Part shown: positions 1 through 64,000 of the stretch, piece after piece | Numbering within the stretch: position 1 is the stretch's first letter | Layout: each line of letters begins with the position of its first letter | NCBI GenBank assembly: GCA_951406725.2 | Contig: OX597823.1 | Location: forward strand, 113,894,001 to 113,958,000 | Direction: 5' to 3' | DNA length: 64,000 bases | DNA from: Octopus vulgaris | Taxonomy: Eukaryota | Program-made: the position numbers and the translations under genes | Notes under the pieces: generated by a model | Told to the model about the DNA's origin: nothing | Databases searched by the model: none | What the model saw: only the letters and a program-made list of their open reading frames with translations

Positions 1-1244
1 GAGCAGCTTCTGTCCAGTACCTTTGATTACATCAAAGATAATAGGAAATACATTAGAATCGAACTAAAAAATATATTTGCAACTGGTGTGCTGCATCAAA
101 TACATTTAAAACTTAAAATATATAAGGAGAATGATGCCAGAGTCTGGTTTTTTGGAAGACAAATTAAATAATCTGAACATAATGTCTTAGTAGATCTCCA
201 CAGTAGTACGTAGACATGTGTATGTCAGCTACATAAGATGAGAAAGCGATATATAAGTCTCGACACAGATTGTACATAAGCTAAATATGCAATGTTTCTT
301 TGTGTGTGAGATTAACCATGACCTATACATGTAAGAATCCCTTCTCCCGATGCTACAGATGATGTCTGAGGAAACGGTATAAACTGATGCAGCTCGAAAC
401 TAGTTTTATCACAATTATTGCAGTCAGAATGCAGTAAATCGGAGCAGATATTACAAGGCTCAAGATTTGGTGCGCTAACAACTCCACCAATTCATAGCTC
501 TGAAATTCTAAATTTTCTGTGTTGTGTATTGAAAATATTTGCATGTGCGAAGGATATATGTGATCAAGTATAAACATAAATATATACATGAGACCGCATC
601 CGCATAGCTGAAACGAATAAAAGAATGAAATGATGGCGGTATTTTCCCAACATCAACCCCAGATATTGTTTCAGTCAGCTGGCATCAATACGTGTAGTCA
701 GCTCTCCTGTATCTATGGGCTTGTGCTTTTGATACTCAAAAACTTACAGTAGTATCTTGTACCAAGCCACTCTCATTAATTAACCATTCAATTAGTGGTA
801 ATAATTTCTCTTTAGTTGCTGCAGACACTCTCTGCATTCACTGTTTCATTACCACAGTTTTATACATTAAGCATTACTTCATATGGGTTTACTGCTAAAA
901 TAAATTAGGATTATGTAGAATTAGTTAAAAGCGGCCTAGGTGCAGTACTTAGGTTTGGACATTAACGATGAACAAAAAACGAAATTCAAGTAAAAGGAAA
1001 GACAGAGAAGTTATGCTGCAGCAAAATATGTTGGCAAAGCTAAAAAGGCAGCCACAGAAACGAGTAGCTGATATTATCAACTTTTCTTAAGGAGTATACG
1101 TGATTGAACATGTTCTATGAAATTATAGGAATATACAAAAATGTTTAAACAGTTTTGATAGAACTTATGGGATGAAAAATTTAATATACTTATGGGTTTA
1201 TGTGTGTGTGTGTGTGCAACTCCTCCGATGAGCGAGCTATTGTT

Positions 1245-2065
1245 TTTTTTATGTCTTTGAGGGTACGGTTAAGTACCTCTGGAGCCCCATGATATGACAG
1301 TGCACTCATACAAAACAATGAAGTAAGTTTGTTGGAGAACTGTTGCCGCTGCTGTGTTTTCGAAAATGTTGCACATTTGACATTCTTTCATTGCGATGTG
1401 TGGAGGGAGCTTGAATATGGAATGAACAGTTCTTCACCCACTGAGGAAGGCAGCTGCGATACCAGAAGATGCAGCACTGGAAGATTAGATTTTTATTTCC
1501 TCCCATTTAGGTTGCAGGTGCAAATGACAAAAATATTTGGTTTTCCATATGTCCTGACATATGTCATTGCATCTTGTGTCCATTCGAGCATATATAGAGG
1601 ACCACCTGTGAATGATGATGCAAGGATTATAAGTTGCCCCATGTTTTGAATATCACCATCTGTTTTTCAGAGCATCTTTGAAATCAGCATAATTTTTAGT
1701 CCTCAACATGTTTTGGATGGCACGAATGCAGAGGAGACACTGCTGAAATAGATCACGATCACGATATATGTGTAACGAATTTGATTGTTCTAGTCTTCAC
1801 TTTAGTTACTAAGAATGGAAGTCATTTGACGACACCTATTTGTTTGTAATTGGTGCTCCTATTGCAGGTTCAATCTGGGGAATATTGAAATGAAACCCAT
1901 CTTGTCCATTCCACAAACAAAGAGGATCCTTTGGAGCATCCTAAGAGCGATGAGTTTCTGAAAAACGTTTAAGTTTGTTATCTCGAGCACGAATGACAAT
2001 GTCACAATATTCATGGGGATCGCCTACTATAAGGATGGCGACTTTATTAGATGTGGACTCGTTAA
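1245..2065 (-). pseudogene. Helitron RepHel remnant (Rep-associated N-terminal domain joined by internal deletion to Pif1-like helicase motifs)
   Basis: Manual minus-strand translation gives NKVAILIVGD..DIVIRARDNKLKRFSETHRS*DA and IILASSFTGGPLYMLEWTQDAMTYVRTYGKPNIFVICTCN (cf. Helitron LPSSFTGGPRYM..QDAM.YVR.YG.PDLFITFTCNP), then AASSGIAAAFLSG*RTVHSIFKLP..CNI..VLQQTYFIVLYECT (Pif1 helicase). Several stops and frameshifts. Confidence 0.9.
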
Positions 2066-2162
2066 AACGGCGTAAAATGTCCTTTACTAACGTTTACTCT
2101 TGATATAACGCACGCGAAATCACACACGCTTTCATAGAATTAATAAGATTGCGAAACAGCAG

Positions 2163-2973
2163 GGCGGCAAACTGGCAGAGACGTTAGCGCGCCGGGAGAA
2201 ATGCTTAGCGGTATTTCGTCTGCCGCTATGTTCTGTGTTCAAATTCCGCCGAGGTTTACTTTGCCTTTCATCCTTTCGGGGTCGATAAAATACGTACCAG
2301 TTACGCACTGGGGTCGATATATTCGACTTAATCCGTTTGTCTGTCCTTGTTTGTCCTCTCTGTGTTTAGCCCCTTGTGGGTAGTAAAAAATAGGTATTTC
2401 GTCTGTGTTTACGTTCTGTGTTCAAATTCCGCCGAGGTCGACTTTGCCTTTCATCCTTTCGGGGTCGATAAATTGAGTACCATTTACGCACAGCGGTCGA
2501 TGTAATCGACTTAATCCCTTTGTCTGTCCTTGTTTGTCCCCTCTATGTTTAGCCCCTTGTCTTTCATCTGTCTTTACGTCCTGAGGTCTAATCGACTAGC
2601 CCCTCCCCCAAAATTTCGGACCTTTTGCCTTGAGAAGAAAAGAATATTGAGAAATAGAAAGGTGGCGAGCTGGCAGAAACGTTAGCACGCCGAGCGAAAT
2701 GCTTAGCGTTATTTCGTCTGTCTTTATGTTGTGAGTTCAAGTTCCGCCGATGTCTAATATACTGTTCCCCTCCCCAAAAATGTTGGGCCTTGTGCCTAGA
2801 GTAGAAAAGAATATTGAGAAACAGCAAGGCGGCTATCTGGCAGAAACGTTAGCACGCCGTGCGAAATGATTAGCGTTATTTTGTCTGTCTTTAAGTTCTA
2901 AGGTCAAATTCCGCCGAGGTTGACTTTGCCATTCAGGGTCGATAAATTAAGTACTAGAGTAGAAAACAATATT
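2163..2973 (+). mobile_element. SINE family A, composite head-to-tail array (about 5 partial units)
   Basis: tRNA-like head ggcggc-(g)agctggcagaaacgttagc with B-box gttcaaattcc and body gtcgactttgcctttcatcctttcggggtcgataaattaagtacc. Restarts at about 2393, 2661 and 2828. Same sequence at 43608, 55396 and 61095. Confidence 0.85.
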
Positions 2974-3607
2974 GTGAAAGAGAAAATCGTACACACACGA
3001 AGCTCAAGCGAAACGAAATGAAGTCAATAAAGGTACAAAACATACTTTCTCTAGCATAGGTATGCTATAAAAAATTTTTGCTAGGGAAAGTTTCCAAAAG
3101 AAGTATTCCAGCGTCGGATAGTCATCAATTTAGCAAAAATTATTAAGCGTCATCAACGTAACGAAGTACAGAATGTCAATATTTATTTCGAACGTAAATC
3201 TCCAAGACAATTCAGAAAGCATTATTCAATTCTTCATACAAAAATAATTTATTTTACAATTTTTAAACGAATGCTGAACAAAGTGTGTACAACAGAATAT
3301 GTTGCTGTTGTGAACATTAATTAATTTAAAACATTTGCTGAAGGATGTATGTAGCAAGACATAAGTTAATTTGACATTGCTTACTATATATTTTAAACGT
3401 GTAAATTTACAGGTTATAGAATAAAATTCGGTAATTTTTACTTATTCTGTGTAGCTAAGAAGACATGATTTGGCAAAACATCTGTTGAATAGTTGGGTTC
3501 TGACACATAATTTTATAATTCCCATTCGAACATTGTATATGTGTGTAAAGGTACATATATGTGTATAAATGTATGTGTCTCCATGTGTGACATGGTGCTT
3601 GTGCGTG

Positions 3608-3662
<55 letters not shown>

Positions 3663-3683
3663 ATATATATATATATTTGTATA

Positions 3684-3745
<62 letters not shown>

Positions 3746-4397
3746 TATATGTGTATATATATGTGTGTGTGTGCATGTGTGTGTATGTATATATGCATGT
3801 ATACGAGTGTGTCTGTTTTTCCTCATTGTTCTGTGATTTAAATATGTGCGGCTACACGCACAGCAACATGTATATATCCACACATATATACACAGAAACT
3901 GCAATAAGAGAAGCACTTCTAGCAAGATTTACTCGGATGATAATTTTGTGCACAAAAGTATCGCCATGATGAGAAATTGCTTTTGCGAAGTGAAGACAAA
4001 ACAGTTCCTAATCATGGGTTTAATGTTAACCTATCGTTAAAATGTTATGAAGAAATAATTCGCTTATAGTTTAAAGTAATCTTATAAAGAAAGCTCACCG
4101 GTTTTTTCCTAATCTTGTTTAATAAGAGAGAAGGCAGTTTTCACTGCATTGGAAATCATGAGTAACATCGCGTGCACACACACAAACAAACACACAAAAA
4201 CATATACATACACACACAAACACACATACCCACGCACAGTGACACGCACACCTACTCACACATATACATCCATTGACGCGCACAAATACATATATGTACT
4301 AGTATGAATCTATGAATGTATATGTGATGTAGAACGACTCAGTTTTATGAGCTGAAAACTTGTGGTATAAGATATCTGTACTGAAGGCTGAGTCAGG

Positions 4398-4590
4398 TAT
4401 TTTTTCTCTAGTTTCAGCTCAGAGCTGCGGCCATGGGGATGCACCACCGTGTTGCTACACTGTTATTACTAAGAACCTCCTCTAATATGTGGCACTTGGT
4501 GAAGAATGGAGTTCGATATAGCTGCCCTCATTTGCAGCTCTTGAGGTAGGTTCATCTGGGACTCTCGACAAGAAGATGTCCAGATTTGGT
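4398..4590 (-). mobile_element. CR1/L2-group LINE, extreme 3' end
   Basis: Minus strand reads NLDIFLSRVPDEPT..MRAAISNSILHQ, followed by a tail ggtgcatccccatggccgcagctctgagctgaaac-A-rich homologous to 12930-12985. Confidence 0.7.
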
Positions 4591-4696
4591 TCATATATGT
4601 AGTTTGTTCATATTTGTGAAACAGCTGTAAACGAATAGAAGTAATTGCGTACTACTGCTTCTGTATCAGCCATCAATTGATGTATAAGTATGTATG

Positions 4697-4761
<65 letters not shown>

Positions 4762-4841
4762 GTGTGTGTGTGTAGAAGGTGTCTCAACAGTTTCAATTTT
4801 TAATAACTTTACAAATAAATGCATCACACACACACGCACAT

Positions 4842-4884
<43 letters not shown>

Positions 4885-4892
<8 letters not shown>

Positions 4893-5200
4893 TAAGGGTA
4901 GAAATTGATATTTATCAATTAAAACCAGTGGTCTAGCATATTAAAAAAGAATCCGAAGATTAAAATATTTATATATACCAATTAAGGACTGAACACGAAA
5001 AGTGGACAGTCAACATGCTAGATATATACGTCAAATTGCCATTCTCCACGAATCGTATATTTTCACTTGTTTATTGCTTCGGTTTTGTGCTGAGTTTGAT
5101 TTGAGAACAAAATGTTTTGTGGAGAATGGCGATTTGACGTCTATATCTAGCATGTTGACTGTCAACTTTTCGTGTTCAGTCCTTAATTGGGATATATATA
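4885..5200. repeat. Microsatellite-flanked short element with an internal ~78-bp inverted repeat
   Basis: Arms of about 4972-5050 and 5117-5200 are reverse complements (ccaattaaggactgaacacgaaaag...gccattctccac). The 5' part aagggtagaaattgata recurs at 19410, 27190-27280 (-) and 42690-42750 (-). Confidence 0.8.
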
Positions 5201-5297
5201 TCTATATATATATATATATACATATTTCAATATGTGACCACGTGTGTATCATTGGCGATTTTCTTTCTCCGTCTTCCGTTCTTAAGACATTTTCTAT

Positions 5298-5332
5298 ATT
5301 TCTGATGAAGAGCTCTGCTCGAAATGTGAAAT
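5298..5332 (+). ncRNA. Minimal type-I hammerhead motif, probably inactive
   Basis: attt-CTGATGA-a-GAGC tct GCTC-GAAA-tg-TG-aaat. Core and stems I/II present, but position 17 is G and the stem III palindrome is broken. Lies in a ~210-bp element (5220-5430) homologous to 41165-41380. Confidence 0.7.
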
Positions 5333-5429
5333 CCTCTTTCTTTTCTTTCCTTTCCTGAGTACCCAATAACACTGTACTTATTTCACGTCCTCTCGTTGTT
5401 GTTTTTTCTTGCTTGTTCATGTTTGGATT

Positions 5430-5489
<60 letters not shown>

Positions 5490-6224
5490 GTTTATATATT
5501 TGTTGTGCAAGATTTTTTTATGTGAAGTCGTGTGTTGAAACAGATACTGTTATATTTCGGAATGGTCATATTGCCAGTTTAGCCAATAAAAACACACGCA
5601 CTATATATTTGGTGTTATTTTGCTTCATTGTTATTTATTTTTTATATTAATCTTAATCTTATTTCGGCCCGAGTTATTTCGTCACATTCCTATGGCCGCA
5701 TCAGTGGTCCTTTGTTTTCTTCTTTCTTATTTGTGTCTTTCCTTACTAACCGTCAGCCATTTTGTATTTCTATTGTATGTCTTCATTTGCGCATGCTTAT
5801 ATCTCTATGTGCGTCTATGTTTATTTAGTGTGTGTGGGGGGGATGCCTCTAATATTTGTATCTTCCTCTTATATACGTTCATGTTATTTGTTTTTGTTGT
5901 TGTTTTTGTTTATTCTTATTTTGTTCACGTGTTTACATCCACTTATTATTATTATCATTACGTATGCTTGTATGGATGTATGTATAACAACAATACTAGT
6001 AATAATACTACTACTACTACTACTACTAATAATAATAATGAATGAAAAAATCTTTTAAATTAAATAAAAAAAACTCATATAGTTATTTATTTCTATTTGT
6101 TTATTTATCTGTGTATTTTTTTTATTATGTTTTCGGTTTTGTTTATGTGGTAACCAGTTTATGGGGGATCATCTACCGTCATATGTTGTGGTGTGTGCTA
6201 GTGTTCCATTCCAGTTTCCGAAAT

Positions 6225-6335
<111 letters not shown>

Positions 6336-6648
6336 TGTGTGTGTGTGTACTTTATTTAAAAACAGCAGAAATATAACAAAATTGTTACTCAGAGTTTTAC
6401 GTTCCCGTAAAATAGATAATATTACTCTACCTCTGGTATTTGCCAGGGGAATTCTCATTAGTACATATATATATATATTAATAGCTATCGCCATACTAAT
6501 ATGGTAGTCTATAAATATAAGACTAAAGCTATCGCTGATTAGCTCCAAAAGGCCATCGCCTCTAGCTAGCTATATGACACACGAAACTGCGTCCATTACA
6601 ACCTTCGAACATGGGAGGTCAGCCGCTTCCCCTTGCTAGTCAGACATC

Positions 6649-6687
6649 TGCAAACATGTTTCAGGGTTGTTGCCCTTTATCAATGTA
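6649..6687 (-). ncRNA. Hammerhead-like motif, U3/A8 core variant (left-arm copy)
   Basis: Reverse complement reads taca-TTGATAA-AGGG caacaa CCCT-GAAA-CATG-TT-tgca. Confidence 0.5.
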
Positions 6688-6894
6688 TACACGAACAGAG
6701 AAACATACAGACACGGACAAATGAGCTTTTGTGTGTAAATATGTTTATGGATATATATGTAAACATCGCTGTCTCAGTTTCTCTATATCTCTCTCTAATT
6801 TAATTGTTTTCCATACTTATAGTTGAAAGAGTTTCAATGACAGAAACCGGTACTGAGATGTTTTTTATAAAATTATTTTAGTAATTTCTACCTT

Positions 6895-6936
<42 letters not shown>

Positions 6937-7510
6937 TCTCGCGTTTTCCTATGAATGAGCAAAAAAATTAATTTGTCATCCGTAGTTCATCAGTAGGATC
7001 GCTAAAACAATGGCATAGTTGTGTATATATATATATTAGTAGTTATAGCCATACTAATATGGTAGTCTATAAATATAAGACTAAAGCTGTTGCTGATTAG
7101 CTCCAAGAGGCCATCGTCTCTAGCTAACTATATGACACACGAACCTGCGTCAAATATATATATATATATATATGCACAAACTATGTCATTGATTTACGAT
7201 CTTACTGATGAACTACGCATGACAAGTTAATTTTTTTGCTCATTCATAGGAAAACGCGAGAATATATATATATATGTGTGTGTGTGTATATATATATACA
7301 GTCAAGGTCGAAATGACTAAAATAATTTTATAAAAAACATCTCAGTACCGGTTTCTGTCATTGAAACTCTTTCAACTATAAGTATGGATAACAATTAAAT
7401 TAGAGAGAGATAGAGAGAAACTGAGACAGCGATGTTTACATATATATCCATAAACATATTTACACACAAAAGCTCTTTTGTCAGTGTCTGTATGTTTCTC
7501 TGTTCGTGTA

Positions 7511-7549
7511 TACATTGATAAAGGGCAACAACCCTGAAACATGTATGCA
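7511..7549 (+). ncRNA. Hammerhead-like motif, U3/A8 core variant (right-arm copy)
   Basis: taca-TTGATAA-AGGG caacaa CCCT-GAAA-CATG-TA-tgca. Palindromic stem III ACATGT; stem I is weak (one mismatch in 4 bp). Confidence 0.55.
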
Positions 7550-8241
7550 CTCAACAAATATCTTCACACCGAAACACCTAACACCAATCATATGTGTACA
7601 AAAGAAAGAACTAAAAGCAATAGTTTATTATTTCATATTATCCTCCAGAACAGTACATTATTCATTAAACAATAAAAGTAGCGGGTGTTGTAAATCGCTA
7701 TGCTCATTATTTCTGTTCGTAGAGAGAAAACATTTTTGATGTCAAGCATTTACAACGTCACTACTGAGTTTAACGTCAGGAAGGATCATATTTTTATTTG
7801 CAGTCCGATCCTACTTTAAAATAATATTTCTATTATAATTCTACTTGTTTGATCGATCAGCCGTTCCGTTTTAGTTTGTTAATGAGAAGGGAGTTGAGTG
7901 AGAGTGACAAAGAGGGAGGGAGAGCGGGAGAAAAGGAGGGGAAGGAGAGATACCTCCTTCCACTGACACAGTGAATAAGGTAGCAGAAGGCCTTACCATA
8001 CTGTCATGGGATTAGAAGTGGGAGGTGACAAGAAATAGAAAAACTTTAACGATTTCAAGAGGGGAATTACTTGCTTAAAATTATGTTGAAGAGGTAGTAG
8101 AGAGAGAGGGGGAGAGAAAAAATATAAAATGTTTAGTAAGAGAGAAAATTTGCAACTGAGTAAAATACCTTAATAATATAACTCTGGACGATATTTATAT
8201 ATATATATATACATATATATCTATATATTTATATATATATG

Positions 8242-8333
<92 letters not shown>

Positions 8334-8354
8334 ATATATATATATATATATAAA

Positions 8355-8610
8355 TATACGCGGAGTAGATGAAACAGAGGTGACTGAAGAAGGGGAATTT
8401 TCCTTGTGTTGTATGTCCTGTATTCTATTTTTTCGTTGTTTAAGAAAAATATCCATTTCCTTGGTTTTGTGTTTATGTTTTCGTTTCTCATTGTATTCGA
8501 CGTGTTTTTGTGTCCTGTACCCATATATGCATGTGTATATACATGTAGATGTAGGTACGTACATATATATATGTATATTTGCATATGTTTTATTTATTAA
8601 TTTGTTGTTT
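8355..8610 (+). repeat. Short (TA)n-flanked dispersed repeat
   Basis: Homologous over ~250 bp to 41460-41715 on the minus strand (ctgaagaaggggaat...gtcctgtac.catatatgcat...ttattaa.ttgttg). Confidence 0.75.
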
Positions 8611-8627
8611 ATATATATATATATATA

Positions 8628-9830
8628 CAGGGTGCGTAAGTTAAATAACACGTTGTTGGGGATTATTGCGGCATTTTCTGCTAACTCTGTGTAATCTTTG
8701 ATTCAGAAAATAATAATGACCGACACTCAGCTAACTCAAGAAATGAATAGGCATGCTGTTATTGTGGTTAGAAAGGCAGAGAATAGAGATTTAGAAATAT
8801 CTCGATTTTTGAATGTTGCCTGATCTTTCGTCTACAAAGTTTGTAAGGAGCTAGAGACAGAAGAAACGTATCCAAACATAAAAAGCATTCTAAACGTTCT
8901 GAAATCATCAGAACATCTGAATTTATCCAGCAAGTCCAACAGACCATTGATTACAATCCCAGAAACTCCATGAGGTTAATTGCAAAAGATCTCCATGTGT
9001 CAGAAGTAACAGTTAGAAATGTGGTCCACAAAGACGTCAGATGTATCTTATATGATGAGAGAAGATCAATTTGTCAGAAACTGCAAAAGAAAATCACTAC
9101 ATCAGATCTAAAAGGCTCTTAAACAAACTGGAAAATGCAGCAGATTTGATTTGTTTTTTCTCAAACGAGCAAAACTTCGACCAAGATCAAAAAGTTAACT
9201 GAAGAAATGACAGATGGATATGTGCAGACACTTCTGAAGTTCCAAGTGTTAAAAGCATACAAAATTTCCTGCAGCTGCCACGATTTTAGGGGCTGTCAGC
9301 AATGAAGGGCATGTGATGCCGCTTTGCTTCTTTCCACAATATTTAACTCTGCCACCTACATAGAGGTCCTGGAAATAATTGTTAAGCCCAAGATAGACAG
9401 GGTATGCAATGGAAGGTCATATGTGTTTCACTAAGACTCTGCACTATCACATTTGGCTCTAGTAACACACGAATGGGTGGCTGAAAATTTTCATGATCAC
9501 ATAACTCCCAATATTTGGTCTCCTAATTCCCCAGATCTCAATACTTGGACTATTACACGTGGAACGTTGTTGAGAGAGAGGTCAATGAACACGTCCATAA
9601 CACCAAAGATTCTTTCAAACCTGCCATAGTGAGAGTAATGTCCAAAATGAAGCAAGACCGCTTGATTCGAGCATGAAGTGGATTTAGATCTCATATAGAA
9701 GCATTTGTTGAAGCTGAAGATAAATTTATTGAATAACATCAAAGAAAAGAACGTTTATCTTTATCCTCATAGCATTGTTTGATAAATAATATTATTATCT
9801 TTCATCTGTTATTTTTTTTTTATAAACATC
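8628..9830 (+). mobile_element. Tc1/mariner DD37D (maT/Bmmar1-like) element, degraded; transposase about 8716-9736
   Basis: Left end TA-CAGGGTG. Translation MTDTQLTQEMNRHAVIV..EISRFLNVA..SMRLIAKDLHVSE..FFSNEQNFDQ..DSALSH..WSPNSPDLN-LDYYTW..FVEAEDKFIE*. 37 residues between the 2nd and 3rd D after repairing a 1-bp deletion. Many stops; right TIR not found. Confidence 0.9.
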
Positions 9831-9845
9831 TGGATCAAAGTCTGT

Positions 9846-10961
9846 TGATCCGTTAATCGTTAATTAACGAAGTTAACATTTTCGTTAACGATTTAAATTT
9901 AAAGCTAACTTTGAAAACCATTATCGGACTAATTAAGTTCCATTATATTTAGCTTCCATTAACCAAAGTCCTTTAACCTAAAAATTTCATAAAAGCCGGT
10001 AAACGTTTAAAATTTTCTCTTGTTTTTAGATTTCTTAGCATATATAACAGTGTACGCGTCAATATTTCAGCCTATTGTAATACCTTTACGATTTTAAATT
10101 ATAAAATCAGCATTTTTAACTCTGAAGCAAAAATTTTAAAACTATAGTTTTGGGTTCTAAAGCCCACAAAAAGGCCAAAAAAGCTAATTTTATAGCTTTG
10201 GCACTTTTTATCGCTTTAGTGTTTAAACCGACCAAAACCCGTTGTATATAACTCCTCTACGAAATCTTTCAAAAAAATAAACAAATAACGTTTGTGAATT
10301 CACTTAGCTTTGAGATGATATGAAGGCTTATCTTCCAGAAAGCACAGAACTCAGGGAAATGCAAAATTAACTGAGGTGGATGTCAACAGAGCAATATTGA
10401 CTCGCATTAAGTGGAAAAAATAAATGGAAGGAAAAAAGTTGGTAAATATTTCGGTGTGAACGCAAATAGTTGTTACGTGGTAGCAGAGCATGCTAGAAAA
10501 GCAGCCAAATCTTTACTTTTCTGGAGAAAGGAGCCGTTTACGCGTGATTTCGACGTCACATACGTCGAAAGCATGCAAAATAAGCTTGAAAAGGAAAAAG
10601 ACCTGTGAAACAAAACTCGCTTGGTGGGTAAACCTTTGAGGTCTCCTCCACCCCTCCCACCTTTCTTTTCGGCAAAACAGCGGCTTTCGGCGGGTTTGGC
10701 GGTCAGATACGTTCAATGCATCCGAAAAAACTGTGGAAAAAAATTATTCCACACCAGGGGTACGAAATATTTATCGAAAGAGGTTATGAGGCAACAAAGT
10801 CGATGGGGCATTTAACTGTAATTATTTTCAATAAAAGTTAACGTTAACGGATAACCGTTAACTTCCGTTACATTTTCAAAAGAATTAACAGAGTAATGAT
10901 TTTTGATAAACAGATTAACGATTAATGTAGTTAACTTTTCGATTAACGGTGTCCACCTCTG
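9846..10961. mobile_element. Non-autonomous DNA element, probably hAT-like, with GTTAAC/TTAACG subterminal repeats
   Basis: Right end reverse complement is CAGAGGTGGACACCGTTAATCGAAAAGTTAAC. Clusters of gttaac/cgttaat at both 9846-9900 and 10838-10950. Outermost left terminus missing. Confidence 0.6.
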
Positions 10962-10967
10962 TATATA

Positions 10968-11030
<63 letters not shown>

Positions 11031-11082
11031 TCACATACACACACACACACATATATATATATTTCTATATACATATATATAT

Positions 11083-11700
11083 AGCACGACAGCTCCTCGT
11101 CCGAATTAAGGAGCGTCTCACCACTAACGCGTCCTCCTTCTGTAGCACCTGATCAGAAGTGGCAACACTACCAAGGAAATAGACACTTTCAGACTAATCT
11201 CTGAGAATTAAACCAGCAATTTACTTATACTTACAAAAAAGGTTCTGCTAATCCACCGCTTCAACCCGAAGATTAACAGTCGATCGGAGCAGAACCGATG
11301 GCTCCTATGACAGCAGCCTACAACAGCAGCTAAAATTCGTTTGCACCAACTCTCCGACAGCCGGCAATATCTAAAAGTTGACTGCCACTACTACGACTAA
11401 TATTTGGCCGTCATACTACAAATGGTGAGTAGCTTATAGCAGCAGCTGGGTGTTCACTGTTTCTTTATACCAATGCGTTGGACGTTGATTACACGTACGT
11501 TTGGAGAGCGACTGCTATTGTTACATAAACTCTGGACATTACGAATGGATTAACGGATCATATATAACTGGATTTTTCTGAGATCCTCTTTTTCTTTTGA
11601 AGATCCGTTTAACGCCTGAAATATAAAGGTTTTATTAAACTTTCCGCACTGTCAGAAGCTGTCTATTTTGTCTCTTTTTAAATTCTACGATATTACAATA
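11083..11700 (+). mobile_element. Penelope-like element 3' fragment (GIY-YIG endonuclease C-terminal part plus 3' UTR)
   Basis: Frameshifted translation [11 protein letters not shown]...SSFC.HL...VLLIHRFNPKINSRSEQ matches the PLE pattern T.R.L..RIKEH..E.LLI...KP.IN. Begins abruptly at a (TA)n tract. Decayed hammerhead-like string near 11595-11630. Confidence 0.65.
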
Positions 11701-11708
11701 CATATATA

Positions 11709-11942
11709 CAGGGTGTCCCAAAAGTAGGTTTACAGTTATCACGTAAGCACTTTAAATTTCTTTTGAAACATTTTATTACATTTAAATTTCCATCTTACAA
11801 ACTGAATAGGGAGCTTGACAAAATTAACTAAAATAGTATAGAATATTGGTTTCATATTTTTTATTATTAAGATCTGAACTGTTAATACATAAATGCGAAA
11901 GAGATAGTTGAATAGCCGTAAAACTACTTTTGGCCCACCCTG
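11709..11942. mobile_element. Tc1/mariner-type MITE, 234 bp
   Basis: TIRs CAGGGTGTCCCAAAAGTAGGTTTACAGTTA / CAGGGTGGGCCAAAAGTAGTTTTACGGCTA (25/30 identical), TA on both sides. Confidence 0.9.
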
Positions 11943-11949
11943 TATAATA

Positions 11950-12241
11950 AGCTGTCCTATTGTGAGACCACACGAGGGTTCTACAATCTTTTGCTGGACA
12001 ACCACACAGTTGGGATTTTTTTATGGTGATTAAATATTTGTGCTCACGTAAGCTCACTCCCTCCATCAAACCGGCCTAACGTGCACAGATCCACTACGTG
12101 ACGCATATTAGGTAACGAGATAATCGCAGAGCAACGTGAAATGAAGTATCTTGCTCAAGAAGTCAATGCCGAGTCTGAGAGTCGAAATCTCGATCTCACA
12201 ATCGTGTGCGCAACACCCAAACCACAAAGCCATGCACCTTC
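11950..12241 (-). mobile_element. Degenerate tRNA-derived SINE (head and body related to 51756-52014)
   Basis: Reverse complement gaaggtgcatggctttgtggtttgggtg...ttcttgagcaagatacttcatttcacgttgctc. Confidence 0.65.
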
Positions 12242-12399
12242 ACACACACGTACACACAGGTACATATATATGCACATGAGCAAATATGCAACATTCTATG
12301 GGCGGAGCACAAGCAACACTATGCAGACGAGCAGAGATCATTCGGAACCATTAAAAAAATATACCGTGCTTCACCTACAGAGAACTTTCGTTCTTAATC

Positions 12400-12990
12400 G
12401 TCTGGATTAATGCCGCCGACTGTGGTGACTGCATATTTTCAAACTGGTGGCGGATCTTGAGGCAATGCATGCCACTAATTAAAGAAGGATGGGTCTGCAA
12501 ATCGGGTGAAATACTGGCACAGGCTAAAATAACTAAAGTTCTACTTCCGACAGAGGTGTGAAAATATGCAGTGATATACATAAGGAAGATCTTGGAAGGT
12601 CTAGGTCCTAACTTTAGAACTGGAAGCTGTACCGGCGACCGAACTGGATAGCACTGTCTTGTACTAAAGATCCTGTTCTCTAAACTTCGAATGAGGTCCC
12701 AAGACTTTAACAGTTTGAGATTCAGGGGTCCACGTCTACTCAACATACTGCCAAGCAAACTCAGAGATTTGTGAGGTATAGATGCGAAGGGTTTCAAAGT
12801 GCACCTTGAAAATGTTCTATATGAAATAACAGATGAACTCATATCGCGGCAGGAAGCACGAAGATGAGCGGCTCCATCCAACTTCTTCATCGAAAGCAAT
12901 ACGGAAAAGAGGCCAAAACACACTAAAAGCGGGTGCTCCAGCATGGTCACACCCTCTGACTGAAACCAGCAAAATATAAAAAATAACATA
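12400..12990 (+). mobile_element. CR1/L2-group LINE 3' fragment (ORF2 C-terminus plus tail)
   Basis: Plus frame KYAVIYIRKILEGLGPNF..RTG*HC..NSLRFRGPRLLNILPSKLRDL*G..FKVHLENVL..ITDEL..R*AAPSN, then ggtgctccagcatggtcacaccctctgactgaaac and an A-rich tail. Confidence 0.8.
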
Positions 12991-12997
12991 AAAGGTA

Positions 12998-13048
<51 letters not shown>

Positions 13049-13632
13049 GTAATATGTATATATGTATATAAATGTATGTATATATGTATATATATATATG
13101 TATACATGTATATATGTATATATATATATATATATGTATGTATTTATGTATGTATGTAAGTATGTATGTATATATTTATGTATGTATATATTTATATATA
13201 TATATATATATAATCCATTTACAGAATCCTGTATATCGTAGCCATCCTACTGTATTTCATTTTTTAAATTTTTCCCCAGAGCGTACATTTATCTACTAAA
13301 TTCAGCAGTATACCTCCTGTACATAATCGAAAATAATAAATAGATTTAGATATAAAAACATCATTTGAAGTAGAATCTATATAACGGTTTTGTAAACTCT
13401 CCAGGCGTTTTTCCCTAACCACAGTGAAAGCTAACTCCGATACCTTTCTCATTTTTTAACGCTATATTCTTGTCATGAGTAGCCATAATGCGGTGTTTTT
13501 ATATCCTGGTTTCATATCGTATTCACTTTTATTACTTCCTTCAAGGTGTATTCGACGGTCACTTAGCCAATCCAGCGTGAAAAACACATGCTTGCAGTGC
13601 CCTTAAGGTATATCTGCTTTTGAATACTAATA

Positions 13633-13634
<2 letters not shown>

Positions 13635-13705
<71 letters not shown>

Positions 13706-13767
13706 CAACAACAACAACAACAACAACAAAAATAGCGACAGTAACAACAACAGCAGCAACAACAACG
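13635..13767 (+). repeat. (AAT)n-(AAC)n compound microsatellite
   Basis: Seen directly. Confidence 0.95.
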
Positions 13768-13988
13768 AAGATAAGATCGGTGCAACATATATATTAGATT
13801 TTCGCTTTTCATATCAGCAGAAATTTATTTTTATTTTCATCAAATTCCATCATATTTTGCATCAAGTTTTATTGCGCAGTTCTGTTAAGTAAAAATGTAT
13901 ATATGGCTTCATATAATGTATATGTTTGTATATATGAGAGAGCAGTGAATGTACGTATGTATGTAGATATATGTATGTGTGTGTTCGT

Positions 13989-14037
<49 letters not shown>

Positions 14038-14119
14038 AAACGGACATGCCCACGAACACAGCTAATACGATATGTCTTGAGGTTTAGATTCACGTATTTA
14101 ATGGAGTTATATATATACA

Positions 14120-14173
<54 letters not shown>

Positions 14174-14996
14174 TCCCTAATAATTTTAGATATAATGAAC
14201 CAAGATGTGAATGATGCTAAATACTTTAAATCACGTGTTATCTCAAATATTGTTGGGCAGTGAGCCGAACAGGATTCGTCTTCGAAAGTTATTGTTCTTT
14301 TCGTGCCTATGTTCTTGTGACGTTGTGCGGTTGTGCGGCTGATGTTGTTTTGCGGTTGGTGGTGTTATTTTCTTTCTTTTTCTTTTTTTATTCTTGTGTT
14401 GCAAATTAGTTTTCAACCAGCAAGTCTATCATATAAAGTGTTCGCAAAAACATATTTTTTACAGCACGCATCTAGGAGGAACATAATCAAATTTATCTTT
14501 CCTTATTTGAGGTGGTGCGCTGTGATTTGGCCCTTTGGATGATCTCTGTCCTTTGATATATTGACTAAAGTGTCACTTTCAGAAGTAACCACCGTGTGAT
14601 AAGGAAGTAATAAATGTGTCAACGTTCTACGAATTGAAGAATATTATAGAAACTCAAGAAAATTAATAACATACTTTCTTTCATACCGCTATGTTCTGAG
14701 TTCAAATACTTGCTGAAGAAACTTCATTTGCCGCAGAGAACAAAAAGAACGCCATAGCAATAGTCTAATGCTCTATTTCTCGTCACCGAAAGATAAACTT
14801 TTTTTATGTAGATTTTACTATGTTATCCTACTGAATTATTAAATTAAACAATTATCTATTTTTTATATCACTCTTTTCAATATACATACTATGCAACTTG
14901 TTAAATGCATGTCATTTGTGTGGATATAGAAATTGTAAACGAACAGGAACTGAATGTTTCTTTTAAACAAGATGATGATAGACACATACAAGAATG

Positions 14997-15517
14997 CAAT
15001 AATCATTCGCCATATCGCGGTTCACCTATCGCGCCCTCAGTACGTCGCGGGTTTTTCTGGCTAATATATGTAAATTTATATCGCGGACTCCTCAGTGTAT
15101 CATAGGTTTCTGCCGCCGATAGGTATTTATATTTGTTTTATATTTTCATTTTGTTTTATATTTTGATTATTTCTCTGGTAAAATAAGCATTTTCACGCCT
15201 AAAAATATATAAATGAATCAATAGAAACGAAGTACAGTACTGCACTCTATAACACATTAATTTAGGTATACTAAAAGAAAATACGTAGTGTACCGTAGAT
15301 GAGTAAACAAGTAAACAAAGAATCACACATACGGTAGGGTAAACGAAACGCGGGAGGTGAGTGTGTGGTGTTGTTTTCTATTTATAATAAAATAAGTATA
15401 TAAAAATTATAGAGATTGCAAAAAATATATATATACACTACTGTTTCTACTTTTCAGATTTCCATTTATTGCGAGGGGATTTGGAACGTAACACCCACGA
15501 TAGTCGAGGGAATACTG
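14997..15517. mobile_element. pogo/Tigger-like MITE, about 520 bp
   Basis: Right end reverse complement TA-CAGTATTCCCTCGACTATCG; decayed left end caataatcattcgccatatcgcgg. Subterminal atcgcg motifs, AT-rich interior. Confidence 0.7.
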
Positions 15518-15728
15518 TAATCTCATAGAAAAAAATTGATAGGTAACAGTTATCTCATCAAGCCTGGGCCATGAAACACATGGGCTCCATCATCGAAATA
15601 AAACGTTCTGGAGAGTTAAACTCCAGGGATTTAGAAACCACTGAGAGCAGAAACCTTTATCTTTACTAATCATTTATCATAAAATGAGGTTATAGGCGCT
15701 TTGCTGGACATTAAAAACGTTATGTATA

Positions 15729-16146
15729 GGCGCAGGAGTGACTGTGTGGTAAGTAGCTTGATAACCAACCACATTGTTCCGGGTTCAGTCCCACTGCGTG
15801 GCATCTTGGGCAAGTGTCTTCTGCTATAGCCCCGGGCCGACCAATGCCTTGTGAGTGGATTTGGTAGGCAGAAACTGAAAGAAGCCTGTCGTACATATGT
15901 ATTTATATATATGTATGTGTGTGTATGTGTTTGTGTGTCTGTGTTTGTCCCCCTAGCATTGCTTGACAACCGATGCTGGTGTGTTTACGTCCCTGTCACT
16001 TAGCGGTTCGGCAAAAGAGACTGATAGAATAAGTACTGGGCTTACAAAGAATAAGTCCCGGGGTCGATTTGCACGACTAAATGCGGTGCTCCAGCATGGC
16101 CGCAGTCAAATGACTGAAACAAGTAAAAGAGTAAAAGGAGTAAGAG
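15729..16146 (+). mobile_element. SINE family B, full length
   Basis: tRNA-like head ggcgcaggagtg.ctgtgtggtaag...gggttcagtccc, CORE-like tggca.cttgggcaagtgtctt, internal (TA/TG)n, LINE-like tail ggtgctccagcatggccgcagtcaaatgactgaaac-(agtaaaag)n. Copies at 36357, 48706 and 59892. Confidence 0.9.
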
Positions 16147-16435
16147 TTATATTATTATTCACCAGCGACAGTTATCTTGTATCAATAATAATAAATATTA
16201 ATAAATATAGCAATATTATTCTTCGGGGGTTTGGTTTCTTGAAGGTACACATTCCATGTTGGAACTGAGAAAAGCTATCTGCCAAAAAAATCTCCTTGCC
16301 GGAGGATTATTGTAAGACAAAGAAACTGAATTAAGGGACAAGTGTTTGTAGGTGTCTATTTTTGATGTGAAGACAATGAAATAGAACAATAAAGAAGTTA
16401 AACGAAGAAATATACAAATATTGACCATGAGCAAG

Positions 16436-16890
16436 TATTACGTCCTCCGATGGCTTTTTTTGTTTTCAATTGCATGGAATAAATGTCGGAATGGAACGGG
16501 ATAAACTACCTGCATCAACTTTCTATAAAGCAGGTAGTAATTTCTCCTTGTTACTTATTCTTAGTGGAAGTTCTGAAGAGTGCAGTTCGATTTTAACAGC
16601 TATTTTTCCAAAGCTATAATGGAAGTGACAAAGAAGCATATTCAGCCTATCTTTCTTTATGAGTACAATAAAGGCAACAAGGGGGATCGGACAATAAGCA
16701 TAAGCCAGTGTCAGCAGTGGTTCCAGAAATTCCGAGCCAGAAACCACTGTCTAGAAGACGAGTATCGTCCTAGAAGATCTGTAGAGCTCGAAGAGGACAT
16801 TCTGCAAACCCTGGCGGAACAAAATCCCATCGTAACTGTTGAGGAACCAGCAGAGAAGCGGAGATTTGGTCATTCAACCATTCATACCTG
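16436..16890 (+). mobile_element. mariner 5' fragment (N-terminal HTH domains, ATG at 16619)
   Basis: MEVTKKHIQPIFLYEYNKGN..CQQWFQKFRARNHCLEDEYRPRR..EQNPIVTVEE matches mariner WF.KFR.G...LED..R.GRP. Decayed TIR-like tattacgtcctccgat. Confidence 0.85.
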
Positions 16891-17464
16891 TAGCAAATAT
16901 AAGAGCATCTAACTGCACGGTAGATGTTACCACAATGGACATGTGAAAAGTCAAGCGATATCCGCACCTGGAGATTTTTTGTTTTCTAAATGTAGAAAGG
17001 CCTTGCACAGGCCCAATCTCTAAACACAGTAGGCAATTCTACGAAAGGAATAACATATTTAGATGTAAACGAGGTCCTAGATGTTGCATCATAATTTTCA
17101 TTCTGCAAGAGAGATGTTTAAACAAAGGCTACCGGTCTGTCACTCGCAGTAATTGGATGAGCGTCGACCCTTTTGAAAGGATTTCATCTTTTTGTTCTCC
17201 GAGGTGTCCAACTAAACCAATCCACCTTACCAAGAAGGCTTGGAGGTATTGTCAGTTTAGTTACCGACACATCGGCTATGCCACAGGTTGGACCAGATGA
17301 CATGTTGCCACCAGCACTAAGAGTGGCATCTATACACCCCCACATACATACATGCATGCATGCATACATACATACATATATACATACATAATGCATACAT
17401 GATACATACATACATATAGGTATGTAAGGTATGTAATACATACATACTTATAGGTAGTGAATAG

Positions 17465-17815
17465 CGATTTTCTTCACTACTTCAGAGAGTGACGACCCTG
17501 CCTGACACGAGTCCCGGGCTCAGCTAGCTCTGGCTGACAGTACTCGGTATGGGCCCCAATCCAGGGTTACGGAAAGAAATCCGGAGTGGAGCCCCGTAGG
17601 CAGTTTAATGTTCGACTCGACACTCTTTCGGCAGCTCCTGCAACCAAGCTGGTGTCAAACCTAATGCTCTGCACTCCCTTCGACTACGTCAAGAAGGTCG
17701 AGAGAGGAATCCTGACGATTGGGCTACCCAGGATTTTCTTACATCTAGCCCGGGCCTGCGCAAAATTGGAGAGGAAACTGGAGAGGACATGAAATGTAAA
17801 AACCAGACAAGATTA
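17465..17815 (+). mobile_element. GC-rich unclassified repeat, possibly the 5' UTR of an RTE-group LINE
   Basis: Sharp GC-rich island between (CATA)n tracts. The motif ggcagctcctgca.ccaagctggtg.caaac resembles RTE-type 5' UTRs from memory only. Confidence 0.35.
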
Positions 17816-18210
17816 GTTTATGCGCAACTCCATTGTCTCCCAAGACAAAAGGATGCCAAAAACATACATAATTATATATGTCCATACATGCATACATACA
17901 TAAATTCATACACATATATTTACATACATGCATTATAAATATTTAAGTACAGCTTTCTACTAGAATTGCCCTCTAATTTCTCATGCGTCACTCGCTCACC
18001 TGAGAAGAGGTAGCAGACCAACGTAACAGCCACCACATAAACAATTCAAAGAGAATCCTCATGCTTTCATTCATTTATGTTCTGACACACTTCCATACAA
18101 ACAAGTATTCAGACATACATATAATTTAGTTGGTCACATACAAACACGCGAGGATTTGTGTGTGATGCTGTGTATTTGTGTGTGTTTATATATACGCATA
18201 TGCGTGTGCC

Positions 18211-18242
<32 letters not shown>

Positions 18243-19404
18243 ATTTCAGTGATATACAGATATGTACATCCAGATATGTAAGAAAAGAAGTCGAACATGT
18301 GGGTCCTTTTTCAGACGTTGAGGACAAATTAGTTGCAAATAATAATGCATAGAGGGACAGTTTGTATGAATAAATGAATAACATGTCAATCAAATCGACC
18401 ACAATGAAAACCAACGGTAGAAAGTGGATATGCATTAAAAATAACAATGAAATAAAGAAAAACGTAAAGTACAACTGGAAAAGAAGTGAGTACCACATCA
18501 TAAATATTGCAGTTGTTATTGCTATTGTTATTGCAATTTGCTCTAAAATATATTTCCTTTCACATTATAGTATATGCACACACAGACACACATTTATGCA
18601 TGCATATATATATATGTGTGTCTGTGTGAGCACATACATATGTACATATATAGAAACACGTTTATATTTATATATGCATGTTTGTAAACAAATATATATA
18701 TATTAATAACGTTGATTTCCTTCGGTAGGACGATGTAATAACGTTGATGATGATGATGATGATTATGATGATATGATGACGACGACGACGCCGAAGACGG
18801 GGTTGATGGCCACGATGATGAGTCGATGGTGCTGACAATGACATTTTTATGGAAACATATGAATTTGTTGACGGTGAATATTTTATGAAGATTTTGACAA
18901 GTCGAAACATGTCGGAAATTGTGAATGTGGAAGATAATTAGAAATTATATATAAAAATAATGAATAAAATATTTTTGAAACATAAATATATGAACTCAAA
19001 TCATGGACAAATAGCTTATATATTTCGTCATTATATCAAATCTTTATTACATCTCTCTCCCCCCACCCTTGCAAATTATACTTTTAGCTGAATCCAAATA
19101 TGAACGTTCCACAATGACTGAAAAACATTTCAGTTAGTTACATCTTATAATCTGATCATTAAGGTGTTTATGAGTTCAGGCATTTCATTTCGCGTAATTT
19201 GAACATTCTGGATGTTATTCCGATGTCGTGGATTTTAGGGGATCCGTGTCACTTTGTAAGGTTTCAGAGGTGTTGCTTTTGCGATTTATATTCAGTTATT
19301 TATGAATCTTCACAACCATATTTACTCATTTTCATTGTTATTTCTATTAATTCGTCTGTTCATATATTCAGGCATTTATATATATATATAATCGTGATGT
19401 AAAA

Positions 19405-19615
19405 TTAAATAAGGGTAGAAATTGATATTAATCAATTAAAACCATTGGCCTAGCATATTTTTAAAAAATCCGAAGATTAAAAATTTTATACATACAAAAT
19501 TTAGAGGAATGACCACTATCAAGAACACATTCTTCGTGGTAAATGGCGAGTTTGACGTCTATATCTAGCATACAGGCTGTCCAGTATTAGTGGTCATTCC
19601 TCTAAATTTTGTAGT
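19405..19615. repeat. Short element of the 4885 family with ~26-bp inverted arms
   Basis: tacaaaatttagaggaatgaccacta (about 19493-19518) is inverted at about 19588-19613. Shares aagggtagaaattgata and tttgacgtctatatctagcat with 4885-5200. Confidence 0.75.
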
Positions 19616-19728
19616 TTTATATATATATATAACGGGAAGCTTTATGAAAATAAACAAAGGACGAAGGCAGGTGGAATACAAACAAACAATTGTATTAGTA
19701 TGGCGTTCAGGAATATAAATAAAAAAAG

Positions 19729-19766
19729 TCTTTTACGTTTCGAGCCTACGCTCTTCAACAGAAAGA
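19729..19766 (-). ncRNA. Minimal type-I hammerhead motif, one core substitution (A6U)
   Basis: Reverse complement tcttt-CTGTTGA-a-GAGC gtag GCTC-GAAA-CG-TA-aaaga. Perfect 5-bp stem I, palindromic ACGT stem III. Confidence 0.7.
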
Positions 19767-19856
19767 TACACAGAAAAGAAACACGGAGAGAAACAAGGAG
19801 AGAAAAAAAAAGGAGAGAGAAAAAATTGCGCGCAGAAGCTAGCGAATCAACATGGC

Positions 19857-20093
<237 letters not shown>

Positions 20094-21146
20094 TGGTAGT
20101 TCTCACACACACTCATAAGGTGTGTAATTGATTTGGGTCTGCAATGATGAAATATGTTGTATTTTATTTTAATGCTCGTAATATTCTTATTAATATTTCA
20201 GTAGACATATTTAATTATTTGGAAGTGGGGAGGTTCTGCAACAGGAAAAAGCGTAATAAAAATCTATTAATTGGATTCAGTAGATTAGTTTTTCAGGGTG
20301 AACGGAAATATTTGGCGTCTTAGACACAGAACCTTGACCGGAATAATCGTGATTTAATCGATTATTATTAGATGAGAATGCTTGTGAAAGAAGAGTTCGG
20401 CCAGTACATCAGGCTGGAAACCGGAGATCTAAGGAGGATAAGTCGTCTTGAATATCTGACGAGGACATTTCGCGGAAAAGGAACCCTTACATTTACCTTG
20501 AAAGATATGTCATAACTCTATCCTGGTGACCGAAAGTTGTTTCATTTGGCAAAGTTTCTTTCGAAAGCCTCGTCTGAAAATGTTGAAACTTTTCACGTCA
20601 CACCGTAACTATTTTTCTTCATTCGTGTGCAGATTCCAAGTGTGGAGAATCATTACGAAGCAGTTACAAGCATTATGACGTATAAAAAAAAAAAAAAAAA
20701 TCTCGCTACAGGGTCCATCGAAATGGTATTAAATAACACCGGATTCTAATTCGCATCCATTTAGTTTTACGAAGACAAAGAATCATTTAATACAGTACCA
20801 TATTTCTCTAAAAGTAGAATGATCAGCTTCGAATGCTTGCGTTCCATCAATCATTACAAAATGCTAAACGTTACCATAAACAGAAATCATTAAAATGTAC
20901 ATGAGTACCGAAAGAAAAAATATACCTGAGTAATGTGGATTCGTTTTAACATTTGTATTACTTAATGAGCATTGCTCCGTCAGTGCCCACCACACTATAT
21001 GGATTCTTTGAACAGTTTTTGTGATACTATAGGTAAAGATGTTGCTATTCCCTAAATCGAACTGCCATCATTTTTGGAGATATAAATAGAGAAATAAGGG
21101 GAGATGGGGGGAGAGCTCAGTTTAACCAATTCTAAGTGAGAGGGAG

Positions 21147-21362
21147 TGTTGTTGTTGTTGTTGTTGTTAAGCAACAAGATGGCTAAGGGTGATTAGGTGA
21201 TGGTCTAGGGCTTAGGGACGGGAGATCCCAGACCTTGGAAAAAAAAACTTTGGTGATCTTGTTGTAGTCGAGGGTTCTTCGTTGACGCCCGACACCACTG
21301 GGATGTAGCCCTAGAAGTCGCTGGAAATGAAGATCTCCAGGTCCAAATTCTTGAACGGCTGA
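21147..21362 (-). mobile_element. Possible LINE 3' end with an (AAC)n tail
   Basis: GC-rich block ending in (AAC)n on the minus strand. No diagnostic protein motif recognised. Confidence 0.3.
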
Positions 21363-22007
21363 GAGAGAGTGTGACAAACAGAGGCAGAGATAGAAAAGGA
21401 AGGAGAAATGGAATCCAGTAATTAATCGGCTCTTCATTTATCTACAACTGGTAGATGAAGAGTAAATTTGAACTCAGAGCACAAAATGACGGAACAAATT
21501 TACAGCCAACAGATTCACCTGTGAATATGTTTCCTCTGATATATTATAGAACAATACATACCACTGAAATACTGGTTATTCAAAACAGAATAGTTTCGTA
21601 TTTAAAACATCTAAAGGGCTAGGTGTTTGAATAAATTAGCAACTGAAATATCTCAAAAAGTCTGTCGTTATATTTCGTCAAAATTTGACCCGAATATGGT
21701 AAACACCTGGGATTCTATCTCCTGCTATTTCCTGGACACGTAAAAATAAATAACGAAGTTTTACGTTCCTAGTCAGCTGGAGTCAGTTTTATTTTTAAAT
21801 ACATGGACACCTGAATGTGTGGTGTGTTTCTTCAATTTCAGTCCTGTCAACCTTGCTAACGGACTCTATACGAAACGTAGGATTCTCCACTCCCCAGAAC
21901 AAATTCACCGTAGAATTTTTGTTGATTTTACAAATTAGCAAGTTCTATTAGCGCAGTTTACCACCACTCTGTGTGGATCCCATTTATCGTTTATAGATAT
22001 GTGTGTG

Positions 22008-22056
<49 letters not shown>

Positions 22057-22064
22057 TATATGTG

Positions 22065-22126
<62 letters not shown>

Positions 22127-22175
22127 CTCGGAGTTTTATCCTGGCTACCGAATAATTATCACACGTATTTACAGT

Positions 22176-22255
<80 letters not shown>

Positions 22256-22551
22256 AATGTATATATTCACAGCTTTTTTATTATCGAAAGATGAAGGTAC
22301 TGAAAATCCGGTGCTACACGGAGTGTTACGAATACTTTTGCACCGAGTCGCACATAGCATTCATTGTCATTCAAAAACCTTTGAAATTTAGTAAAGCGGT
22401 GACTGTCTGCTTGAAAACTTGTAAACAAGAACGCCATATTGCAGTAGCTGCGATATAAAATAATCATAAAAATCATGTGTGTATTTATGTGTGTGTGTGT
22501 GTATGTTTGTGTATGTGTGCGTGTGTGTATCGAGGCCGAAGGGCTCTGCGA

Positions 22552-22615
<64 letters not shown>

Positions 22616-23809
22616 AGAAGGCCTCGAACGTATTCGAACCTAGAAATTACCACAATTTAACATAATACAATAAAAATAGGAAGAAATATAATTTAAATGG
22701 TATGAATGATAACATTATTATGATGAAGATAATGATGATGTTGATGATGATGATATTTTTCTGTCCAATTGTATCTGTCAATTGATAGTCATAAGAATAG
22801 TAAGCAATTGAGAAACAACAAAAGGATTTGTAAGCACATGACAAGTAATTCATCATTGGAGGGATAACTAGGAAAGAGGTATACTTCAAAACAACCGACA
22901 GAATGGCTGGCAGCAAGGAAATTATGTATTTATATTGGAATATATTCTGAAGTAAATTTAACTAGATTCAACTGGATACACGTATGTGGGCTTTTGTGAG
23001 AAGTTACTTTGTTTGAAACACACACACACAGAGCATACGTGCGTATGTGTGTAAATGTGTGCATGTAGTTGAGTGTGTATGTATGTTATATATGTGTGTG
23101 TATATGTGTATAGAGAGAGAGGGGGGGAGAGAAATGGAGGAAAGAGAGGAGGACAGGGAGAGAGAAAATAAAAAGTTGATTTGTGTGTATATATATATTT
23201 GCATGTACATACTACAAACATACACATAGAAACGCATATGTAACATGAAATAAACTACAGAATTATGGAAAAGAAGAGATTTCAATTTTACCAATAGAAG
23301 CGTATGTAACTATTTTATTCATCTTTCACATTCCTCCCCTATATATATATATATATATCTGTAAATCATTCAATATATATGTGCGTGTACGTATGTATAT
23401 ATGTATGTATATATGTGCCTATGTACATATATGGAAATGTAGATATGCATGTTATTATGTATGTTTGTGCTTGTATCGAACCCCAGTAGAACTCAAGTTG
23501 CGTGTGAAGAAGTCTGATAGAGATGGTGAAATTTTTTTTATTTTTTGTCAAATTTCAACCGGTTTGCTATAAAATTTAAAGTCTCCTGAGTTTTATATGC
23601 AAGAAAAATTCATGAGAATTTGACTGCGTCAATATATCATTTACTCCAAACATGACATACAAAATAAATGAACGTATGTATAGAAAAGAATTCCGTTGTA
23701 TGAAAGGAAGGCATTTTCAATATGTCTATATGTATTGTACGTATGTCTGTGTGTGCCTCTATTTACGAGTTCATATATGTATACATATGTATGTATGTAT
23801 GTATGTAAG

Positions 23810-23862
<53 letters not shown>

Positions 23863-23877
23863 AAATATATATATATA

Positions 23878-23919
<42 letters not shown>

Positions 23920-24974
23920 TATATATATAAATATATATATATAAGTATATATATATATGTATATATGTATGAGTGAATGAATGAATTAATGAACACGCGT
24001 ATGTTTGTGTGAATGTATATAAACATATGTGTATAAACGTATGTGAATATTTGGCCCAAAATTTGTGTGTATACGTATATGTTTATCAATAAACTTGGCA
24101 TGAATTTGTTTCTAAGTTTTCCCCTCTTAAATCACCTGGTTTACGTCGTACTTAAAGTCTACGATATACATATGTATGTTGTTTTGTGACTAAAGAATTT
24201 TCCAACATACGATCTCATAAATAAATATGCAGTAGAAAAAATGTACATGCAATGCACATATTTGGACATCATTCTCTGCTTCTTCATACATACTTGCACA
24301 TTCATACATATTCACAGATTGTAGACTCATATATCACCATTTACATTGCGTGAACATGTTTTGATGTATTGGAAAAAGAACGGAAATCGCTGGAGTATTT
24401 GGTTCAGAGCTGCAAAGCAATTCAAAGAGATAGTAAGTTATATATATATATATATATAAATAAAAGAGTGGTTAGGTGTAAGAGTGTGTTGTGTGCGTGT
24501 GTGCGTGTATGTGTTCGTGTGTGTCCGTATGCGTTTGTATGAAAGAGTGTACCATGTGTGTGCATGTGTCTGTGGGTGTGAGTGTGTGTATATCTCTCTG
24601 TGTCTATATATGCGTTACATGTGAGTGTTTCTATGCATATATGCCTGAGATGGCTAGAGTTCAAACAAATATAGACATAGAGAAACTATGCGAATGGTAC
24701 ATCATCATTCCATACCTAAACACAGGCTCGCGCGCACGCACACGCACATATTCACATATGCATGAATACATACAAAGATATTTCCTGTACATCACCATAT
24801 ATAATACAAATGCGCATGTCTGACAACCTACATACGCACACACACAAGACGTATATATATATATATATATATATATGCGTGTGTATATATTCGTATCAAG
24901 ATCTTTGTATGTATATATATGCATAGACATATATACATATATATACTTATACATATATACATATATATATATAT

Positions 24975-25040
<66 letters not shown>

Positions 25041-25200
25041 ACAAATATAAATATATATATATATATATACAAACATATATGCGTGTGTATATATTCGTAT
25101 CTAGATCTTTGTACGTATATATGCATACATATATATACATATATATACTTAGAAATATACACATATATATATATAGAGAGAGAGATAAATAGATAGATAA

Positions 25201-25295
<95 letters not shown>

Positions 25296-25680
25296 TCATG
25301 TATGTATGCGTGTATTTGTATTTCTATAAACGTAATAAATATATCACGGGTATGAATTTAAACAGTAATGTTTACACATGTTTACGGAAAAGACCATTCT
25401 AAATGCATAAAGGCAACAGTGCACGCTATATGCAACCATAATCAAGAACTTTGTCTTCACAGAGCTCAATATACTATCGATGTATCTGTAGTTCATGCAT
25501 ATATTTATAACTATTAAAATTGGTGTCTCTCTCCCAATCCACCTACATTCCTCCTCAACGATCTAAAATCATTTGTCTATATCATTAGATTCTTATATCT
25601 ATGTGTGTCTGTGTGTCCATATGTAAGTGTGTGAATAAACACATGTACACGAGCGCACGCACTTCCATACACATACAGAT

Positions 25681-25925
25681 AGCGTAGCTGTGTGGTAATT
25701 ATTTTGCTTCCCAACCTCATAGATACGGATTCAGTCCCACTGAATGGCACCTTGGGCAGGCATTTTCTACCATAGTCCTTTGCGTGGATTTGGTTGTGGG
25801 AAACTGAAAGTAACCTGTTGTATATACATGTGTGTGTATTCGTGTGTGTGTTTGTATGTGTGTGTGAATGTGTGTGTGTCTATCTGTCTGTGTCTTTGTG
25901 TTTATGATTGTCCCCCATTGCTTGT
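25681..25925 (+). mobile_element. SINE family B, old degenerate copy
   Basis: gtagctgtgtggtaa...ttcagtcccactg..tggcaccttgggcag...gtggatttggt...aaactgaa. Confidence 0.75.
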
Positions 25926-26028
25926 CCTCAAGGCAAACTCTATGAATGAGTGTGCATGCGTGTGTGCTTGTGTTTGCGAAAGGATGTATTTATCTTTGCA
26001 AAAGTGTTACACGCACCTATGCAGGTAA

Positions 26029-26065
<37 letters not shown>

Positions 26066-26391
26066 GCCAGAAAACGAAGACAAATCTCAAAAAGACGACG
26101 TGAAAGCATAACAGAATGTATTGGTTTTTACGCTCAGGTGAAAATGGATGAAATCATTAACGTTTCGAGCGAAGGCTGTTCTACGGGAAGGGTAGAACGA
26201 ATAAAATAGAAATAATATAAAACAGGTGCAAATTAAGCGGTCAAAGCCTGCCGAAAAACCAGAAATGGAAGAAGTATACTTCAGACATGGATGACAAGAG
26301 ACAGAACCGTCTTTTACCTGGAATATGTCCGTCTGTATGTAAGCACTAGCGTTTATTTGAAGCTGATATGTCCGAGTGTATATGTAGGTAT

Positions 26392-26764
26392 GTGGAGGCG
26401 CAATGGCCCAGTGGTTAGGGCAGCGGACTCGCGGTCATAGGATCGCAGTTTCGATTCCAAGACCGGGCGTTGTGAGTGTTTATTGAGCGAAAACACCTGA
26501 AGCTCCACGAAGCTCCGGCAGGGGATGGTGGTGATCCCTGCTGTACTCTTTCACCAAAACTTTCTCTCACTCTTACTTCCTGTTTCTGTTGTACCTGTAT
26601 TTCAAAGGGCCGGCCTTGACACTTTCTGTGTCACGCTGAATATCCCCGAGAACTACGTTAAGGGTACACGTGTCTGTGGAGTGCTCAGCCAATTACACGT
26701 TAATTTCACGAGCAGGATCAACCGGAAGCCTCATCGTCGTAAACGACGAAGTGCTTCAAGAAAT
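26392..26764 (+). mobile_element. SINE family C (tRNA-derived)
   Basis: Head gtggaggcgcaatggcccagtggttagggcagcggactcgcggtc...gtttcgattcc has A and B boxes. Body shared with 33168-33456. Confidence 0.85.
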
Positions 26765-26810
26765 ATGTAGGTATGGGCGCGTGTACTATGTGTTAGCAGG
26801 TGCGCCTGTG

Positions 26811-26873
<63 letters not shown>

Positions 26874-27034
26874 GTATGTATATTTGGGGATAACCACTAG
26901 GTGGATAACCAATATGCTAGAAGAAGGTGACATACGATCTAACTACAAAGAAAAGAATGTTTTCTAGAGAAATTTAGCAAACATCAGAACATAAGCGGGT
27001 AAGACAGATGAAAATATATAAAAATTAAGAATTA

Positions 27035-27108
27035 ATCGTAGACCGGTTTCGTCTATTTACCGATAATTACTTATGTAATTTTTTCCTCTGTAGACTCGTC
27101 AGTACGAC
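27035..27108 (-). ncRNA. Type-I hammerhead ribozyme with a fully canonical core
   Basis: Reverse complement gtcgta-CTGACGA-GTCTA-(35-nt loop containing aattac ataa gtaatt)-TAGAC-GAAA-CCGG-TC-tacgat. All core nucleotides present, G10.1-C11.1 pair, GUC triplet, 6-bp stem I. Predicted cut between 27041 and 27040. Confidence 0.9.
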
Positions 27109-27278
27109 CGTTCCAATTCACTAAAATTTGTGAAACTAAACACTAGTGGTTATCGCTAAATATACAAATGTATTGAAATTTTTTCTGATTTTTTTCGATT
27201 TATCTATATGCTAGGCTATTGGATTTAAATTGATATTAATTAAATTAATACTCAATTTATCACCCTCGTTATTTAAAT

Positions 27279-27341
<63 letters not shown>

Positions 27342-27498
27342 AGACAGACATACACGCTCACTTGGGATATTACGGGAGCAAACAAACATCTAGAATTTTA
27401 GTAGTATTAAGATATATTAAATTTCTGATACCACGAAACGAACTCAATAAGAGAAGGCATTATGCCAAAACACCAGGGAATAATGGATGGTATGAATT

Positions 27499-27569
<71 letters not shown>
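27499..27569 (+). repeat. (GCA)n-(GTA)n compound microsatellite
   Basis: Seen directly. Confidence 0.95.
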
Positions 27570-28280
27570 ATAACTTTAGATATGTGCACGGATATATATA
27601 TATATATGTATGTAAATATATCTAAATGTAGGATAAAATTTTTTTCGAAAAAATTCTTTTCCCAAAAAAATTTTATCAATGGCCAGCATATTAAAATAAT
27701 ACCTTTAAAGGTTAAAATTATAAACAATTCATAAATAAGTGCAAACGAAAAAATTCCTAATGCCAAATATGCCGAAAAATTGGACATATTGTCCATTAAC
27801 CATGTATGTATATATAGATATATTTGTGTGTGTGTGTGTGTGTACGTGCACGTATATGTGTATGTATTTGTAGCAAAACAAGAAACCAATACAAAAAAAA
27901 AATGCCCATAAAAAACACGAGAGATTCGGTGAAAAGTATGTTTGATTATCAGGAAAGAATGGAACATGTAAAAGGAATTACGTTTCGAAAACACCCCTCT
28001 TCAAATACTTGAGAAAATTCGAGGAGAAAAGAAGGAAGAGAAGAGAGAGAATGACGAGGAAGGAGCCATGAATGACAAACCCACGTGGTGTCGGTTCGCA
28101 TTTTCGACCTCACAATTACTGCTTGTTGGAAAATATGATTTAGTCCTAATCGCAACAGGTTACTACAAGAGTGCGTATAGGCGTATACGCATATATATGT
28201 ATAAACATGTTTGTGTGTGTATACCTGTGTTTTGTGTATCGCTCTATCTCCCTATCTATGTATGTATCTCTCTCTCTCTC

Positions 28281-28370
<90 letters not shown>

Positions 28371-29055
28371 CTAGACTATCTGTGACTCGTTGAGACACCG
28401 AGAAAATCTGAGTTTCCCAGCCATGGAGTTTTGTTTACTCGTGTTTTTTTTTCTTTTCCAGTTTATATTGCATGATTTCAACGAATGTGACATCGAAATC
28501 ACGCATAAACGACTCCTCTCCTCGAAAAAGGGAAAGATTTACCTCCTATTTCTTGCACGCCCTGCTAATATGTAGCAGGCATTTCGGATCCTTTATTGCA
28601 ATAAATGTTACGTCGTGGCGGAGTGAGCTAAAATTAGCAGCTAAATCATTGGCGGTGAAATACGCTAAATGCCCCCGAAAGAAACGTATGGAAATATTAC
28701 GAGGTTACGAACGGGTCTTTTAAGAAATATTTACCGTATTTTTAAAGTCGTTCTGTCTTTAAATTATTTTGCCCATCATAACGTATCTACTGCAAAAGTT
28801 TGAGTTTCTTGCCTTTCGGGGTGAAGTTATTTTTGGAGTATTTTCCCATTATGCACCATTTGGGGTATTTATACTCCAAAACCACGAATATCTCAATAAC
28901 TACTGGTCCAGTTTACGCGAAACTTATTTTATTTCATCCGAATTCACATTTCAGGAGCACTTTACTTTCAAAGTATTTTCCCATTACCCGGCAATCTGGC
29001 TGTGTAACATTGCAAGCAAGGAAGCAAGTTTGAATTTCACTTTTAATGTATAATA
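28371..29055 (-). mobile_element. Non-autonomous Helitron-like element
   Basis: Minus-strand 3' end cggtgtctc-aac-gagtcacag (imperfect hairpin)-atagt-CTAG|T, within (TA)n. The interior shares two blocks with 10470-10740. Confidence 0.6.
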
Positions 29056-29063
29056 TATATATA

Positions 29064-30180
29064 CCGGTATTGGACTAAATAAGTGGAACACGTGTTGTAT
29101 TCATTGAACATATAGTTAATATGGAGTTGGTCCTCCTTTAGCTTTCTGAATAGCTTCGATGCGTCTAGAAATTGATTCATACAGCTTCCTGACTGCATTG
29201 AGAGGAATCTTGTGCCTTTCTTCCTGCAAAACCTGCTCCAGCTGTTGCAGACACGACTGTAGAGGGTAGCGACTTCTACCTTGTCGCTCCACGATGCACC
29301 ACAGATTCTAAATAATAAGATCTAGAGATTGAGGGGACCATTCTATGTGCTGTAGATCATTATTATACGCTTAATACCAGTTTTTAACCACATGAGAGAA
29401 GTGTATTTATCATCTCAGAAGCTGCACAGACCATCAAAGTATAATGTCTGGACCATGGAAGGATTGGATTTCCCAAAATATTCAGATAATCATTGCTATT
29501 GATCTTACCATGCAGCGCAACGATTGGACCAAGAGAATTCCAAGAAATAGCAGCCTAAACCATCACAGTCCCTCCTCCGTCCTTCACTATAAGCAGAAGT
29601 CAAGGTCTAGAGCTTCCCCGGGTTGCCTGCACACATAAACTCGCCCTGCGGTGGAGAAAAGAAAAAAATTGATCTAATCCGAGAAAATTACATGCATCCA
29701 TTGGTCTGTCTGCTAGTCCTTGTGATATCTACACCAACTCAGCCTTTTCTGGATGTTTTGATGAGAATGCAGGTTTCCTTATGGCGGCTTTTCCATGATA
29801 TCCGGTTTTATTGAGCCCACAACGAACATTTTTGGTCGAAACTGGACTAGTCAGATGTTGTTTCAGCTCTGTAGTTACTTTAGGAGCAGTTGCCCGGTTA
29901 TTTTTCATCACAATTCAATTCAACACGCGACAGTCTCTTTCAGTGAGCTTCAAAGTCCTGTCGGACTTATTCCTCCTAGTGTAGGTCTTGCCCTGCTTCT
30001 CAAAATTCAGTCATAGTCCTTCATACAGTAGCTCTCGAAAAACCGAGGAGTTCGGCTGTTCTGGTGGCGGAAGCTCCTGTCATTCGAGCTCCAACAATTT
30101 TCCATTTTACGAACTCAGTGATGTCACGCATCTTAGCTTAATTTATACTACGATCTGAAAAAGAGATTGAAATAATCATT
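29064..30180 (-). mobile_element. Tc1-family element, degraded; transposase about 30131-29116
   Basis: MRDITEFVKWKIVGARMTGASATRTAELLGFSRATV..KNNRATAPKVTTELKQHL..KTGYHGKAAIRKP..EWSPQSLDL..NLW..LYESISRRIEAIQKAKGGPTPY*. TIR-like TA-ccggtattggactaaataagtggaacac at 29064. Confidence 0.9.
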
Positions 30181-30773
30181 AACTTAGATAAATAAGACCC
30201 TCTACAATGCAAAAAAGAATCCTCACAATAAAATTTGGAAGGGTATTCCTAATATAATGGCTCATTGGAATATTGGAGTTCAATTTCTACTGTTCCAAGT
30301 TGACCGATTTGCGTAGTTCAATGTTCAGAAAAGAGAGGCATTGAAATATGCGCATATTGTGTATCTTCTACCTAAAGGAATTTCCGTAGATATATAAACA
30401 GGAAATAAACGTGAAAGAATTTAAAGTCCACATTCGGAGTAGTCGTTCCTGAATGGGTCATTGCATACATGTCTGGCATATGTAGGGCTTTTAAAAGGCA
30501 AACTGCAAAGAAGCATAAACTGCCAGTCTTGCCCAAATATTAAAGTCAATTACAAAGATGAGAATGTAATTTTCCGTGGCAAAGTGTTTAGTGAAACTAA
30601 GACACTGGCGAATATTACTGCACGAAAGAAATATAATCAAAATAAATCAAAATGAATATTTTAATACTTACGTGTGTGTGTGTGTGTGTGTGTGTGCGTC
30701 AGCGAATGCGTGTGTATGTATGTGTACCTGCATGTGTGTGTGTGTCTGTCTGTCTGTGTCTATCTATCTATCT

Positions 30774-30774
<1 letters not shown>

Positions 30775-30840
<66 letters not shown>

Positions 30841-30841
30841 T
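30775..30841 (+). repeat. (TAGA)n microsatellite
   Basis: Seen directly; similar tracts at 24975-25010 and 37712-37791. Confidence 0.95.
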
Positions 30842-31972
30842 CACTATATATAGACCAATAGGTTTATAAATAATATCACAAATGATTGACCTCTGAACAT
30901 ATGAAATGAAAATATAGAAATGCTAAACAATAAAATACTAGTGTTTATCAAAACTGTAAGATTGTTATTTAAAGGTATTTAGAAATTAAGTGGTATGCTA
31001 TATTGAGAAGAAATGTGATGTTCTACGCAAGGCCCTGATTATAATTTCGGCTGTTTCGTTGAAATATCCAGGTTATATTTTATAGATTATTCAAGTATGC
31101 CAGTAATTGAGATTTGTTTTTGACGTTCTCCAGCTTAAGGAAAAAATTTACTGATTGCTATACCTTAAAGATATATAATGGAAAAAAATCATGAAACATT
31201 AGCAACAAAAACTGTTCATATTGCTGTATACATAGCTACATGTTTAAGAACATAGAGTGTATATGTCACAATAATTCGTACGAGACTGCTCTCATGGGAG
31301 TAAACTTGTGAATTTACCTTTCAGGTGATACCTAGAATCAGCAGGTCGATTTCTCTCGCTATCAACACGTCGTTTTAGAAATGAGATTTTTGATAATTAA
31401 TTCCGGACGAAAGCATGAATGGATGCAATTTACACGTTGAGAAACCATTATGGAGTTTTAGATTTAACAGCAAATATAATTTAAATCCGTTTACTTGCGC
31501 ATACAGTTTTGCTCCCAACTGGATACTCGGAAAATGATAATGAAACATGTTGAAGACACACTGAATGTCATAAAATTTTTCTGAATACAACGAGCTACAT
31601 TAAGTTCATGCAATTCATTGGCATGGTCTTCATTTATCAAATTTACATAAATACATTTCAGCTGATTTCCTACATATTTAGTGTTGCTTCAATGAATCGC
31701 CATTAAAACTGCATCCTTTGTATAATGCCATCATTTACGCATGAAACAGCATTGCTAGAGAACTATGCAATAATTTCTGCTCAACTTTTAGCTTCGAAAG
31801 ACTCGAGGCTATACTGAAGATAAAGAGGATTAAAATATGTAATTCGCTGAAGACGACGGAGGATTTCTGAATAAAAGAATATGTTTAAACTATGAAGCCA
31901 TGCATCGATCCACTCACCCATATATCAATGTGGTTGCATGATTATCTGTTTATTCTTAAGCACATACATACA

Positions 31973-32046
<74 letters not shown>

Positions 32047-32053
32047 CATACGT

Positions 32054-32122
<69 letters not shown>

Positions 32123-32131
32123 CATACGTAG

Positions 32132-32170
<39 letters not shown>

Positions 32171-32501
32171 CATACGTAGATATATATATATATATATACG
32201 TGTGAGTGTATGAATACAGAAACTATAGATACTACGTATATATGTGTATGTGTGTGCTTGTGTGTATGCATGTGTGTGTGTGTAAGTATATACCTACCGA
32301 CTTATATATACACAAGCATACATATGTGTATATAATGTCGATATGTATGTACATATATGTATGCAAATATACATTTATAGATGTATATACATATACACAC
32401 ACATGCATACATATATACATGTATATAGATATAGATATAGATAGATAGAGTTATATATATAATATTATATATACATATATATTTATATATACAAAGATTT
32501 A

Positions 32502-33018
32502 CAGGTTGTGAGGGATAGATAGTCGCCATGTTATATTTTATAAATTTCGCTCACGCACCTGGTTTGTTTTTGATTTTGTCCATTACACAGTATAGTAGGA
32601 TCGGTTGGATACCGTCTGTGAGAAAAACTGCACCATGACGCAATTAACTTTGCCAGAAATTTGGAGACGCCATGCTGTACTGCTTGGCATTTGCACCGGA
32701 AGTTCCAATGCGAACATTGCAGAGTGTTGGGTGTCAATCTGAATCCCCGAAACGTGTACCGATAGTGATAAAAATCAAACATCCAATCAACATCATGATG
32801 TTGGAGGGATAACTAGTGATAGCGCCGTTGTGCTTCCATTCATTGTCCCACGCGGCCTGAGACTCAAGTGCCCGAAGGAAGTGGTGCCACCCTGGGTCAA
32901 GAAAGTGGCTGCGCGAGACGCAATGTCTAGCAACATGACTCTGCAGTTTGCCACACAAGGAGGAGAACCCAGTCATAGCTGTGAAACAATGTATGCGGCT
33001 ACATCATCCCTAACATCT
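32502..33018 (+). mobile_element. Second DD37D/maT-like remnant, internally deleted
   Basis: Left end TA-CAGGTTGTG. Translation WRRHAVLLGI..KIKHPINIMM..TSD..VLPFIVPRGLRL..EVVPPWVKKVAA..QHDSAVCHTRRRTQS..IIPNI, truncated by a SINE. Confidence 0.75.
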
Positions 33019-33019
33019 A

Positions 33020-33165
33020 TATATTCACGTTGCTCCAGTCCACTCAGCTGGCAAAAATGAGTAATCCTCCCACGGACTTGCGTCCCGTCCTGGTGGGGAA
33101 TTTCTACGCCACTGAAACTGGGAAACCGGACCTTATGAGCCTGGCATAGCTCGAGAAGGAACATT
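33020..33165 (+). mobile_element. 5'-truncated SINE (3' half of the 51756-52014 family)
   Basis: ttcacgttgctccagtccactcagctggcaaaaatgagtaa...gcgtcccgtcc.g.tggggaa...gaaac.gggaaaccgg. Confidence 0.8.
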
Positions 33166-33167
33166 TA

Positions 33168-33456
33168 GAGGAGGCACATGGCCTAGTAGTTAGCGATCGA
33201 GGGAGCGCGGGTGCGAATCTCAGACCGGCCGATGTGTGTGTTTATGAGCGAAACACCTCAGCTCCACGTGGCTCCGGCAGAAGGTAATGACGGACTTCTG
33301 CTGACTCTTTCGGCACAACTTTCTCTCACTCTTGCCTCCTGCATTTTGCAGCTCACCTGCGATGGACCGGCATCCAGTCCAGGTGGGGAACCTATACGCC
33401 AAGGAAACCGGGAAACCAGCCCTATGAGCCAGGTGTGACTCGAGAAAGAACAACAA
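33168..33456 (+). mobile_element. Chimeric SINE: family C head and body with the 51756-type tail
   Basis: 5' part matches 26392 (gagcgaaacacct.agctccacg.gctccggcag...aactttctctcactctt). 3' part matches the gtccag.tggggaa...tacgcca..gaaaccgggaaacc..c..atgagcc tail. Confidence 0.8.
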
Positions 33457-33499
33457 TAATATATATATATATTATATGTATATATGTGTGTACATACTT

Positions 33500-33555
<56 letters not shown>

Positions 33556-34014
33556 GTATACATCAATAGATATACATATAGTTAGATAGTAAGACACCTT
33601 CATACTCCGCCAATCTTCATAACTATCATCCATGTTATACCATCTGATACTCATAACCCTACATGCACCCCTATCATCAAACACATATTTTCTCTTATAT
33701 TTTACACTAGCTTCCGCTCCCACCTCCTAACACTCGCGTTTCATCACACACACTTGACTACATGTGCACCAGCATCCCATTCCATCACTACCCTACGCTA
33801 CTATAATCCTGCCCTTACACACATCTGCTCCCCCACATCCGCTCATCTTAAACCATAGAATCACCCCTCTACGGGTGGCCCGCATATCCGTTCCTCTATT
33901 ATTAACTCCTCCCATAGAACCGCATAATCACAAGGTCTCTAACCACTCGCCCATTTATTTTTATCTACGCTCGAGCAAATTTTCGGTTTCATATTTCTGG
34001 AGTTTACTGCCATA

Positions 34015-34054
34015 GCGTCCTCTGATGAAGGGATAGTGTTCGAAAAGTCAATGC
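34015..34054 (+). ncRNA. Degenerate hammerhead motif
   Basis: CTGATGA-agggatagtgttc-GAAA-ag-TC. Core intact but stems poorly paired. Followed by the same type of 3' flank as other motif-bearing repeats. Confidence 0.4.
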
Positions 34055-34301
34055 ACTTTACTTTCTTCAAAGCGTTTAACTGATATGATATTTTTTTACA
34101 CTTGTTTCTCATCTATGGTCGTTTTACTTTTTGATTTATTCATTGATCACGCAATATATGCACTTACAGATACAATGCACATAAAGGCACACACAAACAC
34201 ACACAACGCACATAAACACACATGCACACACATATATATATATATACATGTGGATGTTGATCATGTGTATCTATACATGCGTGTGTGTGGGAGGGCGCTT
34301 G

Positions 34302-34337
<36 letters not shown>

Positions 34338-34349
34338 AATGTATGTATG

Positions 34350-34380
<31 letters not shown>

Positions 34381-34413
34381 ATATGTATATATATATATAT
34401 GTATATATGTATG

Positions 34414-34464
<51 letters not shown>

Positions 34465-34468
<4 letters not shown>

Positions 34469-35359
34469 TTGTATACTGTCAATCTAACAAGAACGTGACA
34501 GTAGGGGGTACACCACCGTTATATAGCCCTAGGAGGCATCGAACGCCTCCTGACAGCTTCGACACATTTTATCCTGTGTCCTTATATACACATACGAAGG
34601 GGAGACAAACACCCCCAACTGCCGGAACTGCATCTAGGGACACCGTGTTTCAGGATCATTGTCCTTCATCGGCCTAGAGTAGCAGACACCGGTCAGCTGG
34701 CGATGTCTGTCTCGACTTCGTATCTGTATATATCTATAGTCAGTGAAGTCTATTCACTGATTATCAAAATAAGAAATATTGAGTTTCTAAATCTCTCGTA
34801 GAGAGGTGTACGGTGGTGGAGCGATATAATGGTTGTATACTGTCAATCTAACAAGAACGTGACAGTAGGGGGTACACCACCGTTATATAGCCCTAGGAGG
34901 CATCGAACGCCTCCTGACAGCTTCGACACATTTTATCCCCCTACTGTCACGTTCTTGTTAGATTGACAGTATACAACCATTATATCGCTCCACCACCGTA
35001 CGAGAGATTTAGAAACTCAATATTTCTTATTTTGATAATCAGTGAATAGACTTCACTGACTATAGATATATACATATACGAAGTCGAGACAGACATCGCC
35101 ATGACCGGTCTGCTACTCTAGATGAAGGACAATGATCCTGGTGTCCCTAGATGCAGTTCCGGCAGTTGGAGGTGTTTGTCTCCCCTTCGTATGGGGATAA
35201 AATGTGTCGAAGCTGTCAGGAGGCGTTCGATGCCTCCTAGGGCTATATAACGGTGGTGTACCCCCTACTGTCACGTTCTTGTTAGATTGACAGTATACAA
35301 CCATTATATCGCTCCACCACCGTACACCTCTCTACGAGAGATTTAGAAACTCAATATTT

Positions 35360-35364
<5 letters not shown>
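34465..35364. mobile_element. Retrozyme-like / non-autonomous PLE-like element: 364-nt unit, about 1.3 direct plus about 1.3 inverted copies, in (TA)n
   Basis: atggttgtatactgtc occurs at 34465 and 34829 (period 364). Orientation flips at about 34937-34938 on a cc microhomology and the inverted run continues to 35364. The unit is non-coding, hairpin-rich and carries a hammerhead. Confidence 0.8.
34633..34678 (-). ncRNA. Type-I hammerhead ribozyme, U4C core variant, with greatly extended stem I
   Basis: Reverse complement tctagg-CCGATGA-AGGA caatga TCCT-GAAA-CA cgg TG-TC-cctaga. Predicted cut between 34639 and 34638. Confidence 0.8.
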
Positions 35365-35449
<85 letters not shown>

Positions 35450-35863
35450 TGTATATATATAGAGAGAGAGAGAGAATGGGAGAGATAGATAGAGAGACAA
35501 TTAGGCAGATAAATAGATATACATACATATATTTGTGTATATACATATACACGCACAAAATACATACATGCATAGATGTGTATGAATATAGATGTATACA
35601 TTCAGAAATGAAAGATCAAGCATAATATCTGGATAATGTACATCTATGTTCATTTCCTGTTTAAAACAACTTGACGAGAAACTTTAGATAGCCTACAACG
35701 CTATGCCTCACTCACTCTCTTTTCTCTCTCTCTCTCTCTCACTCGCATTCTCTTCCTCTCTTTCCTTCTCCCTCTCTCTATATGTGTGTGTTACATGTAC
35801 ATATGTGTGTTTGTGTATGTATATTGGCGAATACATGTATGCCTGTATATATGTGCGTATGCA

Positions 35864-35926
<63 letters not shown>

Positions 35927-36356
35927 GTGTGTATGTACGTATGTTTGTTTGCATGTTTGTATGTATCAATGCTAAAATGTTTAAATACATATCTAGGAAA
36001 TGTTTCGTAGAAATAAAGTATTCTTATCAAAACTTGCCTACGATGAAGCCATGAAAATTTCATGCGACAATAAATTTATAGAAATACATTCTCGATGAAC
36101 ACTTTTCGTTTCTGTTTAACTTTCAATACATTTTGTACATTAAAATATACCCAAACGTGAATCAGGTAATTTCTCCATCTATAGTTTTGTCAGAATGGAC
36201 TTAATGCTCTCCACACAGGATACGCCAGTTAGTAACATAGCAATTCGGTCTGGTATATTTATGAATCCAATTTAACTCATAGAAATGAGTACATTTGTGG
36301 AATACTTGATTTTCACATCAGGCTGATTCCACTTAAGTTTTATTATATCGACATAT

Positions 36357-36747
36357 AGGAGTGGCTGTGTGGTAAGTAGCTTGCTTACCAACTACATGGT
36401 TCCGGGTTCAGTCCCACTGCGTGGCACCTTGGACAAGTGCCTCCTACTATAGCCTCGGGCCGACCAAAGCCTTGTGAGTGGATTTGGTAGACGGAAACTG
36501 AAAGAAGCCCGACGTATATGTGTATATGTATGTGTGTATATATGTTTGTGTGTCTGTGTTTGTCCCCCCAACATTGCTTGACACCCGATGCTGGTGTGTT
36601 TACGTCCCCGTAATTTAACGGTTCGGCAAAAAGAGACCGATAGAATAAGTACTAGGCTTACAAAGAATAAGTCCTGGGGTCGATTTGCTCGACTAAAGAC
36701 GGTGCTCCAGCGTGGCCGCAGTCAAATGACTGAAACAAGTAAAAGAT
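36357..36747 (+). mobile_element. SINE family B, near full length
   Basis: Collinear with 15729-16146. Confidence 0.9.
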
Positions 36748-36751
36748 ATGT

Positions 36752-37214
36752 GTATGTTCTCTCTATGTGCTGGGATTGCAAAGGAGTAATTCACTTTGAA
36801 TTGTTTCCACCTAATGCAACAATCAATGCCCAAGTCTACTGTCAGCATTTAGAGCGTTTGAACCAAGCTTTGGAGAAGAAAAGACCCGCTTTAGTGAAAC
36901 GAAAAGGAATGATGTTTCATCAGGACAATGCGCGATTCGACACTGCAAAGATCATATCATAGAAAATTGAAGAGCTTGGTTAGGAAAAAATTTCTCCCGA
37001 CCATGCTCCTTCAGACTACCATTTGTTTCGTAGTTTACAGAATCATTTGTGGAACAAAACTTTCGCAAGCCAGGTGGAGATCGAAACGGAAATTCCAGAG
37101 TTCTTCGCTTTGAAGCCAAAAGGGTTTTACATTGATAGGATTTCAATTAAATAAAACACTTGATCGCTTGTTTTCTTTATTCAAAATTCGGACAGAACTT
37201 ATAGGATGACCTGA
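36752..37214 (+). mobile_element. mariner 3' fragment (catalytic domain C-terminal half plus right TIR)
   Basis: VLSMCWDCKGVIHFELFPPNATINAQVYCQHLERL..KRPALVKRKGMMFHQDNAR..PDHAPSDYHLFRSLQNHL. TIR aaaattcggacagaacttataggatgacctga-TA. Confidence 0.9.
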
Positions 37215-37504
37215 TATATGTGCGCATGTGTGTAGATGTGTGTGTGTGCGAGAGTTAGCTATATATATATGTGTGTAGGTATACATTTATATATATATAT
37301 AAATATATTTACAATAATGTGTATGCCTACGTGTATGCTTGTATGTGTGTATGTAAATACCAGCGTGAATACATTTTATAATGTAAATACACACCACGAA
37401 CTGCACTAGCTGTAAAATATTTTAATATTTTAATACAAATATAAAGAGGAATATGTAAATATATTAGAAGGTTATTCCATTGATCTCATATTTGTGTAAG
37501 TGCT

Positions 37505-37563
<59 letters not shown>

Positions 37564-37682
37564 ATACATACAAATATATATATACTTATATATATATATG
37601 TGTGTGTGTGTATGTGAGTGTGTATGTATGTATGTATGCATATATATATGCGTTCATCTATTTTTACTTGCTTATATGTGTT

Positions 37683-37790
<108 letters not shown>

Positions 37791-38376
37791 TGTTTCTTTA
37801 TGTGTGAATATATGAGTGTGCATGGGTACATGTATGTATATATGCATATCCAAAAATATATATTTGCATTCACTTATATATACTCACTAATTCACACAAA
37901 TGCACACACGCACACACATGAATATCGAGAGTTAGCTAGATATAATTTGAATGTATGTTTTTATAGATGAAGCTGTATCTTATGAGTCACATATCTGTGT
38001 TATTGTTTGTGTGGTATCTAGTGGCACTTTGTATGGGGTGGAATGGTGAAATTTTCAAAGTTTTCGACAATATAATCCTATCACTTAAATTTTGCTTGCA
38101 GTGAGACGCTTGTAAATATTTGTTGTTTTCATTGGGGAATAACTTTTCAAAGAACTCCATAGCAATTTCTAAACAGATCGCTGATCGCACCAAATCAGTG
38201 AAACATTCAAATGAGAATTGCCTCCAAATATAACAAAACAAAATTGTTTATATAATCCCTCTTGCTTCATTTGGCATTTCTATAAAACCTCTATTCTTAT
38301 CCTCTGTGTCTGAAACTGCCTTATACAAACATAAATTGATGCTTACATACATAAGTATATACGCACATACAGATAT

Positions 38377-38436
<60 letters not shown>

Positions 38437-38565
38437 ATGTGTGTGTGTATATAATTACATATATGTGCACATGAATATGCACACACAAACACACTTATGT
38501 AAATATATATACATCTGTATATACATTTACATATCTGTGTGCATGCACGTGTGTGTGTGAGTGTG

Positions 38566-38610
<45 letters not shown>

Positions 38611-39237
38611 GTGTGTGTGCATATGTATGCGTCGTGTAATAGAGGAGATATAGACGTTGTGTGAGGCAAAATAAATTTTTCCTCAGATATTAAACATTAG
38701 CTATACTTATATTTTTAAAAGCTGCATAAATGTAGAGTATTGTTTAAAATAGCACAACTGAAAGGTCCCTAATTCCTGTACTCTGAGTTATACGTCACCC
38801 ATCATTCCGTTGATTATCTCAATATTCTGAACTTGCCTCTTGAAAATGGTTTTCAAATGTTACATGAAACTTATGAAGAAAGCGATTATCATTCTAACGC
38901 TTATCTTTTTGAAACGTTTATCTTTTTAGCAAAAAAAACAACCTTGCAAACGATACAAGAGAAAACGATTGCCTCTCCTCCCGTTTTCCATCTCGCTTCT
39001 GGCACTCGTCTTAAATTTCAAGCAAGTGGAGTCAAACTTTCTACATTGACTTGCATTGTTAAGTATTACCTTTGAATCAATAATCGCATATGTGTGTCAG
39101 TGTATGTGTTTGTGCGCATCTATGTATATGCATATACACATACAAAAAAATGCACACACACATACGCACGCACGCACACACACGCACACATATATGTGTG
39201 TGTGTTTGTGTCTGTATCTATATATATAGATATATAC

Positions 39238-39327
<90 letters not shown>

Positions 39328-39328
39328 G

Positions 39329-39389
<61 letters not shown>

Positions 39390-39944
39390 TTTTTGGATTT
39401 GGTTTGCAAGATTCTTTATATGAGTTCGTGTGCTGAAGCATATTCTGTCGTGTCTGGGGAGAGTCATTTTTTTTTTTTGTACCTTATAATTTAACACACT
39501 CACCGGTAATATTTCCACTTATTTCTTATTTTTATTTTCCTAATATTTTCGTTGTGTCTTGCAACCTTTTCAATAGTTTTGACTATTGAAAAGATTGAAA
39601 GTGTTTTGTTCAAAATGCTAGCCATGAGGCCACATTTTCACTCAACACCTCATACCGCATGTTTTTTTTTATTTGAACTTACATTTCCTATAAGGTTGTG
39701 CCTTATCTACAATCAATTAGATAATTCTGCATTCGTAAGTACTTGTCTCACGCACCAGCCATAATTTTCGATAAAACCGTAGCGAATATTTTTATCAAGT
39801 AAAACAAATATTTGTGTTTAAAAATCGATTTTTGAATGTTAGTTCAGTTATCTCAATATATATATTAGCTTCTTTTCTGCTATCTGTTTGTAACCCAGGT
39901 GCTGTATAACATCGACTTTTCTACTCATTTACTATCTATTGAAC

Positions 39945-40235
39945 AGAAGACATTTCACGATGTCTGCAATATAACACGTAATCTGGTGGTATGTTTACAG
40001 TGATTTGTAAGAGCAACAGACGGCCCTTGAAATTCAGATCTTTCAAAATCAAAAACAAAAAAAAACCGAAAATCACAAAGTTGCCAACTGGCCATTGTTG
40101 AAAAATTGCACATCCAATCTCAACAAAAGCACCAGGTACAGGTCCCGAATGGTGTAGGAAAGAATTACGAAGAAGAATATTTTTCAATCGAGTGACTTCC
40201 TGGATTTTAAACAACAAGCTTTCTCCCAAGCATAT
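39945..40235 (+). mobile_element. Possible highly degraded PLE GIY-YIG fragment
   Basis: Frameshifted reading CNITRNLVVCLQ*FVRAT-RPLKFR..WPLLKN..RKELRRRIFF..ILNNKLS follows the order of Neptune-type GIY-YIG motifs. A pyrimidine-rich tract follows. Confidence 0.35.
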
Positions 40236-40892
40236 TTCAGGACAGATAATATATTATATTTGATTGGGTGTGTCCAACTTAATATTAAATGCTGGCATTT
40301 TCACTCATCCGTTCTTACATTCATCCGTTCTTACATTCATCCTGAATTCCATACCCAACTTCCCACCTCTTCTCACATCAAATTCCCTGCTACCCGTATA
40401 CCCCTCCCCTTCTTTTATACGTTTCTTTCTTCATTCACATCCCTACATTTTCTCATCTCTATTTTTCCTTTCACCTTTTTTTGTTACTACTTATCATAAA
40501 GATATTTCCACATTACTAAAAAAAAAAACACTTATCCCTCCGCAGACTCTCTACTTCACCACCACCTCTCTATTTATCTCTTTCTTTTCCACACTCTTCA
40601 CTCTACCCCACTCGCATAGACATGCAAAAATGCTATTTTATACAATAGCACGTTACACTAGGTGCAAATTTAACTGCACCAGCTAATGTAAGAAATATAA
40701 TGTTGGAAGTACTTGAACAGACAATAGATTGCCATGTCTATTGTTCGGTTATGTCCTTTTCAGGACGAAATAATTTTTAACTTGTTGTCTACTGCCGAAC
40801 GTCCAGTACAAGTTAACCCAAGCTACACATTTTCCATTGGATATTCAGATCTATATTTAATTATTTTCACTACATAAGTAATTTGTTCTCCA

Positions 40893-40957
<65 letters not shown>

Positions 40958-41243
40958 CACTCTACAAACTAATGGTCAGTGCTCCGTTTTCCTGACTTGA
41001 GAAACCAATACGAGTTTTATATATATATTTTATATAATTATGTGCATATATGTGCGTGTGTGTTTGGGTAGAGATCTCAATCCATAGCTATCTTTCTCTT
41101 CATCTATCTTTCTGACTCTCTATGTATCTCTTTCTTTCTCTCTATACATATATATATATATATATATCAAAATGTGACCTCGTATGTACCGTTGGCGATA
41201 TTTTTCCTCTGTCTTCCCTTCTCTGGATCTTTCCTTCTCCTAT

Positions 41244-41278
41244 GTTTCCGACGAAGAGCTCCGCTCGAAATGTTGAAC
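41244..41278 (+). ncRNA. Minimal hammerhead motif, U4C variant
   Basis: gttt-CCGACGA-a-GAGC tcc GCTC-GAAA-tg-TT-gaac, in an element (41165-41380) homologous to 5220-5430. Confidence 0.65.
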
Positions 41279-41374
41279 CCTCCTTCTTTCCTTCTTTCCT
41301 GAGCATCCAATAATACTATATTTGTTCCACGTCCTCGCGTTGTTGTGTTTTTTTGTGTATTTTCTTGTTTGGAT

Positions 41375-41459
<85 letters not shown>

Positions 41460-41461
<2 letters not shown>

Positions 41462-41713
41462 ACAATTTAATAAATAGAACATATGCATACATACATATAT
41501 ATACATACCTACATCTATATGTATATATATATGCATATATGAGTACAGGACACCACAAAGAAACGTAGAACACAACGAGAAACGAAAACATAAAATCAAA
41601 CAAGGAAACGGACTTTTTTTAACAACGAAAAAACAGAGTACAAGACAAACAATACAACGAATATTCCCCTTCATCAGCTGCCCCTGCTTCGACTCAATGC
41701 GTGTTTCGAATGT

Positions 41714-41715
<2 letters not shown>
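41460..41715 (-). repeat. Short (TA)n-flanked dispersed repeat (copy of 8355-8610)
   Basis: Collinear reverse-complement similarity. Confidence 0.75.
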
Positions 41716-41749
<34 letters not shown>

Positions 41750-41951
41750 CGAGTCCCAATTTTGGCTATAATTTCCTCGTTAGGATTGTTAAAATCCGGA
41801 TACGAACCGTTGTTATTAATTGATATATTGAGAGAAAGTCCCACGATATATAGTGATAAACTATCCAATATTGTGTTACGTTAATATAACAAAATGTAGA
41901 GGAAATATAGTGGATACTATTTAATTTTATTTGTATCACGATAAAAACATC

Positions 41952-42323
41952 AAATACGAGGACTCAGAGAGAACAAATCTCTGCCAAGCCAACACCAAAA
42001 TCCTTTCAAAGATTAGCCAGAGATGATTTTTAAAATGGGAATAGCTGAAATAAACTCGACTGCTCTCACAAACGGGAATACTAAAAATGAACGCGACCGC
42101 TCTCAAAAATTAGGTAAAATAGAAAGGAAAAATTATCTAGAATCTTTGTCCGGTATCGGATCGATCCCAAAATTTAATCAGATCATGCCAATCACGAGGC
42201 AAGACATCCCCGAAAGTTTCATTCTAATCCATCCTGCGGTTCTTGAGACATTTTGTCTATAGGCAAACGAACAAACAAACACGACTGAAAACAGTTCCGC
42301 CGCCATCGCTAAGGCGGGGGTAA
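41952..42323. mobile_element. HINE/DINE-1-like (Helentron-associated) non-autonomous element
   Basis: One end gaggactcagagag..ctctgccaagcc, the other ccgccgccatcgctaaggcgggggtaa (terminal hairpin / subterminal inverted repeat). Typical interior ccaaaatttaatcag..aagtttcat..aatcc..cggtt..ttgag and (caaa)n. Confidence 0.6.
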
Positions 42324-42755
42324 CAATGTTATACATATAAGATTTAACCGAACAGATTCAACATAAAAATAACTATAAAAGGTGCCTACACATTTTTCCG
42401 AACCGGCCACTAGGTGGACTCCATTATGTAAGCATTCGCCTTGATGAAATCTGGTCATACTGTGGGGTTCTTTTATATTTAACATGGTTCGAATCCTAAT
42501 GATCAGAAGCAATGTTCACCTAGTGGTCGAAACATGTGCAGGTATCTGTTATGCTTATTTCTTATGTTGATTCTGTTCCTTTAAATATTATATGTATATC
42601 ATGATTCAATGTGTTTTCATCGTGATACAAATAAAATTAAATATATTTCTTCTCCATTTTCTTATATTAACTATATATACAAAATTTAACTTTTTTTAAG
42701 ATATGCTAAGCCACTGGTTTTAATTGATTAATATCAATTTCTACCCTTATTATTA

Positions 42756-42821
<66 letters not shown>

Positions 42822-43607
42822 TTAGGCACGCATATAATGATATCATTTCCTGCTGTACGCGACATCTAGCATAAACATCAAGCGCTCAATGCATAATCGA
42901 AACCACAGCACCAAGTGTATCTTAATAAAAGCAACTCTATTCAGCACCATGTATCCCTAACTGACCATCAAATGAAAAATGCATTAACAAAAATGTTCAT
43001 GCCTCACATATTTGCTCTTTTCTTATGTTGGCACCATTAATAATCAGCTTAACAATTTTAAATACAGAGCGAATTCAAATAAACCAACTTCATAGACATT
43101 GAAATAAAGCTAGTTTGTCCACACAAACTTAAGCAAACTTACCCTATACTCATGAACATGTCTATAACATACCTCACACACTACCACATAAAAATGCACA
43201 AATATAAATAAAGACACTCTGCGTACACCATTACGTACTAAACTTGACATAAAATCTAAACACTCCTCTCACAAGTACATCCAATGGGTAATCCTTTTTA
43301 GTTAGACGAGTAGTGTTAAGTCAGTGGCCATTTCAGGTTGGAAATTAAAAGTATTTTCAAAAGAAATGTGGTGCTTTATCTTTTTGTAAACTTGAGAAGA
43401 TACGTAATACAGTCTAAATACACACACACATACACACACAGACACTGACGCACAAACACACAGACACAGACAAACACACACAAACAAACACACAAATATA
43501 TATATATATATATAAATACCCACATTTGCAAGGAGTGTGTTTATATATATGCATATATATGTGTGCACCTGTATATGCATGTAAATATAATATATATACA
43601 TAGGTAA

Positions 43608-43993
43608 GGTAGCGAGGTGGCAGAAACGTTAGGACACCGGGCGTTAGCGGTAGTTCGTCTACAGCTACTTTCTGAGTTCAAATTCCAGCGAGGTCAACTT
43701 TGCGTTTCATCCTTTCGGGGTCGATTAAATAAGTACCGGTTACGCACTGGGATCGATATAATCGACTTAATTCGTGTGTCTGTCCTTGTTTGTCCTCTCT
43801 GTGTTTAGCCCCTTGTGGGTAGTAAAGAAATAGGTATTTATTCTGCCGCTACGTTCTGGGTTCAAATTCCGCCGAGATCGAATTTGCGTTTCATCTTTTC
43901 GAGGTCGATGAATTAAGTACAAGTACTGGATCGATCTAATCGACTGGCCCTCTCCTCCAAAATTTTCGGCTTGTGCCTAGAGTAGAAAAGAAT
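43608..43993 (+). mobile_element. SINE family A dimer
   Basis: Head plus unit, restart after aaagaaata-ggtatt at about 43832. Ends in the alternative tail gcctagagtagaaaagaat. Confidence 0.85.
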
Positions 43994-44119
43994 TTATATA
44001 CATAGGTACATGATCAAGCATGACCCTACGATTACATTGTCTTCTTCCAACCAGGATAAATGCATTATAATCATAAAATTACAGGAACTCGCTCAGGAAG
44101 TGAAACAATATTATAGCCT

Positions 44120-44360
44120 TATTGAAAGTGAAAGAATATAATTGAAACAATATTATACCGCTGAAAAAATCGGAAGGGCCGTAAGGGTGTGTGGCTACAG
44201 ATCCCTATCTGGGCAAGTACCAAAATTTGACCCCTAGTCCTAGAACCTTCCACAAGTAATGAAAGACCTCCATAGCAAATTTGGTACAGATTTATCCAGC
44301 GGTTTGGTCGTGCATAGGGGAAACACACATGCACACACAGTGAATTTTATAGATATAGAT
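44120..44360 (-). mobile_element. Helitron-like non-autonomous element, 5' end fragment
   Basis: Minus strand starts aTCtatatctataaaattcactgtgtgtg. The plus strand has aaatttggtacagatttatccagcggtttgg, a layout common in such elements (recalled, not searched). Confidence 0.45.
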
Positions 44361-44367
44361 GTATGTA

Positions 44368-45657
44368 CGAGGGGCGTTCAATAAGTAATGCCCCTGACCC
44401 ACTTCCCATAGCAGTAGAGCAACGAAACTTGGCACAGTTATTAGTCATTTTCTACATAGGAACCACTCAGAGTTAAGCATTTCTCCCATCGTTTGATGCG
44501 GCTCTGGAGACTGTTTTTGTAGAAGAACCCAGCTTGGTCCTCCAACCTCAACGTGACTTCAGAAATCAAGGCTGCATCATCTGGGAAACGCTTTCCTTTC
44601 AAAAACAACTTCATGATTGGGAAGTGGTGAAAATCAGAGGGTTCAAGGTCAGGAAAGTAGGGGGGATGGGGAGGAGTTCATAGCCATACGCCTGTGCTTC
44701 TGATCTGGCGACAAGCGAGTTGTGGACCGGAGCGTTGTCCTGCAGGAGGAGGATGCCTTTGCTAATCTTGCCCCGCCTCTTGATTTTGATAACTTCTCTT
44801 AATTTCCTCAAAAGTGAAGCATAATAGGCTCCTGCAATTGTGGTACCCTTTGCCAGGAAATCTGTCATCACTACTCCGTCCTGGTCCCAGAAGACTGTGA
44901 GCATGACCTTGCCAGCGGAGGGCTGCACCCTTGCCTTCTTTGGAGGGGGTGAGTCACGGTGCTTCCACTGCATTGACTGGGCTTTGGTCTCTGGATCATC
45001 GTGATGGACCCAGGTTTCATCCTGTGTAATCAGTCTTTTGAAAAATTTTGACTCATCTTCTTGGCACATCTCCAAATTCACCCTCGAGCACTCGACGCGT
45101 TCTTGCTTCTGGAAAGGCGTGAGCAACCTGGGAATCCATCTGGCAGACACCTTTTGCATATGCAAATGGCCATGAATGATAGTTTCCACAGACCCGGTAC
45201 TAATCTTGACCTCATGGGCTATTTGGCGAATAATTATGCGTCGATCTTCCAAAATGGCAGCCTCAACTTGACGGACAGATGCCTCATCAATGGCAGAAGG
45301 GGCGACCAGATCTGGGAACTGTTTCCACAGAGTTCCGACCATGTTTGAATTCACGATGCCAGCGTTTTACAAGGTCATATGATGGGGCATAATCACCATA
45401 AGTTACTTTCATTTCATCAAAAGTCTCCCGTGGTGTGCGTCCTTTCAAATACAAAAACCGGATCACTGCTCGACACTCAACAGGCTCCATTTCACACTTG
45501 ACTCGGTTCAAACACCTGTAAATCAGAAACCACAATTAATTCAGAGCTGTAATTTGCCACTTACTCTATAGATATATAAATAATTGCACATGCAAAGTTT
45601 CAGCTAGATCAACCAACTGCAAGTGGGTCAAAGGCATTACTTATTGAACGTCCCTCG
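44368..45657 (-). mobile_element. Full-length mariner (DD34D, irritans/Himar1-like), 1290 bp
   Basis: 37-bp TIRs CGAGGGGCGTTCAATAAGTAATGCCCCTGACCCACTT / CGAGGGACGTTCAATAAGTAATGCCTTTGACCCACTT (3 mismatches), TA on both sides. Confidence 0.97.
44441..45490 (-). pseudogene. mariner transposase, about 350 aa, two frameshifts, no in-frame stops seen
   Basis: MEPVECRAVIRFL..PRSGRP / SAID..WIPRLL..ITQDETWVH..KVMLTVFWD..LLQDNAPVH..LLP / HPPYFPDLEPSDF..KRWEKC..SYVEND*. 34 residues between the 2nd and 3rd D. Confidence 0.93.
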
Positions 45658-45674
45658 TATATATATATAACGAG

Positions 45675-45785
45675 TTTGTTTAAGTTTCCGTCTACCAAAT
45701 CCACTTACAAGGCTTTTGTTGGCACGGGTCTATAGTAGAAGACACATAACCAATTTTCCACGCTGAGAGACTGAACCCGTAACCA
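45675..45785 (-). mobile_element. SINE family B fragment
   Basis: agtttccgtctaccaaatccact.acaaggc...tatagtagaagacac...gactgaacccg.aacca. Confidence 0.75.
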
Positions 45786-45818
<33 letters not shown>

Positions 45819-46548
45819 TGGATATATGTAAATTTTGAATGTAAAATATTAGAATTCAAGGCACTATTCAGTAGAATGTGTACTGTTGAACAATACTATA
45901 GTGAATAACTCAACCGTTGCTCCTGGGAACATATTATTTCTTGAAGATTTGCACCCCTTATCTAATAGACATTGTGACCGAAACTTCATCGTAATCTTCT
46001 CTATGCTTTTTATATCAGCACGATGTAGTTCATGGTTGCACACGCTAAACTTACATATTTGAAATATGAAATTTATTGCAAGCCTTTGTTAAGCATGAAC
46101 TCTAAAAAATGCCAATGAAATCTACTGCTACGATTATCTTCGCATACGCACGTATATACGTACATTATTGTTTGTGTATCTGCCCTGTCTATATATTCGT
46201 GATGGACGTAAATATTCAGTAGAAAATTGAATAGTATAAACTCTTTTGTTATTCGCTCCGTCAAAATGCAATTATAGCAATATGCTTTAGTGGAGTGAAT
46301 CAACTGTAACCCTCTTTCGAAAATTTTGTTTCTACCAAATAGCTGAAATCAAATTCTACGTAAGGTAAAACATTAAAGCAATTTACTTTTAATTACGTTG
46401 CGCTTTCGTCCAATGTTCAAAACCTCATCGGCCTTAGTTATCAATAAATACTAGTTAGAGAGGTTGTTCGTTATACTCACTTTATTATCAGTTACATCGT
46501 GCATATGCGCTTTTCTAAGAAGAATTCGTTACTTGAAAATTTATTGTT

Positions 46549-46615
<67 letters not shown>

Positions 46616-47245
46616 ATACAGACTAGTTTCTTGATGTTGTATAAGTACTCACCAATTTAAATGGTGTTATTTCTCTTTAGTAGAAGGAGTACAAGCTCTA
46701 TCAAGTTGATAAACTCTTGTTAGGAAATCTTATATAAAATCTGACAAATCGAGGAAAACACAAATTTTACTATTTTTGGGGTGCGATAAAAACCAGATTT
46801 ACTGAAAGAAGTAGCACGGTGACCTGGTTACGTTTGTTCAATGGTAACTAAGCGTGTCGTGTGTATACTGAACATGTTATCCACCCAAGACACACTGCTT
46901 CTTTAGTTTTAATCTATGAGTAAGATTATATTCAATATGTATTTGAATGGAGAAATAAGAAGCCGCAAAAGATAAGAAAATTGTCAGAACATGGATTCGA
47001 AACAGTGTCTCACTTCCCTAAAAATTCTGCCCAGAAAGCTAGAATGAAAATGTTAGGAAGAAGTGAAAGAGAAACATGATGTAAGGTTGATTTGCATCTG
47101 CGTGAGAAAGGAAGAATTTATTTCCTTTCTTACGTCCCATTTTAAATAAATGAATGAGTTGTCACCATTGTGTTCGTAGACCATCGGACGCGAATGAAAT
47201 CGATACGGTTGAGGTTATTGAGATGGTTGAGTGCTTGCGTCTTTC

Positions 47246-47291
<46 letters not shown>

Positions 47292-48306
47292 TTGTATTAT
47301 GAAGGCAAGTCTGCGTCTGTGCAAAGACTACACAAATATAAAAGGTAGTTTTAAATATTGGCTAATAGCCAGAGCAAGAGAAATCTCTGGAGATGAGAGG
47401 CGTGATATCATTAATCTATTTTTTGAATTACGATTTCTTTCGATATCTAAATACATTTCGTTTACCTTGCATCCAAATCTCATCTTTCTATCCAAAGATA
47501 GGACAACCATAATAAATCAAATCATATATTATGCTTACTCCGCCTCCTGTGGATATTACCATTATTAAGAAAGATTTCACTGCTCTCATCTACCTTAAAA
47601 TAATTTAAACCAAATAATTCATTTAAATATTGTTTTCGTTTTGTTTTATACTCGAATTGTGGTTTTTCGTTTCTATATTTTTTCTTTTCTGTTTTCATTT
47701 CTTTTTTTTTTCAAAATAACAAATTGCTTGTTTTTATTTTTATATTTGTGTTTGTGTACTTTAGAAAGTGTTGAGAAATTACTATGAAAAATGACTGCAA
47801 TAAAATTCAATAAAAACGGTTGAATTCGTACATCTAAACGGAGATGTTATACCCAAAGGAGTAATGTTTTAAAACGATTCCTAAATTATATTTTGTAAAT
47901 AATTTAATAGAAACATTGAAATCTCTATATGATTGCAATGAAAATAGTTAGGTAATATATACTTCCTCACACCACAAACGTTAAAAGATATTCTTAAGCA
48001 ATTGATTCGTGCCAGCCATTTTCAAGTATAAATGACGTTGTATAATATACGATACAGCTACCGCTACCAGGTTTTGTTTAATAAAACTTTGACAAACATG
48101 CTGGAAATGAAACCAGAGAGTTGCTGAGTTATAGAACGATAAATTTGAAATACTATTTACGCATTTTAAAAACCAAAGGTTGCATCTACAAATCAGCGAA
48201 ATAGTTATTCCTGTATGATGAAATAAACACCTCTTCTTCTAATCCTCAACTCATGTACACAAACATGATACATTTAGTAGAGATGTCAACATTACACGCA
48301 CGTAAG

Positions 48307-48490
48307 GGCGCGAACTGGCAGAATCTTTAGCCCACGGGAAAAATACTTAGTGGCATTTAATCCAGCATTGCGTTCTGAGTTCAAATTCCACCGAATTCAG
48401 TTTCTTTTTCGTTCTTTCAAGGTCTATAAGATAGAAGCAGTTCAGCATTGGCTTCAATTCAATCGACTCCGAATTTCCTAGTCTGTGTCA
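48307..48490 (+). mobile_element. SINE family A, degenerate
   Basis: ggcgcgaactggcagaatc...cgttctgagttcaaattccaccga. Confidence 0.7.
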
Positions 48491-48523
48491 ACATTTTAAA
48501 CTAATTTAATGCACCATGTATAC

Positions 48524-48621
48524 GCACAGAAGTGGCTGTATAGTAAATAGCTTGCTTAACAAGCACATGGTTCTGGGTTCAATCCTATTGCGTGGCACCT
48601 TGAGGAAGCGTCTCTACTATA
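48524..48621 (+). mobile_element. SINE family B, head only
   Basis: gcacagaagtggctgtatagtaaatagcttgctta...gggttcaatcc...gcgtggcaccttg, ending in (TA)n. Confidence 0.75.
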
Positions 48622-48705
48622 TATATATATAGTTATATATATACTTATATATATTTATATATACACAACATATATATAAATATATATGTATATATTTATA
48701 TGTAT

Positions 48706-49101
48706 ACTCTTACTCTTTTACTCTTTTACTTGTTTCAGTCCTTTGACTGCGGCCATGCTGGAGCACCGCCTTTAGTCGAGCAAATCGACCCCAGGACTTA
48801 TTCTTTGCAAGCCAAGTACTTATTCTATCGGTCTCTTTTGCCGAACCACTAAGTGACGGGGACGTAAACACACCAGCATCGGTTGTCAAGCAATGCTAGG
48901 GGGACAAACACACACACACATACACACATATATATATACAACAGGCTTCTTTCAGTTTCCGTCTACCAAATCCACTCACAAGGCATTGGTCGGCCCGGGC
49001 TATAGCGGAAGACACTTGCCCAAGATGCCACACAGTTGTACTGAACCAGGAACCATGTGGTTGGTTAGTAAGCTACTTACCACACAGCCACTCCTGCGCC
49101 T
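48706..49101 (-). mobile_element. SINE family B, full length
   Basis: Reverse complement of the 15729-16146 type. Confidence 0.9.
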
Positions 49102-49104
49102 ATT

Positions 49105-49162
<58 letters not shown>

Positions 49163-49305
49163 TATATACATATACACATATATATTTATATTGATATATT
49201 TATGCATTTATATATATATATAAATTTATATATGTATTTCTATATTTATATATACATATAGATTTATATATATACATATATATATATATATTTACATACA
49301 CATAC

Positions 49306-49346
<41 letters not shown>

Positions 49347-50330
49347 AATTACATATTTATATAAATTCATGTATATATGCGTATATATATATATGTATAT
49401 TTACATATAAATATATATTTACATATTTATATATATATTTCAAATTTATATATATATATTACATATCAATTTATATATATATACATGTAAATATACATAA
49501 ATTTATATACATATATGCACAAATTTATAAATATACATATATAAATCTATATATATACTCACACACACACACATACACACACATATATATTGAGAAAAGT
49601 GTACCTATGCAGGTATATCTAGGTCTATATGTATGTGTATATTGGAACCTGCAATGCTAGATTGATTTCATTTTTATGAGACGAAAAGCATTACATATTA
49701 TTTTCATCGTTACTGCATTTAATGAACTACAAAACATAATCTTCGTAGATAAATTGATTAGCTATGCATTAAGTCATTCGGTTTAGAACAAACCAAAAAA
49801 TAATGATACATATAAAATTCTATGTGTAAACGTTATATGACATAATCTAATGATAGAACCTGTAACGCTCAGCTTCGAATATGTGAAACGCCAAAAATTC
49901 ATTATAATTCGATCGGATCGTTATTTTATATATTTATTTATTTCTTATTTATTTGTTTTATATCTTCTTGAAATGGATGAATGTGATTAACTGCCAAGGA
50001 AAGCAATTCATTAATATCATTTCTGATAACCACAAGTTAATATAAGTGGCGGAACTATGTTGGTCCATGATTTTTAATAAGGCGAGATTTTATCGTAAAA
50101 CCGACATGTTATTACGTTATTTCCTAATAAACTTACAGAGAATTGGAAAATTATTTGTTTTCACTTTTTCTAATTTTAGTGGCTACAGTTTTTTTTTTCC
50201 TTTCAACTTTCTCATGCGGTTCGTTTAGTTATATTTTACTTTTACACTAATAATTCTAGAGAAATTATTAAATCTCATCTCTCATCTTCTTTCTCACCTC
50301 AAAATCAATTATGTAGGAAGTTTATTATGA

Positions 50331-50372
<42 letters not shown>

Positions 50373-50391
50373 GTTATTATTATTATTATTT

Positions 50392-50450
<59 letters not shown>

Positions 50451-50480
50451 CGTGGTGGTCGTCGTCATCATCGTCGTCGT
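50331..50480 (+). repeat. (ATT)n-(GTA)n-(GTC)n compound microsatellite
   Basis: Seen directly; another (ATT)n tract at 42747-42819. Confidence 0.95.
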
Positions 50481-51309
50481 TGTTTACCGAACTTTCACTC
50501 GGAGTTTGTTATTATTAGAGGTTCCCCGTGGAAATGAGAAAATATAAAAATTTGTAAAAATCTATCTGGTACACGTTACATTGCAACACATGTAAGCACG
50601 CATTGGTGAACAAAACTGGAGAGAGCTTATAAAGAAATACACTTGATGTTATCATAAGACGAGAACAGACCGGCATTATGCATTCAATAAACATGAAATA
50701 TATACATTTATCTATATAAATATACTGCGATTTGGTTAGGGTCAAAAAAGATCAAACACAAAAGAAATTCATCTACAATCATAATAAAAATATGTTGGTA
50801 TTTAGTAATGTACAATGATTTTCCTGATTGCCTACGAGTTCGAAAAAAATCTTTGCCATTTCGGTCGATCAGGGGTCGTAACAATGAAAATTTATGCAAC
50901 CTTCTGGATGAGTGCTTTACAAAACCAGTCCGAAGTCATGACACGGGGAGTTGACTTTAGCAAGATTTGAACTCAGAACCTCTGTGAAACGGATCAAATA
51001 GCACAGACCAATAAATCTGATGGCGTACGCCCTATCCCAGCTACGAAGCATACGTTCTCTTCACGATGGTAAAAATAAACATTAGCGACAGGGGCAGTAA
51101 TAAAACCGAGAGGTAATTGTTATCTCCACTTAGATGTAGATGTTCCATTGGACTAGAGTATAGTGCAGTAGATACCATGAGAGAAAATCTCATGTTGGCT
51201 TTTCGTGCAAAATGCACACTTGCTTATATATTCACTGTTGTTATCTCTTCTATTATGTGTATAAGATACATAAATGCTAGTGATTCGGTTATTTTACATG
51301 GGTATCATG

Positions 51310-51380
51310 TAAATATCATTAAATATTATTAAATATTATTAAATATTATTAAATATCATTAAATATTATTAAATATTATT
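51310..51380 (+). repeat. 10-bp minisatellite (taaatattat) x about 7
   Basis: Seen directly. Confidence 0.9.
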
Positions 51381-51755
51381 GAGATTTATCAATGTTAATA
51401 ATATGATACAATATTATCAAGATTGCTAAATATTAAATGGTTGCCATGAGAAAGGACAATTGACAGGGATGCGCTAAGGAAGAAATACTTGAAATATGTG
51501 CTCCTCTTGCTAAAATTAGCAGACAAATATCCCTCAAATTTCAAAATAAAATTAGATTCTGGATACAAAACAGGAACAGTTTTGAGCTTGGATTGTTTTG
51601 AAGATGGATAACCTGGAAAGGAAGAAAATGTACAACAAAATATTTGTATAAAAAGTGGGCTTTTGTTCAACTGACAAATATTTAGCTTGGTTACAATGGT
51701 GGGTTGAACTTTGACAAATGTATGGAAGGAAGAGTATAAGTGAGGCAGACTCATA

Positions 51756-52014
51756 AATAAAATAAATGCACCCTTTTAAAGCCTAGCCAGGCTCATGTGC
51801 CCGGTTTCCCGGTTTCAATGGCGTATGTGTTCCCCAACTGGACGGGACGCCAGTCCAACGCAACGTTACTCATTTTTGCCACCTGAGTGAACGGGAGCAA
51901 CGTGAAATGAAGTGTTTTGCTCAAGAACACAACGCGTTGCCCGGTCCAGGAATCGAAACCACAATCTTACGATCATGATACTGACGCCCTAACCACTAAG
52001 CCACGCACCTCCAC
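51756..52014 (-). mobile_element. tRNA-derived SINE with CORE-like body, full length with TSD
   Basis: Head gtggaggtgcgtggcttagtggttagggcg...ggtttcgattcc, body gtgttcttgagcaaaacacttcatttcacgttgctc, T-rich (attt) tail. Flanked by aggcagactcata (51743-51755) / aggcagattcata (52015-52027). Confidence 0.9.
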
Positions 52015-52059
52015 AGGCAGATTCATAGCAACGGACAAATACATTTTCTGCAATCTCTT

Positions 52060-52210
52060 TCGGTTCCTTACATTCTGAGTTCAAATGTTCACTTTGACTT
52101 TCATCCCTTCAGGAACGATAAGATAACGCACCAGTTTGGTACTTAGGTTGATATAATGAAAAATTCTTTATCAATTCCCAAGCCCTGTGCTTATTTTAGA
52201 AAGAATTATT
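52060..52210 (+). mobile_element. SINE family A, old fragment
   Basis: ttctgagttcaaat..actttgactttcatccctt...gccctgtgc..agaaagaattatt. Confidence 0.55.
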
Positions 52211-53149
52211 ATTGATATTTTAGAGACCTGACCTCATTTTATACATGGAAAATTATTTAGCTGCAGGTATTGATTTGATTATTGTTCTTGTTGTTCATTT
52301 TTTTTTTGTGTGTGATGAAAGACGTTCGAACTATAGCGATCACGTTCAGTCGGATGTTTCTTGTGTACATTTTGTGTGGATGTTTACAATGTGTAACTCT
52401 CCCCTGAGGTGCTTGTTCACAGCCATATTCATGATCCTTATCAATTCTTCCTGAGTCATTGTATCGCGAACAATATTATCCAGTGCGCTCTTCTTTGATT
52501 AGACCTGCCGGGTGTTCTTTCAGAAAGAATTGTCTGCAATTTGCCGTAGGTGGAGGTTACCCCTATTAATAGAATAAGAAATACTTCCACATAATAGGAT
52601 GACTACACACAGAAGATCGCATAAACAATTATGTTTATTACTCTGAAAATGCGTTACAATATACCGAATATTGCCATACTACATCATAATGGAATTTCAG
52701 CTATCGCTTGAACTTTTCAGTTAATTAATACATTTAACAGTAACTATTAGCTGAAATATTTCACTATTTCTGCTTCAGAATTAATTGATTATAAAACTAA
52801 CGTGATTTGAATTCATTCAGACAAGCAGTATTAATAGAACACAACAAAAAATACGCTAAGTAACATATGTATTGTGTTGACAAATAAGAATTATAGATGC
52901 TTGGTTCTTTCACTTTTTCTTCCTCTATATACGTCCAGAAGCTTCTTATCACTATTTCCACAACATTTCTATGATACTGTAGGCATTATGAACATTTTAA
53001 TATTCACAAATTCAAGATCATCTTTTCATTTTGTGATAGTATAGTCACCTACATTGCCTATTTCAACAGAAACAATCACATATCCATAGTCTCTAACCGT
53101 ATCCCTGTAACTGCTGAAATCTTACCAACTATCAACAGGAAGTATCCTG

Positions 53150-54100
53150 CTTTTGAAAAGCTAGACCCCCCCCCCTTATGAGTAGGCACTGTTGATAATA
53201 ACAAACTTGGGGTGCGTAAGGATGCGCCATGGAATTTTATCAAGGATGCTTCATTTGTTGTTGGGAAAGTTGTGCTATTGATCTCGAACTCTGCCGATGA
53301 AATGGGACAGGGAGGGGAAGGTTTCCCTGCAAACTACGCCCGAAAGAGTGAATGTGTTGCGTAAATCCTCCTTTGAAATCATTAGTTATGATGCTCGAGA
53401 AGTGCTTCGTGACGTCCTCGAACATCGGTTACAACTTTAGAGAGAGCTTTTTACGTACGCAGAGTAAACTTTAATGGTAGATTTTCTAAGTATCATTCTC
53501 TGAAAGTGATTAATTAATAATTTCGTTCCTGATAGAAATCTGAGATTTCGGGAAACAGTCGCAAACACTTTTATGGAATGGATTTGTCAGAGAGGGGTAT
53601 AATACTCTGTTGATGAGGAGTTTCTATTCGTGGGGGAGTTTTATGCTTTTATTTGCTGGTAGTTTTCCGCTTTATTTCGTATGGATATTCGAGAGTGTGG
53701 TAATGTGGATAAGCGTGCATATATCTGTTTGCAAAATTATATTATTTCTAATTTTTGCCACCAGTTAAAACAAATAAGTCAGCAAATTGTTGCTGTATGG
53801 TGGGCTAGGTTTAGGTAGCAATTAAAACGAAACGGGGGAAAGGTTTACAGATTTACCTTTGAGGAAGGAATTCAGGTTATTAAAACAGTTTTTGTGGGGA
53901 ATGGCTATGATCAGAGACTAGAACAAGGATGAAGTGATGTATCGTGCATCAAGTCTGTAGTGGCTTTGTAGTTTGTGAGTAAAGACTTTTAAGGCCAGCA
54001 AAGTAGTTATGTTGAAGATCACAGTGGAATAAAATAAAGTTTACGTCGGATTGGTATAGGGAATGGAGGAGCAAATCTATTGGTTTTGAATTTGACAAAT
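53150..54100 (-). mobile_element. Highly degraded PLE (RT-endonuclease linker and GIY-YIG region)
   Basis: Minus-strand pieces PPYSNNL, TTLSNIH and KHFSSIITNDFKGGFTQHIHSF occur in the order expected for PLE NPPYS..N / SY...PNI / YIG.T...FK.RF..H..SF. Confidence 0.45.
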
Positions 54101-55393
54101 TTAAGAGCTTTTTGTTTGATAAATTTAAGAGTTTATGTCAATGAAGGTGTGTGTATGTATGAGAGGTTTGTGGACGTGTTGTTATTGTGTGCATTAATAT
54201 GCAAAGTTACGTATATGTTTTATTGATAACTACATAAAAACGTATATATGTATATACTCATTCACATACACACATATACACGCATAGATACACATATACG
54301 CGTACGCACACACATATACTTCTGTTGATACGAAATTGATTCGCTTGCAAAATACTGTCTCTACTTCTACATCATATTTCATCTCTCTCTCTCTCTCCCT
54401 CTCTCTCTCTTTCTCTTTCTACACCAGCAACTGTAATATAAAACCAAAAATGGCATGATGCAATACTGTACATTGTCCACTAGGAATATCATATACTTAA
54501 ATCCATAAAGAATATATCGGAATTAAAGTATTTCCTAAAACATGGCGCCTTAAAGAAGTTTCATTTTACAAGCGTCTTGCGTAGACAGAAAATAAAAGAT
54601 ATTATATACGAAGATGTTTTGTGATTTTCGAAACACGAAGATATTCCTATAGTATTTCACATGATTGTCTATATGCTCACATATCTAACATATTCATACA
54701 GCGCTAAGAAAAGGATGTTATTCTCAAGATTTGTGAAAGTTGATAAAATCCAGTTTATGTAGCTACAGATTATGTTTTTGCTTTTGTGTTTTTTAGTTCA
54801 GCTTGCTTCCTTCTCTTTATTATCGCAAACACTACAGAAAGAATGTATATAGATATAAATTCTTGAGAATAATACAATACCTTCATCCGCCATTTTTACT
54901 ACAACGACATCAACATCACGTACATTACTGCAGTCACTAACGCCACACCATCACCACCGCCCCATACGAGCAACAACACTGCTGAAAACTGTCCATGCCA
55001 GTTTCACGGACATTTTTCTCCTCAACGTTGTCCTCCTCCTCATCATCATCATAGTCATCGGTGGCGTTGTCATCATCGTTACCACCACTATCATCTTATA
55101 TTATGAATTCGTTGACACGTGATTTTTATTAGCTAACGTGTGGAACACACCTACCCACACAACGTCCATCAGCTACCACCACCACCACTACAACTACCAC
55201 AGTCGCCCCTACTACTAATACAAGAATAACAACATCTACAACTAGTACGACTACCACCACCATTCCTGCAGCTTTGTTTTGTTACTTTCATTTGCAGGTA
55301 ATGCAAAACATGACAATCTATGAATAACTGTAGATATACTTAACAAACAGTAAGAATTATTAGCATTCAACGAACGGTGGTATCTAAAATCCT

Positions 55394-55626
55394 AAGGCGG
55401 CGAGCTGGCAGAAAAGTTAGCACGCCGGACGAAATGCGTAGCGGTGTTTCGTCAACCTTTACGTCCTGAGTTCAAATTCCGCCGAGGTCGACTTTGCCTT
55501 TCATCCTTTCGGGGTCGATAAATTAAGTACCAGTTGCGCACTGGGGTCGATGTAATCAACTTAAACCGTTTGTCTGTCCGTGTTTGTCCTCTCTGTGTTT
55601 AGCCCTTTCTGGGTAGTAAAGAAATA
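55394..55626 (+). mobile_element. SINE family A monomer with TSD
   Basis: Complete head and unit, flanked by ggtatctaaaatcc (55379-55392) / ggtatctaaagtcc (55627-55640). Confidence 0.92.
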
Positions 55627-56614
55627 GGTATCTAAAGTCCCACACAACGCTATGCTTCAGTTGACTATGACACATAACACCATTCAGTGTTTTTATATTA
55701 CCTTTTACACTTACTCCTACTCGTCTTACTGCTTTATTGTCCTTTTCTCTAATATACCTCGCTATTAAAAATTTCTATATGTAATTCACTACAATGGTAG
55801 ACCCATTTAATCACCCGGTTTAATAAAATTAGACAGATATTAGGGTGCATTCAGAGAATTCTACACTGTTGCAATAATTCAGGAGAGATTAGTCAGAGAA
55901 TAACCCAGCATCTTAAAGCGTTGCTTCCTACAATTTCTCCTGATATACAGTACAAATGTTTTTAGAATATGCAGTGGAGAGAGGTGCACTACAAGAAAAG
56001 TATCATGTAAAGCACTTACAAGTAAAACATCATGAATCCACTCCCTTTTCTATTGGATCAATCTTTTACCCAAAGTCTTATATCTAAGATACGTACATTG
56101 ATCTAAATCCTAACAGGCAACAAACCATTCACTGTAATTATTTTCTCCTGATTTCTACAAATGTCGGATCTACTACAAACCCGAAGAAGCTCTCTTTCTT
56201 TTTTAATTATCCTAGTAAAAAGAATCCGTGAAAAACTGAACTGTATTATATTCAAAAAGACTAGATAAATGAGTTATTCGGCACATTTGTCAGACATGTA
56301 TTGACCTATACAGAGCTTTGTTTTATATTTTTACCTTATTAAGTTTCATTCTCAGGTGAAACGTCACACACAGCATTCTGTATTATACTCTTATACTGGC
56401 ATTAGAAAAAAAATCGTAGTTTCAAGCAGCCGTCTTATAAACAAATACAAGTTTACCTCGATGTCTCCGCGACAGGATATTCATCCAACTCTTGGGAAAA
56501 AACAGTGGTAATCGATAACCAAAGCTAGAGAAAGCGGTTGTAAAACGGGTGAATTTCTAAGAAATTAAACCCATTAGATTTCAACTGGACTATTTATTAT
56601 TGGTGACGGGAGCT

Positions 56615-56664
56615 GCCGCGCCAATCGTCGTAAGTCGTGTAGGTCGTAAGTCGACGACGACCTG
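56615..56664. mobile_element. Solo pogo/Tigger-like terminus
   Basis: Reverse complement TA-CAGGTCGTCGTCGACTTACGACCTACACGACTTACGAC, with the repeated cgacttacgac typical of such ends. Partner end not found. Confidence 0.55.
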
Positions 56665-57692
56665 TATGTACCACTATTTCTATTTAAAGCTGGTTATATT
56701 TGTATAATTATGTTAGAGAGCTTAAAGCTTGCTTTAAATAATTTGGCATTTAATTCTGTAAAGGATCATTTCAGAACATTTGCAGGCTTGATTGTTCCTA
56801 CTTCAAGTGAAAATGCAATATTCATAGTAATACACTATGGCTTTCAGGTGTATTAGTGATGAGAAATATAATCAGCAGAACCAGATATAGCAAACCAACA
56901 TCCCGAAAGAAACAGAAATATCACAAATGCAAAATCTGGTATCGAGTCATAAAATAAAATTATTTGTAACCTAAGGGGAGTTCACGTTCTTCACCTTTAA
57001 TATGAAACGAAAACGCTGGAAAAGTCTAAATTCACTTTTCATCTACATATGTATATTATTTAGTGAACGTAATAAATTATCTTCCACCATAGATAGTGTT
57101 TTAAAGCAAAAGAAGGTGGAAAACAATTTGAATAGAATATATAAAAAGACGATATACAGAGCCAAAATAATATGTAACAAGGTTCAGGAGAAATTGCATT
57201 ATATTTCCAGGAAACATTAAAATTTTTTTTTTAAACTGATACAAATCCAATAAAACTATAGTACGAGAAAGAGAGAGAAATGATACTGTTGAAGGTTATG
57301 AAATTATCAAAATGTACACGATCATTAAATGTAGAAAGCCAAGTAAAAATAGACATGCATTAGACAAGAATTCAAAGAGATAAACCTTCATATGAATAGA
57401 TCAAAATGATTCTTGTACAATAAAATATATTATTAAGGAATGCTAGATATGCAACAGGCATTAGCTAATGAACTGTAATGGGGGTCTATAATTCAGTTGA
57501 TATTACCTTGTACTTTATAGTGTAGACAGTTAAATCAACCTCATTTAGTTTATGAAAACAGCCTATTAGTGACAATACATAAAAGCCAATAGAAACAACC
57601 ATTAAGCGTGGTCTGATATAGGAATACTATACACACAAACACACAAACACGCATATATACACACATACATACACAGAGAGAGAGAAGAGGAG

Positions 57693-57834
57693 GAAGAAGA
57701 AGAAGAAGAAGAAGAAGAAGAAGAAGAAGAAGAAGAAGAAGAAGAAGAAGAAGAAGAAGAAGAAGAAGAAGAAGAAGAAGAAGAAGAAGAAGAAGAAGAA
57801 GAAGAAGAAGAAGAAGAAGAAGAAGAAGAAGAAG
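57693..57834 (+). repeat. Long pure (GAA)n microsatellite, about 47 units
   Basis: Seen directly. Confidence 0.97.
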
Positions 57835-58102
57835 GATGAACGCAATCACTCACGCTCATATAGGTGTACATGTTTGCACGTGTGAGTGTGCGCTCCGAAT
57901 AGCAATTATATAAGAAAAACCCAATTAAACATGGAGCTAAATGCTATACTTTTAGCTAACATCCAAACTTACTTTAGTCACGATCAACAATGTTATGAAA
58001 TAGTTAGAAATGTATTTTCTCAACAGGATGAGGAATATACACACACATATATTTATCAGTGTGTACATGAGTTTATAAAATATTTATGTATAATATGTAA
58101 TT

Positions 58103-58145
<43 letters not shown>

Positions 58146-58520
58146 CTCCAAGAAAGTTAGGGATTATAAATCCAACCAACTAAGGGATAATATGTATCCA
58201 ATATACTGCTGGTAGAATACCCAATTATTAATACACAAGTGTTTTTTATTGCATTGCAATTACATTACCTAGTGTACTAAATGGGTGAAGGTAAAGAGAT
58301 ATCTTACCATTAATTTATGTCGCAAATAAAAAAAATGGAGAACAACAGGTGGTTCATCAACTTTTGGACATCGGAATGTTAACTTTTTTATTTATTAAAC
58401 TGATAATTATAACATACATACATATAGCATATTATTCTTTGCATATGAGATATAAGATATCCTAATATATAAAGATACCGGTTATTATTATAATAAAACA
58501 TGAATATAAATGGGTAAAAT

Positions 58521-58608
58521 AACTTACAGCTGTTTCAGCTAATAGATTAAAACAATCTCATTCTACCTATATTACTCAGGTGGACTGAGGTAAGGCTTCG
58601 TAAGAGTT
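58521..58608 (-). ncRNA. Type-I hammerhead motif with long loop II, one core substitution (G5U)
   Basis: Reverse complement aact-CTTACGA-AGC-(long loop containing ctcag tccac ctgag)-GCT-GAAA-CAGCTG-TA-agtt. Palindromic stem III ACAGCTGT. Lies in a (TA)n-flanked element of about 58140-58680. Confidence 0.65.
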
Positions 58609-58674
58609 TATAATGTACAAATGTTAAGTTTTAATAATGAATATAAATACAGAATAAACAAAATACACAGACAT

Positions 58675-58721
<47 letters not shown>

Positions 58722-59132
58722 TACAAATTTTGAATTAAAGATTTCCCGTCCTATGGATATTATAGAATAAAATATGGTCATTGGCGTCCAGCTGAAGCCC
58801 ATTGGCCTTCTGTGGAATATTTTTTCTGTCCTTTTTTCGCATATCATGATGAACCATAAGTCAATTTTCTTCGTATATCTACTGGTGTGAATCGATATAC
58901 TAAATAAGTTTGTTTTATCTTATATTTAGTACTATATGTATAGTTTATAAAACTATTTTTAAAAAGAGCTAAATTTATTGTTCTGTATCTTGCACTCACA
59001 CATATATACAAGATTAAACAAATATTAATTCATGGATATTGCGAAAATGCGCGAAAATAAAAGGGTACTTCAATGACCTTTTGTGTAATTCCATCGCCAC
59101 CGGCCCATCTCTTTTCTCTCTCTTTATCTAAC

Positions 59133-59168
59133 CTTTCTTTAGAAGAGCCAAGTCTCGAAACGTCAAAG
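59133..59168 (+). ncRNA. Decayed minimal hammerhead motif
   Basis: cttt-CTTTAGA-a-GAG ccaagt CTC-GAAA-CG-TC-aaag, with the same 3' flank (cctgagcgt..aa.taatac) as the 5298 and 41244 family. Confidence 0.5.
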
Positions 59169-59512
59169 AATTGTTTTTTTGATTCCCCTGAGCGTTAAAC
59201 TAATACACCCTGTTCGTTGTTCTTTCAATCGACTTCGTAGCCTGAGGATTTACATAAGGAATCAGTTGGTGAAATGAATTAATTGTAAACATTGGTGTAT
59301 GGCAGTAAAAGCTGAATAAATATTTATTGTTTCCGCATATTCAGAAATATGTTTAAAATGTTAATCTCTTTTGTTTTTTTAAAGTTCTTGTATAACTTGA
59401 GCATTTTACTAAGATGGAATTTGGTTGTAGATAAAGCTTTCGGAATTCCCTTAGTAATTTACAGTTATAGATTTGCGCTAATAACATTATTACTACTATT
59501 AATTGGTCTGTA

Positions 59513-59675
59513 AGGCCGGTACCTGGTAGAATCTTTATCGTGCCGGAAAAATGCTTACCGGAATAACAACCACCTTTATCCTCTGTGTTTAAATGGCGCC
59601 GAAGTCGACTTCGCCTTTCATTCCTTTCAGGGTCGACAAAAGAAGCACCAGTTAAACACTAGGACCAATGTAATC
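59513..59675 (+). mobile_element. SINE family A, degenerate
   Basis: ctggtagaatc..aaatgcttac..cgccgaagtcgacttcgcctttcattcctttcagggtcga. Confidence 0.7.
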
Positions 59676-59891
59676 CATTAACTACTGATCCATTTACTAA
59701 TAATCCATTAACTGACCTACCCACCAGTAACCGGGTCTTGCACCATGTAACAGCAATGATTATTAATAATTCTCTCTTTAGCTGGATAAGGTAACTACTC
59801 TTCTATCAAAGTTAAGGCATAAGAGGGCTTGGTAGTTTACTTTGCCTATACACATACCCATCTTCGAATTTTCAAGTCGTTTACGTAAGAT

Positions 59892-60156
59892 ACTCTTTTA
59901 CTCTCTTTTACTCTGTTACTTGTTTTAGTCATTTGACTGTGGCCATGCTAGAGCACGACCTTTAGTCGAGCAGATCGACCCCAGGACGTATTCTTTGTAA
60001 GCCTAGTACTTATTCTATACGTCTCTTTTTGCCGAACCGCAAATTTACGAGGACGTAAACACACCAGCATCCGTTGTCAAGCGATGGTGTGGGGAGACAA
60101 ACACAGACACACAAGCATATAGATACACATACACATATATATACATATATATACGT

Positions 60157-60195
<39 letters not shown>

Positions 60196-60361
60196 TACGA
60201 CGGGCTTCTTTCAGTTTCCGTCTACCAAATCCACTCACAAGGCGTTGGTCGGCCCGAGGCTACAGTAGAAGGCACTTCCCCAAGGTGCTACACAGTGGGG
60301 CTGAACCCGGAACCATGTGGTTGGTAAGCTAGCTACTTACCACACAGCCATTCCGGCGCCT
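59892..60361 (-). mobile_element. SINE family B, full length
   Basis: Reverse complement of the 15729-16146 type, with an expanded internal microsatellite. Confidence 0.9.
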
Positions 60362-61092
60362 ATATTAACATTTTTGCGTAACATACCTAACTTTCAGTGT
60401 TTTATTAGCACGTAGCGGCTCATATAGTTTAATAAATAGTATTTATGCTAACGAAGTCTCGGCAACATTTTGCTATATTTGTTTTATAAATGGCAGGTTG
60501 TTGTGGTGTTTTTGCAATACCAGGTAGCTTTGTGAAGTATATTTTTTATGATTAAACAAGGACTTTCCAGCTCCAAAACCTAAGTATTTCAGTTTCTGTT
60601 TTGTGAATGTGTCAGTCTTACATTTCTCACTGACATGAAATATGAAAACAGCAGGTTTTTCATTTGTGTTATAACTGATTTTCAAGTAGTGGTTTGATCA
60701 TAGAAGTGAAGTTATTCTTAAACGTTGCTTTGTGAGAAGTTTCCAATCGCTTCACTCATTTGTAAAAATACGTTCAAAGCTTCCGCATGTTCACTTAATC
60801 ATGGCAGTTCTATCTTTATATTATCAATGTTTCTTTTTCTTTCTTTCTGTTTTCCCTTGCCTGTGATTCATGTATTTGGTAACATTGTATTGCATTGTTG
60901 ATACTCTAAACTTACGAGTGTTTATTTTGCTGTTTGAGCTTCGTGTTTCTTTTCTACACATGTAACTTGCTGGTACAAGGGATTTCCACAAAATATGAGC
61001 AGGTGGAATAATAGCGTTTGACTCTCATCTTGTAAACAATCGACTAATCTCTCCTAAACTCTCTTCTGAATTGATATAAGCTTGATTCAGTT

Positions 61093-61692
61093 AAGGCGGC
61101 GAGCTGGCAGAGTCGTTAGCACGCCGGGCGAAATGCCTAGCGGTATTTCGTCTGCCGTTACGTTCTGAGTTCAAATTCCGCCGAGGTCGACTTTGCCTTT
61201 CATCCTTTCGGGGTCGATAAATTAAGTACCAGTTACGCACTGGGGTCGATGTAATTGACTTAATCCGTTTGTCTGTCCTTGTTTGTCCTCTCTGTGTTTA
61301 GCCCCTTGTGGGTAGTAAAGAAATAGGTATATCGTCTGCCGCTACGTTCTGAGTTCAAGTTCCGCCGAGGTCGACTTTGCCTTTCATCCTTTCGGGGTCG
61401 ATAAATTAAGTACCAGTTACGCACCGGAGTCGATATAATCGACTTAATCCGTTTGTCTGTCTTTGTTTGTCCCCTCTATGTTTAGCCCCTTGCGGGTAGT
61501 AAAGAAATAGGTATTTCGTCTGCCGCTACGTTCAGAGTTCAAATTGCGCCGAGGCCGACTTTGCCTTTCATCCTTTCGGGGTCGATAAATTAAGTGCCAA
61601 TTACGCACTGGAATCGATGTAATCGACTTAATCCGTTTGTCTGTCCTTGTTTGTCCTCTCTCTGTGTAGCCCATTGTGAGTAGTAAAGAAAT
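61093..61692 (+). mobile_element. SINE family A: one head plus three tandem 184-bp units within a single TSD
   Basis: ggtat.tcgtctgccg at 61142, 61326 and 61510. Flanked by atataagcttgattcagtt (61074-61092) / atataagcttgcttcagtt (61693-61711). Confidence 0.93.
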
Positions 61693-64000
61693 ATATAAGC
61701 TTGCTTCAGTTGAAATCTTTCGTTGATAGTTCTGCTATAGATAACCTCAATTTCTTACCTCAACATGTAACCCGCCTATTATTTGTAAGGATTAATTTTG
61801 TTACTTGGTTACTGCTACGATGTTATCTAGAAACCGCGCTTCTTAATATTAATTCGGAGGATATAACCGGTTCAACATTTTTTATGAAGGTTTATATTAA
61901 TGGCAACATCTTTACGAGGAAAATATGAATAGTGTATTGTATCGATGCAAATGAATTCAATACCTTTTTGTTGTACGTCTGTAACGTATGTATGTACGAC
62001 CTATGTAGGTGCTTACATTCGTATGGACTGAGAGACTATATACAAATTAGTTAAAAATAACATCTCTTGTAAACAAGCTAAATGTCATATCTTTCCAAAT
62101 TTTCATTTTTGTACTAAACTGAATCTGTATTCGGACCAAACAGAGGAGTAGGAGGCGGAGTAAGAGGAAAATAACGAACGTTAAGAGAGATAAAGTTGTG
62201 CATAAACACGAAGGGAATGTACTTTATGAAACTCGAGAGCAAAGTTGTTCAATGAGTATGTGGTAGTAGCGGCCTATCGTTATATAAATGATTTATATAA
62301 AATATTATTAAGAAAACGTTGCTGTTTTTTTTCTAGTTTTAGTTTAAATTATTTTATTCTTTATTTTATTTTCGTGTAGACAGATCTGTAAATTTAGTCA
62401 TTTATTAAGTGCATATATGTGATGAGAAACTAACTGACAGTAATCAGCATCACAGCAACACAGTAGCAACGCAAGAACAAAGCGGGGTTGTGAGTGAAGA
62501 GGTTTACGGGATGGAGCACTTCATTTCATGACTTTAAAGTAAAAACGAAGAAAAATCAGCTCGAACCGAATTCGTTATCATTAACTTCGGCACTTGACAA
62601 TAATAGGCACACATTTCACTTGACGCCCACGCACACCTTCGCCTTGCCGCCCACGCTCTCTTCTTTACACCTAGTCTATCGTTTCAGCTCTGTGTATCTC
62701 TTTCTCAGCATTTTTCTCTCTCTCACACTCTGTCTCTCTTTCTATAGCTACCTCTCTCTCCCCCCCCCCCTTGACGTGAGAAAGATAGAGAGGATATATT
62801 TGTGTGTGAGTGTGTGTGTTTATCTATGTGTGCATTTGTGTATGTGTTCGAGTGTGTGACTATATCACCATCTCTCTGCCTCTATATCTCTATCTCAAGT
62901 GTCTCATTACCTATCGGAGATAGATGAAACCATCGGGTACTTGATAACATATTCTTCAATAGAACGTTTTAGTATGAGTGATGGGGTTCAGGAAGTCTTT
63001 GGCTGGGCTATTAGTGAATAAGTGAGAGGGACAGAGGATGGGTGAGAGTAAAACGGGAAAGAGAGGTGGAAAGAGAGAAATGAAGAATTTTATCTCATTT
63101 ACACCCTTTAGTAGTGATCATCTCTTAAACGAAATATGCAAAATAAAAAATAAAATCTATCGCTTGTCCCAAATATAATGGACCATCAGACGTGACAAAA
63201 TTAGTCTTATTATAAATGGATGAATTTGACGTTAAATGCTTCATACTAGAAATCAGAAAATAATTCTTGATAGCTATATATGTGTGTACGTGCATCAGTG
63301 CATACACGTGCGTCTTCTGTTGGTATACGTGTGTAACTGCTTCTGATCTCTGCGTATAAGTGTGCGTCCGTACGTGCCTGTCAGAGCCTGAACCGTTTTA
63401 TACTTCTCTATTTCTTCTTCACTTTCATATTTCAAATGAAAGAAGCATAAGGTTAATGGCGTAAGCTTGCGGATTTGGGTAAGGAATACTCCCTGGAAAT
63501 ATTAAGATATTCTTCCAATATTTTCTAAGTACTTTTGATGGTTCATTCTACATGTAGCTCTTGGAAATCTATAAAGAAAAGCAAATTTACGATCATAGAC
63601 GAACAGTCCACAGAAATTTGCAAAAGCATACAACTCATTTGCACACACAGACTAATATTCACATACACACAGACATATAGGAATGCATTAGTGCAAATAT
63701 ATAAGTATGCGTGCGCATACACCCTTATGTATGCAAACGTTCGATACAGAACATATGGCAAAGGATCAGGTTTTTTAAATAGTATATAAGTTAAGAAAAC
63801 TGTTCTTTAGGGTTACCTATTTTGTCATCAGTAGAATCATAATAAAGTGAAAGGTCGAACTGGGGATGACTTAAAGTAATGACAGCGAGGCGTTATATTT
63901 GCTGCGTCATAAGTCACGTTCACTACGACCCACCAACTTCTTTCCATCTCTCTCTTTCCCCTATTTCTCTCTCCCTCTTCCTCCCCCTCTCTCTCTCTCC

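Follow-up and report, generated by a model that had tools for sequence, protein, structure and literature searches.

The closest described relatives of the element analysed here are the non-LTR retrozymes of metazoans, whose non-coding units of 150-450 bp (350-390 bp in mussel) have a GC content under 50% and a type I hammerhead ribozyme, and for which Penelope-like elements (PLEs) have been proposed as helpers (Cervera and de la Pena 2020, PMC7229834). Li, Clavereau and Pollet (bioRxiv 10.64898/2026.07.22.740005) presented retrozymes as non-autonomous PLEs on the basis of co-occurrence and pLTR similarity in 35 genomes; the accessible part of this preprint includes no mollusc and leaves the mechanism open. 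PLEs form partial tandems with an inverted, 5'-truncated copy and a 30-40-bp tail, usually at one end, in (TA)n targets (Craig et al. 2021). The protein of an anole Poseidon PLE, a predicted dimer, cuts both strands at AT-rich DNA, and two internal RNA sites at which the reverse transcriptase (RT) starts bound the tail (Frangieh et al. 2024, PMC11167929). The non-autonomous PLEs of Chlamys such as MRC1 (Craig et al. 2021) are also short non-coding dependants with tandem copies, but their 3' ends are similar to those of their helper, and their clade is reported to be without hammerheads; the octopus family described below differs from them in both respects.

The locus studied lies in a window of 64,000 nucleotides (the whole stretch of DNA that was analysed) from Octopus vulgaris (assembly GCA_951406725.2, contig OX597823.1, positions 113,894,001 to 113,958,000, forward strand); its features are given in Table 1. 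The element is like the metazoan non-LTR retrozymes of PMC7229834 in unit size, GC content, type I hammerhead, pairing, tandem copies and co-existing PLEs, and unlike them in that the family consists mostly of dispersed two-arm head-to-head insertions of one to two units instead of tandem arrays and has variant cores (U4C; U3:A8 in sister families). It shares with EN+ PLEs (Craig et al. 2021; PMC11167929) the one-sided tail, the inverted 5'-truncated copy, the (TA)n targets and two putative start sites downstream of a hammerhead, while its unit has no ORF, its tail is 55 nt long (46 and about 59 nt in sister families) rather than 30-40 bp, and its hammerhead stands on a long stem rather than being of the minimal form.

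Table 1. Features of the octopus locus, with positions numbered in the window
Feature	Position	Strand	Remarks
Left target tract, (TA)n/(TATG)	34302..34464		
Arm 1, ~480 nt (1.3 units)	34460..34938	-	RNA sense minus; fixed site E1 (34460-34465) at the 3' end; 5' truncated at 34938
Non-coding unit of 364 nt, subfamily A	34465..34828	-	
Conserved hairpin module between ribozyme and E1	34465..34582	-	Structure with both-side changes across five families; parts 34561-34580, 34528-34555, 34474-34503 and a strand at ~34512-34520 pairing with the tail
Long imperfect stem prolonging stem I	34583..34732	-	34583-34638 with 34673-34732; predicted fold, outer part covaries in A/B
Type I hammerhead (predicted)	34633..34678	-	Motif scan, stems, covariation
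Head-to-head junction of two 5'-truncated arms	34937..34938		2-nt overlap
Arm 2, 428 nt, inverted	34937..35364	+	Fixed site E2 (35364) at the 3' end
55-nt 'tail' between E1 and E2	35310..35364	+	On the end of arm 2 only
Right target tract, (TA)n	35365..35461		

An earlier, sequence-only reading of this locus had claimed about 1.3 direct copies of a 364-nt unit followed by about 1.3 inverted copies, and this layout held: the non-coding unit (34465-34828; GC 45%; longest ATG ORF of 34 aa on the ribozyme, or minus, strand and of 70 aa on the other) is followed by an exact repeat of 110 nt (34829-34938) and then by the inverted copy (34937-35364), with (TA)n tracts on both sides. Arm 2 has six deletions, 40 nt in total, which removed parts of the hammerhead core and therefore destroyed its hammerhead. 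The locus is left with one intact hammerhead and thus cannot release a monomer by itself. Two consecutive units with complete hammerheads, the 'active' class of Li et al., were found in the family and not at the window locus. Long inverted pairs in which one arm has small deletions and few substitutions were seen here (six deletions in 34937-35364) and at locus L180 (12 deletions); the deletions differ between the two loci, and such arms reflect either error-prone joining or consensus error.

The minus-strand hammerhead proposed by that reading at 34633-34678 was found again by its motif and stems. It has a stem I of 6 bp, the core CCGAUGA (U4C) in place of CUGAUGA, which the earlier reading had overlooked, a stem II of 4 bp, GAAA and a short self-complementary stem III, and its cut is predicted between 34639 and 34638. 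When both strands of the window were scanned for the motif, the plus strand of the unit gave no hammerhead. The core CCGAUGA is kept in 74 of the 78 motifs counted (duplicates not fully excluded), and stem III is self-complementary in all five families described below and perfectly so in families C, D and E, as in dimeric hammerheads (Cervera 2014). The U4C core lowers hammerhead activity in vitro and is tolerated by a viroid (Perreault 2011); because of this core and the short stem III, cleavage in vitro is uncertain. A comparison with Rfam gave no match in 34465-35364 even at an E value of 10 and nothing at gathering score in the window, and the homologous family D scored 32.2 bits (E 8.6e-5) with Hammerhead_1, below the cut-off of 34. 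Hammerhead cores missed by Rfam occur naturally in these predicted ribozymes.

For the ribozyme strand the circular fold of the unit had an energy of -145.4 kcal/mol (z -10.0), and for the opposite strand one of -137.0 kcal/mol (z -7.4), each compared with 100 dinucleotide shuffles, which agrees with the heavy base-pairing noted earlier. The z-scores of monomer folds of the four sister families ranged from -5.0 to -10.4, and the ribozyme strand was favoured by energy in 5/5 families and by z-score in 4/5. The long stem and five local hairpins of the sequence-only reading folded as it had stated; the pairing of 34811-34818 was also recovered, with its partner at 34875-34882, one position away from the proposed 34876-34883. 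Three wobbles in the long stem and one in a hairpin, G-U on the ribozyme strand only, had been taken as a pointer to selection at the RNA level. The G-U pair of the GGAGG hairpin is present on the ribozyme strand and the long stem has four of them, but the G-U count alone leaves the strand unfixed because the opposite-strand fold of the whole unit has more such pairs (8) than the ribozyme-strand fold (6). The active hammerhead fold costs 5.4 kcal/mol above the best fold. A string in the loop of the GGAGG hairpin that resembles the tRNA B box is not conserved in B, C or D and was dropped.

Covariation was counted by laying the structure from subfamily A on nine copies of the five families. Changes on both sides were found in 33 of 104 pairs, compared with 19 in shuffles (0/500 as high) and 9-14 for slid partners, the structure being drawn from one row and the controls ignoring relatedness. 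Stem I covaried at 6/6 pairs in these nine copies, and the core pair C3:G8 was replaced by U3:A8 in families C and E. The outer long stem fitted and aligned poorly in the distant families, with 56-70% paired. When 19 copies of A and B were compared, 94.5% of cells paired and 9 pairs changed on both sides, a count reached by 85 of 500 shuffles. Three of the polymorphic sites within A are paired, and each of them yields G-U on the ribozyme strand, an outcome with a chance probability of 1 in 8. The covariation bears out the earlier claim of selection on RNA structure: the same predicted fold is kept by compensatory changes in related families of 353-362 nt with 48-85% identity. The helices around E1 and E2 are also kept across families, and one of them pairs the body of the unit with its tail. 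Together with the conserved hairpin module, these helices may recruit the RT and form a candidate RT-binding element.

The search of the 2.8-Gb assembly with the unit gave at least 136 matches, on most large contigs, when the best 40 of 2197 first-look candidates were scored. The genome contains 107 exact occurrences of a 40-base pattern of subfamily A, which therefore has on the order of a hundred loci. The 86 distinct A loci that we compared showed 0.55% divergence from the column majority, four common polymorphic sites being left out; subfamily A is a young dispersed family, spread over most chromosomes. Most other candidates in the genome probably belong to an older subfamily B, which is 82-85% alike to A. 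Profile searches gave 2724 candidates for family C (362 nt) and 2361 for family D (353 nt), and one copy was examined of family E, a relative of C; C, D and E are 48-57% alike to A. Two complete hammerheads in tandem were present in 5 of 55 hammerhead-bearing loci. An array of about six family D units (L192 1270-3394), 98.5% alike to the reference unit, is a candidate source locus.

Comparison of the insertion ends of the 86 A loci showed that the 3' end of every arm, in ribozyme sense, points outward. These loci have 154 arm ends, of which 69 are at E1, 60 at E2, 55 nt beyond E1 in ribozyme sense, and 25 elsewhere, so that 129/154 are canonical, while the 5' (inner) ends are scattered over the unit. 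Sixty loci are head-to-head (53 simple and 7 complex) and 26 are single or other. Two canonical ends are present in 43 of the 53 simple two-arm loci, the other 10 having at least one non-canonical end, and all 43 combine one E1 with one E2; none has E1+E1 or E2+E2. Families C and D have end pairs of their own, separated by ~59 and 46 nt, and in neither family did a two-armed locus repeat a canonical end (25 loci per family, including some duplicates). Among the first 40 loci, 22 of 30 junctions showed overlaps of 1-6 nt. A tail on one side together with an inverted 5'-truncated copy is the signature of PLEs.

The sequence-only reading had taken permuted end points, inside (TA)n at different positions of the unit, as the sign of a circle. 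This was not supported: the inner 5' ends do vary, but the outer ends are the two fixed sites throughout the family and lie mostly in (TA)n; most canonical ends adjoin (AT)n. Target duplications are unreadable in (TA)n. The one clear insertion outside such a tract (L007) has a duplication of 8-10 bp, and it is the one locus with a duplication of more than 4 bp, as is expected of non-LTR retrozymes. No LTR layout was seen in the loci. A hint of 5' ends at the ribozyme cut in 40 loci (6/72, positions 185-192) was lost in the 86 loci, where 9/154 ends fell in positions 181-192, which is not above neighbouring stretches.

Judged from its sequence and insertion structure, the element is very probably a non-autonomous PLE of the non-LTR retrozyme kind, in which a minus-strand RNA longer than the cut monomer would serve as template and would be mobilised in trans by the RT/GIY-YIG protein of a PLE. 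A non-autonomous, multi-copy hammerhead retroelement of this kind had been proposed, and the 86 loci, none joined to a PLE ORF, agree with it; PLE mobilisation, then worded as 'perhaps', is supported by the end rule and the head-to-head layout. The minus-strand RNA would fold into a hammerhead on the long stem and the conserved hairpin module, and the PLE protein, supplied in trans, would bind this module and cut both strands of an AT-rich target. Each DNA end would then start one cDNA, the two internal RNA sites used being separated by 55 nt; the cDNAs would stop at variable lengths and be joined via a few bases of microhomology, leaving a head-to-head insertion with the tail on one side. In a cut monomer, both ends would stay attached to each other through the long stem (34583-34732). 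The preprint of Li et al. comes to the same conclusion on origin and mobilisation; the octopus evidence is insertion structure, without pLTR similarity among the sampled PLEs. The mobilisation of retrozymes, proposed so far, and the origin of PLE tails and inverted copies are both made testable by this family.

The genome contains 6136 GIY-YIG candidates, 150 of which were scored, and many intact 781-aa frames with RT and GIY-YIG, in which a Cys motif before GIY-YIG points to a PLE of the Neptune/Nematis type as described by Craig et al. 2021. The ends of an autonomous PLE family with 781-aa frames lie in (TA)n at two sites separated by 40 nt. Core variants are common to retrozymes and PLEs, with CCGA in two PLE families and UUGANAA in two others. 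Two chimeras were found. At the first (L159/L177, G000:C17, about 47711500-47714100), a family D arm is fused head-to-head to a PLE ORF arm that terminates in a minimal hammerhead and TA, the end of the D arm being non-canonical. At the second (window 6473-6900), a family C arm meets, head-to-head, a PLE-like 3' end that has a minimal hammerhead, and the PLE-like stretch is 77% alike to the PLE end of L159/L177. Rearrangement is possible for both because they are single cases, with a non-canonical D end in one and an 88% palindrome in the other. Both flanks of L159/L177 run on into one repeat in inverted orientation, and window 6473-6900 and 7033-7549 form the 88% palindrome with a second C arm.

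Several results weigh against the PLE retrozyme reading. BLAST and profile comparisons gave no DNA match of the unit to PLEs among the GIY-YIG loci and four or more PLE families (a small sample of the 6136 candidates), unlike the Xenopus retrozymes, which match pLTRs; matches to the unit near GIY-YIG loci, considered as helper evidence, were adjoining retrozyme copies. Both chimeras belong to sister families and are single loci, one of them in a rearranged palindrome. The lowered in vitro activity of U4C, the +5.4 kcal/mol of the active fold and the lack of 5' ends gathered at the cut site count against efficient cleavage, the hammerhead is not detected by Rfam, tandem hammerheads are present in only 5/55 loci, and in the anole PLE the ribozyme was dispensable for insertion in vitro (PMC11167929).

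As to the template, 72 of 126 arms with canonical ends run through the predicted cut site, 4 of them through two such sites, so that the template is not usually a cut linear monomer. The two arms of an insertion shared alleles at 57/59 polymorphic sites and tandem units at 24/24, compared with 55% between loci, the tandem test resting on 7 minor-allele sites in 3 loci. Shared alleles are in keeping with a single source RNA that passed through a bottleneck of unit length, for example a circle; gene conversion or template jumping would leave the same pattern. From these patterns we incline, with modest confidence, to a ligated unit-length circle as template, in preference to an uncut multimer. 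Pieces of the unit were found in contigs of four independent public runs, three guessed to be RNA and one of unknown kind; their variants mostly match subfamily B, and the contigs carry no ends, strand or level. None of the listed public runs containing the unit is listed as RNA.

A credible alternative, which we hold to be somewhat short of probable, keeps the same PLE mobilisation and does without a circle: the template would be transcribed from a few long source loci and stay an uncut multimer, and the hammerhead would be slow, protein-dependent or concerned only with processing read-through RNA. The U4C core of 74/78 motifs, the short stem III and the lack of a 5'-end pile-up at the cut agree with it, as do arms long enough to act as masters (A arms reach 857 nt and D arms 2.1 kb), the anole assay in which the ribozyme was not needed (PMC11167929), and the cleavage in vitro of only 1/9 Xenopus elements (bioRxiv 10.64898/2026.07.22.740005). 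However, the linked minor alleles in both tandem units would then need a unit-length bottleneck, template jumping or conversion, the core and stems are kept by compensation across families about 50% alike, and the retrozymes of mussel, coral and axolotl give circles (PMC7229834).

It is improbable that the insertions are solo pseudo-LTRs, in which case an autonomous PLE would have the unit as its terminal repeat and the insertions would be its truncated 3' ends. Most PLE copies are 5'-truncated, with hammerheads in their repeats, and the PLE families here were only sampled, but the arms run upstream into more unit copies and not into an ORF. The unit is multi-copy and none of the 86 loci is joined to a PLE ORF, the one nearby ORF (L015) lying beyond a TA tract and another element, so that this reading is largely refuted for subfamily A.

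The term 'viroid-like' used in the sequence-only reading was not upheld. In viroids both polarities carry ribozymes and there is no DNA stage (PMC8781251). The unit has its size, high pairing and ribozyme class in common with hammerhead viroids and viroid-like RNAs, as an endogenised replicon with RNA-to-RNA copying and occasional reverse transcription would have; this origin is nevertheless very unlikely, since the hammerhead is of one polarity, the fold is branched and not rod-like, and there are five diverged genomic families with PLE-type ends and many integrated loci. A DNA-level foldback, satellite or assembly artefact, suggested by long inverted repeats in microsatellites and two loci with deletion-riddled arms, is scarcely credible given the fixed one-of-each ends, the varied junctions, the dispersal over most chromosomes, the compensated ribozyme and the unit pieces in four independent public runs.

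Returning to the PLE retrozyme reading, we put forward a more specific version of it, which is tentative and on balance doubtful. The five cephalopod retrozyme families would keep an RT-recruiting module by structure only, without sequence likeness to the helper; a PLE dimer would prime twice on one circular RNA, at E1 and at E2; and occasional mixed loading of retrozyme RNA and PLE mRNA would yield the chimeric arms. If this were true, the unit would be the minimal natural substrate that accounts for the tails and inverted copies of PLEs, and it would for the first time connect ribozyme-made circles directly with PLE insertion. The value of the family lies in its strict end rule, the covarying module around both putative start sites, the retrozyme-PLE chimeras and a genome with intact PLE ORFs.

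The sequence-only reading knew of no description in cephalopods, and our searches, which covered the literature, found none, repeat libraries (Repbase, Dfam) and supplements lying outside their scope and possibly holding such units unnamed. The searchable text of PMC7229834 contains no cephalopod and no 'inverted', the accessible part of a 2026 octopus repeat annotation makes no mention of ribozymes, and a squid genome paper counted 235 Rfam hammerheads without analysis. As far as these literature searches reach, retrozymes appear to be extended to cephalopods.

Other elements were observed in the window and at the loci compared. In a young PLE (L061 930-6172) the 781-aa RT and GIY-YIG frame is preceded by a long reading region with an open frame of 359 aa, and the minimal hammerhead in the repeat of this PLE has U3:A8. 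In the window, about 41160-41380 (+) carries a minimal hammerhead (motif at 41248) with a CCGACGA core, in the terminal repeat of a C-rich PLE (L278) whose family is of high copy number, with 14496 candidates for its endonuclease. At L178 4860-7200 three elements (an A arm, a family E unit and a C-rich PLE) adjoin one another around TA tracts, a shared target hot spot. We take the 251-aa fragment encoded at window 44611-45366 (-) to be a mariner-like transposase, and the element from about 36355 (+) is presumably a tRNA-type SINE. Further distinct hammerhead-like motifs in the flanks of L010, L107, L042/L062, L144, L153 and L035 suggest more unannotated families.
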